Shown in pieces: positions 1 to 64,000 of a stretch of 64,000 bases of DNA (positions are counted from its first letter, which is position 1; each line of letters starts with the position of its first letter). The position numbers and the translations under genes are program-made. A model generated the notes under the pieces. It ran no database searches and was not told the DNA's origin. It was given only the letters and a program-made list of their open reading frames with translations. The stretch is from Pristiophorus japonicus (Eukaryota): NCBI RefSeq assembly GCF_044704955.1, contig NC_091981.1:4402001-4466000 (forward strand), given 5' to 3'.

Positions 1-38
1 TGGATAAGGATTACCATGTGGATTGCTATCAGTGTGAG
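1..38 (+). CDS. LIMD1: LIMD1 penultimate coding exon (partial, cut by window edge)
   Basis: Reads (M)DKDYHVDCYQCE, matching LIM3 of LIMD1/AJUBA/WTIP (human LIMD1 MDRDYHVECYHCE); ends at donor GAG|GTACGT, phase 0. Confidence 0.85.
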
Positions 39-75
39 GTACGTGTATCTGACGTCAAGTGACAAACCCAGTATT

Positions 76-351
76 AAAAACAGCGAATGCTGGAAACACT
101 CAGCGGGTCGGGCAGCATCTGTGAAGAGAGAAACAGAGTTAGCGTTTCGGGTCTGTGACCCTTCGTCAGAACTGGAGAAAGTTTGAAATGTGACGGGTTC
201 TTAAGGAGCACTGAAAGAACAAAAGGGAATCTGTTCTTTTCCGACTTCTCCCAGTTCTGACGCAGGGTCATCGACCTGAAACATTAACTCTGTTTCTCTC
301 CCCACAGACGCTGCCCGACCCGCTGAGTGTTTCCAGCATTTTCTGTTTTTT
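76..351. mobile_element. Palindromic Penelope-like/MITE-like repeat with ~100-bp inverted arms
   Basis: 76-178 (aaaaacagcgaatgctggaaacactcagcgggtcgggcagc...cagaactgg) is close to the reverse complement of 252-351; a single arm recurs at ~34305-34430. Family assignment is inference. Confidence 0.7.
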
Positions 352-639
352 AATTTTAGATTTCCAGTGTCCGCAGTATTTTGTTACCAGTATTAACAAA
401 TGCCGGGCAATAAAGAGCAGTTTTACACCAACCTGTTCGAAGGCTGAGCTTGTATTTCTCTGCTATAACGCACACGCAATCTTTCCATAACTTCTTTGAG
501 AGTAGTGTCACCATGCGATTCGGGAGATTTACGTTTGGATGTTGCCAACAGCATCTCCTTCCGTAGCCAACCAGCTCCCTCAACTAAGGATTCTTCACCG
601 TGCGTACAGTCGCAGTATTGTAGTGCAGTGATTATGTCA

Positions 640-1890
640 CATGGCCCCTCGAGCCTGCTCCGCCATTCAATAAGATCACGGCTGATCTTCGACCTCAACT
701 CCACTTTCCCGCCCGATCCCCATATCCCTCGATTCCCCGAGAGTCCAAAAATCTATCGATCGCAGCCTTGAATATACTCAACGACTCAACATCCACAGCC
801 CTCTGGGGCAGAGAATTCCAAAGATTCACCACCCTCTGAGTGAAGAAATTCCTCCTCATCTCAGTCCTAAATGGCCGACCCCTTATCCTGAGACTGTGAC
901 CCCTGGTTCTAGACTCTCCAGCCCGGGGGAAACATCCTCTCAGCATCTACCCTGTCAATCCCCCTCAGAATCTTGTATGTTTCAGTGAGATCACCTCTCA
1001 TTCTTCTAAACTCCAGAGTGTATCGGCCCAATCTACTCAATCTCTCCTCATAGGACAACCCAGGGATCAGTCTGGTGAATCTTCGTTGCACCACCTCCAA
1101 GGCAAGTATATCCTTCCCCTGATAAGAGAGTCAAGGGTTATGGGGAGCGGGCGGGGAAATGGAGTTGAGGCCAAGATTAGATCAGCCATGATCGTATTGA
1201 ATGGCGGAGCAGGCTCGAGGAGCCGTATGGCCAACTCCTGCTCCGATTTCTTATGTTCTTATGATGAGGATTTGAGTACAGGAGCAAGGATGTCTTACTC
1301 CAGTTATACAGGGCCCTGGTGAGACCACACCTGGAGTATTGTGTGCAGTTTTGGTCTCCTTACCTAAGGAAGGATATACTTGCCACAGAGGGAGTGCAGC
1401 GAAGGTTCACCAGACTGATTCCTGGGATGGGGGGACTGTGGTATGAGGAGAGATTGGGTCGACTGGGCCTGTATTCACTAAAGTTTAGAAGAAGGAGAGG
1501 GGATCTCATTGAAAGGTATAAAATTCTGACGGGGTTGGACAGACTGGATGTGGGGAGGATGTTTCCCCGGGACTGGGAAGTCTAGAACAAGGGGTCACAG
1601 TCTCAGAATACGGGGTAGGAAATTTAGGACCGAGATGAGGAGAAATGTTTTCACTCAGAGGGTGGTGAACCTGTGGAATTCTCTACCACAGAAGGCTGTG
1701 GAGGCCAAGTCACTGAATATATTTAAGAGGGAGACAGATAGATTTCTAGACACAAAAGGCATCAAGGGGTATGGGGAGAAAGCGGGAATATGGTGTTGAG
1801 ATAAAGGATCAGCCATGATCATATTGAATGGCGGTGCAGGCTCGAGGGGCCGAATGGCCTACTACTGCTCCTATTGTCTATGTTTCTATG
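640..1890. mobile_element. Cluster of CR1 LINE 3' fragments (640-1115 minus; ~1116-1890 plus)
   Basis: CR1 ORF2 C-terminal peptides RPHLEYCVQFW, TRGHSLRI, RRNFFTQRVVNLWNSLP; short tandem-repeat tails. Confidence 0.9.
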
Positions 1891-1982
1891 AGACCAATAC
1901 TGTGCACAGTACTCCTGCCCCATGAGTGATCGTCCTTCCAGTCTAAGCTCACGTCAGTGCTTGCTCTCCCCTCCGTTTCTAG

Positions 1983-2117
1983 GACTGCGGCATGGAGCTG
2001 AATGATGAGGAGGAACACCGCTGCTACCCACTGGATGGACACTTGCTCTGTCACGCCTGCCACCTGAAACACATCGAGAGCGGGGCCCCAGGCTCCACCT
2101 ACCAGCCCAAATACTAG
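1983..2117 (+). CDS. LIMD1: LIMD1 last coding exon (end of LIM3)
   Basis: Acceptor ctccgtttctAG|; translates DCGMELNDEEEHRCYPLDGHLLCHACHLKHIESGAPGSTYQPKY* (human LIMD1 DCGLELNDEDGHRCYPLEDHLFCHSCH); in frame with the 1-38 exon; position upstream of SACM1L favours LIMD1 over AJUBA/WTIP. Confidence 0.88.
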   Translation, partial: DCGMELNDEEEHRCYPLDGHLLCHACHLKHIESGAPGSTYQPKY

Positions 2118-2670
2118 GCCCCGCGACCAGGCGGCTCGCTGCCAGCCAGGATCAGAGCGACATCGGAGCGTCGGGACTCCCAGCGCAAAGGCGGTCCACA
2201 GGATGGGGGGGGGGGGCTCTCCAAGACAAAGTGCTTTGCTCCGTGGGAGAGGGACAAATCCACAGCAGAGGACTCCCTTTGGCTTTCAATCAGCGTGTTT
2301 ACGTTTTTCCAGATACTTTTATTCCAAAAACAAGAGGATGTGAATGATCTGAACGGCCGAGCTACGACAAAGCTTTGTTTTAGTGGACTGGAGTGCTCCC
2401 AAACCGCGAGACCCATTTTTGCCCCATCTCCTGTTTAAACGCGGTTTGCACGGATGTTCCAAAGCACGCGCATCTTCAAGAGAGATTTCACACGTTTGAA
2501 GCTGAGAATTTGTCGGGCAATGAATTTGAGCGGGCGGGAAGGGGTCGGTCTGGGCGATCGGGTAATCCCGTGACCGAGACAGAACTTTTCCCATGTTCTG
2601 CCTTCATTGTCGGGTGCTGTGATTTCTGCCGTTTCTTGGGACTGTTTCCCAGGCAAATGTATTTCGCTCG

Positions 2671-2880
2671 ATAATAACCTCTGTTACATACCTTCTCAAC
2701 TCTCGATAATAACCTCTGTTACATACCTTCTCAACTCTCGATAATAATCTCTGTTACATACTTTCTCAACTCTCGATAATAACCTCTGTTACATACTTTC
2801 TCAACTCTCGATAATAACCTCTGTTACATACTTTCTCAACTCTCGATAATAACCTCTGTTACATACCTTCTCAACTCTCC
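2671..2880 (+). repeat. 35-bp minisatellite, 6 copies
   Basis: Unit ataataacctctgttacatac(c/t)ttctcaactctcg starting at 2671, 2706, 2741, 2776, 2811, 2846. Confidence 0.95.
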
Positions 2881-2954
2881 TGATTCAGTCAGGGCATTAC
2901 AGATTTACTGGTTTAATTCCAACCATTTCTTCCTCTTCCAGTTTCTGATTGCGG

Positions 2955-3122
2955 TCTGTGTGTGTCCTTGTGTGTGCGTGTGTGTGTGTCTTTGTCTGTG
3001 TGTCCCTGTGTGTGTGGGTCCCTGTGTGTCTGTCTGTCTGTGTGTGTGTGTGTGTGTGTGTCTTTGCCTGTATGTCCCTGTGTGTGTGGGTCCCTGTGTG
3101 TCTGTCTGTGTTTGTGTGTGTC
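2955..3122. repeat. Imperfect (GT)n/(GTCT)n microsatellite with an internal duplication
   Basis: Seen directly in the sequence. Confidence 0.9.
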
Positions 3123-4172
3123 CTCCAAACTGCCCCTTGAAACTTCCTGTGCATTGTCTAATTGTCTGCTGCACTGTAGAATAACAGCAGCAACTCTCAT
3201 TGGAGTTGTTTGTTAAAAAAGTGATGCTGTTGGTCCGAGGGGGACTTTTTTTGTTGTTGAGTGTTTGAGGGATAAATTCTGGAATGTGCTTAAATTGTAT
3301 TTTTCACAATTCTCAAATCCGAGATCTATGACCCCTTTGCCTGTAACGTTCCCCCTAATTTTCTCTTTTTTGGGGTCCCTTTAATGGGCTGTGCACCGCA
3401 CGGTAATTTCTACGCGGTAGAGCCGTAAGATCGGTGATCGGTGCACGGATCCGTGGGGTCGGTGCGGGGGGATTGGTGCGGGGTGGGGGTTCGGTGCGGG
3501 GGGGGATCGGTGCAGAGACTCCCGGGGTCGGGGCATGGCCCCGGGGCTCGAAGGGAGCGTTGCCGTATGTTTCCACGTTCAATACTTTAATCGGGCTGAA
3601 CTCATTCCGGACCGAAGAATCTCCGGAGACGTGGAAAGGTGAACAAATTAAGCTCGTTCTCGGTCAAAAGCCCCTTTAAATTAAAGAACTTTTTGTCGGA
3701 AGGTGCTTTTAATTATTTTTAAATTCTCCCAAAATTTCAATCGATAGACTTTAATAAAAAAAAATGTTAAATTGCCAACCCACTTCCAAAATGTACTGGG
3801 CTCTGGTTTTATGGGAAGGCTGTCACTCCGGCAGCCAAATTCCTCTGAACAAAAAAGATGGGATAATGACATTCTCCGAAATGTTTCTGTACATATTGGC
3901 CCTGTTTGTATTTGATGGAACCCTAGCAAAGTATTAAACTCATTAGAAGCAGATCCATGGCGTATAACCTTAAGGACAAAAACAACATGAATAATAGGAT
4001 TAAAAAATAAAGCAAATATTACATTATTTAAATATCCATGGCACAACATGCAGTAATTATGGTGTCCCTGGTTTGGGCTACTTCGACCTGTTATAATTTT
4101 AAGGAAAGCGTTCACAAGTGCGGGGTGGGTGATTTAATCTCCTAGAATCTGAATTCAAATTCAACCCAAACT

Positions 4173-4680
4173 ATGGAACACTCTCCACTTGCCTGGATGA
4201 GTTGCAGCTCCAACAACACTCAAGAAGCTCGACACCATCCAGGACAAAGCAGCCCGCTTGATCGACACGCTACCCACCACCTTCAACATTCACTCCCTCC
4301 ACCACCGGCGCACCGTGGCTGCAGTGTGCACCATCTACAAGATGCACTGCAGCAACTCGCCAAGGCTTCTTCGGCAGCACCTCCCAAACCCGCGACCTCT
4401 TCCACCTAGAAGGACAAGGGCAGCAGGTACATGGGAACACCACCACCTCCACGTTCCCCTCCCAGTCACACACCATCCTGACTTGGAAATATATCGGCCG
4501 TTCCTTCATCGTCGCTGGGTCACAATCCTGGAACTCCCTCCCGAACAGCACTGTGGGAGCACCTTCACCACACGGACTGCAGCGGTTCAAGAAGGCGGCT
4601 CACCACCACCTTCTCAAGGGGCAATTAGGGATGGGCAATAAATGCCGGCCCTGCCAGCGACGCCCACATCCCAGGCACAA
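4173..4680 (+). mobile_element. 3' end of a non-LTR LINE (CR1/L2 group, family undetermined)
   Basis: Peptide SLHHRRTVAAVCTIYKMHCSNSP; further copies on minus at ~34845-35410, ~54495-54750 and ~59840-60330. Confidence 0.8.
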
Positions 4681-4739
4681 ATCTTTTAAAAAACAGATGG
4701 AATGGAAGTCCCTTTGTTTGGTCTAAGAGTTCTGTGTGA

Positions 4740-6160
4740 AGGCTATTTACAATCTATATTAATGACTTGGATGAAGGGACCGAGTGTAATGTAGCCAAGT
4801 TTGCTGATGATACAAAGATGGATGGGAAAGCAAATTGTGAGATGGACACAAAGAATCTGCAAAGGGATTCAAACAGGCTCAGTGAGTGGGCAAAAATTTA
4901 GCAGAAGGACTATAAGGTGGGAAAATGTGAGGTTATCCACATTGGTAGGAAAAATAGAAACACAAATTATTATTTAAGTGCGGCGCTGTGGTACAGAGGG
5001 ATCTGGGGGTCCTTGTACATAAAACACAAAAAGTTAGTATGCAGGTACAGCAAGTGATCATGAAGGCAATTGGAATGTTGGCCTTTATTGCAAGGGGGAT
5101 GGAGTATAAAAGCAGAGAAGTCCTGCTACAACTGTACAGGGTATTGATGAGACCACACCTGGAGTACTGCGTGCAGTTTTGGTCTCCTTTTTACGGAGGG
5201 ATATACTTGCATTGGAGGCAGTTCAGAGAAGGTTCGTGAGCTTGATTCCTGAGATGAAAGGGCTGACTTATGAAGAAAGGTTGAGCCTGTACTCATTGGA
5301 GTTTAGAAGAATGAAAGGTGATCTTACTGAAACATATAAGATTCTGAGGGGGCTGGACAGGGTTGATGCAGAGAGGATGTTTCCCCTCATGAGGGAATCT
5401 AGAACTAGGGGGCATAGTCTCAGAATAAGGGGTCGCCCATTTAAAACTGAGATGAGGAGGAATTTCTTCTCTGAGGTTGTGAATCTTTGGAATTCTCTGC
5501 CCCAGAGAGCTGTGGAGGCTGGGTCATTGAATATATTTAAGGAGGAGATCGACAGATTTTTGAACGATAAAGGAGTCAAGGGTTATGCGGATCGGGCAGG
5601 GAAGTGGAGCTGAGTCCATGATCAGATCAGCCATGATATTGAATGGCGGAGCAGGCTCGAGGGGCCGAATGGCTGACCCCTGCTCCTATATCATGTTCCA
5701 GGGATGAGGGACTTCAGTTACGGGGATAGACTGGAGAAGCTGGGGTTGTTCTCCTTGGAGCAGAGAAGATTGAGAGGAGATTTGATCGAGGCGTTCAAAA
5801 TCATGAGGGGTCTGGACAGAGTAGATCGAGAGAAACTGTTCCCATTGGTGGAAGGGTGGAGAACCAGAGGACACAGATTTAAGGCGATTGACAGAAGAAC
5901 CAAAGGCGACATGAGGGAAAACGTTTTTACGCAGCAAGTGGTTAGGATCTGGAATGCGCTGCCTGAGAGGGTGGTGGAGGCAGACTCAATCGCGGCTTTC
6001 AAAAGGGAGTTGGATAAGTACCTGAAGGAAAGAATATTGCAGGGGTACGGGGAAAGGGCGGGGGAGGGGGACTGGCTGAGGGGCTCTTGCAGAGAGCCGG
6101 CACGGGCTCGACGGGCCGAATGGCGGCCTCCTGTGCTGTAACCGTTCTGTGATTCTATGG
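4740..6160 (+). mobile_element. Two tandem CR1 fragments from different subfamilies
   Basis: RT motif region (aagtttgctgatgatacaaag = KFADDTK) and ORF2 C-terminus with frameshifts. Confidence 0.9.
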
Positions 6161-6224
6161 AATGAAGTTAGACAATATTCTGATGGATGCAATCCTACAC
6201 CGTGAATGTTGCAACTAGAAGGAC

Positions 6225-6435
6225 TGATCGAGTCTCGTCGCCGAGAGCATGCAGAAACCAAGCGGAAGGAGCGTGCGGCAAACCAGTCCCACCCACCCTT
6301 TCCTTCATCCACTGTCTGTCCCACCTGTGACAGAGACTGTAATTCCTGTATTGGACTGTACAGCTACCTGAGAACTCACTTTTGGAATGGAAGCAAGTCT
6401 TCCTCGACTCTGAGGGACTGCCTATGATGATGATG
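6225..6435 (+). mobile_element. RTE LINE 3' end
   Basis: C-terminal C2H2-like peptide CPTCDRDCNSCIGLYSYLRTH and (GAT)n tail. Confidence 0.8.
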
Positions 6436-7009
6436 TACATATATGAGCCATCCATCAAGTGTGGTTGGAGTTGATTGTCTAAATTTGGGCGACAGCATGT
6501 TACTGGGAACTTTCCACTTGGCATGTCATTTTTCTGTTATACAGCAGTGTTTTTTTTCTGGAGCAGTGCATGGGAAAACATTACTGGCAAGAGATTGCAT
6601 TTTTATCCTTGTCCACAACCTCCGATAGGGAATCTGAGAGGGGTTGGGAGACCAATACACAGTATTCCTGGCGTCTTTCCCAATTTTCCCCTGTGGTTTG
6701 AGGACTTGCAATCAACGAAAAGGATAAATTGCAGAAAATAGCTGCTGTTGTGATTATAGAGGTTACATGTTTGCTACAAATTTAAATTTTAAAAGATTAT
6801 ATATAAATATTTTATTCGAACACCAACGTTATATTGAAAAAGATTAAATGAGAGAGTACGGATCTTTGGGGCTTTCTGGAGCATTTTTTAAATTTAAGCT
6901 TCAAACAATCCTAATAAGACGTAAGGATTTTGAGACCAGGATTTCTCCATAGACGCCATTAATGGCACTTAATTACTGACTGACTAATATAGGCGTGTCA
7001 TATATACAC

Positions 7010-7335
7010 AAGAATCAGGAGCAGGAGTCAGCCACATGGCCCTCTCGAACCTGCCCCACCGTTCAATAAGATCACGGCTGATCTTCGACCTCAACTCCAC
7101 TTTCCCGCCCGATCCCCATATCCCTCGATTCCCCGAGAGTCCAAAAATCTATCGATCTCAGCCTTGAATATACTCAACGACTCAGCATCCACAGCCCTCT
7201 GGGGCAGAGAATTCCAAAGATTCACCACCCTCTGAGTGAAGAAATTCCTCCTCATCTCAGTCCTAAATGGCCAACCCCTTATCCTGAGACTGTGAGCCCT
7301 GGTTCTAGACTCTCCAGCCCGGGGGAAACATCCTC
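7010..7335 (-). mobile_element. CR1 3' fragment
   Basis: ORF 7091-7342 peptide is nearly identical to other CR1 copies. Confidence 0.85.
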
Positions 7336-7339
7336 TCAG

Positions 7340-8070
7340 CATCTACTCTGTCAAGCGATGGCACTGAGCACCACTGGCATAGGCAACAGGATGGTGCGTT
7401 TTCCCACCCGGACCTCATCCCATCTGGGGAGCCACCGTCGGTTATCCGAGGCCCTTTTGTCTACACAGTCTTACCCCCCCCCCCCCCCCAACCTCCGGAG
7501 GAGCAGTTACGCAGTGCGCATTGAACCACCTAACCTCCACAGGCAACATGGAATGTCTACCAGGAACACCTGGACCTGGATGATGTCACTCTTCGCTGCC
7601 GTCGCCCTCCTGCACCAGCTTGCGCTGCTCCCTGGAGTAGTACGCCTCCATGTGATTGGAGCGTGGGCAGATACAGCAGGAGCGGCGAGAGATGTGGAAC
7701 GATGTGATCGGGGCCCAGGGGAGGCGAGGGCCCAGGTTCCAGGAGAGACGAGGGGCCCAGGGGCAGCACGGGCCCAGCCCACACTGCGATATGTGGGCGC
7801 ACTGGGTCCGTGCAGCAGAGAAGGTCTCCAGTCATCCTGGTTAACCCTTGCCACTGGACCAAGACCTCGCTCTGTCAAGCCCCGTGTGGTGGCTGGTGTC
7901 CAACGGTCACCCCACGTTAAAAAAATCCACGCACAGGCATCTTCCACCCTTCAGGATGTAGTTCGGGATCTGGAATATTAGGTCCTTCATTGAAACACCT
8001 GAGAACTCATCCCTTTTTTTAGTGTGGAAGCAGATCATCCTCGCTTCGAGTAACCGCCTGCGAAGATGAT
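7340..8070 (+). mobile_element. Non-autonomous retroelement (SINE-like) with an RTE-type 3' tail
   Basis: Ends gtggaagcagatcatcctcgcttcgag...gatgatga like the RTE tails; second copy at 17342-17697; 5' boundary uncertain. Confidence 0.65.
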
Positions 8071-8954
8071 GACCAGGTCCTTCACCCACTCCACTGCCAC
8101 CAATGATACTGTGACTTCCACTTGACACTGCCCTGCAACAGCGCAGCGAAGGTTGGTAACTGAGTGAGTGGTGGATTGTACGCAAGTCCCAGGGCTCCCT
8201 CACACCGTACTTTGGTGCTTCAACGTGCTGTGACGTCACCGAGAAATCCGATGGGGAATTCAGAAGAAACTTCTTTCCCCAGAGAGGGGTGAGAATGTGG
8301 AACTTGCTGCCACAGGGAGGGGTTGAGGCGAATAGTATCGATGTATTTAAGGGGAGGCTGGACAAGCCAATGGAGGAGAAGGGAATAGAGGGTTATGGTG
8401 ATAGATTTAGATGGGGAAAGACGGGAGGAGGCTGGAGTGCGGCATAGATGCCGGCACGGACTGGTTGGGCCCAGTGGCCTGTTTCTGGGCCGTATATCCC
8501 GTGCATTGCCACCATCTCCTGCCTTGGCAGAAAGATTTGTGACATCAAATACTGGTCGACCATGAAGGACCCACCTTCTGGACGTAGATTGATTTGAGGG
8601 TTGCCCGGTTGAAGAACGATGGAGCAACAAGAACTTAAATTTATATAGTGCCTTTAATGTGGAAAAATGTCCCAAGGTGCTTCAGAGAGTCACAATCATT
8701 ATGCAGGGCTAGGGTCACAAGAGTGCAAATGTAATTTTTTGCAGTTGATTCCAAGTCAGTCCCACTGGTATTCCAAATTGCAATTAGGCACTTTTTCTAA
8801 AGGGCCGTGAATGTAAAAAATTGGTTTCCAATTAACGAACAGCTCCATGTGAATTGAAGTTAAACTGCCACAGATAACGGGATGCAAGTTTCACTACACC
8901 CTGTCTTGGAAGCACTTAACTTCCTTACCTCGCTCAGGCTCTGTGGCACCTGCA

Positions 8955-9503
8955 TTCTGGATCACTGTGCAAAGTTTTGGTCTCTGCATCTGAGGAAAGA
9001 TATACTTAAAGATAGTGCACGGAGGTTCACTGGATTGGTTCCTGAGATCAGAGGGGTGTCCTATGAGCAGAGATTGAGTAGATTGGGCCGATACTCTCTG
9101 GAGTTTAGAAGAATGAGAGGTGACCTCATTGAAACATACAAGATTCTGAGGGGGATTGACAGGATAGATGCTGAGAGGATGTTTCCCCCCGGGCTGGAGA
9201 GTCTAGAACCAGGGGTCACAGTCTCAGGATAAGGGCTCGGCCATTTAGGACTGAGATGAGGAGGAATTTCTTCACTCAGAGGGTGGTGAATCTTTGGAAT
9301 TCTCTGCCCCAGAGGGCTGTGGATGCTGAGTCGTTGAGTATATTCAAGGCTGAGATCGATAGATTGTTGGACTCTCGGGGAATCGAGGGATATGGGGATC
9401 GGGCGGGAAAGTGGAGTTGAGGTCGAAGATCAGCCGTGATCTTATTGAATGGTGGAGCAGGCTCGAGGGGCCGAATGGCCGACTCCTGCTCCTAATTCTT
9501 ATG
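8955..9503 (+). mobile_element. CR1 3' fragment
   Basis: CR1 ORF2 C-terminal motifs and tail. Confidence 0.85.
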
Positions 9504-9784
9504 TTGGCAAGAACTCGGATTTATGAATCCTGTGTAAACACTCCCCTTCTTTCTTCGTCCAGGATATGGCTGACTGACTAGTGAGGGAACCTGTCCAAGC
9601 TTTATGTTTTGTTTGTGATACTAGGGACTTCCCCTCGAGGTATTTTTCTCTCCGACGCCTTCGTGTGGTTTTCCGGAACAATCCGCACACCACAAAACAG
9701 ACAGATGTGGTCTTTCCCAGCCTTGGGCTGAGCTGCTGCTTAATCCAGCTGCACAGCGATTACCTGCCCCCGGATTTAACCTCC

Positions 9785-10026
9785 TGTGGTGTATTCGCTT
9801 CATGGGTTCTTTGCTTAAGAATTCATAGCAACACATTGCTATCAAGAACTAGTTGGTTTATTAGCAAAGGTTTAACAATCACAATACACATTACCAGTTC
9901 ATCCACCAGGCTCACAACCATCTGCTCCATCATGGATCCCCCGTACCCAACTGGCTGGGGTTTTATTGAGTCTTGTGAACTTCACTGTGACTGGCTAAGC
10001 CACTCCCAACTCAACAGCTCTACAAC
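9785..10026 (-). mobile_element. Truncated LTR-like repeat, same family as 17250-17854
   Basis: Shares catagcaacacattgct...gaactagttggtttattagc...gactggctaagccactccc with the 17250 copy. Confidence 0.65.
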
Positions 10027-10029
10027 TAT

Positions 10030-10665
10030 TTTAATTATAACTTTAAGCCAACTGCTCCCTTTGGTATAACTTTAAGCCAGCTGCACCAAAACCCACAAAT
10101 TAGCAAATAAACATTAAAGGGAACTTCGTCAAATCAAATTAAAATTTGGTTGCCCGGGGTGATGATGCACTCCAGTCCCTCCGGCGCCCACCTTTTGTGG
10201 AATGCCGTGAGCGTACCGGTGGACACCGCGTGCTCCACCTCCGGGGACACCCTGACTCGGATGTAACCACGGAAGAGAGGCAGGCAGTCGAGCTGAACGA
10301 CTCCCTCGACCGCCCACTGCCTGGACTTGGCCGTGCCCAGGAGCAGTCCTACAAGGAGGCCTTCCGACCTGCCCACTCCCCTCTGCACAGGGTGCCCAAA
10401 GATCAGGAGTATGGGATTGAAGTGCAACCAGAATTTAAGGAGCAGCCCCTTCAAATATTGAACGAGGGGCTGCAACCTGACACACTGAACATACACGTGG
10501 AACACGGACTCCTCCAGACCGCAGAAATTACAGGCGGCCTGGGAGTCTGTGAACTTATTGCATGGGACTGCTCCGTGTAACACCCTCCAGGCTAAGCACC
10601 CAATAAATAAAGGGAGGATTCCCACGTAGAGAACACTCCATTGGGGACCCCCACCTCCTCCAGAC
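10030..10665 (-). mobile_element. Tx1/L1-clade LINE ORF2 C-terminus and 3' UTR
   Basis: LAWRVLHGAVPCN...CNFCGLEESVFHVYVQC is the CCHC zinc finger typical of L1/Tx1 ORF2; the same 3' sequence occurs at 20345-20646. Confidence 0.75.
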
Positions 10666-10724
10666 GGCAAAATGGAGCAACCATTTGGGTGCAAGTCCCA
10701 CTCCAGAAAATTGAGCACGGAAAT

Positions 10725-10927
10725 TGTTGTGTATGCAATAACTGTTAGACTGAGTACTATTTAACTCCAAGAGGTATGACCTTGGCTCTGTTTTATTAAG
10801 GCCCAAAGTGACTAAAAGGCCAGCCATTTTTTTTTATACTTGGGTTGCACACAAGTGCGTGCAGCCCAATGGCCTCCAACAGTGAAGCCATCTAATGGCT
10901 AGTGATCCCAAAAGTACATACATGACA
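10725..10927 (-). mobile_element. 3' LTR of the Gypsy element
   Basis: TG...CA termini with an imperfect 11-bp inverted repeat (tgttgtgtatg / catacatgaca); TATAAAA and AATAAA on minus; purine-rich PPT-like tract just upstream on minus. Confidence 0.7.
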
Positions 10928-13900
10928 ATACCCGCCTCTGAGATACTAACACAGTCTTTTACAAATTGAGACGGTCCGGTGTTTTACGCTCCTGAGTTGA
11001 TCGTCTCAGTTCAACTCCAGCCTTGGGCGAGTGTTCAGAGCCTGTTGTGACTGGTGGCTGGGTGGCTGACCTGGTGGGAGTGGCAATGGCCATGTCAGGG
11101 ATTGAAAGCCCATTTTCATTGAACATGTCAGTGATTGAAAGTCCCGATTCACTGATGACCACTGAGTCCTCTGATGACTGGGGGTAGGTTGGTTGGTCGT
11201 CGATTGTCTCTTCCTCCGACTGTTCCGGTTCGCCTGTGTGCTGCGGTTTTGTCTGATCCATATGTTTCCTGCATGTTTGCCCATTTTTGAGCTGGACAAT
11301 AAATACTCAGTTGCCCTCCTTGGCCATGACAGTACCAGCGATCCACATGGGACCCTGACCATAATTCAGAACATATACAGGATCATTTACAGAAATATCG
11401 CGTGACACAGCTGCGCGATCGTGATACCCTTGCTGACTTTGTCTTCTATATTCAACATGATTATTCAAGTCAGAGTGTACAAGAGATAGCTTGGTCTTAA
11501 GACCTCTCTTCATCATTAGCTTAGCAGGTGAGACCCCAGTAAGCGTGTGTGGTCTTGTCCTGTAACTAAGCAGTATGCATGACAGGTGGGTCTGCAGTGA
11601 CCCTTGGGTTACTTGCTTCATACTCTGCTTTATGATTTGGACAGCATGTTCTGCTTGCCCATTGGATGCAGGTTTGAATGGTGCTGACCTTACATGTTTG
11701 ATACCATTGAGTTTCATGAACTCTTGAAACTCCTGACTGGTGAAGCACGATCTGTTGTCGCTAACAACGATGTCAGGCAGACCATGTGTTGCGAACATGA
11801 CACTGAGATTCTCAATGGTAGCTGTGGATGTGCTGGATGACATGATTATACACTCTATCCACTTCAAATATGCATCCACCTCAACTAAAAACACCTTCCC
11901 CAGGAAGGGACCTGCAAAGTCGATGTGTTTCATGGTTTCAACAGCCACGACCACAGACTCAGCGGCGATTCCGCTGGTGCTTTGCTGAGCTGCAAACTGT
12001 ACACATGATTCTAGCTCAGAGTCAATTCCCAGCCACCATACATGAGACCTGGCGATGGCTTTCATCATTACAATGCCGGAATGTGTGCTATGTAGCTCAC
12101 GTACAAATTTCTCTCTCCCTTTCTTGAGCATAACAACACGATTGTCCCACGGTATACAATCCGACTGAATGTAAGGTTCGGTCTCCTCGCACATTTGCTT
12201 GGGTATGGCAGACCAATCACCTTCGAGGATGCAACTCTTCACCACCGATAAAATCGGGCCCTGGCTGGTCCAGGTCTTAACTTGTTGAGCCGTGACAGGG
12301 ATTCCTTCACTCTCAAAAGCATCCATACCTAACAATAGGTCCGCTGGTTGTGGCGTTTCCACCTCCGGTGTGGGCAATGGCAGACGGCTCAAAGCATCGG
12401 CACAATTCTCGGTGCCAGGTCTATGGCGAATGACATAATCATAAGCGGATAATGTCAGCGCCCACCTCTGGATGCGGGATGAAGCATTGATATTGATACC
12501 TAAGATCATGCGTAACTGACCTGACAGGGGAGTAACTACCATAACCCCAAGGTGGTTCTCCCTGGATCAGGAAGGTATATGCTTGCTTTTTTGGAAACAG
12601 GAGGTGGGTGGGGGGCTTGACCCATCCACCTCCACGGAGGTGTGTGGGGGACCTGACCCATCCACCTCCATGGCACGAACCTGGTATTGCAGTACTTCCA
12701 GGAACGGTGCAGTGGCTCTAGGCCTTTTGGCTAAGAGCATTGGCGCAGAGTGATCCTTGAATGGGCCCAAGGTGACCTCTGGCGTTTGTGATTTGACAAA
12801 GAATTGGAACGATTGGCTACGAATTTCAAAAAAAAAAAAAATTAGCTTGTTGGAGTATGCAACCAATTCCATATGATGAAACATCACAGGCCAATACTAA
12901 ACGTTTACATGGGTCATAATGTACCAGCAGTTTGTTAGAGCAAAGTAGATTAGTGGCTTTCTGAAAAGCTTTGTCTTGAGACGCACCCCTCACCCAGTTG
13001 TTGCCTTTTCTTAGCAGCATATGCAGTGGTTTTAATAAGGTGCTCAATTTAGGTAGGAAGTTACCAGGAACGAACGCAGCTCCGTTACATTCTGCGGCTT
13101 GGGTGCATTCTTCATGGCCTTGGTTTTCACGTCCGTGGACCTGATGCCGTCAGCAGCAATTTTCCTCCCCAGGAATTCGACCTCTGGTGCCATGAAGACG
13201 CACTTCGAGCGTTTCAGTCTGAGTCCCACTTTGTCCAGACGATGTAGAACCTCTTCCAGGTTGTTCAGATGTTTCTCGGAGTCACAACCTGTGATCAGGA
13301 TGTCATCTTGGAACACGACGATTCTGGGAACAGACTTCAGTAGACTCTCCATGTTCCTCTGAAATATTGCTGCAGCCAAGCGAAAAGGGCACCTGTGATA
13401 AATGAACAGTCATAATGCATGTAAGTCTCTTCGACGTCTCCTGTGTCATGTAGGCCGACGTCAAGTCCAGTTTGGTGAACGATTTCCTCCCGGCTAGCAT
13501 TGCAAACAAGTCATCAGCCTTCGGTAATGGGTACTGATTCTGTTTCAAAACCCTGTTGATCGTAGCCTTGTAGTCTCCACAGATTCTGACTGTGCCATCA
13601 CTTTTCAGCACAGGAACAATGGGGTTGGCCCATTCATTAAATTCAACCGGTGATATGCTCCCTTCACGCTGGAGTCTGTCCAGTTCCATTTCGACCTTCT
13701 CCCTCATCAGATACGGAACTGCCCGAGCTTTATGATGGACGGGTCTCGCATCTGAGTCCACGTGGATCTGCACCTTGGCTCCTGTGAAGTTGCCGATGCC
13801 TGGTTCGAACAGCGAGGGGAACTTGCTCAGTACTTGGGCACATGTATCTTTCTCCAACGACAATGCCTTGATGTCGTTCCAGTCACATCTGATTTTTTCA

Positions 13901-14458
13901 AGCCAGTTCCTGCCGAACAGCATTGGGCCATTGCCTGGGACAATCCATAGCGGTAACTCATGAACCGCACCGTCATACGACACTTTCATTGTGGCACTGC
14001 CAATCACCGTTATGAGTTCTTTGGTGTACGTGTGCAACTTGGCATTGACTGGACTCAGCCTGGGCCTCACAGCCTTAGTATCCCACAGCTTGTCGAATAC
14101 CCTCTGGCTCATTATCGATTGACTCGCCCCCGTGTCCAGTTCCATCGATACCGGCACCCCATTAAATTTCACGTTGATCTTTATCTTAGTTGGGAACGAG
14201 TCCAATCCATACACTTCCACCTCTGGTATCTCGGATTGCGTATCCGGATCCACGCTAGTCTGACCATCATCCTCCACGTGGTGTGTCGCAGCACGCTTGC
14301 TCATCTGCGGACACTTGCGCTGGAGATGCCCCACTCTCAGACAGCCTTTGCAACTATATTGCTTAAATCAGCACTGCTGGTGCCGGTGATTTCCCCCACA
14401 ACGCTAACACGGAGAAGTTGGATGCATTCCGTTGGCGGACTTTGGGCAGCCACAAGTG
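10928..14458 (-). mobile_element. Decayed Gypsy (Metaviridae) LTR retrotransposon gag-pol, 5' truncated
   Basis: Order is CCHC knuckles (CKGCLRVGHLQRKC), protease (MELDTGAS), RT (VRICGDYK, VVFQDDILI), RNase H (LACDVSSYGIG), integrase (HIDFAGPF, VVSDN, SNGQAE); stops and frameshifts present. Confidence 0.92.
12500..12840 (+). mobile_element. Polyadenylated U2/U1 snRNA mosaic retroposon (SINEU-like) inserted in the Gypsy RNase H
   Basis: 12679-12711 matches the U2 3' stem-loop IV region at 32/33; 12721-12736 ggccttttggctaaga = U2 nt 11-26; 12515-12565 resembles the U1 5' end; poly(A) at 12828-12840. Confidence 0.8.
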
Positions 14459-14774
14459 ATAAATCATATTCTATTTCTAAAAATGTGATGGATTTCTTGT
14501 AGTTTTGAGGTTATATGTTAAGAGAAAAGTTCTGGCCCTAACTGTGTTGGAAGAGATACAGCAACAAGCTCATTTTAAAAGCACACACCCATTCCCCATT
14601 GATCAAATCGACTGCCAAAAATCAACTTTTAACAAACGCACAAGTATAATCCACTGTGTGAAGTCTTGGAGCTTGCATTGCGTCTGGAACACGAAACGGT
14701 GCCTTCAGGAGGGGAGAGAATTGGTGGAATTTAAAAATAATATCAGAGTGGGTGTATATTTCCTGATGGGATGT

Positions 14775-16070
14775 GAGTCAGCCTCTGAGTCCGAAGGTCG
14801 TGGGTTCAAGTCCCACTCCAGGCTACAAAATCTAGGCTGACGCTCCCACTGCAGTACTGAGGGAGTGCCGCACTGTCGGAGGGGCAGTACTGAGGGAGTG
14901 CCGCACTGTCGGAGGGGCAGTACTGAGGGAGTGCCGCACTGTCAGAGGGGCAGTACTGAGGGAGTGCCGCACTGTCGGAGGGGCAGTACTGGGGGAGTGC
15001 CGGGCTGTCGGAGGGGCAGTACTGAGGGGGTGCCGCACTGTCGGAGGGGCAGTACTGAGGGAGTGCCGCGCTGTCGGAGGGGCAGTACTGAGGGAGCGCC
15101 GCACTGTCGGAGGGGTGGTACTGAGGGAGCGCCGCACTGTCGGAGGGGCAGAACTGATGGAGTGCTGCACTGTCAGAGGGGCAGTACTGAGGGAGTGCTG
15201 CACTGTTGGAGGGGCAGAACTGATGGAGTGCTGCACTGTCGGAGGGGAAGTACTGAGGGAGTGCTGCACTGTCGAAGGGGCAGAGCTGATGGAGTGCTGC
15301 ACTGTCGGAGGGGAAGTACTGAGGGAGTGCTGCACTGTCGGAGGGGCAGTACTGAGGGAGTGCTGCACTGTCGGAGGGGAAGTACTGAGGGAGTGCCGCA
15401 CTGTCGGAGGGGCAGTACTGAGGGAGAGCTGCACTGTCGGAGGGGCAGTACTGAGGGAGTGCTGCACTGTCGGAGGGGCAGTACTGAGGGAGTGCTGCAC
15501 TGTCGGAGGGGAAGTACTGAGGGAGTGCTGCACTGTCGGAGGGGCAGTACTGAGGGAGAGCTGCACTGTCGGAGGGGCAGTACTGAGGGAGTGCTGCACT
15601 GTCGGAGGGGCAGTGCTGAGGGAGTGCTGCACTGTCGGAGGGGCAGTACTGAGGGAGTGCTGCACTGTCGGAGGGGCAGTGCTGAGGGAGTGCTGCACTG
15701 TCGGAGGGGCAGTACTGAGGGAGTGCTGCACTGTCGGAGGGGCAGTGCTGAGGGAGTGCTGCACTGTTGGAAGGGCAGTACTGAGGGAGCGCTGCACTGT
15801 CAGAGGTGCCGTCTTTCAGATGAGATGTTAAACCGAGGCCCCGTCTGCTCTGTCAGGTGGATATCAAAGATCCCATGGCACGATTTCAGAGAAGCGCAGG
15901 GGAATTATCCCGGGATCCTGGCCAATAATTATCCCTCAACCATGCCTTAAAAAGAAATGAACTGGTCATTATCAGATTGCTATTTGTGCGCAAATTGGCT
16001 GTTGTGTTTCCTGCTTTACAATAGGGACTACACTCCAAAAAGCACTTCATTGGCTGTAAAGCGCTTTAAA
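14775..16070 (+). mobile_element. tRNA-headed DeuSINE/SacSINE1-like SINE with an internal 33-bp tandem expansion (~29 units, ~14850-15805)
   Basis: B box gggttcaagtccc; unit gcagtactgagggagtgctgcactgtcggaggg; family body and L2-like tail follow the array. Confidence 0.8.
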
Positions 16071-16299
16071 AAAAGAAAAGAAAGACTTGCATTTATATAG
16101 CGCCTTTTGCGACCACTGGACGTCTCAAAGCGGCGTATAACGCCCCTCACACCAGCCATCCCCTTTACACGCGGGGCGTTGAAGCGTGTCAGCACTACAC
16201 GGAGCCTCTGCGTAGCGCTGCCGATCATGCCCCAGAAGCGCCGCTCCAGGAAGTGAAGGATGTGAGATTGTGCTCCCCTCTGCACGGCTTCCACTGTCC

Positions 16300-16950
16300 A
16301 CCGGGGGAGTGGGGACCGGGGCAGAGTGGGGACCGGGGCAGGGTGGGACCGGCGGAGTGGGGACCGGGGCAGAGTGGGACCGGGGGAGTGGGGACCGGGG
16401 GCAGGGTGAGACCGGGGGAGTGGGGACCGGGGCAGGGTGGGACCGGGGGAGTGGGGACCTGGGCAGGGTGGGACCGGGGGAGTGCGCCGGGACAGGGTGG
16501 GACCGGGGGAGTGGGGACCGGGGCAGGGTGGGACCGGGGGAGTGGGGACCGGGGCAGGGTGGGACCGGGAGAAGGGATGGGGGGGGGGCGCCGGGACAGG
16601 GTGGGACCGGGGGAGTGGGGACCGGGGCAGGGGGGGACCGGGGGAGGGCGCTGGGACAGGGTGGGACCGGGGGAGTGGGGACCGGGGCAGGGTGGGATCG
16701 GGGGAGTGGGGACCGGGGCAGGGTGGGACCGGGGGAGTGGGGACCGGGGCAGGGTGGGACCGGGGGAGGGGGAATCGGGGCAGGGTGGGACCGGGGGCAG
16801 GGTGGGACTGGGGGAGGGGGGAACCGGGGCAGGGTGTGACCGGGGGCAGGGTGGGACAGGTTTGCCGCACGCTCCTTCCGCTGCCTGCGCTTGGTTTCTG
16901 CATGCTCTTGGCGACGAGACTCGAGGTGCTCAGCGCCCTCCCGGATGCTC
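16300..16950 (-). repeat. G-rich ~32-bp minisatellite joined to an RTE 3' fragment
   Basis: Unit ggggcagggtgggaccgggggagtggggacc; runs directly into RTE sequence ggtttgccgcacgctccttccg at ~16860. Confidence 0.85.
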
Positions 16951-17249
16951 TTAATGTTGAACACTGGCTGTTGCTAGGGTGATCTGTAATCCTTTCTCTC
17001 TCTCCCTCTATCTCTCTCAACTGTTAGGCTGGGGTGTCTCTCTCTCTCTCTCCCCCATACTAACACACCCTGTTGTGTACTTTCGAAAGAGCAGATGTGT
17101 GGACCTGCCTCTCTCTTCCCCAGCCCTCCCTCAAACCCTCCCAAGGCCCACGCACAGTTTAATCTGTAGGGACCCTGTTTTGCTCAATATGTCAAATGGT
17201 ATCAGCGGCCAGGCCAGTACAATCACATAAAACGAGATCATGTGAGTAT

Positions 17250-17854
17250 TGTAATGCATTTGCTTCATAGCAACACATTGCTGTGAAGAACTAGTTGGTT
17301 TATTAGCAAAAGGTTTAACAATCACACTACACATTACCAGTAGAGGAATGTAGAGGGATGTGATCGGGGCCCAGGAGAGCCAAGGGCCCGGGGCAGCAAG
17401 GTCCAGCCCACACTGTGCGATATGTGAGCGCACTAGGTCCGTGCAGCAGAGCAGGTCTCCAGTCGTCCTGGTTAACCCTTGCCACTGGACCAAGACCTCG
17501 CTCTGTCAAGCCTCGTGTGGTGGCTGGTGTGCAACGGTCACCCCACGTTAAAAAAATCCACCCACAGGCATCTTCCACCCTTCAGGATGTAGTTCGGGAT
17601 CCGGAATATTAGGTCCTTCATTGAAACATCTGTGAACTCATTCCTTTTCGGCGTGGAAGCAAGTCATTCTCGCTTCGAGGGACTGCTTATGATGATGACA
17701 TTACCAGTTCATCCACCAGGCTCACAACCACCTGCCTCATCGTGACTCCCCTGAACCTAACAGGCTGGAGTTTTATTGAGTCTTGTGAACATCACGTGAC
17801 TGGCTAAGCCACTCCCTACTCAACAGCTCGACAAACCTGTGAGCATACATTACA
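17250..17854 (-). mobile_element. Solo LTR interrupted by an RTE-tailed SINE (17342-17697)
   Basis: Termini tgtaatg / cattaca; insert flanked by an 11-bp TSD acattaccagt (17331-17341, 17698-17708). Confidence 0.75.
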
Positions 17855-18054
17855 GGTGTGACAAAGAAAAGACATCACTCTGAAATAATACGCATAAATG
17901 AATGCCTTTGCATAAGTATTCACTATAGTTGGAGAATATCTACGCTGTGGAGATTTGATAAGAGGTGTTTAAAATCATGAAGGGTCTTGAGAGAGTAGAT
18001 AGAGAGAAACTGTTTTCCAATGGTGGAAGAGTCGATAACCAGAGGACACAGATT

Positions 18055-18572
18055 TATTGGCCGAGAAATTCCGGTCGACTGCTTCCCGCGAGCGCTCGAC
18101 AGATAAAGGTAAAAAAGATGCGCCCCTACTGTTCCTGCTGCGCCCACGCGAGTTCCCGGTCCTGAGGCCACTGACTGCCTGTCGCAGCACATGCACGTCG
18201 GCACATGCGCAGGGCCAGAGCTGCAGTCACATGGCTCTGGGCAGCCAATCCAGATACAGTATTTTCTCATTCATAATAATGGGAACTCCATAAGTTGGAG
18301 AACCCATTATTATGAATGAGAAACCCCCCCCTCCCAACACACAAAACACTTATAAAAAATAGAAAAAATACACCTCATATTTAAGATTAATTTAAATTAA
18401 AGTTAATAAATGTCTTATTAAAAAAAAATATTTTCCCGGTTTTTATTGAAGTTTTTTTAATTATGGTTTGAAATAAACCTACCTTAGTGGGCAGGGTTTT
18501 TAACATTAAAATGTGTTTTTTAAATTTTATTTTACATGTTTTAAAACTCTTATGCCTGTAAAAGTAGGCTAT
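18055..18572. mobile_element. Partial non-autonomous DNA-transposon-like repeat with an internal hairpin
   Basis: Related, in opposite orientation, to 35826-36550; internal palindrome ttctcattcataataatggg...cccattattatgaatgagaa. Confidence 0.55.
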
Positions 18573-18574
18573 AA

Positions 18575-21500
18575 GAACTTAAGAACATAAGAAATAGGTG
18601 CAGGAGTAGGCCATACAGCCCCTCGAGCCTGCACCACCATTCAATATGATCATGGCTGATCATTTTTGCAACTTCAGTACCCCATTCCTGCTTTCTCTCC
18701 ATACCCCTTGATCCCTTTCGCTGTAAGGGCCATATCTAACTCCCTTTTAAATATGTCTAACGAACTGGCCTCAACAACTTCCTGTGGTAGAGAATTCCAC
18801 TGGTTCACAATTCCCTGAGTGAAGAAGTTTCTCCTCATCTCGGTCCTAAATGGCTTACCCCTTATCCTTAGACTGTGACCCCTGGTTCTGGACTTCAACA
18901 TCTGGAATATTCTTCCTGCATCTAACCTGTCCAATCCCGTCAGAAGTTTATATGTTTCTATGAGATCCCCTCTCATTCTTCTAAATTCCAGTGAATATAA
19001 GCCTAGTTGATCCAGTCTTTCTTCATATGTCAGTCCTGCCATCCCGGGAATCAGTCTGGTGAACCTTCGCTGCACTCTCTCAATAGCAAGAATGTCCTTC
19101 CTCAGATTAGAAGACCAAAACTGTACACAATACTCCAGGTGTGGCCTCACCAAGGCCCTGTACAACTGTAGTAATACCTCCCTGCTCTTATACTCAAATC
19201 CCCTCGGTATGAAGGCCAACATGCCATTTGCCTTCTTCACCGCTGTACCTGCATGCCAACTTTCAATGACTGATGTACCATGACACCCAGGTCTCGTTGC
19301 ACCTCCCCTTTTACTAATTACCTATTGAGATAATATTCAGCCTTCCTGTTTTTGCCACCAAAGTGGATAACCTCACATTTATCTACATTATACTGCATCT
19401 GCCATGCATTTGCCCACTCACTTAAACCTGCCCAAGTCACTCTGCAGCCTCTTAGCATCCTCCTCACAGCTCACACTGCCACCTATTCAATTCCTTCATC
19501 TAAATCATTAATGTATATAGTAAATAGCTGGGGTCCCAGCACTGAACCTTGCGGTACCCCACTAGTCACTGCCTGCCATTCTGAAAGGACCTGTTTATTC
19601 CTACTCTTTGCTTCCTGTCTGCCAACCAGTTCTCTATCCACGTCAATGCATTACCCCCAATACCATGTGCTTTAATTTTGCACACCAATCACTTGTGTGG
19701 GACCTTGACAAAAGCCTTTTGAAAGTCCAAATACACCACATCCACTGGTTCTCCCTTATCCACTCTACTAGTTACATCCTCAAAAATCCTCAAACAAATG
19801 TCAAGCATGATTTCCCTTTCATAAATCCATGCTGACTTGGATTGATCCTGTCACTGCTTTCCAAATGCGCTGCTATTACATCTTTAATAATTGATTCCAA
19901 TATTTTCCCCACTTCTGATGTCAGGCTAATCGGTCTGTAATTCCCTGTTTTCTCTCTCACTCCTTTTTAAAAAAGTGGGGTTACATTAGCTACTCTCCAA
20001 TCCATAGGGATTGATCCAGAGTCTATAGAATGTTGGAAAATGACCACCATCGTTTACAATATACATAGATGACCTGGAAGAGGGGACAGAGTGTAGTGTA
20101 ACAAAATTTGCAGATGGCACAAAGATTAGTGGGAAAGCAGGTTGTGTAGAGGACACAGAGAGGCTGCAAAGAGATTTAGATAGGTTAAATGAATGGGCTA
20201 AGGTTTGGCAGATGGAATACAATGTCGGAAAATGTGAGGTCATCCACCTTGGGAAAAAAAAACAGTAAAAGGGAATATTATTTGAATGGGGAGAAATTAC
20301 AACATGCTGCGGTGCAGAGGGACCTGGGGATCCTTGTGCATGAAACTCTTTTGGATTTTACCTGTAAAACATAAACATTAATCTGTGTCCCCCGACCTGG
20401 ATGACACACCAGACATTTACAAGGCCCTTTTTTTTTCCTTTTTTTTGTGTTTTTCTTTTTTTTTTGGTTTTTTTTTGGGCACTAATATCACATTTTTTTT
20501 TTCCCTTCCAGTGCGCCCTATAAAAGGGGAGGGGGACACTAAAAGCACCGGCAATTAAAACAAATTAAACTTTAAAACGTAAAATCAAATTAAAATTTGG
20601 TTGCCGGGCGTGATGATGCACTCCAGTCCCTCCGGTGACCACCTCTTCCTTGTGCATGAATCCCAAAAAGTTAGTTTGCAGGTGCAGCAGGTAATCAGGA
20701 AGGCGAATGGAATGTTGGCCTTCATTGCGAGAGGGATGGAGTACAAAAGCAGGGAGGTCCTGCTGCAACTGTATAGGGTATTGGTGAGGCCGCACCTGGA
20801 GTACTGCGTGCAGTTTTGGTCACCTTACTTAAGGAAGGATATACTAGCTTTTGAGGGGGTACAGAGACGATTCACGAGGCTGATTCCGGAGATGAGAGGG
20901 TTACCTTATGATGATAGATTGAGCAGACTGGGTCTTTACTCGTTGGAGTTCAGAAGGATGAGGGGTGATCTTATAGAAACATTTAAAATAATGAAAGGGA
21001 TAGACAAGATCGAGGCAGAGAGGTTGTTTCCACTGGTCGGGGAGACTAGAACTAGGGGGCACAGCCTCAAAATACGGAGGAGCCAATTTAAAATCGAGTT
21101 GAGAAGGAATTTCTTCTCCCAGAGGATTGTGAATCTGTGGACTTCTCTGCCCAAGGAAGCAGTTGAGGCTAGCTCATTGAATGTATTCAAGTCACAGATA
21201 GATAGATTTTTAACCAATAAGGGAATTAAGGGTTACGGGGAGCGGGCGGGTAAGTGGAGCTGAGTCCACGGCCAGATCAGCCATGATCTTGTTGAATGGC
21301 GGAGCAGGCTCGAGGGGCTAGATGGCCTACTCCTGTTCCTAGCTCTTATGTTCTTATTAATGTTGGGCAAGTCCAGAACCAGGGGTCACAGTCTAAGGAT
21401 AAGGGGTAAGTCATTTAGGACCGAGATGAGGAGAAACTTCTTCACCCAGAGAGTGGTGAACCTGTGGAATTCTCTACCACAGAAAGTTGTTGAGGCCAAT

Positions 21501-21690
21501 TCACTAAATATATTCAAAAAGGAGTTAGATGAAGTCCTTACTACTCGGGGGATCAAGGGGTATGGCGAGAAAGCAGGAAGGGGGTACTGAAGTTTCATGT
21601 TCAGCCATGAACTCATTGAATGGCGGTGCAGGCTCGAAGGGCCGAATGGCCTGCTCCTGCACCTATTTTCTATGTTTCTATGTTTCTATG
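18575..21690. mobile_element. Divergent CR1 copies (18575-20048 minus; 20049-21356 and 21357-21690 plus)
   Basis: ORF2 peptides at 18674-19240 and 20601-21263; tails (ttctatgt)n and (ttcttatg)n. Confidence 0.9.
20345..20646 (-). mobile_element. Tx1-like LINE 3' end inserted into CR1
   Basis: 14-bp TSD tccttgtgcatgaa at 20331-20344 and 20647-20660; similar to 10130-10195. Confidence 0.8.
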
Positions 21691-22404
21691 TGTGAATGTC
21701 CTGGGATACGGAGGACGACCTTGACAGATCGGAAAAGCCGGTTTTCAGTGCATACGGATTTTTTAGGCCAATGTAATCGGCAGAAGAACCAGAGGCGACA
21801 TGAGGAAAACCTTTTTTACGCAGCGAGTGGTTAGGATCTGGAATGCGCTGCCTGAGAGGGTGGTGGAGGCAGACTCAATCATAGCTCCTTAAAACCTGTC
21901 TCTTTGCCCAAGCTTTTGGTCACCCGCGCTAATTTCTCCTTATGCGGCTCGGTGTCAAATTTTTAAAATCTCATAATACTCCTGTGAAGCGCCCTGGGAC
22001 TTTTCACATAGATTTTTGTTGAGTATATTCAAGGCTGAGATCGATAGATTTTTGGACTCTCGGGGAATCGAGGGATATGGGGATCGGGCGGGAAAGTGGA
22101 GTTGAGGTCGAAGATCAGCCGTGATCTTATTGAATGGCGGAGCAGGCTCGAGGGGCCGAATGGCCGACTCCTGCTCCTGTTCTTATGTTCTTACTACGTT
22201 AAAGGCGCTATATAAATGCAAGTTTTCGTTGTTTAAAAGCACTTTCTGTTTCTTATTTGAGATTTGCAGCATTGGCTGCTTGTGCATGGAATCAGTATAT
22301 TGTCCACATTGAGGTGAACAGTGGGGGAAGCAGCAGGTGTGTGAGTGCTGACAGAGGGGCCAGGTGTTGCTGTTGTTGTTGTCACGGTTTTACCTGGTGT
22401 CCCC

Positions 22405-23240
22405 TTTGGGGGCGGGGTTTGGGGAGGGGGGCGGGGTTTGCCGAGAGGGGGCGGGGTTTTGTGCAGTGGGCGGGGTTTGCCGCGAGGGGGCGGGGTTTTG
22501 TGCAGTGGGCGGGGTTTGCCGCGAGGGGGCGGGGTTTTGTGCAGTGGGCGGGGTTTGTTGTGACGGTGCGAGGTAAGTGCGGGGGGGGCGGGTTTTTTTT
22601 TCGATAGGGGGCCGGAGTTTGCTGAGCGCGGTCTCGGGCCGGGGGCGGGGTTTGCCGGGAGGGGGCGGGGTCAGTGCCGGGGGGCGGGGTTTATGCAGAG
22701 GGACGGGGTTTGCCGAGAGGGGGCGGGGTCAGTGCCGAGAGGGGGCGGGGTCAGTGCCGGGAGGGGGCGGGGTTAGTGCCGGGGGACGGGGTTTGCCTAG
22801 AGGGGGCGGGGTCAGTTCCGGGAGGGGGCGGGGTCAGTGCCGGGGGGCGGGGTTTATGCAGGGGGACGGGGTTTGCCGAGAGGGGGCGGGGTCAGTGCCG
22901 GGAGGGGCGGGGTCAGTGCCGCTTTGTGTCCGGCGCCGGGCGGCTCCGGGGTCACAGGTCAGGCCGGGCCGGGCGGGGGGGCGGAGACAGCAAAATGGCG
23001 GCGGCCGCGTACGAGACGCTGAAACTGTGAGTGAGGGATGGCGGGGAGGGGGAAGAGCCCGAACCCGGGCCCGGGGGGAGAGAGAGCCAGTGTCTCCCCG
23101 CTTCCCGGCTCGGCCCGGCTCGCGGGGTTTGCGACGCGAGGCCTGGGGCCCAGGCCGCGGCGAGGCGAGGCCCCGGCAGTCCCCGTGGGAACGGGACAAG
23201 GTCCCGGAGGTGTATTTGCCGCGGGTCGAGGATAATGTTC
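22405..23240 (+). promoter_or_regulatory. SACM1L: CpG island / GC-box promoter of SACM1L
   Basis: About 20 GGGCGGGG Sp/KLF boxes, high CpG density, no obvious TATA; YY1-like CAAAATGGCGGC overlaps the start codon (22991-23002). Confidence 0.8.
22995..23026 (+). CDS. SACM1L: SACM1L coding exon 1
   Basis: caaaATGG context; MAAAAYETLK(L) vs human MATAAYEQLKL; donor CT|GTGAGT; 32 nt. Confidence 0.93.
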
Positions 23241-23322
23241 GCCAAGGGCGGCCTCTGAGTGGTGTCACATAGAGAGACACACTTGCATTGGTATAGCGCC
23301 TTTCACCACCACCCGACGTCTC

Positions 23323-24870
23323 ATAAGAAACAGGAGTCGGCCATTCGGCCCCTCGAGCCTGCTCCGCCATTCAATATAACCATGGCTGATCCGATCATGG
23401 GCTCAGCTCCACTCCCCGCCCGCTCCCCTTATCCCCTTATAGTTTAAGAAACTGTCTATTTCTGTCTTAAATATATTCAATGTCCCAGCTTCCACAGCTC
23501 TCTGTGAGTTCCACAGATTTACAACCCTCTCAGAGAAGAAATTTCTCCTCATCTCAGTTTTAAATGGGCGGCCCCTTATTCTAAGACCATGCCCCCTAGT
23601 TCTAGTCTCCCCCATCAGTGGAAACATCCTCTCTGCATCCACCTTGTCAAGCCCCCTCATAATCTTACACGTTTCGATAAGATCACCTCTCATTCTTCTG
23701 AACTCCAATGAGTAGAGGCTCAACCTTTCCTTATGTCAACAACCCTCATCCCCAGAATCAACCTGGTGAACCTTCTCTGAACAACCTCCAAAGCAAATAT
23801 ATCCTTCCTTAAATACGGAGACCAAAACTGCACGCAGTACTCCAGGTGTGGCCTCACCAATATCCTGTACAGTTGTAGCAGGACTTCTCTGCTTTTATAC
23901 TCTATCCCCTTTACAATAAAGGCCAACATTCCAATTGCCTTCCTGATCACTTGCTGTACCTGCATATAACTTTTTGTGTTTTATGTACAATGACCCCCAG
24001 GTCCCTCTGTACTGCAAGTCATTAATCTAGATTGTAAATAGTTGAGGCCCCAGCACTGATCCCTGCGGCACCCCACTAATCACTGTTTGCCAACTGGAAA
24101 ATGACCCTTTTATCCTGACTTTCTGTTAGTTAGCCAATCCTCTATCCATGCTAATATATTACTCCCAACCCCGTGAACTTTTATCTTGTGCAGTAACTTT
24201 TTATGTGGCACCTTATCAAATGCCTTCTGGAAATCCAAATACACCACATCCACTGGTTCCCCTTTATCCACCCTGTTCGTTACATCCTCAAAGAACTCCA
24301 GCAAATTTGTCAAACATGATTTCCCTTTCATAAAATCATGCTGACTCTGCTTGATTGAATTATTCTTTTCCAAATGTCCTGCTACTGCTTCCTTAATAAT
24401 GGACTCCAGCATTTTCCCAACGACAGATGTTAGGCTAACTGGTCTATAGTTTCCTGCTTTTTGTCTGCCTCCTTTTTTAAATAGGGGCATTACATTTGCG
24501 GTTTTCCAATCTGCTGGGACCTCTCCAGAATCCAAGGAATTTTGGTACATTACAGCCAATGCATCCACTATCCCTGCAGCCACTTCTTTTAAGACCCAAT
24601 GATGTAAGCCATCAGATCCGGGGGACTTGTCTGCCTTTAGTCCCATTATTTTACCGAGTACTACTACTTTAGCGGTAGTGATTGTATTAAAGTTCCTCCT
24701 TCCCTATAGCCCTTTGATTATCCACTATTGGGATGTTTTTAGTGTCTTCGACTGTGAAGACCAGTACAAAATATTTATTCAACGTCTCTGCCATTTCCCT
24801 GTTCCCCATTATTAATTCCCCAGTCTCATCCTTTAGGGGACCAACATTTACTTTACCCACTCTTTTTCAA
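23323..24870 (-). mobile_element. CR1 with partial RT domain
   Basis: [38 protein letters not shown]. Confidence 0.92.
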
Positions 24871-24929
24871 TTGCCTTCTCCTTATTCTTAAACTTTTTAC
24901 ATTTTTGCTCACCTGAATCCTCCCCCCCA

Positions 24930-25442
24930 CTTTACAGCCAATGAAATACTTTTTGGAGTGTCGTCACTGTTGTATTGTGGAAAATGTGGCAGCCAATTTG
25001 TACACAGCAAGCTCCCACAAACAGCAATGTGATAATGTCCAGATAATCTGTTTTTAGTGATGTTGGTTGAGGAACAAATATTGACCCCAGAATACTGGAG
25101 AGAACTCCCCTGCTCTTCGAAATAGTGCCATGGGATCTTTTACATCCACCTGAGAGAGCAGACAGGGCCTCGGTTTAACATCTCATCAGAAAGACGGCAC
25201 CTCCGACAGTGGACGCTCTTCAGTACTGTCCCTCCGACAGTGCAGCACTCCCTCGGTACTGTCCCTCTGACAGTGCGGCGCTCCCTCAGTACTGCTCCTC
25301 CGACAGTGCGACGCTTCCTCAGTACTGCCCCTCCGACAGTGCTGCGCTCCCTCAGTACTGCCCCTCTGACAGTGCAGCGCTCCCTCAGTACTGCCCTTCC
25401 GACAGTGCAGCGCTCCCTCAGTACTGCCCCTCCGACAGTGCT
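24930..25442 (-). mobile_element. DeuSINE-like SINE with ~7 units of the 33-bp repeat
   Basis: Reverse complement of the 14775 family. Confidence 0.75.
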
Positions 25443-25529
25443 GGAGTTGGAGAACAGGTTTATGTATTGAATGTGTTTGGCCTGGTCTTTTACCTTTTAA
25501 CCCAAGCTTTAACCCTGCCAACACAGCTT

Positions 25530-25935
25530 GTATTTATATAGCACCTTTAAAGTAGTAAAACGTCCCGAGGCGCTTCACGGTTGCATTATAAAACAAAATT
25601 TGACACCGAGCCACAAAAGGAGATATTGGGGTGGATGAGCAAAAGCTTGGTCAAAGAGGTAGGTTTTAAGGTGTGTCTTTGAGGAAAGGAAGAGGTTTAG
25701 GGAGGGAATTCAAGAGTTTGGGGCCCAGGCAGCTGAAGGCACGGCCGCCAATGGTGGAGTGATTAAAATCAGGGATGCTCAAGAGAGCAGAATTAGAGGA
25801 GTGCAAAGGTCTTGGAGGTTTGTGGGGCTGGAGGTGGTTACAGAGATAGGGAGAGGGGCGAGGGCCATGGAGGGATTTGTAATCAAGGATGAGAATGTTA
25901 AAATCGAGTGGTGCCAGATTTGGAGCCAATGTGAA
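25530..25935 (-). mobile_element. L2 LINE 3' end
   Basis: STIGGRAFSCLGPKL peptide and L2 tail. Confidence 0.75.
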
Positions 25936-27609
25936 CTGGGCTGCTGCTGTTTCGGTTCCTAGCCGGGCTGCACTACATTGCAAGGCTGGCATTCATTGGC
26001 AATTTAACTCCCCCGAGATCACAGGTTTGGCTCTTGTGGGAAATGGAAAATGTAAGCCGAGTCCTTAAGGAGCCTGATAACCGAGCGCTTTTCTGAAGAT
26101 GGAGTAAAGACAAGTTTGTTGGGGCAGTGTCGTGGGAGTTTTTTTCACACGGAAAAGAAAGACTTGCATTTATATAGCACCTTTCACAACCACCGGATGT
26201 CCCATAGAGCTTTACAGCCAATTAAGTACTTTTGAAGTGTAGTCAGTGTTGTAAAGTAACAATTAAAAGTCAAGTAAAATGTTTTGTGATGTACCCGACT
26301 TGGTGATGTGACAGAAGTGTTCTTTTTGTCTGCACTAACACCCCTTGGATAAAAGGCGAGTGGGGAAATTGGACGTGTGTTAGTCACCAGATCCAAGATC
26401 CCTAAAAAAAAAACAATGGTGCTGGTGGTGACAGTGTCTGGGGTATGGCACAAGTCTCCGCATTTTGCTATTTTTAAGATTTGGTTTTGAATGTAGGCAG
26501 TGCTGATAAGGCAGCATTTATTATTCAGAGCCTACTGGAGTCGCCTGTCAGCCAGGCCAGGTTGCTAGTGAACCAGTTGGATTTTTATGACAATCTGGCA
26601 GCTTTTTGAGTCATTTTTATTCTGGTGCCGGCCCACAGATAAATTGAATTCAGTTTTGCGACTTGCCACAGTGGGCCCTGACCTCGTGACCATCGGGTTA
26701 CTTGTTCATTACTGCATATTCTGCTTAGTTCTGCAGTCTCTGGGTCTTGGTGTTTAAGGAAGAACGTCCCAGTTGGAATCCTCAATCCACTAGAATGAAT
26801 CGATAGATTTTTGGACTCTCTGGGAAATCAAGGGATATGGGGATCGGGCGGGAAAGTGGAGTTGAGGTCGAAGATCAGCCGTGATCTTATTGAATGGCGG
26901 AGCAGGCTCGAGGGGCCGAATGGCCTACTCCTGCTTATGTTATGTTATGAATCATAGAACAGTTACAGCACAGGAGGAGGCCATTCGGCCCATCGAGCCT
27001 GTGCCGGCTCTCTGCAAGAGCACCTCAGCCAGTCCCACTCCCCTCGCCCTTTCCCCGTAGTCCTGCAAATATTTTTCCTTCAGGTACTTATCCAACTCTC
27101 TTTTGAAAGCCACGATTGAGTCTGACTCCACCACCCTCTCAGGCAGCGCATTCCAGATCCTAACCACTCGCTGTGTTGAAAATAAAAAAGTGGTTTGTAT
27201 CTGCTGCAACCACATTTTAATTCAGCAGACATTTTCCCAAACTATGCTGTTTATCTCACCATTTATTGTCAACTTTAATTTTAAAATTTCATTCTTGGGA
27301 TGTGGGTGTAGCTGCCCATCCCTAGTTGCCCCGAGAAAGTTTGATACAACTGAAAAGCCTTGCCTGGCCACTTCCAAGGGCAGTTAAGTGTCAACCACAT
27401 TAGTGTGGGATTGAGTGTCACATCAGCCAGACCAACGTTTCCTCTAAGCTATGCTGCCAGGCAACTTCCTGTGGCTTTTCCAATGTGAAATTTCATGCAT
27501 ACGTGAAACTGTGAATGGGCCACACAGCCCCTTAAAGGGTACATGCCCAAATTTAAATTTGTGGGAACATTGGGTCAGATCAGGTAAGGACGGCAGGATT
27601 TCTTCCTTA

Positions 27610-28045
27610 ATCATCATCAGAGGCAGTCCCTCGGAATCGAGGAAGACTTGCTTCCACTCTAAAAGTGAGTTCTCAGGTGGCTGAACAGTCCAATACGGGA
27701 ATTACAGTCTCTGTCACAGGTGGGACAGACAGTGGTTGAGGGAAAGGGAGGGTGGGACTGGTTTGCCGCACGCTCCTTCCGCTGCCTGTGCTTGGTTTCT
27801 GCATGCTCTCGGCGACGAGACTCGAGGTGCTCAGCGCCCTCCCGGATGCACTTCCTCCTTTTAGGGCGGTCTTTGGCCAGGGACTCCCAGGTGTCGGTGG
27901 GGATGTTGCACTTTATCAGGGAGGCTTTGAGGGTGTCCCTGTAACGTTTCCTCTGCCCACCTTTGGCTCATTGCCATGAAGGAATTCCGAGTAGAGCGCT
28001 TGCTTTGGGAATCTCGTGTCTGGCATGCGGACTATGTGGCCTGCA
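27610..28045 (-). mobile_element. RTE 3' fragment
   Basis: AGHIVRMPDTRFPKQALYSE; (GAT)n tail on minus. Confidence 0.8.
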
Positions 28046-29589
28046 TGTGGCTTAAAGGGCATTGATGAACCAGGTGGCTTTCTCGGACAATCCACCAGCT
28101 TCGTGGCCACTTTTAAACTGCCATGGTGGGATTTGAATTTGCGTTCTCTGGATTATCGGTAACAGAATATAACTGCATTACTCTACCTTATGGTTGCCAG
28201 TTAAGACCTTTCTCGGGGGCATTTCTTGTTTACGATTGACTTTAAGCCGTGAAGTTATGCTCCGTTCTGGGTACCGCACCTCGGGAAGGATATATTGACC
28301 TTGGAGAGGTATAGCGCAGATTCACCCTAACATAACATAAGAAATAGGAGCAGGAGTAGTCAATTCGGCTCCAAGGCTGATCATTGACCTTATCTCCGCT
28401 TGCACTATCCCCATATCCATTGATTCCCTTAATATCCAAAAATCTATCGATCTCGGCCTTGAATATACTCAACGACTCAGCATCCACAGTCCTCCGGGGA
28501 AGATAATTCCAAAGATTCACCACCCTCTGAGTGAAGACATTCCTCCTCATCTCAGTCCTAAATGGCCGACTCCTTATCCTGAGACTGTGACCCCTGGTTC
28601 TAGACTCTCCAGCCCGGGGGAAACATCCTCTCAGCATCTACCCTGTCAATCCCTGTAAGAATGTTGTATGTTTCAATGAGATTACCTCATTCTTCTAAAC
28701 TCTAGAGAATATAGGCCCAGTCTCCTCAATCTCTCCTAATAGGGCAATCCCCCCATCCCAGGAATCAGTCTGGCGCACCTCTGCTGCAAACCCCTCTTAA
28801 AGGGTCAAATTATGAGGACATTTTGAATAAACTTGTCTGGTCATCCCTTGAGTATTGAGGTGTGATCTAATCAGGTGTTTAAAATGATAAAAGGATTCGA
28901 TAGAGTAGATTCAGAGAAACTATTTCTTCTGGTGGGAGAATCTCGAACCAGTGGATGTAATCTTGAAATGAGAGCCAGGCCAATCAGGAAAAACTACTTC
29001 ACACAATATGGAACTCACTCTTCCCCCAAAAGACTGTGGAGGCTAGGTCAATTGAAACTTTCAAGACTGAGATTGATGCGATTTTTATTAGATAGCAAGT
29101 AATTTAAAACATTTTAAAATTAATTCCTGGGATGTGGGTGTCACCGGAAAGGCCAGCATTTATTGCCCATCCCTTGTTGCCCTTGAGAAGGTGGCAGTGA
29201 GCGGCCTGGACCCTTTCAGAGGGCAGTTAAGAGTCAGCCACATTGCTGTGGGTCTGGAGTCACATATCGGCCAGACCGGGTAAGGACGGCAGATTTCCTT
29301 CCCTAAAGGGACATCAGTGAACCCAATGGATATGGTGCAAAGGCAGGTGGATGGCGTTGAGGAAGAGACCAGCCATGATCTAATTAAATGGTGGAATGAG
29401 CTCGAGGGGCAGACTGGCCTACTTTTCCTAATTTGCATTGCAAGAATAAAAATGGTGTGCTACTTGTACTGGTAAAGTGTTGTTGCAGTAAAATAGCTAA
29501 TCTAATGAGCAGTGGCTCTGTGGTTCAGCTAACAATCCTATCGAGAGAGATTTGCTCAGGACTATTTCTGCCTGTTAAAGTTCAGGTTA

Positions 29590-30436
29590 ATGAAGAGGAA
29601 GTATAATGTGGATAAATGTGAGGTTATCCACTTTGGTGGTAAAAACAGAGAGACAGACTATTATCTGAATGGTGACAGATTAGGAAAAGGGGAGGTGCAA
29701 AGAGACCTGGGTGTCATGGTACATCAGTCATTGAAGGTTGGCATGCAGGTGCAGCAGGCGGTTAAGAAAGCAAATGGCATGTTGGCCTTCATAGCAAGGG
29801 GATTTGAGTACAGGGGCAGGGAGGTGTTGCTACAGTTGTACAGGGCATTGGTGAGGCCACACCTGGAGTATTGTGTACAGTTTTGGTCTCCTAACCTGAG
29901 GAAGGACATTCTTGCTATTGAGGGAGTGCAGCGAAGGTTCACCAGACTGATTCCCGGGATGGCGGGACTGACCTATCAAGAAAGACTGGATCAACTGGGC
30001 TTGTATTCACTGGAGTTCAGAAGAATGAGAGGGGACCTCATAGAAACATTTAAAATTCTGACGGGGTTAGACAGGTTAGATGCAGGAAGAATGTTCCCAA
30101 TGTTGGGGAAGTCCAGAACCAGGGGTCACAGTCTAAGGATAAGGGGTAAGCCATTTAGGACCGAGATGCGGAGGAACTTCTTCACCCAGAGAGTGGTGAA
30201 CCTGTGGAATTCTCTACCACAGAAAGTTGTTGAGGCCAATTCACTAAATATATTCAAAAAGGAGTTAGATGAGGTCCTTACTGCTAGGGGGATCAAGGGG
30301 TATGGCGAGAAAGCAGGAATGGGGTACTGAAGTTGAATGTTCAGCCATGAACTCATTGAATGGCGGTGCAGGCTAGAAGGGCCGAATGGCCTACTCCTGC
30401 ACCTATTTTCTATGTTTCTATGTTTCTATGTTTCTA
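29590..30436 (+). mobile_element. Young 5'-truncated CR1 with an uninterrupted 246-aa ORF2 C-terminus
   Basis: ORF 29590-30330 has no stops; (ttctatgt)n tail. Confidence 0.92.
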
Positions 30437-31259
30437 AGTGATCATTAAACTTTAGAACTCTGGGTGAGCTCTTGCTTAATCAATCAATCAATCATGGACA
30501 GTCCCTCGGAATCGAGGAAGACTTGCTTCCACTCTTAAAATAAGTCCTTAGGTGACTGGACAGTCCAATACGAGAGCCACAGTCCCTGTCACAGGTGGGA
30601 AAGGGAGGGTGGGACTGGTTTGCCGCTTGGTTTCTGCATGCTCTCGGCGACGAGACTCGAGGTGCTCAGCGCCTTCCCGGATGCTTTTCCACCACTTAGG
30701 GCGGTCTTTGGCCAGGGACTCCCAGCTGTCAGTGGGGATGTTGCACTTTATCAGGGACTCCTTCACGGCAAACAAGCCAAAGGTGGGCAGAGGAAAAAAT
30801 GTTACAGGGGCACCCTCAAAGCCTCTTGCTTAAGTTGGAAAATTAAAGGCAAGTAATATTCCACACAAACCAACCTTTGCATTTTGATAAACACCCATTG
30901 AATTTTTAAATAGCCCAAGGTCATTCCTCCCTGTCCATGTGCGGTGCCTTTAGACCTGGCAATGTTACGCTACACCTTTGCTAGACATCAATACAAGACA
31001 AAGGTTCAGGGCTGTGAGTATAGATTGCAAACTTTAAATCCAAATGGTAGCAACATCCCTGGCTACGAGCCAGCTAAGATTGTGCCATGTCATTCCAATC
31101 CTGGTCTGTGGTGTGGTGTTGATAATGTTTAATTCCCCAAATGTGATGTTAGCATGCCTAGCGCCAGTTCTGCTCCTGGACTTTGAGCTGTGAGCACCTC
31201 AGTGTGAAGTTAAAACCCATTGTTATAATTGCACAATGGTATCACTAGCTTTTTCCGTA

Positions 31260-32205
31260 TTTGAGGTGATCCAAAATTCGGCTGCCCCATGTCCTAACTC
31301 ACACCGAGTCCCGCTCACCCATCACCCCCTGTGCTCGCTGCCCCGTGTCCTAACTCACACCGAGTCCCGCTCACCCATCACCCCCTGTGCTCGCTGCCCC
31401 GTGTCCTAACTCGCACCGAGTCCCGCTCACCCATCACCCCCTGTGCTCGCTGCCCCGTGTCCTAACTCACACCGAGTCCCGCTCACCCATCACCCCCTGT
31501 GCCCCATGTCCTAACTCGCACCGAGTCCCGCTCACCGCTCACCCATCACCCCCTGTGCCCCATGTCCTAACTCGCACCGAGTCCCGCTCACCCATCACCC
31601 CCTGTGCTTGCTGCCCCGTGTCCTAACTCACAACGAGTTCCGTTCACCCATCACCCCCTGTGCTCGCTGCCCTGTGTCCTAACTCGCACCAAGTCCCGCT
31701 CACCCATCACCCCCTGTGCTCACTGCCCCGTGTCCTAACTCACACCGAGTCCCGCTCACCCATCACCCCCTGTGCTCGCTGACCTGCATTGGCTCCCGGT
31801 TAAGCAACGCCTCGATTTTAAAATTCTCATCCTTGTTTTCAAATCCCTCCATGGCCCTCGCCCCTCCCTATCTCTGTAACCACCTGCAGCCCTACTACCC
31901 TCCCAAGATCCCTGTGCTCCTCCAATTCTGGCCTCTTAAGCATTACTGATTTTAATCGCTCAACCATTGGTGGCCTTGCTTTCAGCTGCCTGGGTCCCAA
32001 GCTCTGGAATTCCCTCCCTGAACCTCTCCGCCTCTCTATCCCTCCTCCTTTAAGACGCTCCTTAAAACCGACCTCTTTGACTAAGCTTTTGGTCATCTGC
32101 CCTGATTTCACCTTGTATGGCTCGATGTCAACTTTGTTTATAATGTTCCTGTGCAGCGCACTGACATTTTACTATGTTAAAGGCGCTATATAAATGCAAG
32201 TTGTT
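31260..32205 (+). mobile_element. L2 3' end with an internal 56-bp tandem array (~9 units, 31282-31780)
   Basis: Unit ctgccccgtgtcctaactcacaccgagtcccgctcacccatcaccccctgtgctcg; L2 tail aggcgctatataaatgcaagttg. Confidence 0.85.
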
Positions 32206-32714
32206 CTGTTTGGCTGAAAACAAACCTTACCATGGGGGTGTGGGCAATGATGTCATCTGGACATCTTGTGGCAATCCACGTGCCAGTATTATTTGACTTG
32301 CGTCATGCGTGGCACAACCTGGTCAGGAGCCGTGGGATGAATCGCTATCCCATTTGTGGTGTTGATCATTTGTGACTTAGTTACGTGCGAGTCATTTGTT
32401 CAGCCCTTGGGATATCCGTTGTCCCCTTGGAATCTTCATCGGTTATCCTCCCTCCTTCCGGATATCCTTATTCAGAGGACATATGTCTACATCATCAGGT
32501 TTGGATAGCACCACGGGATGTGCCTGTGCTCAGAAATTGTACACTTTTATGATAACATAAGAAATAGGAGCAGGAGTCGGCCATGCGGCCCCTCGAGCCT
32601 GCTCCTCCATTTAATACGATCATGGCTGATCCAATCATGAACTCGGGTCCACTTCCCTGCCCACTCCCCATGACGTGTTAATAGATGTGAATATTTTGAA
32701 TGGGGTTTGCCGGT

Positions 32715-33055
32715 CGATGCTGAGAGGATGTTTCCCTCGGGCTGGGGAGTCTAGAACCAGGGGTCACAGTCTCAGGATAAGGGGTCGGCCATTTAGGACT
32801 GAGATGAGGAGGAATTTCTTCACTCAGAGGGTGGTGAATCTTTGGAATTCTCTGCCCCAGAGGGCTGTGGATGCTGAGTCGTTGAGTATATTCAAGGCTG
32901 AGATCGATAGATTTTTGGACTCTCGGGGAATCGAGGGATATGGGGATCGGGCGGGAAAGTGGAGTTGAGGTCAAAGATCAGCCGTGATCTTATTGAATGG
33001 CGGGGCAGGCTCGAGGGGCTATGTGGCCTACTCCTGCTAATTCTTTTGTTCTTAT
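32715..33055 (+). mobile_element. CR1 3' fragment
   Basis: ORF 32675-32968 peptide. Confidence 0.85.
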
Positions 33056-33469
33056 TATTGATTTAAATGAGTAGAAGTGCAGATATTGCTCACCAGCAGT
33101 GCTTAACACAAACCCTGTTATGTTGTATATACTCTCTGGCATTTATATCTCTGCCGCCCCCTGCATTTAACCACTCAGCGAAGATCATGGACAGTGAGCT
33201 GTTGCTGTGCCTTGGTAATGCCACTGTGCCACAGAGCTGGGAGGCACACGGTGATCAAATGAGTTGTCTGAGCCTCTGCTTTGATTTCTTGTCTCGCCTG
33301 TCAGTTAATTGAGATTAAAAACTCTGCAGAAAGCAGCACCTTCCATTTTATTTCGATTTTTCTAGCATTTAAAAAAAAAAAACACCCAAGGCGAGTCACA
33401 AGTGGGAATAGAGGAAGCAATTGAGCCTGAACCGAGGAGGGCGTGACCGTAAAGTTGGGTTTTGAAATA

Positions 33470-34065
33470 TAAAGCAAGACTTGCATTTCTATAGTGACTT
33501 CCACCACCTAAAATCGTCCCAAAGCGCTTTACAGCCAATGAAGTACTTTTTGGAGTGTAGTCATTGTTGTATTGTGGGAAACGCAGCAGCCAATTTGTGC
33601 ACAGCAAGCTCCCACACACAGCAATGTGATAATGACCAGATAAGCTGTTTTAGTGATGTTGCTTGAGGGATAAATATTGGCCCCAGGACACCTGGGAGAA
33701 CTCTTCTTCGAAATATTGCCATGGGATCTTTTACGTCACCCGAGAGAGCAGACGTGGCCTCAGTTTAACTGCTCATCCGAAAGCCTGCCCCTCCGACAGT
33801 GCGGCGCTCCCTCAGCACCGCCCCTCCTACAGTGCGGCGCTCCCTCAGCACCGCCCCTCCGACAGTGCGGCGCTCCCTCAGTACTGCCCCTCCGACATTG
33901 CAGTGCTCCTTCAGTACTGCCCTCTGACAGTGCAGCACTCCCTCAGCACTGCACTGGGAATGTCAGCCTAGATTTTTGTGCTCAAGTCTCTGGAGTGGGA
34001 TTTGAATCCACAACCTTCTGACTCAGAGGCGAGGGTGCTGCCCTCTGAGCTATGGCTGAGACACA
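33470..34065 (-). mobile_element. Near full-length DeuSINE-like SINE
   Basis: tRNA-like head (~34000-34065), ~5 units of the 33-bp repeat, family body, L2-like tail. Confidence 0.78.
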
Positions 34066-35825
34066 GATAGTTCTTGAGGGAAGTGGAGCGGCTAAGGGGT
34101 TTTGGGGGAGAGTTCCAGAGCGAGGGACTAGTGCGGTTGAAGACTTTGCCACTCATCTCTATATAAGCTTGCATCCATGGACAGCTTATTTAAATATCCT
34201 GATTTTATTTTGAATTTTCCCTCGCCTCTTGGAGGAAGTAGCCTGCGCTGGGGAATTATTGCACGGGCATGGAGTATGAGATTCTGGTTTTGGCAAAAGT
34301 GAACTATTGCAGATGCTGAAGATCTGAAATAAAACCTGGAAAGGCTGTAAATACTCAGCGGGTCAGGCAGATTCTGTGGAGCGAGAAACAGACTTAACGT
34401 TCCAGGCCGGAGACGTTTTGATCAGAACAGAATCTGTGTTTGGTCACTTTTCTCGATCACCTATCAGCAGTCACAGTGTGGCTCTAAGTTGGAATTGGCA
34501 CCGGGTGTATTGTGGAAGAGTTGAGCGACCAGTGATGCCTTCAGAGCACTCTGAAGTAGCATAAAATTGAACTTTGCCTTTTCTTGGTTCTTGAAGGCAC
34601 ACATCAGACTTCAGTCTGAGATCTTGTGGTTGTGATTGCCAGCACTGATGATATGGGAGGGGTGAAGCGTGTTTTGAAATTATCAAGAATTAATGTTTTT
34701 ATAAAAACATTTGTCAGTAAAAATAGAAATATGTCTAGAGAGGTTCATCGTAAATTTAATGGAGTAGAGGTGATGTATCATGTGGTGCATGGCAGCCTTA
34801 AGTCACAGTTATTTGATGGAGAAGCTGTTTTGTTGATGTCTCTTTTTATTTGTTCCTGGGATGTGGGCGTCGCTGGCAAGGCCGGCATTTATTGCCCATC
34901 CCTAATTGCCCCTTGAGAAGGTGGTGGTGAGCCGCCTTCTTGAACCGCTGCAGTCCGTGTGGTGAAGGTGCTCCCACAGTGCTGTTAGGGAGGGAGTTCC
35001 AGGATTGTGACCCAGCGACGATGAAGGAACAGCCGATATATTTCCAAGTCGGGACGGTGTGTGACTGGGAGGGGAACGTGGAGGTGGTGGTGTTCCCATG
35101 CACCTGCTGCCCTTGTCCTTCTAGGCGGTAGAGGTCGCAGGTTTGGGAGAAGAAGAAGCCTTGGCGAGTTGCTGCAGTGCATCTTGTAGATGGTACACAC
35201 TGCAGCCACGGTGCGCCGGTGGTGGAGGGATTGAGTGTTGAAGGTGGTGAGTAGCGTGCCCATCAAGTGGCTGCTTTGTCCTGGATGGTGTCGAGCTTCT
35301 TGAGTGTTGTTGGAGCTGCAACTCATCCAGGCAAGTGGAGAGTATTCCATCACACTCCTGACTTGTGCCGTGTAGATGGTGGAAAGGCTTTGGGGAGTCA
35401 GGAGGTGAGTATTTTGCCTAATAAATATACAATCGAATGCTAGCAACCGTATGGAAATGATGTAAACGGTTATACAGCTGGTATTAAAAATGGACAGCAG
35501 TGCCAGCAGAAGAATAGAAAATGGAATAAAAACAAAGTAACCAGCTGCCTTGTAGGCAATTGAACAAGCCCCTGTTATATCAATAATACATTTCAAAGAT
35601 AGACTTCAAAGCTGTCATCTCATTTTGGAATACTGCCATGCTACATTGGTCTTGACCCTGGGAGATTACTGCTTTATATCCATTACTGTGGACTGAATAC
35701 TTTCACAACATTGTCACATCCCCCTGCTGGTTAATATGCATCTAGTTCTCTAATGGATATTGAACTGCTTTACTTTGGTCGATGTGGCTCCAATCTAATA
35801 TCGGGGAGGGAGGCAAGTAAATTAT

Positions 35826-36550
35826 TGAGCCGAAAATTGTTGCCTCGCTGGGTGCGTACGATGTGCGCATGCACCCGGTGAGGTGTCGCCAATGCCGGTT
35901 CTCGGGGCGCGATGCGCACGCGACAAGAACCGGCTTTTGCGATCTGTCGAAATGTCCTTTGACAGATTGCACGCGTCCCCAGGAGACGGACATTCACGGG
36001 CGGAGAACTCTTGCCCCGCAACTGTCCTTCAAACACTTACGCCTGGTAAAAGCATATAGCCTACTTTTACCAGCATAAGAGATTTAAAACATAGAAACAT
36101 TAAATAAACAATTTTTATATTTTAAAAACTCTGTCCATGAGGTAAGTTTATTTTTAACCCTATTAAAACACCTTTTTAAAACATTTCAAAAAAACATTTT
36201 TTTTCTAAAACTTTTAATTACATTCAATTTCAATTAATTTTAAATATGTGAGGTGTTTTTTAATTTATTGTGCTGTGTTTCTGTGTTTTGCGGGGTATTC
36301 TCACTGATAGTAATGGGAACTGTACAAACCGAGCTCCCATTATCATTGGTGAGAATACTAGATGTCCATTGGTGGTCCAGGCCCACGTGATCCCAGGATA
36401 CGAACACGTACCTGGAAGACATGTTCCCGTATGCTGCACAGTGAATGGAGGCCTCCGATCGCAATCCTCCGGGATCCCAAGGTATTTTCGTTAAAACAGA
36501 ATCTGGTCGGAAGCGTTCGCCCGCAGGAAACCTCCGACTGAAATTTTTCC
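35826..36550. mobile_element. MITE-like non-autonomous element
   Basis: GC-rich ends with an AT-rich core and internal palindromes (cttacgcctggtaaaag...cttttaccagcataag); related to 18055-18572. Confidence 0.55.
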
Positions 36551-36869
36551 CCTTTTTTCTATATACGCAAACGGTGGGGAATGTGCTGATTACCTGATCC
36601 ATCAAGCTTCTCCTGTACTGCCATGGAGCACCTTCTGCTGTGCACAATCTCCCGGGAGGGAGCTGCTTATCATTTATTTTTTATATGCAATAACAATTTA
36701 ATAGACAAGACATAGTGAAACCAGGTACACCCAACAACCAGACACTTGCTGACATACCCAAATAACTTGCATTGTAAAATAATCAAGAGGCACTCAGAAA
36801 CCATGGCACTCGTGAATTCTGAACTATGGATAGCCTTCAATGCACCGAACCCTTTTACACCTTAGAGCA

Positions 36870-38575
36870 CTGCTCTTGTGACCTCTCCGAGCTCATCCTG
36901 TCCGTGAGACCCACTTCCTGCTCCCTTGACCCTATTCCCACCAAACTGCTGACCACCCAACTTCCTTTTCTGGCTCCCATGTTAGCCGACGTTGTTAACG
37001 GGTTCTCTCTCCTCAGGTACTGTCCCCCTCTCCCTCAAATCTGCCGACATCACCCCTCTCCTCAAAAAAAAAACCAACCCTCAACCCCTCCGTCCTTGCA
37101 AACTACCGCCTCATCTCCTTTCCTCCAAAGTCCTTGAACGTGTTATTGCCTCCCAAATCCGTGCCCATCTTTCCCGCAACTCCGTGTTTGAATCCCTCCA
37201 ATCCGATTTCCGCCCCTGCCACATTACCGAAACGGCTCTCATCAAAGTCACAAATGACATCCTGTGTGACTGTGACAAAGACAATCTATCTCTCCTCATC
37301 CTCCTGGACCTGTCTGCAGCCTTTGACACGGCTGACCACTCCATCCTCCTCCAACGCCTCTCCACCATCGTCCAGCTGGGTGGGACTGCACTCGCCTGGG
37401 TTCCATTCTTATCCATCTAATCGTAGCCAGAGAATCTCCTGCAACGGCTTCTCTTCCCACCCCACACCGTTACCTCTGGTGTCCCCCCAGGATCTGTCCT
37501 TGGCCCCTCCTATTTCTCATCGACATGTTGCCCCTCGGCGACATCATCCGGAAACACAGCGCCAGTTTCCACGTGTACACTGATGACACCCAGCTCTACC
37601 TCCCCCCCACTGCTCTCGACCCCCTCCTCGGTCTCTAAATTGTCAGACTGCTTGTCCCACATCCAGTTCTGGATGAGCAGAAATGTTCTCCAATTGAATA
37701 TTGGGAAGACCGAAACCATTGTTTTTGGTCCCCGCCACAAACTCCGTTCCCTCCATCCCTCTCCCCAACTTCTGTCTGAGGCTGAACCAGACTGTTCGCA
37801 ACCTCGGTGTGGTATTTAATCCCGAAATGAACTTTTGACCACATATCCGCAGCATAACTAAGACCGCCTATTTCCACCTCCGTAACATCGCCGGACTCTA
37901 CCCCAGCCTCAGCTCATCCGCTGCTGAAGCCCTCATCCATGCCTTTGTTACCTCTAGACTTGACTATTCCAACATACTCCTGGCTGGCTTCTCACATTCT
38001 ACTCTACGTAAACTAGAGGTGATCCAAAACTCGGCTGCCTGTGTCCTAACTCGCACCAAGTCCCGCTCACCCATCACCCCCTGTGCTCACTGCCCCGTGT
38101 CCTAACTCGCACCAAGTCTCACTCACCCATCACCCCTGTACTCGTTGACTACATTGGCTTCTGGTTAAACAACACCTCGATTTCAAAATTCTCAGCCTTA
38201 TTTTTAAATCCCTCTGTGCCCTCGCCCCTCCCCATCTCTGTAATCTTTTCCAGCCCAAACACCGCCCCCCCGAGATATCTGCGCTCCTCTAATTCTGCCC
38301 TCCTGAGCATCCCTGATTATAATCGCTTCACCATCGGTGGCTGTGCCTTCTGTTGCCTGGGCCCCAAGCTCTGGAACTCCCTCCCTAAACCTCTCTGCCT
38401 CTCCTCCTTCAGGATACTCCTTAAAACCGACCTCTTTGACCAAGCTCTTGGTCACCTGCCCTGATTTCTCCTTTTGTGACCCCGTGTCAAATTTTTTTAT
38501 CTCATTATACTCCTGTGAAGCGCCTTGGGACATTTCACTACGTTAAAGGCGCTATATAAATACAAGTTGTTGTTG
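36870..38575 (+). mobile_element. L2 LINE (RT domain to 3' end), degenerate
   Basis: [21 protein letters not shown](A/T)DDTQLY, LNIGKTE; L2 tail. Confidence 0.9.
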
Positions 38576-38576
38576 T

Positions 38577-39500
38577 CATCGTCATCATCGGCAGTCCCTC
38601 GAAATCGAGGAAGACTTGCTTGCATTCGAAAAATTAGTTCTTAGGTGACTGAACAGTCCAATACGGGAATTACAGTCTCTGTCACAGGTGGGACAGACAG
38701 TGGTTGAAGGAAAGGGAGGGTGGGACTGGTTTGCCGCACGCTCCTTCCGCTGCCTGCGCTTGCTTTCTGCATGCTCTCGGCGATGAGACTCGAGGTGCTC
38801 AGCGCCCTCCCGGATACACTTCTTCCACTTAGGGCGGTCTTTGGCCAGGGACTCCCAGGTGTCGCTGGGGATGTTGCACTTTATCAGGGAGGCTTTGAGG
38901 ATGTCCTTGAAACGTTTCCTTTGCCCAGGCTCGCTTGCCGTGTATGAGTTCCGAATAGAGTGCTTGCTTTTGGAGTCTCATGTCAGGCATGTGGGCACTG
39001 TGGCCCGCCCAACAGAGCTGGTCGACTGTGGTCAGTGCTTCAGTGCTGGGGATGTTGGCCTGATTGAAGACACTGACATTGGCGCATCTATCCTCCCAAT
39101 GGATTTGCAGGATCTTGCGGAGGGAGATCTCAGAGCTGCCATAATGGTGACCATCTTTAAAAAAAAAAGGGGACAAGTCCGACTACGGCAACTACAGCGG
39201 AATCTCCCTGTTGTCGGCCACTGGGAAAGTCATCGCAAGAATCTTCCTCAACCGCCTTCTCCCTATGGCTGAAGAGCTCCTCCCAGAATCGCAGTGCGGA
39301 TTCCGTCCACTAAGGGGTACAATGGACATGATCTTCACCGCGCGACAACTACAAGAGAAATGCAGGGAGCAGCACCAACCCTTGTACATGGCCGCCTTTG
39401 ACACTGTCAACCGTGAGGGGACTATGGAGCGTCCTCCTCCGTTTCGGCTGCCCCCAAAAGTTTGTCACCATCCTCTGCCTGCTCCACGACGCCATGCAAA
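38577..39500. mobile_element. RTE LINE with inverted 5' part (38577-~39125 minus; ~39130-39500 plus)
   Basis: Plus part GKVIARIFLNRL...ESQCGFRPLRGTMDMIF..RQLQEKCREQ; minus part is the C-terminus and tail. Confidence 0.8.
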
Positions 39501-40591
39501 TTGTTGCTGTAGAACGCGGGCCGCAGCCTGACGTCATAGGGTAGCATGTTGAAAGTGCGCGCTGTATCTGAGCCAGATGATTGATGGATTGTTACTGGAT
39601 TTCGTTCCGCCATTGCCAGTCTACAGCTACTGCCCCACACCCTGGGGGCGCGCACACAACCCCAGGTGGTTCAGTCGTCGCTGGGAGCAGCTTCCACGTG
39701 CCAACCAGCAGCGAGCCCTTTCTCCTGCCGGTCGGAGCCACTGACAGCTTTTTAAGAACGTAAGAAATAGGAGCAGGAGTCGGCCATTTGGCCCCTCGAG
39801 CCTGCTGCAGGCTCGAGGGGCCAAATGGCCTACTCCTGCTCTGCCAGTCAATAAGATCATGGCTGGACCCGATCATGGACTCGGCTCCACTTCCCGCTGT
39901 ACTTGGCACATCAGTTTTGTCAGATCTGCTTCCAATCTGAAGTTTTCAGCATCGTTGCAGCTGATTAGGTGCTGATCATAATCTCTGCTGGTTCTCCCAG
40001 ATTGTCGGTGATATTTTACAGTATGTACAATGAGCAAATTGAAAATAAGGACACCTGCAAAAGTGGATGCCAGGGTCCCTTGGGAGCCTGCAATTTGCAG
40101 ATTTCACGACCAATAATTTAGTATTTAAAATGTTAACTGTTTTAAGAGGTTATGAATCCTTTGATTGCATTGGTGGCTTAAATTCAGCTGGAAATAGACG
40201 CTGTCTGTGAAGCCCAGAATTACTGGTCGAGAGCCATTTGCACCAGCTGTGTGGCCCTGACTTGTACTTGCAGTGGGTCCTTCATCAATTCGTTGTAATG
40301 TTAGCATTGCATTTGTTGACGAAAAGTTGAGGAGGTGTAACAGGAATACGCTGTCGGCCTGCTAAGTAGGCAGTGCCAATTAGGGCCAAGCTGCTCTCTG
40401 GATAAGACGCGAGCCTCTTCTGCTGATTAAGCGGCTCCGTTTTCAGGATAGGGTTTCGCTGCTTGATTATTTTTTTCTAAAGTAACTTTTTGTTTTGTCG
40501 GTGTGTCCGTGTTAACATTTCACTTGCAGCTCGATTAAATTCCTGCAAAGAAATTGGAAGTATTTTTTGGCAGTAATGTAGCAGATAGGGG

Positions 40592-42093
40592 GGGGCCGAA
40601 ATTGCCCGGCCCCCCCCCCCCTCCTCTTTTAGAGCAGATAGGCCTCACCGACTGGGGGCCGACCCGTCCTAAATTGTCCCCGGGCTCGGAGCCACGGGAA
40701 CGTTTCCACGCTGCCCGTGCTGCTGCTCCGTCGGGCACATGCCGACCGGCGGCGAACCCTTTCTGACGCCCCACGGGAAATTGCCCTGCGGGAGTGGCAC
40801 CTCTTCCGGTGTGTGTCACTGACAGCTTCATAAGAACATAAAGGGATCAAGGGGTATGGAGAGAAAGCAGGAATGGGGTACTGAAGTTGCATGATCAGCT
40901 ATGATCATATTGAATGGTGGTGCAGGCTCGAAGGGCTGAATGGCCCACTCCTGCACCTATTTTCTATGTTTCTATAAGAAATAGGAGCAGGAGTAGGCCA
41001 TACAGCCCCTCGAGCCTGCTCCGCCATTCAGTAAGATCATGGTTGATCTGGTCATGGACTCAGCTCCACTTCCCTGCCCCAGCTCCCCATAACCCTTCAC
41101 TCCCTTATCGCTCAAAAATCTGTCTATCTCCGCTTAAATATATTCAATGACCCAGCCTCCACAACTCTCTGGGGCAGAGAATTCCACAGATTTACAACCC
41201 TCTGAGAGAAGACAGACATTCCTCCTCATCTCAGTTTTAATTGAGTGACCCCTTATTCTGAGATTATGCCCCCAAGTTTTAGTTTCCCCTATGTATGGAA
41301 AGATCCTCTCTGTATCCACCTTGTTGAGCCTCCTCGTTATCTTATCTGTTTCGATAAGATCAACTCTCATTCCTTCTGAACTCCAATGGGTATAGGCCCA
41401 ACCTACTCAACCTTTCCTCATAAGTCAACCCCCTCATCTCAGGAATCAACCGAGTGAACCTTCTCTGAACTGCCTCCAGTATCCTTCCTAAATAAGGAAA
41501 CCAAAACTGCACGCAGTACTCCAGGTGTGGCCTCACCAATATCCTGTACAGTTGCAGCAAGACCTCTCTGCTTTTATACTCCATCCCCCTTGCAGCATTC
41601 CATTTGACTTCCTGATTACCTGCCGTACCTGCATACTCACATTTTGTGTTTCATACACACACACCCCCTGTTGGAAGCTGTGTGTGGCTGGGCGTTGTGT
41701 CCACCGTTAAAAGTGGAGGGTGTGCTATCGGCACCTCCATTTTATTTTAATCGTCGGGCTGACTCTGGGGTGGGCCCGACAATGGCACCCAACAGGCAGC
41801 CCAGTACCCCTTTTTGGGTATGGTCTGCTGGCCCGGTTGAAACCCTCCCCGCTGGGCCAAACTAAACCCTATGTAGAGCTCGCAGCGGCCCTCCCTTTTA
41901 ACTGAAGGGGGGGGGAAGGATGTCGTGATCCGTCAGGGCGCGCTGATGACTTGGTGCGTCGTTCCAACGCTACTTCTGCCCCTCACCACCGCCCCGGAAG
42001 CTGAATTAAAAAAAAAAAGTTTGATTCTCTGCCCCGTGGATTGGGTTGGTGATCGCAACACTTTTAGATCGGGGGTGGGGCAATTTCGGCCCC
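40592..42093. mobile_element. MITE with perfect 16-bp TIRs, interrupted by CR1 fragments (~40830-41660)
   Basis: ggggccgaaattgccc (40592-40607) / gggcaatttcggcccc (42078-42093); a PIF/Harbinger origin is inference. Confidence 0.7.
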
Positions 42094-42579
42094 AGGGACT
42101 CTCGGCTATCGTTTGTCCTTCGTGTGTTTGCTGCGAGAGTTCCCAAAATGTAGGAGAGTCATTATTGAAACATGGCAGGTGTGTACCTGTGGAAGGTGTT
42201 TGGTGGAAACACCTCTTCTATAAAGGATATCTGCGAGCTGCAGTGAAATCCCAATGGGGATTGTGCTGTGTTGTGTGCTCCAGGGCACGAGAAGGCTCCT
42301 GTACAGAGGTGCAACCACTTATGGCCATCTCTGTGGTCTGTCAAACAACCCAATTATCTGCATATCCCTACAAGCAAAACTCATTACCCTTGTTGCTGGG
42401 AGTCTGCACATAATCGTCTGTGGGGCACGCAGTTTAATCACTAAGGGTGTACATCGGAAGTGACCATCAACCACTTTGCCTACAACAAATTTTATTAAAT
42501 ATTAAATCACAACGATGCGGCCTTTGTGATCACAATCTGTCGGGTACAAGCAGTTCGAAAGGCATCCTGGTTTATAAGA

Positions 42580-44360
42580 ACATAAGAAATTGGAGCAGGA
42601 GGGGCCAGGCTCCAGGGGTCACAGTCTAAAGATAAGGGGTAAGCCATTTAGGACCGAGATGAGGAGAAACTTCTTCACCCAGAGAGTTGTGAACCTGTGG
42701 AATTCTCTACCACAGAAAGTTGTTGAGGCCAGTTCGTTACATATATTCAAAAGGGAGTTAGATGTGGCCCTTATGGCTAAAGGGATCAAGGGGTATGGAG
42801 AGAAAGCAGGAAAGGGGTACTGAGGTGAATGATCAGCCATGATCATATTGAATGGTGGTGCAGGCTCGAAGGGCTGAATGGCCTACTCCTGCACCTATTT
42901 TCTATGTTTCTGTGTTTAATAAAATCATGGCTGATCTGATCTTGGTCTCAACTCCACTTCCCTGCCCGCTCCCCATAACCCTTGACTCCTTTATCATTCA
43001 AAAATCTATCTCCACCTTGAATATATTCAATGACCCAGTCCTCTGGGGCAGCTCTCTGGGGCAGAAAATTCCACAGATTCACGACACTCAGAGAAGAAAT
43101 TTCTCCTTATCTCCGTTTTAAATGGGCGTTTATGGTTGCAATGCAGCATCGAAGAAAGACAGAACCCTACGTGAATGTTGCTGATACCTTTAGCTGCAAA
43201 CCTCTTCCCCTCAAATTTTGCCTCAACACTTTAAAAAAAAAAATCTGCACTACATTAGTCTTTTCATTCGGATAAATTTTCCTGGCGAGTGTGCCTTTAT
43301 TATTAAGTGACGCACGCACCGCATTTTCTAATACAGCTGCCATCCTGATGCACTCTTCATTCCGAGGCTTCACAGTGAAGACTGGCAGCTGGAGGATGAC
43401 CGGTTGATCAGACACTGGATGACCGTGACTTACTCCTGACTTTGGTGTCCATCAAAGTTTAAAAAAAAAAGCTCCATTGCACATTAGAAGTAAAAGGAGT
43501 GCTGCAGGTTGTAACTTAAGCCGCCGTTGTCCAAGAAAGAAAGATTTGCATCTGTAGAAATGCCGTAACCTACAGGACTACGGACTAAGAGCTGGAAAGT
43601 GGGATTAGGCTGGGTAGCTCTTTGTCGCCGGCGTGGACACGATGGGCCGAATGGCCTCCTCCTGTGCTGCAAAATTTCTATAATTCTTTCATGATCGCCG
43701 GACATAGAAACATAGAAATTAGGTGCAGGAGTAGGCCATTCGGCCCTTCAAGCCTGCACCACCATTCAATATGACCAAGGCTGATCATGCAACTTCAGTA
43801 CCCCTTTCCTGCTTTCTCTCCATACTCCTTTATCCCTTTAGCTGTAAGAGCCACATCTAACTCCCTTTTGAATATATCTAACTAACCGGCCTCAACAACT
43901 TTCTGTGGTAGAGCATTCCACAGTTCACAATTCTCTGAGTGGAAAAGTTTCTCCTCATCTCGGTCCTAAATGGCTTACCCCTTATCCTTAGACTGTGACC
44001 CCTGGTTCTGGACTTCCCCAACATCGGGAACATTCTTCCTGCATCTAACCTGTCCAATCCCGTCAGAATTTTAAATGTTTCTATGAGGTCCCCTCTCAAT
44101 GTTCTAAATTCCCAAAGCGCTTTACAGCCAATGAAGTACCTTTTGAAGTGTAGTCACTGTTGTAATATGGAAACGCCATTTTGTGCACAGCAAGCTCCCA
44201 CAAAAACAGCAATGTGACAATGACCACACAATCTCTTTTAGTGATGTTGATTGAGGGATAAATATTGGCCCCAGGACACCGGGGAGAACTGCCCTGCTCT
44301 TCTTTAAAATAGTGCCGTGGGATCTTTTACATCCACCTGAGAGAGCAGACAGGGCCTTGG
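42580..44360. mobile_element. CR1 fragments in both orientations plus a DeuSINE fragment
   Basis: CR1 plus ~42610-42910, CR1 minus ~43700-44110, SINE body minus ~44110-44380. Confidence 0.8.
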
Positions 44361-44447
44361 TTTAACGTCTCGTCTGAAAGATTAAACAGTTGATTTTCTG
44401 TCACATAATAGACATTCTCAGCAACTTTTAAAAATTATTTTTTTTAG

Positions 44448-44545
44448 GCACACGACACCAGAAAAGTTCTACTTTGAGGCATGTGATGATGGATCAAATG
44501 ACGTACTCGCGATCGACCGGGTCTCCAACGAAATCACCCTTGGAG
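44448..44545 (+). CDS. SACM1L: SACM1L exon 2
   Basis: tttttAG|G; (L)[32 protein letters not shown] vs human [32 protein letters not shown]; donor G|GTAAAA; 98 nt. Confidence 0.95.
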
Positions 44546-44724
44546 GTAAAACATCTGTTTGAAGCAATTTCAAAGCAGGGGATTGTATTTTAGCAGGTGG
44601 CAACAATTTTTATTTTCAAATTTTAAATGTTTTATTTACTGCCAAAAGATACACAATACTCCCTGACATGAAGGTGGCAACTACATTTTTATTTGGCGGG
44701 TTTGTTTTTGTTTTAATGGCTCGT

Positions 44725-47700
44725 GGGATGAGAGGGTTGCCCCACGAGGATTGACTGAGTAGATTGGGCCGATACTCTCTGGAATTTAGAAGAATGAGAG
44801 GTGATCTCATTGAAACACACAAGATTCTGAGGGGGATTGACAGGGTAGATGCTGAGAGGATGTTTCCCCCGGGCTGGAGAGTCTAGAACCAGGGGTCACA
44901 GTCTCAGGATAAGGGGTCGGCCATTTAGGACTGAGATGAAGAGGAATTTCTTCACTCAGAGGGTGGTGAATCTTTGGAATTCTCTGCCCCAGAGGGCTGT
45001 GGATGCTGAGTCGTTGAGTATATTCAAGGCTGAGATCGATAGATTTTTGGACACTTGGAAAATCGAGGGATATGGGGATCGGGCGGGAAAGTGGAGCTGA
45101 GGTCGAAGGTCAGCCGTGATCTTATTGAAATGTGGAGCAGGCTCGAGGGGCCGAATGGCCGACTCCTGCTCCTATTATGCTCTTATGTTACACTTCATTT
45201 TTATCAACCTAAGCTTTATTTCTTGCATTTTGCCAGAGGGCCACAAAATCACAGGAAGATGTTTCTGTGATCGGTAATTGAATAGCAGAGATGCAACTAA
45301 GGGGGAGCAAGATAAGGACGAGGGAGGGAGGAATAGAGGGATATGCTGATTGGGTGAGATGAAGAGGGTGGGAGGAGGCTAGTGTGAAGTATAAACCCCG
45401 AGTTGGGCTGAATGGGTGCTGTCCATTCTGTGTAAGATTTCCCTCGGTGAGGCTTTGTAAAGTGCTTGCTCAGTGGTATCTTTCCAATGGAGCACTGCTT
45501 TGTAATGCAAAAAGCTATTTGTCCGACTTAATCAGTTCCTGTGCGCGATGCGGGATGTGTACGGTTATGGGGCTGAAATACGTTGGGCACTCTTGGCGTG
45601 CCGTGTACAGATCAGAAGGAATGCCGAGGCACTGGAGAGGGTGCAGAAAAAAATGTACAAGGATTATTACCGCAACTGAGCGGTTCCAACCATCAGGAAA
45701 GACCAGGGAATGGAGATCATCATCTCTCTAGAGCAGAGAAGGCTGAGGGGTCACATAGAGGTCTTTATGTTTACCTTATCAAACCCCTTCATAATTTTAG
45801 AGAAGATGTTTCCACCTGTGGGGAGTCCAAAACGAGATCCAAAAATCAGATAGTCACTAATAAATTCAATGGGGAATTCAGGAGAAACTTCTTTACCCAG
45901 AGAGTGGTGAGAATGTGGAACTCGCTGCCACAGGGAAATATCATTTAAGGAGCAGCTAGGTAAGTACTACGATTCTATGATTCGAGGGAGAAAGGAATAG
46001 GAGAAGACGGAGAAGAGATTTGATCGAGGTGTTGAAAATCATGAGGGGTCTGGACAGAGTAGATAGAGAGAAACTGTTCCCATTGGTGGAAGGGTGGAGA
46101 ACCAGAGGACACAGATTTAAGGCGATTGGCAGAAGAACCAAAGGCGACATGAGGGAAAACGTTTTTACGCAGCGAGTGGTTAGGATCTGGAATGCGCTGC
46201 CTGAGAGGGTGGTGGAGGCAGATTCGATCACGGCTTTCAAAAGGGAGTTGGCTAAGTACTTGAAACAAAAGATTTGCAGGGCTACGGGGAAAGGGCGGTG
46301 GGGTGGGACTGGCTGAGGTGCTCTTGCAGAGAGCCGGCACAGGCTCGACGGGCCGAATGGCGGCCTCCTGTGCTGTAACCGTTCTGTGATGTGCTGATAG
46401 AGTGAGATGAAGTAGGGTGGGAGGAGGCTCGTGTGGGACACAATGAGCCAGTTGGTCCGAATGGCCTGTTTCTGTGCTGTAAACGCTTTATAATTCCATA
46501 TTGTGGATAATGTAGACCACACTTGCTGATCTGGGTAACTCATAGAAACATAGAAAATAGGTGCAGGAGTAGGCCCTTCGAGCCTGCACCACCATTCAAT
46601 AAGATCATGGCTGATCATGAAACTTCAGTACCCCATTCCTGCTTTCTCTCCATACCCCTTGATCCCTTTAGCCATAAGGGCCACATCTAACTCCCTCTTG
46701 AATATATCTAACGAACTGGCCTCAACAACTTTCTGCGGTAGAGAATTCCACAGGTGAACAACTCGCTGAGTGAAGAAGTTTCTCCTCATCTCGGTCCTAA
46801 ATGGCTTACCCCTTATCCTTAGACTGTGACCCCTGGTTCTGGACTTCCCCGGGAACATTCTTCCTGCATCTAACCTGACTGGAATAATCATCCCCTTGGT
46901 AATTTAGTTTTGGCATGTTCAGTATTGCTGAAGGTTAAGAGGTAAAAGGATGCCATCTCCTTCGAGATTTTAACTTTTCCAACCTGCAAATTTCCTTCTA
47001 CTGATACTATAACCTACCGACCTTGCTGTGCGTGTATTGATTTTAAACAGAGATTGACGAGTGCGAAATGATCTCTTGCTTCTGTGTTCAGGTTTCATAA
47101 CTTGTAGAAAGAAGTGTCTCCGCAATGAAAGCTCGAGACAGGCAGGCACCTAGCTGTCAAAGGCACTGTGGAATCTATCAGCCCAATTCTAGCATTGAGT
47201 TTGATGTAAGGGAAACACAGTTGCAGAATCAGACAGTCACATCCCCTGGGAGGACAGACGCACCAACATTAGTGTCCTCGACCAGGCCAATATCCCCAGC
47301 ATTGAAGCACTGACCACACCTGATCAGCTCTGCTGGGCAGGTCACATCGTTCGCATGCCAGACACGAGACTCCCAAAGCAAACGCTCTACTCTGAACTCC
47401 TACACGGCAAACATGCCAAAGGTGGGCAGAGGAAATGTTAAGGGACATCCTCAAAGCCTCCCTGATAAAGTGCAACATCCCCACCGACACCTGGGAGTCC
47501 CTGCCCAAAGACCACCCTAAGTGGAAGAAGTGCATCCGGGAGGGCGCTGAGCACCTCGAGTCTCGTCGCCGAGAGCATGCAGAAACCAAGCGCAGGCAGC
47601 GGAAGGAGTGTGCGGCAAACCAGTCCCACCCACCCCTTCCCTCAACCACTGTCTGTCCCTCCTGTGACAGAGACTGTAATTCCCGTATTGGACTGTTCAG

Positions 47701-50525
47701 TCACCTGAGAACTCACTTTGAGTGGAAGCAATTCTTCCTCGATTCCGAGGGACTGCCTATGATGATGATTTATAATGAATTCAGCAGGAACTTTGATCAT
47801 TTATATATTCAAATAAATATTTCCACGGACCTTTAGTTATGCATCCACATGGAAATCCCTGATCGAGCAACCATCTGAGAGGTACAGATACCTACACCCC
47901 CCTTCCCCACTCCAGTGCCCTAAGAGTTGTGCCTGCTGCCCAGAGGCCTCTGCTACACTTGCTACTGACAGCTTTTCCACACTGAACATCAGAGATCTGA
48001 TAACATAAGGATCAGGAGCAGGAGTCGGCCATTTGGCCCCTCGAGCCTGCTCCACCAATCAATAAGATCATGACTGATCTTCGACCTCAACTCCACTTTC
48101 CCGCCAGATCCCCATATCCCTCGCTTCCCCTAGTGTCTAAAAATCTATCGATCTCAGCCTTGAATATACTCAACAACTCAGCATCCACAGCCCTCTGGGG
48201 CAGAGAATGCCAAAGATTCACCCCCCTCTGAGTGAAGAAATTCCTCATCATCTCAGTCCTAAATGGCTGACCCCTTATCCTGAGACTGTGACCCCTGGTT
48301 CTAGACTCCCCAGCCCGGGGGAAACACCCTCTCAGCATCTACCCTGTCAATCCCCCTCAGAATCTTGTATGTTTCAATGAGATCACCTCTCATTCTTCTA
48401 AACTTCAGAGAGTATCGGCCCAATCTACTCAATCTCTCCTCATAGGGCAACACTCTCATCCCAGGAATTAATGTAGTGAACCTTAATTGCACCGCTCGAA
48501 GGCAAGTATATCCTTGCCTTAAGGCATGATCATACTTAGTTCTCGCTGTTATTTTTATGTTTACATGAAAGCACTGCCTCTGCCTATGTTGCAATCTGGT
48601 ATGGTTTTCTTCTTGCTAAATTACACTTCAAATTGTTTTCTCCAGAGAGGATTCCCTGGGAGAAATTAATCTCACTGTCCATGAGTTTTGCCGAGCTGCT
48701 AATTAGTGTCTCGGATGTTTGATTCTGCGGGTAACCCTGGAGATGTTTCTCCAATGACAGCATGTCCATCAGTTTGACTGAGTGTGCACACTATAGGTTG
48801 ACCTATTTTGTTCTTTCTATGCATACATATCTCTGCATCTCAACTTTACAGGAAAGATGTAATTGCACTAAAGAGGGTACAAAGGAGATTTAACAGGATG
48901 TTGCCAGAACTGAAGAATTTTAGCGATGAGGAAAGATTAGCGAGGCTGGGCAGTTTTCTTTGGAACAGAGAAGGCAGAGGGGAGACTTAATTGAGGTGTA
49001 TAAAATTATGAGGGGCCCAGATAGATGGATAGGATGGACCTATTTCCCTTAGCAGACGGGTCAATAACCAGGAGGCATAGATTTAAAGTAATTGGTAGAA
49101 GGATAAGAGGGGATTTGAAGAGAAGGTTTTTCACCCAGAGGGTGGTGGAGGTCTGGAACTCACTGCCTGAAAGGGTGGTGGAGGCAGAAACCCTCACCAC
49201 ATTTAAAAAGTACTTGGATGTGCACCTGCAGGGCTATGGACCGAGCGCTGGAAAGTGGGATTAGACTGGGTAGCTCTTTGTCGGCCGGCACGGACACGAT
49301 GGGCCGAATGGCTTCCTTCTGGATAACAAGTGACTGTACTTCAAAAAAAAAAGTAATTCATTGGTTGTAAATCACATCGTCCACGTTGTCCAGGGCTGTG
49401 CCGTGGATCTTGATGACTAGGGGGCAGTTCTGTGTGGCAGGGTCAGGTTGGTGGAAGACCTTTGTCTTACGGATGTTTAGTGTAAGGCCCATGCTTTCGT
49501 ACGTCTCGGTGAAGATGTTGATGGTGACTTGGAGTTCAGCCTCTGTGTGCAGACGCAAGCGTCGCCCGCATACTGTAGTTCGACGACAGAGGATGGGACG
49601 GTCTTGGATCTGGCCTGGAGACGACGAAGGTGGAACGGGTACCCACTAGTTTTATAGTTTAGTTCCATTCCAACGGGGAACTTGTTGAGCGTGAGGTGGA
49701 GCATTGCAGCGAGGAAGATTGAGAAGAGGGTTGGCGCGATGACGCAGCCCTGCTTGACCTGCTCAAGGAAGGATATACTTGCATTGGAGGCAGTTCAGAG
49801 AAGGTTCACTAGGTTGATTCTGGAGATGAGGGGGTTGACTTAGGAAGATAGATTTGAGTTGGTTGTGAGTATACTCATTGGAGTTCAGAAGAATGAGAGG
49901 TGATCTTATCGAAACATGAAAGGTAATGAGGGGGCTCGACAAGGTGGATGCAGAGAGGATATTTCCACTCATGGGGGAAATTAAAACTAGGGGACATAGC
50001 CTCAGAATAATGGGCTGCCCATTTAAAACTGAGATGAGGAGAAATTTCTTCAGTGGGTTGTAAATCTGTGGAATTCTCTACCCAAGAGAGCTGTGGAGGC
50101 TGGGTCATTGAATATATTTAAGGTGAAGATAGACAGATTTCTTTTGAGTGATAAGGGAATAAAGGGTTATGGGGAGCGGGCGGGGAAGTGGAGCTGAGTC
50201 CATGATCAGATCAGCCATGATCTTATTGAATGGCGGAGCAGGCTCGAGGGGCCGAATGGCTTACTCCTGCTATTTCTTGTGTTCTTAGGAGGTCACCGAG
50301 CACCTCGAGTCTCGTTGCCGAGAGCATGCAGAAACCAAGTGTAGACAGCGGAAAGAGCATATGGCAAACCAGCCTCCCCACCCACCCTTTCCTTCAACCA
50401 CTGTCTGTCCCACCTGTGACAGAGACTGTAATTCCTGTATTGGACTATTCAGCCACCTGAGAACTCACTTTTAGAGTGGAAGCAAGTCTTCCTCGATTTC
50501 GAGGGGCTGCCTATGATGATGATCT
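44725..50525. mobile_element. Intron 2 TE stack: CR1 (+44725-45190, +46005-46390, -46540-46880, -48000-48520, +48840-49320, +49763-50288) and RTE (+47240-47770, -49375-49762, +50295-50523)
   Basis: Family-diagnostic peptides in the ORF track and characteristic tails. Confidence 0.8.
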
Positions 50526-50779
50526 CATGTGCCCATCCTGTTCTCATATTCCTTAATGCTACTTTCCTTCAGCCTCCTATCTAACCTATACTTAAATATT
50601 AACCTGGTCTCTGCTTTATTCCCAACTCCTGTAATACATTCTTCAGCCTCACGACTCTCTTTGTTTAAAGAAAAGTTTCTTCTTGTTGTCCTAAATCTTT
50701 TAACTTTATAACTATGTCCCTCCAAACTAGACCCCTTAACAACCATCTCTTTCTAACTACTTTGTCCTTGAATAATAAT

Positions 50780-52020
50780 AACAACTTTTATTTATATAGC
50801 GCCTTTAACATAGTAAAACGTCCCAAGGGGCTTCACAGCAGTGTTGCAGACAAACAGATAAATTTGACACCGAGCCACAGAAGAAATTAAGGCAGATGAC
50901 CAAAGACTTGTTTAAAGAGGGAGATTTTAAGGAGCGTCTTAAAAGGAGGAAAGAGAGGCAGAGAGGTTTAGGGAGGGAGTTCCAGAGCTTGGGGCCCAGG
51001 CAACAGGAGGCACGGCCACCAATGGTGGAGCGATTATAATCAGGGATGCTCAAGAGGCCAGAATTTGAGGAGCGCTGACATCTTGCGGGATTGTGTGGCT
51101 GAAAAAGATTACAGAGTTAGGGAGGGGCATGGCCATGGAGTGATTTGTAAACAAGGATGAGAATTTTATAATCGAGGTGTTGTTTAACTGGGAGCCAATG
51201 TAAGTCAGAAAGCACAGGGGTGACTGGTGATCTTGACTTGGTGCAGGTTAGTGCACGGGCTGCTGAGTTTTGGATGACTTCAACTTTACATATTGTGGAA
51301 TGAGGAAGGCTGGCCAGGAGTAAGTTGGAGTAGTTAAGTCTAGAGGTAACAAAGGCATGAATGAGGGCTTCAGCAGCAGACGAACTGAGGCAGAGGTGAT
51401 GGAAAAAGGCAGTTTTAGTTATGCCGCGGATATGTGGCTGGAAACTCATTTCGGGGTCAAATATGACACCTAGGTTGCGAACAGTCTTCACCCTCAGATT
51501 GATGTTGGGGAGAGGGATGGAGTCATTGGTTTGGGAACGCAGTTTGTGGCGGGGACCAAAGATAATGGCTTCAGTCTTCCCAATATTCAATTGGAGAAAA
51601 TCTCTGCCCATCTAGAACTAGATGTCGGACAAGCCGTCTGACAATTTAGAGACCGAGGAGGGGTCGAGAGAAGTGGTGGTGAGGTAGAGCTGGGTGTCAT
51701 CAGCGTACATGTGGAAACTGACTCCGTGTTTTCGGATGATGTCACCAAGGGGCAACATGTAGATGGGCAATAGGAGGGGCCGAGGATAGATCCTGGGGGG
51801 ACACCAGAGGTAACGGTGTGGGGTGGGAAGAGAAACCGTTGCAGGAGATTCTCTGGCTACGATTAGATGGATAAGAATGGAACCAGGCGAGTGCAGTCCC
51901 ACCCAGCTGGACGATGGTGGAGAGGTGTTGGAGGAGGATGGAGTGGTCAGCCATGTCAAAGGCTGCAGACAGGTCCAGGAGGACGAGGAGGGATAGTTTA
52001 CCTTTGTCACAGTCACAAAG
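50780..52020 (-). mobile_element. L2 LINE, degenerate
   Basis: [36 protein letters not shown]. Confidence 0.9.
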
Positions 52021-52157
52021 GAAGTCTTCTTTGTATGTAACCAGTCTGTTGTACTTTCTCCCGGATCGATGTATAATATGTTTTAATGTCTAAACAAATT
52101 TGTAAAACCTAAATTGTATTAATGCATTTTTCTTCCCTTTTTTCCCTCCTTTCTCAG

Positions 52158-52232
52158 TTAAGAAAGATGTCCCCCCCTCTGCAGTTACCAAACCTGTTTA
52201 TGGAATCATGGGAACAATTCGCCTGGTGGCAG
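52158..52232 (+). CDS. SACM1L: SACM1L exon 3
   Basis: Long pyrimidine tract ending ctcAG|; [25 protein letters not shown](G); donor CAG|GTGGGT; 75 nt. Confidence 0.95.
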
Positions 52233-53294
52233 GTGGGTGAACTGAATTAACTAACGCGCACCTTGTTAGAGCCAGGCGAGGTATGCGTGTGTTTGAATTA
52301 ATTTATGCCGGAATCCCCGAGCTTTGCTTTCGTTGATTGTTGAGATAGAGGCCCAAACTATCAACCCTCCTACAAATATCACATTGCAGCTTCTCCAGAT
52401 TCTTGGCCAGTGGCCGTCGAGGCATTGGGGCTGCACTAGGGTTCAGTGTTTTATGCGCAGTTTGCCACGACTGAGTTGAATTGTGTCTCTGGACAGCGCT
52501 GGGCTGCAACTGTGTTGGGTGGGCCGTGGATCTTGATGACTGGGGGGGCAGTGCTGTGTGGCGGGGTCAGGTTGGTGGAGGACCTTTGTCTTATGGATGT
52601 TTAGTGTAAGGCCCATGCTTTTGTACACCTCGGTGAAGATGTTGCTTAAGTATGTTTAAAAAAAAATCTCGCTTTAATTAACCAGCAAAAATGAGTTAGA
52701 AATACACTGCACTAATTGACAAGGATGCACACCTGGGAGTCCCTGGCCAAAGACTGCCCTAAGAGGAGGAAGTGCATCCGGGAGGGCGCTGAGCACCTCG
52801 AGTCTCGTCGCCAAGAGCATGCAGAAACCAAGCGCAGGCAGCGGAAGAAGCGTGCGGCAAACCAGACTCCCCACCCACCCTTTCCTTCAACCACTGTCTG
52901 TCCCACCTGTGATAGGGACTGTGGTTCTCGTATTGGACCGTTCAGTCACCTGAGAACTCACTTTTAGAGTGGAAGCAAGTCTTCCTCGATTCCGAGGGTC
53001 TACCTATGATGATGGGTTGTGACACCGGCTGGAGGCAGAGCTGACAAAACACTCAAATTATCCGTGAGTTTGGATTATCCTCTGGGGAAATTCATCATCG
53101 TTATGGTGCCAGAGTCAACGTTCCTTTTAATTTCATTTTTTTGGGGAGTACGTGGTCCCATTAGCATTCCACCCGTGGGCGACTTTTCCCGTTTAAAAGC
53201 CAGCGAGCCGGAATGTGCGGGGGCTCTAGAGCGCTGCGCAGCTTATACAGTGAGCATCGGCCAGCCTATGCAGCAGTGAGATATCAAACAGCAA

Positions 53295-54057
53295 GTTATT
53301 ATTTAAATGGAGAAAGATTGCAAAGTGCCGCAGTACAGCGGGACCTGGGGGTACTTGTGCATGAAACACAAAAGGATAGTATGTAGGTACAGCAAGTGAT
53401 CAGGAAGGCAAATGGAATCTTGGCCTTTATTGCAAACACGATGGAGTATAAAAGGGAATTCTTGCTACAGCTATACAGGGTATTGGTGAGGCCACACCTG
53501 GAATACTGCATACAGTTTTGGTTTCCGTATTTAAGAAAGGATATACGTGCTTTGGAGGCAGTTCAGAGAAGGTTCACTAGGTTGATTCCGGAGATGAGGA
53601 GGTTGACTTATGAGGAAAGGTTGAGTAGGTTGGGCCTCTACTCATTGGAATTCAGAAGAATGAGAGGTGATCTTATCGAAACGTATAAGATTATGAGGGG
53701 GCTTGACAGGGTGGATGAGGAGAGGATGTTTCCACTGATGGGGGAGACTAGAACTAGAGGGCATGGTCTTAGAATAAGGGGCCACCCATTTAAAACTGAG
53801 ATGAGGAGAAATTTCTTCTCTGAGGGTTGTAAATCTGTGGAATTCGCTGCCTCAGAGAGCTGTGGAAGCTGGGTCATTGAATAAATTTAAGACAGAGATA
53901 GACAGTTTCTTAAACGATAAGGGAATAAGGAGTTATGGGGAGCGGGCAGGGAAGTGGAGCTGAGTCCATGATCGGATCAGCCATGATCTTATTAAATGGC
54001 GGAGCAGGCTTGAGGGGCCAAATAGCTGACTCCTGCTCCTGGTTCTTATGTTCTTGT
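53295..54057 (+). mobile_element. CR1 3' portion
   Basis: ORF 53396-53884 peptide. Confidence 0.9.
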
Positions 54058-55584
54058 ATCACGGAGACCTCCAAACAATGCTTCCCCTATAATTTTATTT
54101 TTGTGGCGGTCCCTTTAATTATCCGTGCGGGCCAATCAAATCTTCGCTCGAGCACGGTTTCTCCCCGTGTAAAAGCCGGTGAGCGGCCTGCGTGAGAGCG
54201 CTGCGCAGCTTAGCGGGAACGTTGCCTCCAAAATGAGACTGGCTGGCCAGGTGGATTATAACCTGGTGTGGACAGACGGCACAGACTCACTGCACCATGC
54301 TCTATGTACTGCATCCTTGGCAATTAGTGCAGTGTGTTTCTAACTCCGTTTTGCTGGTTAATTAAAGCGAGATTTTTTTTTAAGCAATCATTGTACTAGA
54401 GTTTCTTCCCAGATAAAAAAATAACTTGTTCCAGTCCCACTTATGGAATTATAAAGATCAATGTTGTATTGGTTGTAATTTTCATGCATTTCTTTTTATT
54501 TGTTCCTGCGATGTGGGTGTCGCTGGCAAGGCCGGCATTTATTGCCCATCCCTAATTGCCCCTTGAGAAGGTGGTGGTGAGCCGCCTTCTTGAACCGCTG
54601 CAGTCCGTGTGGTGAAGGTGCTCCCACAGTGCTGTTAGGGAGGGAGTTCCAGGATTGTGACCCAGCGACGATGAAGGAACAGCCGATATATTTCCAAGTC
54701 GGGATGGTGTGTGACTCGGAGGGGAACGTGGAGGTGGTGGTGTTCCCATGCGCTATTTTATGAATACTTGATGCATTTAAAAGTAAGCTAGATAAACACA
54801 TGAGGGAGAAAGGAATAGAAGGATATGGTGATGGGGTGAGAAGAGGAGGGTAGGAGGGGGTTTGTCTGGAGTATAAACACCGGCACGGACCCAAATGGCC
54901 TGTTTCTATGCTGTAAAATTCTATGTAATGCTATGCCACGTAATCAGTAATAGTTTCTATAAGATACTGTTTGTGAATGTGTGGTGAACATTTATATTTT
55001 GAAACGCACAAAGAGCATTTTATGCAGGACTGCGGAAAGTGGTTACTTGGGAACTAAAGCAACTATCTTCATTGAAATGTATTTGGCAACTTTCCTTGTT
55101 GCCAAAATTCAGTAATGCAGTTTAAAATTGGTCACTTTTCTCCCTCTCCCCCTCTTTTATAAAAAAAAATGCCACCAAATTCAACCTGATATCCCAAATA
55201 AATTCTGCTTGTGAAGGTTTTCAGCAAGTTAACTTCTACAATCACAAAACTGTTAACAATTTTCTGCTTTCAAATGTTGATCATTTTACCAGAGGGTTAA
55301 ATGACCTTCAAAACTCCATCACTGGACATTTTCCATCTGTGTCACAGAGCTGGTGTTGGGTACCTGACCAGCTCACAGGAAGGAAAGGATGACCTACTCC
55401 ATTAGCACAAGTGCGTTCGCTGATTTATTTTCTCCAATTTGTTGTTTGCTGATTATAAATAAAATGATGTTTTCTGCATAATGGGACTGCATATTTCAGT
55501 CGTATTTCTCACTGCCTGTTAGACGTTGCTGCTTTTCAGAAACCCTGCATGAACGAGGAGGTTGAATAGCATTATGAGGAAAAT

Positions 55585-56068
55585 CCTAGAATTGCACAGC
55601 ACAGGAAACCATTCGGCCCATCGAGTCTGCACTGGCTTGTTCAAAGAGCAATCCCGTCAGTCCCCCCTGACCCGCCGCCCCCCCCGCCCCTCTTTCCCCA
55701 TTCCCGGCAATTTTTTCTCCAATTATTTTTCCAATTCCCTTTTGAAGGCTACCATTGAATCTGTATCCACCGCCCTATCAGGCAGCGGGTTCCAAATCCT
55801 AATCCCTTGCTGTGTAAAAAAGTTTTCCCTCCCGTTCCCTCTGGCTCTTCTGCCAATCGCCTTAAATCTGTGTCCTCTGGTTCTCCACCCTTCCACCAAT
55901 GGGAACAGTTTCTCTCTCTCTACTCTGTCTAGACCCCTCATGATTTTGAACACCTCGATCAAATCTCCTCTCAACCTTCTCTGCTCCAAGGAGAACAACC
56001 CCAGCTTCTCCAGTCTCTCCACGTAACTGAAGTCCCTCATCCCAGGAACCATTCTCGTAAATCTCTCC
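55585..56068 (-). mobile_element. CR1 3' fragment
   Basis: ORF 55723-56052 peptide. Confidence 0.85.
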
Positions 56069-56360
56069 TGTAGGAAAGGACGCGAATAAAGCGACCACTT
56101 AATGTTAAGAGTTGCGGCTGATTCCGGCTGTAATTGTGAGAGTATGAGGCACTAATGAGACAAAGTTTACATAATGCCCGTAAAAAGTTTGAAGAAAACT
56201 AAATTGAGAAAGCGCTCTGGCGAGATTACATGCTGACGTAATCCTTGCGCGCACACTCACACATACAATGAATATCAAAAATCCCTCGGGTGGTTTGGTT
56301 CTGTTGGGCTCGGTGCGGGACAGTTTGATTAAATCCTTTCCTTTTATGCTATCACTGCAG

Positions 56361-56488
56361 GCATGTACCTAATAGTCATTACCAAAAAGCAGAAGATGGG
56401 AGACTTGTTCAATCATGCGGTTTGGAAAGCGACGGAATTCAGCATCATTTCCTACAAGAAGACAGTGTTGCATCTAACCGAGATGCAG
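56361..56488 (+). CDS. SACM1L: SACM1L exon 4
   Basis: ctgcAG|; (G)[42 protein letters not shown]; donor CAG|GTAACG; 128 nt. Confidence 0.95.
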
Positions 56489-57164
56489 GTAACGACTGCA
56501 ATAAACACTGCCGTTGAAATACTTACAAAAACAGCTGGCTTTCAGGCGTGATTCTCTATCGACTTTTAACACATAGTGTGCGCTCCGTTCTCATTTTATC
56601 TGTAATACGTTAAGCCTTGCATCGACTGCATATTTCCTTTGTCATGATTTTCTAACGCCTGGGTAATACAGTAAACGCTGTATAATCTAAACACTGGAAG
56701 GCAAGATCTGCACACATCATATACTTTCCTTTATCACCTCTAGCCTTACAACCCTCCCCCAATTCTGCCCTCTTGCGCATCCCAATTATAATCGCTCCAC
56801 CGTTGGTGGCCGTGCCTTCTGTTGCCTGGGCCCCAAGCTCTGGAACTCCCTCCCTAAGCTTCTCCGCTCTCTACCTCTCTTTCCCCCTTTAAGACGCTCC
56901 TTAAAACCGACCTCTTTGGCCAACCTGCCCGAATATCTCCTTATGTCAAAATGTGTTTGATAACGCTCCTGTGAAGCTCCTAGGGGCGTTTTACTGTGTT
57001 AAATACAAGTTGTTGTTGATTATGCCTTTCAGAATCTAGGTGATACAGTGACCGCATTCAACGACCCCACCCACTTTATTTCCTTTCCCACAGTCTCCCC
57101 TTTGCCGTAGTGCTGTTTTCCCACACTCTCTGAGTACAGTGCCCACCTTGTTCATGGTCCTCAC

Positions 57165-58512
57165 CATTGCTACAGTTATACAGGGTATTGGTGAGGCCAC
57201 ACCTGGAGTACTGCGTGCAGTTTTGGTTTCCATATTTAGGAAAGGATATACCGGTACTTGCTTTGGAGGCAGTTCAGAGAAAGTTCACTCAGTTGATTCC
57301 GGGGATGAGGAGCTTGACTTATGAGGAAAGGTTAAGTAGTTTGGGCCTCTACTCATTGGAATTCAGAAGAATGAGAGGTGATCTTATCGAAACGTATAAG
57401 ATTATGAGGGGGCTTGACAGGGTGGATGAGGAGAGGATGTTTCCACTGATGGGGGAGACTAGAACTAGAGGGCATGGTCTTCGAATAAGGGGCCACCCAT
57501 TTAAAACTGAGATGAGGAGAAATTTCTTCTCTGAGGGCTGTAAATCTGTGGAATTTGCTGCCTCAGAGAGCTGTGGAAGCTGGGTCATTGAATAAATTTA
57601 AGACAGAGATAGACAGTTTCTTAAACGATAAGGGGTTTAAAGGGTTATGGGAAGCGGGTAGGGAAGTGGAGCTGAGTCCATGATCAGATCAGCCATGATC
57701 GTAATAAATGGCAAAGCAGGCTCGAGGGACATATGGCCTACTCCTACTATGTTCTTATAACCTCTCCTGACCCCCCTCCTGCTCCACCAACCGCAAATCC
57801 TTCAGGTACACCCAGACACTTGAAGCTCATAAAAAATAGGAGCAGGAGTAGACCATTTGGCCCCTCGAGCCTGCTCCACCATTTAATAAGCTCATGGTGA
57901 TCCGATCATGGACTCGGGTCCACTTCCCCGCCCGCTCCCCATAACCCTTCACTCCCTTATCGCTCAAAAATCTGTCTTATCTCCACCTTAAATATATTGA
58001 ATGACTCAGTCTCCACAGCTCTCTGGGGCAGAGAATTCCAGAAATTTACAATTCTCAGAGAAGAAATTCCTCCTCATCTCAGTTTTAAATGGGTGACCCC
58101 TTATTCTAAGACTATGTCCCCTAGTTTTAGTTTCCCCTACGGGTGGAAATATCCTCTCTGCATCCACCTTGTTGAGCCCCCTCATTATCTTATACATTTC
58201 GATAAGATCACCTCATTCTTCTGAACTCCAATGTGTATAGACTCAACCTATCCTCACAAGTCAACCCCCTCATCTCCGGAATCAACCGAGTGAACCTTCT
58301 CTGAACTGCCTCCAATGCAAGTATATCCTTCCTTAAATACGGAGACCAAAACTGTACGCAGTACTCCAGGTGTGGCCTCACCAATACCCTGTACAGTTGT
58401 AGCAGGACTTCTCTGCTTTTATACTCTATCCCCCTTGCAATAAAGGCCAACATTCCATTTGCCTTCCTGATTACTCGCTGTACCAGCATGCTAACTTTTT
58501 GTGTTTCATGCG
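57165..58512. mobile_element. Tail-to-tail CR1 pair (57165-57758 plus; 57828-58512 minus)
   Basis: ORFs 57167-57595 and 58208-58570. Confidence 0.9.
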
Positions 58513-58929
58513 CAAGATCCCGTTTGTTTCTGCTCACCCCACACAGTAACCCTAAACTACAATGCACCACCCAAGCTTCCCGTCACATCTTTCCCCACCA
58601 TTCTGCCGCATCGCAGCAATTCCGAGTCTTAGAACTGCCGCTTAGTTTTAAATTCCACACCACCTCCAGTCTTCCCCAATTTAACTATGCCCACAGCCAC
58701 ACCTGACTTCTACCCAAGCCCCTGCACCCGCTCCCCAGCCCTGCACAACCTCACCACCAGGGACATTCTGAAGTCATGAAAGGCTCGACATAAATGCAAG
58801 TTCTTCATTTCTTTACCTGTATCTGGTGCATCTTCCCTACCACCTTCCTGCTTATTCTTTGCCTTCAAAAAAAGAGATAAAAGTTTAGTGCACAATTAAA
58901 CCTGTAGATAACCCTCAAGGCTCATTATA

Positions 58930-59535
58930 GTGTCAGCTGTGGATCAGTGGGCAGCACCCTCGCCTCGGAGTCAGAAGGTTGTGGGTTCGAGTCCCACTCG
59001 AGACTTGAGCACAAAAATCTCGGCTGACACTCAGCGAGTGCTGCACTGTCGGAGGGGCAGTACTGAGGGAGTGCCGCACTGAGGGAGCGCCGCACTGTCG
59101 GAGGGGCAGTACTGAGGGAGCGCCGCACTGTCGGAGGGGCAGTACTGAGGGAGTGCCGCACTGTCGGAGGGGCAGTGCTGAGGGAGTGCCGCACTGTCGG
59201 AGGGTCAGTACTGAGGGAGTGTTGCACTGTTTGAGGGTGCTGCCTTTCGGATGAGACGTTAAATCGAAACCCTGTCTGCTCTCAGGTGGATGTAAAAGAT
59301 CTCATGACACTATTTCAAAGAGTTCTCCCCGATGTTCTGGGGCCAATATTTATCCCTCAATCAACATCACTAAAACAGATTATCTGGTCATTATCACATT
59401 GCTGTGTGTGGGAGCTTGCTGTGCACAAGTTGGCTGCTGTGTTTCCCACATTACAACAGTGACTGCACTTTAAAAAAAAAAAGTTAACTTGTTGGTTGTA
59501 AAGCGCTTTGGGACATCCTAAGGTCATGAAAGAAG
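58930..59535 (+). mobile_element. Full-length DeuSINE-like SINE with ~6 units of the 33-bp repeat
   Basis: A-box-like head, B box gggttcgagtccc, family body, L2-like tail. Confidence 0.8.
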
Positions 59536-60699
59536 CAATTAAAATCCAACCCTTCCAACCCTCCCGTATAATTTTATATACTGTTTTTATAAAACCGTGT
59601 ATCACAATTCTGATGGAGGCCTGTGTGTGTTTGTGGAGACATTTATCTATACTGGCTTAGAATCTCCATGTCTGAGAGCTAAGGTCACAGATCATTAATC
59701 TTTCAGTGTGGCGTTGTTACATATTCATGTGGGAGCTGGAACATTGGTTTCCCTTACCTAGCTCGGGGATCATTTGTTGCACTCCGACATCAACCTTCTA
59801 ACTGACACCTGAGTTTAACTGAGCAAGATCTCTTTTTGACTTTTTATTCGTGGGCTATGGGCGTCGCTGGCAAGGCCGGCTTTTATTGCCCATCCCTAAT
59901 TGCCCCTTGAGAAGGTGGTGGTGAGCCGCCTACTTGAACCGCTGCAGTCCGTGTGGTGAAGGTGCTCCCACAGTGCTGTTAGGGAGGGAGTTCCAGGATT
60001 GTGACCCAGCGACGATGAAGGAACGGCCGATATATTTCCAAGTCAGGATGGTGTGTGACTGGGAGGGGAACGTGGAGGTGGTGGTGTTCCCATGCGCCTG
60101 CTGCCCTTGTCCTTCTAGGGGGTAGAGGTCGCGGGTTTGGGAGGTGCTGCCGAAGAAGCCTTGGCGAGTTGCTGCAGTGCATCTTGTAGATGGGGCACAC
60201 TGCAGCCACGGTGCACCGGTGGTGGAGGGAGTGAGTGTTGAAGGTGGTGGGTAGCGTGTCGATCAAATGGGCTGCTTTGTCCTGGATGGTGTCGAGCTTC
60301 TTGAGTATTGTTGGAGCTGCACCATCCAGGAGGTACAATGCTATTTAAAAAAAATGCTTGTCCTGTTTACAAGTTTTGAATTTTTAAGCTGACTTCTAAA
60401 TGGTGCTACAGCACTTTGCCACATGGTGGCAGGCTAAGCTCAGTGATGAAGGCTGCACCTAATAGTTCCTTCTGAGATTGTAAGAAACGTACATCCATAA
60501 TCCAGGCTTCTAACGTGGGCTGTCTGCCCGTACTTCGCACAGTTTGTTTTGAAACGTGTGCAGTGTTGGTGCTGGGTGGTCAGCACGCTGCCCATTCTGT
60601 GTTTCAGTTCCGCCAAAACTAATGAAATGTCCGATCTCTGCTGACTAAGAGCGCTGCATAAAAACGTCTAGAGCGCATACACCTATCATACATCTATCT

Positions 60700-63110
60700 A
60701 TGGCCTCCCCCCTTCCCTATCTCTGTAATCTCCTCCAGCCCCACAACCCCCCGAGATGTCTGCACTCCTCTAATTCTGCCCTCCTGAGCATCCCTGATTA
60801 TAATCGCTCCACCATCGGTGGCCGTGCCTTCTGTTGCCTGGGCCCCAAGCTCTGGAACTCCCTCCCTAAACCTCTCCGCCTCTCTACCTCTCTTTCCTCC
60901 TTTAAGACGCTCCTTAAAACCGACCTCTTTGACCAAGCTTTTGGTCACCTGCGCTAATTTCTCCTTATCCGGCTCGGTGTCAAATTTATTTGTTATGGCT
61001 TATAACACTCCTGTGAAGCACCTTGGGACATTTTACTACATTAAAGGCGCTTTATAAATACAAGTTGTTATCCATGTATTGCTTGCAATGTTAATAACAG
61101 TATGTCAGCATCTGTTACAGACGCACAAACAATCTTTAGGCTAAATGCTTCTCAACTGCAACCTGTAATAGATGACGGGTCGGCCATTTAGGACTGAGAT
61201 GAGAAATGTTTTCATTCAGAGGGTGGTGAATCTTTGGAATTCTCTGCCCCAGAGGGCTGTGGAGGCTGAGCCATTGAGTATATTCAAGGCTGAGATCGAT
61301 AGATTTTGAATATTAAAGAATCAAGAGATATGGGGATCGGGCGGGAAAGTGGAGTTGAGGTCGAAGATCAGCCACGATCTCATGGAATGGCGGAGCAGGC
61401 TCGAGGGGCCGAATGGCCGACCGCTGCTCCACATTCCGACCAGCAAAGCTCGCTGACCGAAGAGTTAAACTCTGAGTGACCGGGGATTCTGTTTACTTGC
61501 AGCAAGTGGACTTTTGGGTCTTCGATTAATCAGTGCTCCGCTTCAGCAGCAAATTGACGCATTGTGCGTCACATGGTATAACACCCCCAACCGTATAATA
61601 TATATAAAATGCTAGCCAATCGTCTGCGACATTGCGCATAATCGGGGCTTGAATCCATGACCTTTTGACTCCGAGGCGAGAGTGCTACAAGTGAGCCAAA
61701 TGTACAAAATCCGTTTGAAGTCAGAACACGGAAAAGTGCATTTTGGTAGGAATAACGAGGAGAGGCAATATAAACTAAAGGCTACAATCCTAAAGGGGTG
61801 CAGGAACAGAGAGACCTGGGGATATATGGGCACAGATCATTGAAGGTGGCAGGGCAGGTTGAGAAAGCGGCTGAAAACCATACGGGATCCTGGGCTTCAT
61901 AAATAGAGACACAGAGTACAAAAGTGGAAGTTATGAGGAACCTGTATAAAACGCCGGTTCGGCCCCAGCTGGAGTATTGTGTCCAATTCTGGGCACCACA
62001 CTTTAGGAAGGATGTGAAGGCCTTGGAGAGGGAGCAGAAAAGATTTGCGAGAATGGTCCCAGGGATGAGGGACTTCAGTGACGTGGATAGACTGGAGAAG
62101 CTGGGGTTGTTCTCCTTGGAGCAGAGAAGGTTGAGAGGAGATTTGATCGAGGTGTTCAAAATCATGAGGGTTCTGGACAGAGTAGATAGAGAGAAACTGT
62201 TCCCATTGGTGGAAGGGTGGAGAACCAGAGGACACAGATTTAAGGCGATTGGCAGAAGAACCAAAGGCGACATGAGGGAAAACGTTTTTACGCAGCGACT
62301 GGTTAGGATCTGGAATGCGCTACCTGAGAGGGTGGTGGAGGCAAACTCAATCGTGGCTTTCAAAAGGGTGTTGGATAGGCAGCTGAAGGGAAAAGATTTG
62401 CAGGGCTCCGGGGAAAGGGCGGGGGAGGGGGACTGGCTGAGGGGCTCTTGCAGAGAGCCGGCACGGGCTCGATGGGCTGAATGGCCTCCTTCTGTGCTGT
62501 AACCGTTCTATGATTCTAAGTCAGTTACATTGGATTTTTCATCACATGATCTGTTTCAAAATCCTGATCAAGTCAGTTTCTTAACCCCCAGTGCACTTCA
62601 TGGTTTCCTGATTCCATTTTATGTTTGTTCGGCTGAAACATTACTAAACGCTGGGAGTAATGTGATGCCTAATTAGAATCATAAAAATCATAGAAATTTT
62701 TAAGCACGGAAGGAGGCCATTTCGGCCCATCATGTCCGTGCCGGCCGACAAAGAGCTATCCAGCCTAATCCCACTTTCCAGCTCTTGGTCCGTAGCCCTG
62801 TAGGTTACGGCACTTCAAGTGCACATCCAAGTACTTTTTAAATGTGAAAGGGTTTCTGCCTCTACCACCCTTTCAGGCAGTGAGTTCCAGACCCCCACCA
62901 CCCTCTGGGTGAAAAACCTTCTCTTCAAATCCCCTCTAAACCTTCTACCAATTACATCTACCTCATTGCTTGCTGTACTTCGTACTCCCGTGGCTTTCAA
63001 AAGGGAGTTGGATAAGTATCTGAAGGGAAAAAGATTTGCAAGGCTACGGCGAAAGGGTGGGGAAGTGGGACTGGCTGAGGTGCTCTTGCAGAGAGCCAGC
63101 ACGGGCTCGT
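60700..63110. mobile_element. L2 3' end (+60700-61070) and CR1 copies (+61175-61430, +61730-62520, -62680-62955, +62990-63110)
   Basis: Diagnostic peptides and tails. Confidence 0.82.
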
Positions 63111-63166
63111 ATCAATGTTGGAAAAGGTTCACCACCAAACGTTGTGGGTTTGCTCTTGCCCAACAG

Positions 63167-63316
63167 ATGCTGGATGACAAGACCTTCCTAACGATGCTCA
63201 ACAGCGTGCTCAACACTGATGGATTTTACTTCTCCACGACCTACGACCTTACTCACACTTTGCAACGATTGGCCAACACCAGTCCCGAGTTCCAAGAGAT
63301 GACGCTACTGGAAAGG
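63167..63316 (+). CDS. SACM1L: SACM1L exon 5 (gene continues beyond the window)
   Basis: caacAG|; [50 protein letters not shown], carrying the SAC-domain FYFS..YDLT motif; donor AGG|GTAAGG; 150 nt. Confidence 0.96.
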
Positions 63317-63589
63317 GTAAGGTTGCCGCTGGCTCTCGTATTCCCGTAGTGTCCAAGGTGTGCGGTCTGCTCGAGAGTCACAGACTACAGAGTACTGTGC
63401 ACTGTTTCCTTATCCGACAGAAGATACGAAAAAAATGGCCCACGGTGCTCGAGTGTTGACTCTGTTGGTGCTGCAGAGCTGCCATTGGGCCGCTGATTTT
63501 GTCTGGACTGGTGCTCGTCCAGTGCTGGTTGGTAGCACCATCCTGTTGCGTTGGTTTTAAGCAAGGTGCTTTTTACATGGACTGTTTAG

Positions 63590-64000
63590 CCATCATCATG
63601 GGCAGTCCCTCGGAATGGAGGAAGACTTGCTTCCATTCTTAAAATGAGTCCATCGGTGACTGAACAGTCCAATACAAGAGCCACAGTCTCTGTCACAGGT
63701 TTGACAGAGAGTCGTTGAGGGAAAGGGAGGGTGGGACTGGTTTGCCACACGCTCCTTCCGCTGTCTGCGCTTGCTTTCTGCATGCTCTCGGCGACGAGAC
63801 TCAAGGTGCTCAGCACCCTCCCGGATGCACTTCCTCCACTTAGAGCAGTCTTTGGCCAGGGACTCCCAGGTGTCGGTGGGGATGTTGCACTTTATCAGGG
63901 AGGCTTTGAGGGTGTCCTTGTAACCTTTCCTCTGCCCACCTTTGGCTCACTTGCCGTGAAGGAGTTCCGAGTAGAGCGCTTGCTTTGGGAGTCTTGTGTC
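63590..64000 (-). mobile_element. RTE 3' end, runs off the window
   Basis: (GAT)n tail on minus and RTE C-terminal sequence. Confidence 0.8.

Follow-up and report, generated by a model that had tools for sequence, protein, structure and literature searches.

A short polyadenylated element made of U2 and U1 snRNA pieces lies inside a retrotransposon of Pristiophorus japonicus, within the 64,000-nt stretch of DNA that we analysed and refer to as the window. Its mixed make-up raises the question of whether it is a one-off snRNA chimera or a copy of a SINE and, in the latter case, how such an element is transcribed and moved. The reading that we find likely as a whole is that of a young, truncated copy of a SINE which shares its U2 base with a Keno-type LINE, is moved by that LINE, and is transcribed by RNA polymerase II from sources inside U2 genes.

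Make-up and family of the window copy

We matched the pieces of the element against the U2 and U1 genes of the same genome (L031 and L044, respectively), not against human genes. The following features were obtained.

12500..12841, + strand: U2/U1-derived SINE copy, 5'-truncated by 20 nt
12500..12514, + strand: remainder of the U2 head, U2 21-35 (13/15)
12515..12566, + strand: U1 3-52, 5' arm and stem-loop I (79%, E 1.5e-8)
12565..12576, + strand: second short U1 piece, U1 28-39 (11/12; by itself below significance)
12587..12636, + strand: U run from the U2 Sm site (12587-12592), then a stem-loop III-derived, predicted 13-bp hairpin
12588..12636, + strand: U2 100-147 segment (76%, E 2.7e-5)
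12600..12670, + strand: tandem duplication, 36 nt, of the hairpin derived from stem-loop III (2 copies, 91%)
12679..12712, + strand: U2 153-186, stem-loop IV (32/34, E 8e-12)
12717..12739, + strand: second U2 5' piece, U2 7-29, the head of an older 3' module (21/23, E 7.7e-6)
12740..12827, + strand: tail with a predicted hairpin, matching neither U1, U2 nor the Keno-type LINE
12828..12841, + strand: poly(A), 14 nt
11307..12497, - strand: host Gypsy-type LTR retrotransposon, RNase H end and integrase, on the 5' side of the SINE
12844..14367, - strand: the same host type, protease, reverse transcriptase (RT) and RNase H start, in pieces, on the 3' side of the SINE

In each of three regions, covering the U1 segment, the 3' portion of U2 and the second U2 head, the real sequence outscored 1000 of 1000 shuffles. 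The tail gave no such signal against U1 and U2, where 561 and 981 of 1000 shuffles score equally well, and it has no Rfam match; AATAAA does not occur within the element. The first-pass annotation had named the same parts, namely U2 21-35 at 12500-12514 (13/15 there as well), the U1 5' end and stem-loop I at 12515-12565, the U2 Sm site and stem-loop III at 12587-12635 with the stem-loop duplicated at 12636-12671, U2 stem-loop IV at 12679-12711, a second U2 5' piece at 12721-12736, and a tail of ~90 nt before poly(A). Computation recovers every one of them within the limits listed above, the second U2 piece being widened. Rfam likewise picks up both expected snRNA traces, U2 at 23.5 bits (E 0.007) and U1 at 14.4 bits (E 0.17), although both stay below their gathering scores; these scores are weak because the element is a mosaic. 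A Prion_pknot hit at 12622-12673 (31 bits, below the cut-off) was rejected as a chance match on the G-rich duplication. The element folds with a z-score of -5.3, a value inflated by inherited and duplicated hairpins.

Compared with a full-length natural copy (L006), the window copy shows 3 differences in 329 columns. The full-length family begins at U2 nt 1, and the window copy is thus 5'-truncated by 20 nt. The family head consists of U2 1-35 (33/35 in the full-length copy) with two fixed changes, followed by U1 3-52; the head of the modern family no longer contains nt 37/38, the Keno target site. In the U1 piece, the stem is predicted to be kept and the loop is altered, while the second short U1 piece is longer in older subfamilies.

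The pol region into which the SINE inserted is of Gypsy type and comprises protease, RT, RNase H and integrase. On uninterrupted relatives of this Gypsy element, the two flanks map ~200 nt apart, with the RNase H region affected, indicating that the insertion likely went with a deletion. The 5' junction lies ~45 nt from a SINE/Keno hot spot of the same Gypsy family. We take this copy to be a probable dead end, inserted into the Gypsy element with a loss of ~200 nt.

When the genome (5.9 Gb) was searched with the window SINE, at least 39 other full-length places were found at 99% (40 scored of 1,903 candidates), and a search with the tail alone gave 100% for all 40 scored candidates. Exact-motif counts, which are lower bounds and for which reversed controls gave 0, reach 4,019 for the modern group, 619 for the window tail loop and 261 for the sister subfamily A. 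Full-length elements measure 349 nt plus poly(A), and U2 nt 1, where they start, is the commonest 5' end of near-full copies (19/83). Exact target-site duplications (TSDs) of at least 8 nt flank 51 of 82 copies not selected by target, a feature that the first-pass annotation had named as support for a SINE, although none was found at the window copy. Tandem trains are frequent, with a neighbouring copy beside 19 of 84. In one copy (L023), 15 nt of U1 have been newly added at the 5' end, showing that 5' addition by template jump occurs, and no non-snRNA 5' extension is shared among the full-length copies compared. The element at 12500-12841 is, with hardly any room for doubt, a copy of a real, young, multi-copy snRNA-derived SINE family. 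The earlier view of it as an evolved SINE rather than a simple snRNA pseudogene is therefore upheld by a family sharing junctions, poly(A) and TSDs, and the locus is not single-copy.

Older forms of the SINE were found within the tandem trains. In the simplest of them, a near-whole U2, scoring 130.6 bits with Rfam U2, precedes the second U2 head and a short tail, and one variant of this ancestral structure retains U2 7-35 at 29/29. In later forms, U2 ~36-99 is replaced by U1 3-52 and the U1 piece is then partly duplicated, stem-loop III is remodelled and duplicated, and the tail is lengthened. From structure rather than dating, using a subfamily alignment in which eight of ten rows are valid, L095 and L091 being left out as wrong-strand rows, we infer an order that leads from the near-whole U2 form through U1 replacement to hairpin duplication. 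Copies of ancestral structure are up to 98% alike, indicating that this form was active not long ago. Thus, the permuted, multi-donor structure described at first is correct as to the mosaic and its own tail, but the parts form a traceable series and not a free permutation. Such an in-genome series from the shark's own U2 favours an origin separate from that of the crocodilian SINEU. Across subfamilies, the predicted stem-loop III and tail hairpins vary in their loops and hardly in their stems, which suggests selection on shape.

These kept stems, the U2 and U1 traces seen by Rfam and the fold z-score would also fit two other readings, one being a set of processed pseudogenes or chimeric snRNA retrocopies that arose independently, the other a variant snRNA domesticated for some host function. 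We regard both as highly improbable. Hundreds of copies share every junction together with private changes, and alterations affect the U1 loop as well as the regions that pair with the branch site and the 5' splice site; a mobile RNA, too, would be expected to keep its stems, and the z-score is raised by the inherited and duplicated hairpins.

Target sites shared with a Keno-type LINE

U2 genes of this genome are interrupted at nt 37/38 by two kinds of insert, a Keno-type LINE and the SINE. The LINE is present inside U2 arrays as a full-length 5.74-kb element with an open ORF1 (569 aa, zinc knuckle) and an open ORF2 (1,145 aa; APE endonuclease, RT and zf-RVT). Its head is U2 1-44, altered at two positions next to the site, and it ends with AATAAA and poly(A). 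Its protein relatives are Tx1-type elements of vertebrates and other animals, for example a zebrafish protein named TX1 149 kDa (48%). Its U2 junction falls at nt 38/39, which the available part of PMC4640811 describes as common to Keno and Utopia, and we therefore call it Keno-type, a label that rests on structure, site and Tx1-type relatives, there being no named Keno sequence among the protein matches. Its 3' end has 460 matches in the genome, and most of the first 30 lie outside U2; its specificity is relaxed.

The SINE and the LINE share the U2 head only. The first-pass annotation had suggested looking for the tail at 12740-12827 in LINEs; it is absent from the Keno-type LINE, the sole LINE family compared, against which it scores no better than shuffles. 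A SIDE-type non-autonomous LINE was rejected as an identity for the SINE on the same tail comparison, a U2 head alone being common.

Insertion sites link the two elements more closely. Among 62 junctions of ten As with U2 nt 38, 43 belong to modern SINEs, 3 to ancestral SINEs and 14 to Keno, and the 2 others are diverged Keno-like copies. The SINE group thus accounts for 46 of the 62; true U2 genes hold 23 of these, and the other 23 lie inside ancestral-type SINE copies, where the U2 site is retained. Four modern SINE junctions carry the window tail, all of them in ancestral-type SINE copies. The connection to the Keno site in U2 drawn in the first-pass annotation holds to the base, SINE and LINE both joining U2 nt 38. 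The second recurring SINE target found is a Gypsy RNase H site, where we counted 86 poly(A) junctions against 0 in the control. Twenty-eight of the 30 junctions examined there belong to the SINE group, and the site holds 7 of the 82 target-unselected SINE copies. At C4:75.02 Mb, a near-full-length Keno, 99.4% like an array Keno copy, occupies the same Gypsy base as the SINE. The use of the same U2 base and the same Gypsy base by both elements makes the Keno-type LINE the likely mover.

Target sequences were also compared with background. The signature RRY|A, which the U2 insertion site itself fits, occurs at 22 of 40 independent SINE sites against 18% in the flanks (P 2e-7). TT|A, the L1-type target signature, is not enriched (3/40 against 8%). 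Flanks on the 3' side resemble U2 38-44 slightly more often than expected at a match of at least 5/6 (4/75 against 1%), and not significantly at 4/6 (9/75). In a blind test for shared sites, 1 of 27 dispersed Keno junctions lay no more than 5 nt from a SINE junction (84 compared), no enrichment over ten controls with 0-1 of 27.

We conclude from these sites that the SINE is very probably moved by the Keno-type LINE. Its endonuclease and RT would nick RRY|A sites and copy SINE RNA from the poly(A), and such priming would make a tail shared between SINE and LINE unnecessary. The ancestral form, having kept the U2 target site, would still receive newer copies, and modern heads, having lost or altered it, would be protected from insertion. 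Another poly(A) LINE, either L1 or a different Tx1 family, might instead be the main mover, with the Keno overlap being secondary. The unmatched tail, the lack of enrichment in the blind test, SINE TSDs that begin with A as for L1, and a comparison that covered the Keno-type family alone among the genome's LINEs all speak for this alternative. It is nevertheless improbable in view of 46 SINE junctions exactly at the Keno base of U2, the presence of Keno at the same Gypsy base, and a signature that is RRY|A and not TT|A.

SINE copies behind the U2 promoter

Three runs of 4-6 T in the full-length copy (15-18, 108-113 and 247-250) argue against polymerase III transcription, the SINE has no Rfam match to a tRNA, 7SL or 5S head, and the window contains no tRNA. 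We surveyed five assembled stretches of the main U2 array (C19, C1003, C1832, C1868 and C4309), the last four being small contigs and possibly redundant pieces; array counts are those of the assembly, not of reads, and may include assembly artefacts. They contain 267 promoter-led U2 units, of which 237 are intact, 17 have a subfamily-A SINE at +1, 13 have Keno and none has a window-type SINE; parasites occupy ~11% (30/267) of these assembled units. A SINE unit consists of the promoter, the SINE from +1, 21-111 As, U2 38-191 and the normal 3' flank, and the 150 nt upstream are 100% identical to those of intact units. A variant U2 array on C9 also has a subfamily-A copy (L140) downstream of its promoter. 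Promoters of snRNA genes are external (PMC4494074, available part), and the array SINE units thus have a promoter that dispersed copies lack.

Dispersed copies are closely tied to these units. Among 30 sampled dispersed copies with a subfamily-A tail, 23 are at least 98.5% like an array copy. The alleles of subfamily A are nested, running from a base allele to one with one inserted A and on to a private allele with two more changes. This private allele occurs 18 times, in 16 array units and in two dispersed copies that match perfectly (L194, with a duplication, and L232), and the intermediate allele, the base with one inserted A, occurs in 2 array units and in dispersed L192 (100%). A single source lineage mutating inside the array would most simply account for this nesting, although the pattern would be no different if a dispersed source had inserted twice. 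Most dispersed subfamily-A copies carry the base allele, 1-3 changes away from promoter-led array copies, and no promoter-led copy of the base allele was found on the main array.

The window subfamily has no promoter-led copy although it is young and numbers 619 copies. A window-type head gave 0 matches after the main U2 promoter with 1 mismatch allowed, and the window-type tail is found at none of the 23 SINE junctions within true U2 genes. Array collapse in assemblies, together with turnover, may explain this absence, which we take as an assumption.

Judged from these sequences, source copies of subfamily A probably lie behind the U2 promoter, and for the window's own subfamily we lean slightly towards the same arrangement. 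LINE machinery that targets U2 genes would keep placing SINE copies behind the promoter, and turnover of the U2 array would then amplify or lose them. RNA polymerase II would transcribe such sources from the host U2 promoter into capped RNA starting at U2 +1, and this RNA would seed dispersed, promoterless daughters such as the window copy.

The direction could also be reversed, since an array copy could derive from a dispersed one, with the U2 target contributing its first ~28 nt, and a SINE start at +1 is also expected from a template jump to U2 RNA. Array copies would then be passengers, and dispersed sources, mobilised by Keno, would be transcribed by read-through from flanking genes or repeats, as Kojima proposed for SINEU (PMC4494074, available part), and the U2 head would be inherited or acquired anew through a template jump. 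The missing window-type copy behind a U2 promoter is in keeping with this, as are the many SINE copies in repeats and tandem trains (19/84) and the 5' addition seen in L023 with its 15-nt U1 piece. We consider it unlikely, as the full-length copies compared share no non-snRNA 5' extension, unlike SINEU-2 as described in the available part of PMC4494074, and the nested array alleles each recur in dispersed copies. Transcription from within U2 genes remains our preferred reading.

Relation to SINEU and other retroposons

Likeness to SINEU was judged on class features and published descriptions, not on consensus sequences. Of these features, the family has a U1/U2 head, a length below 500 bp, poly(A), TSDs or target truncation, multiple copies with shared junctions, internal oligo-T, targets shared with a Tx1-type LINE, and no LINE-derived tail found (one LINE compared). 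According to the available part of PMC4494074, crocodilian SINEU-1, -2 and -3 are likewise short poly(A) retroposons with U1/U2 heads, showing recurrent 5' addition, partial duplication, a tail of untraced source, T runs inside the element, copies arranged in tandem about a TSD, and targets shared with a Tx1 group that clusters with Keno. There, SINEU-2 consists of U1 plus 3' U2, and SINEU-3 of the U2 5' 32 nt, 83 nt of U2 and a tail. Set against the same account, the shark family differs in that its partner LINE is itself U2-targeting and intact, that the SINE inserts in U2 genes at nt 37/38 behind the U2 promoter, that the secondary target found is the Gypsy RNase H site, the published one being Mariner-N4_AMi, and that the genome, at 5.9 Gb, far exceeds crocodilian sizes (~2-3 Gb).

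The available text of PMC4494074 places SINEU in crocodilians only and calls its transcription "an open question", and the parts available of PMC5381603 and PMC5786205, including a 2018 paper, again describe SINEU as crocodilian or its transcription as undemonstrated. In the literature covered, with subscription papers, Repbase Reports and Dfam beyond its scope, we found no report of SINEU outside crocodilians or of a SINE inside U2 genes.

Other systems share single traits with the family. Like Keno of the Tx1 clade, as known through the available parts of PMC4494074 and PMC4640811, the partner encodes RT together with an APE endonuclease and has its U2 junction at nt 38/39, whereas the SINE itself has no Keno sequence. 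R2 and the R2/R1 SIDEs offer a parallel for a non-autonomous element residing in a multicopy RNA gene where a site-specific LINE has its target, and R2 SIDEs come from a host co-transcript, as we propose for the SINE (PMC3414825, available part). However, SIDEs are described there as internally deleted LINEs with a ribozyme, whereas the SINE is made of host snRNA pieces; it also spreads, unlike SIDEs, to thousands of dispersed sites. If SINE RNA begins at +1, cleavage would not be needed, unlike in SIDEs. With tRNA-, 7SL- and 5S-derived SINEs, snRNA processed pseudogenes and U6-L1-type chimeras, the family shares non-coding, poly(A)-ended, TSD-flanked and 5'-truncated copies. It differs from the first three in lacking a polymerase III head, and from one-off snRNA chimeras in being a self-similar family with subfamilies.

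On balance, and by a narrow margin of belief, we favour an independently evolved, promoterless snRNA-derived SINE in a closed loop, in which the LINE would keep inserting the SINE into U2 genes, the U2 promoter would transcribe it from +1 as a snRNP-like RNA, array turnover would amplify sources and loss of the target site from its head would protect the SINE. The same loop would explain the crocodilian SINEU, both its ~32-37-nt U2 heads and its transcription. If so, the family would represent a second origin of snRNA-headed SINEs and a polymerase II route to SINE status. This genome holds candidate sources behind the U2 promoter, an adjoining intact partner LINE, linking private alleles and older forms, which makes the question of SINEU transcription directly testable.

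The same proposal extends to the 5' ends of truncated copies. Among 128 copies not selected by length, 85 begin within nt 1-20, and of the 40 that begin after nt 30, 25 begin at nt 113-127, an interval set post hoc. This peak, present in several subfamilies, follows directly on the Sm-derived U run and coincides with the base of the predicted 13-bp hairpin on its 5' side. It could be caused by a bound Sm ring blocking RT or by fold-back of the new cDNA; under the closed-loop proposal, a protein ring bound to the RNA would have left this mark during reverse transcription. The usual Sm motif contains an A in the U run, which is missing from the window-type run and is present in subfamily A.

Keno-type and SINE copies in the U2 arrays

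The main U2 array of the shark's own genome contains, in one block (G000:C19:69,617,000-69,721,000), 17 full-length copies of the Keno-type LINE, which like the SINE joins U2 at nt 37/38. These copies are 98-100% alike (sequence stretches L116, L117, L120, L269-L275), several are arranged head to tail inside one U2 gene, and the ORFs are open in those that were translated. The Keno-type head corresponds to U2 1-44, altered at nt 34 and nt 39 (L115:960-1005, minus strand), and the nt-39 change is common to one SINE subfamily. By eye, an octamer-like motif lies at about +57, after this U2 head (L115).

A second, variant U2 array is located at G000:C9:110.99-111.32 Mb and 113.42-113.83 Mb and on C1033 (L109-L114, L138-L144), with a spacing of 18-43 kb. 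Its U2 is 96% identical to the main U2, and the upstream flank differs. Besides ancestral SINEs, the same U2 insertion site holds 3' fragments of Keno here, as well as Keno-like copies that have diverged.

5' ends and remodelling of SINE copies

Besides nt 1-2, the 5' ends of near-full SINE copies cluster at U2 nt 10-14 (29 of 83). If the template was a U2-like RNA, its stem-loop I or its modified bases could have stopped reverse transcriptase at this cluster. Insertions at nt 37/38 of ancestral SINE copies have generated new chimeras (L146, L167, L156, L127) whose build resembles that of crocodilian SINEU-3: U2 1-48 or 1-53 fused to a SINE that is either complete or truncated, and repeated U2 12-52 pieces. 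One full-length copy of the window's subfamily bears a 15-nt U1 piece (U1 22-36) on its 5' end (L023 near 1860-1875, minus strand), likely a fresh template jump. In another SINE copy, the stem-loop III hairpin loop is inverted (L063:1362-1411).

Insertion sites outside U2 and other repeats of the window

Two Gypsy hot spots lie close together at G000:C4:75,020,000-75,036,000 (L280, L281). One holds two Keno copies and one SINE. In the other, eight SINE copies belonging to several subfamilies form a train, with duplicated target between them. Other common repeats also contain recurrent insertion sites (L011/L012; L054/L180/L221; L004/L224). By eye, some of these are common to SINE and Keno; a blind test of dispersed junctions showed no enrichment of such shared sites. 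The window itself contains arrays of a 33-nt tandem repeat, which we take to be common in shark genomes, and a separate reverse-transcriptase fragment:

14851-15806, 33-nt tandem repeat array
25200-25441, 33-nt tandem repeat array
33787-33949, 33-nt tandem repeat array
59078-59237, 33-nt tandem repeat array
24110-24703, minus strand, reverse-transcriptase fragment (Pfam RVT_1)
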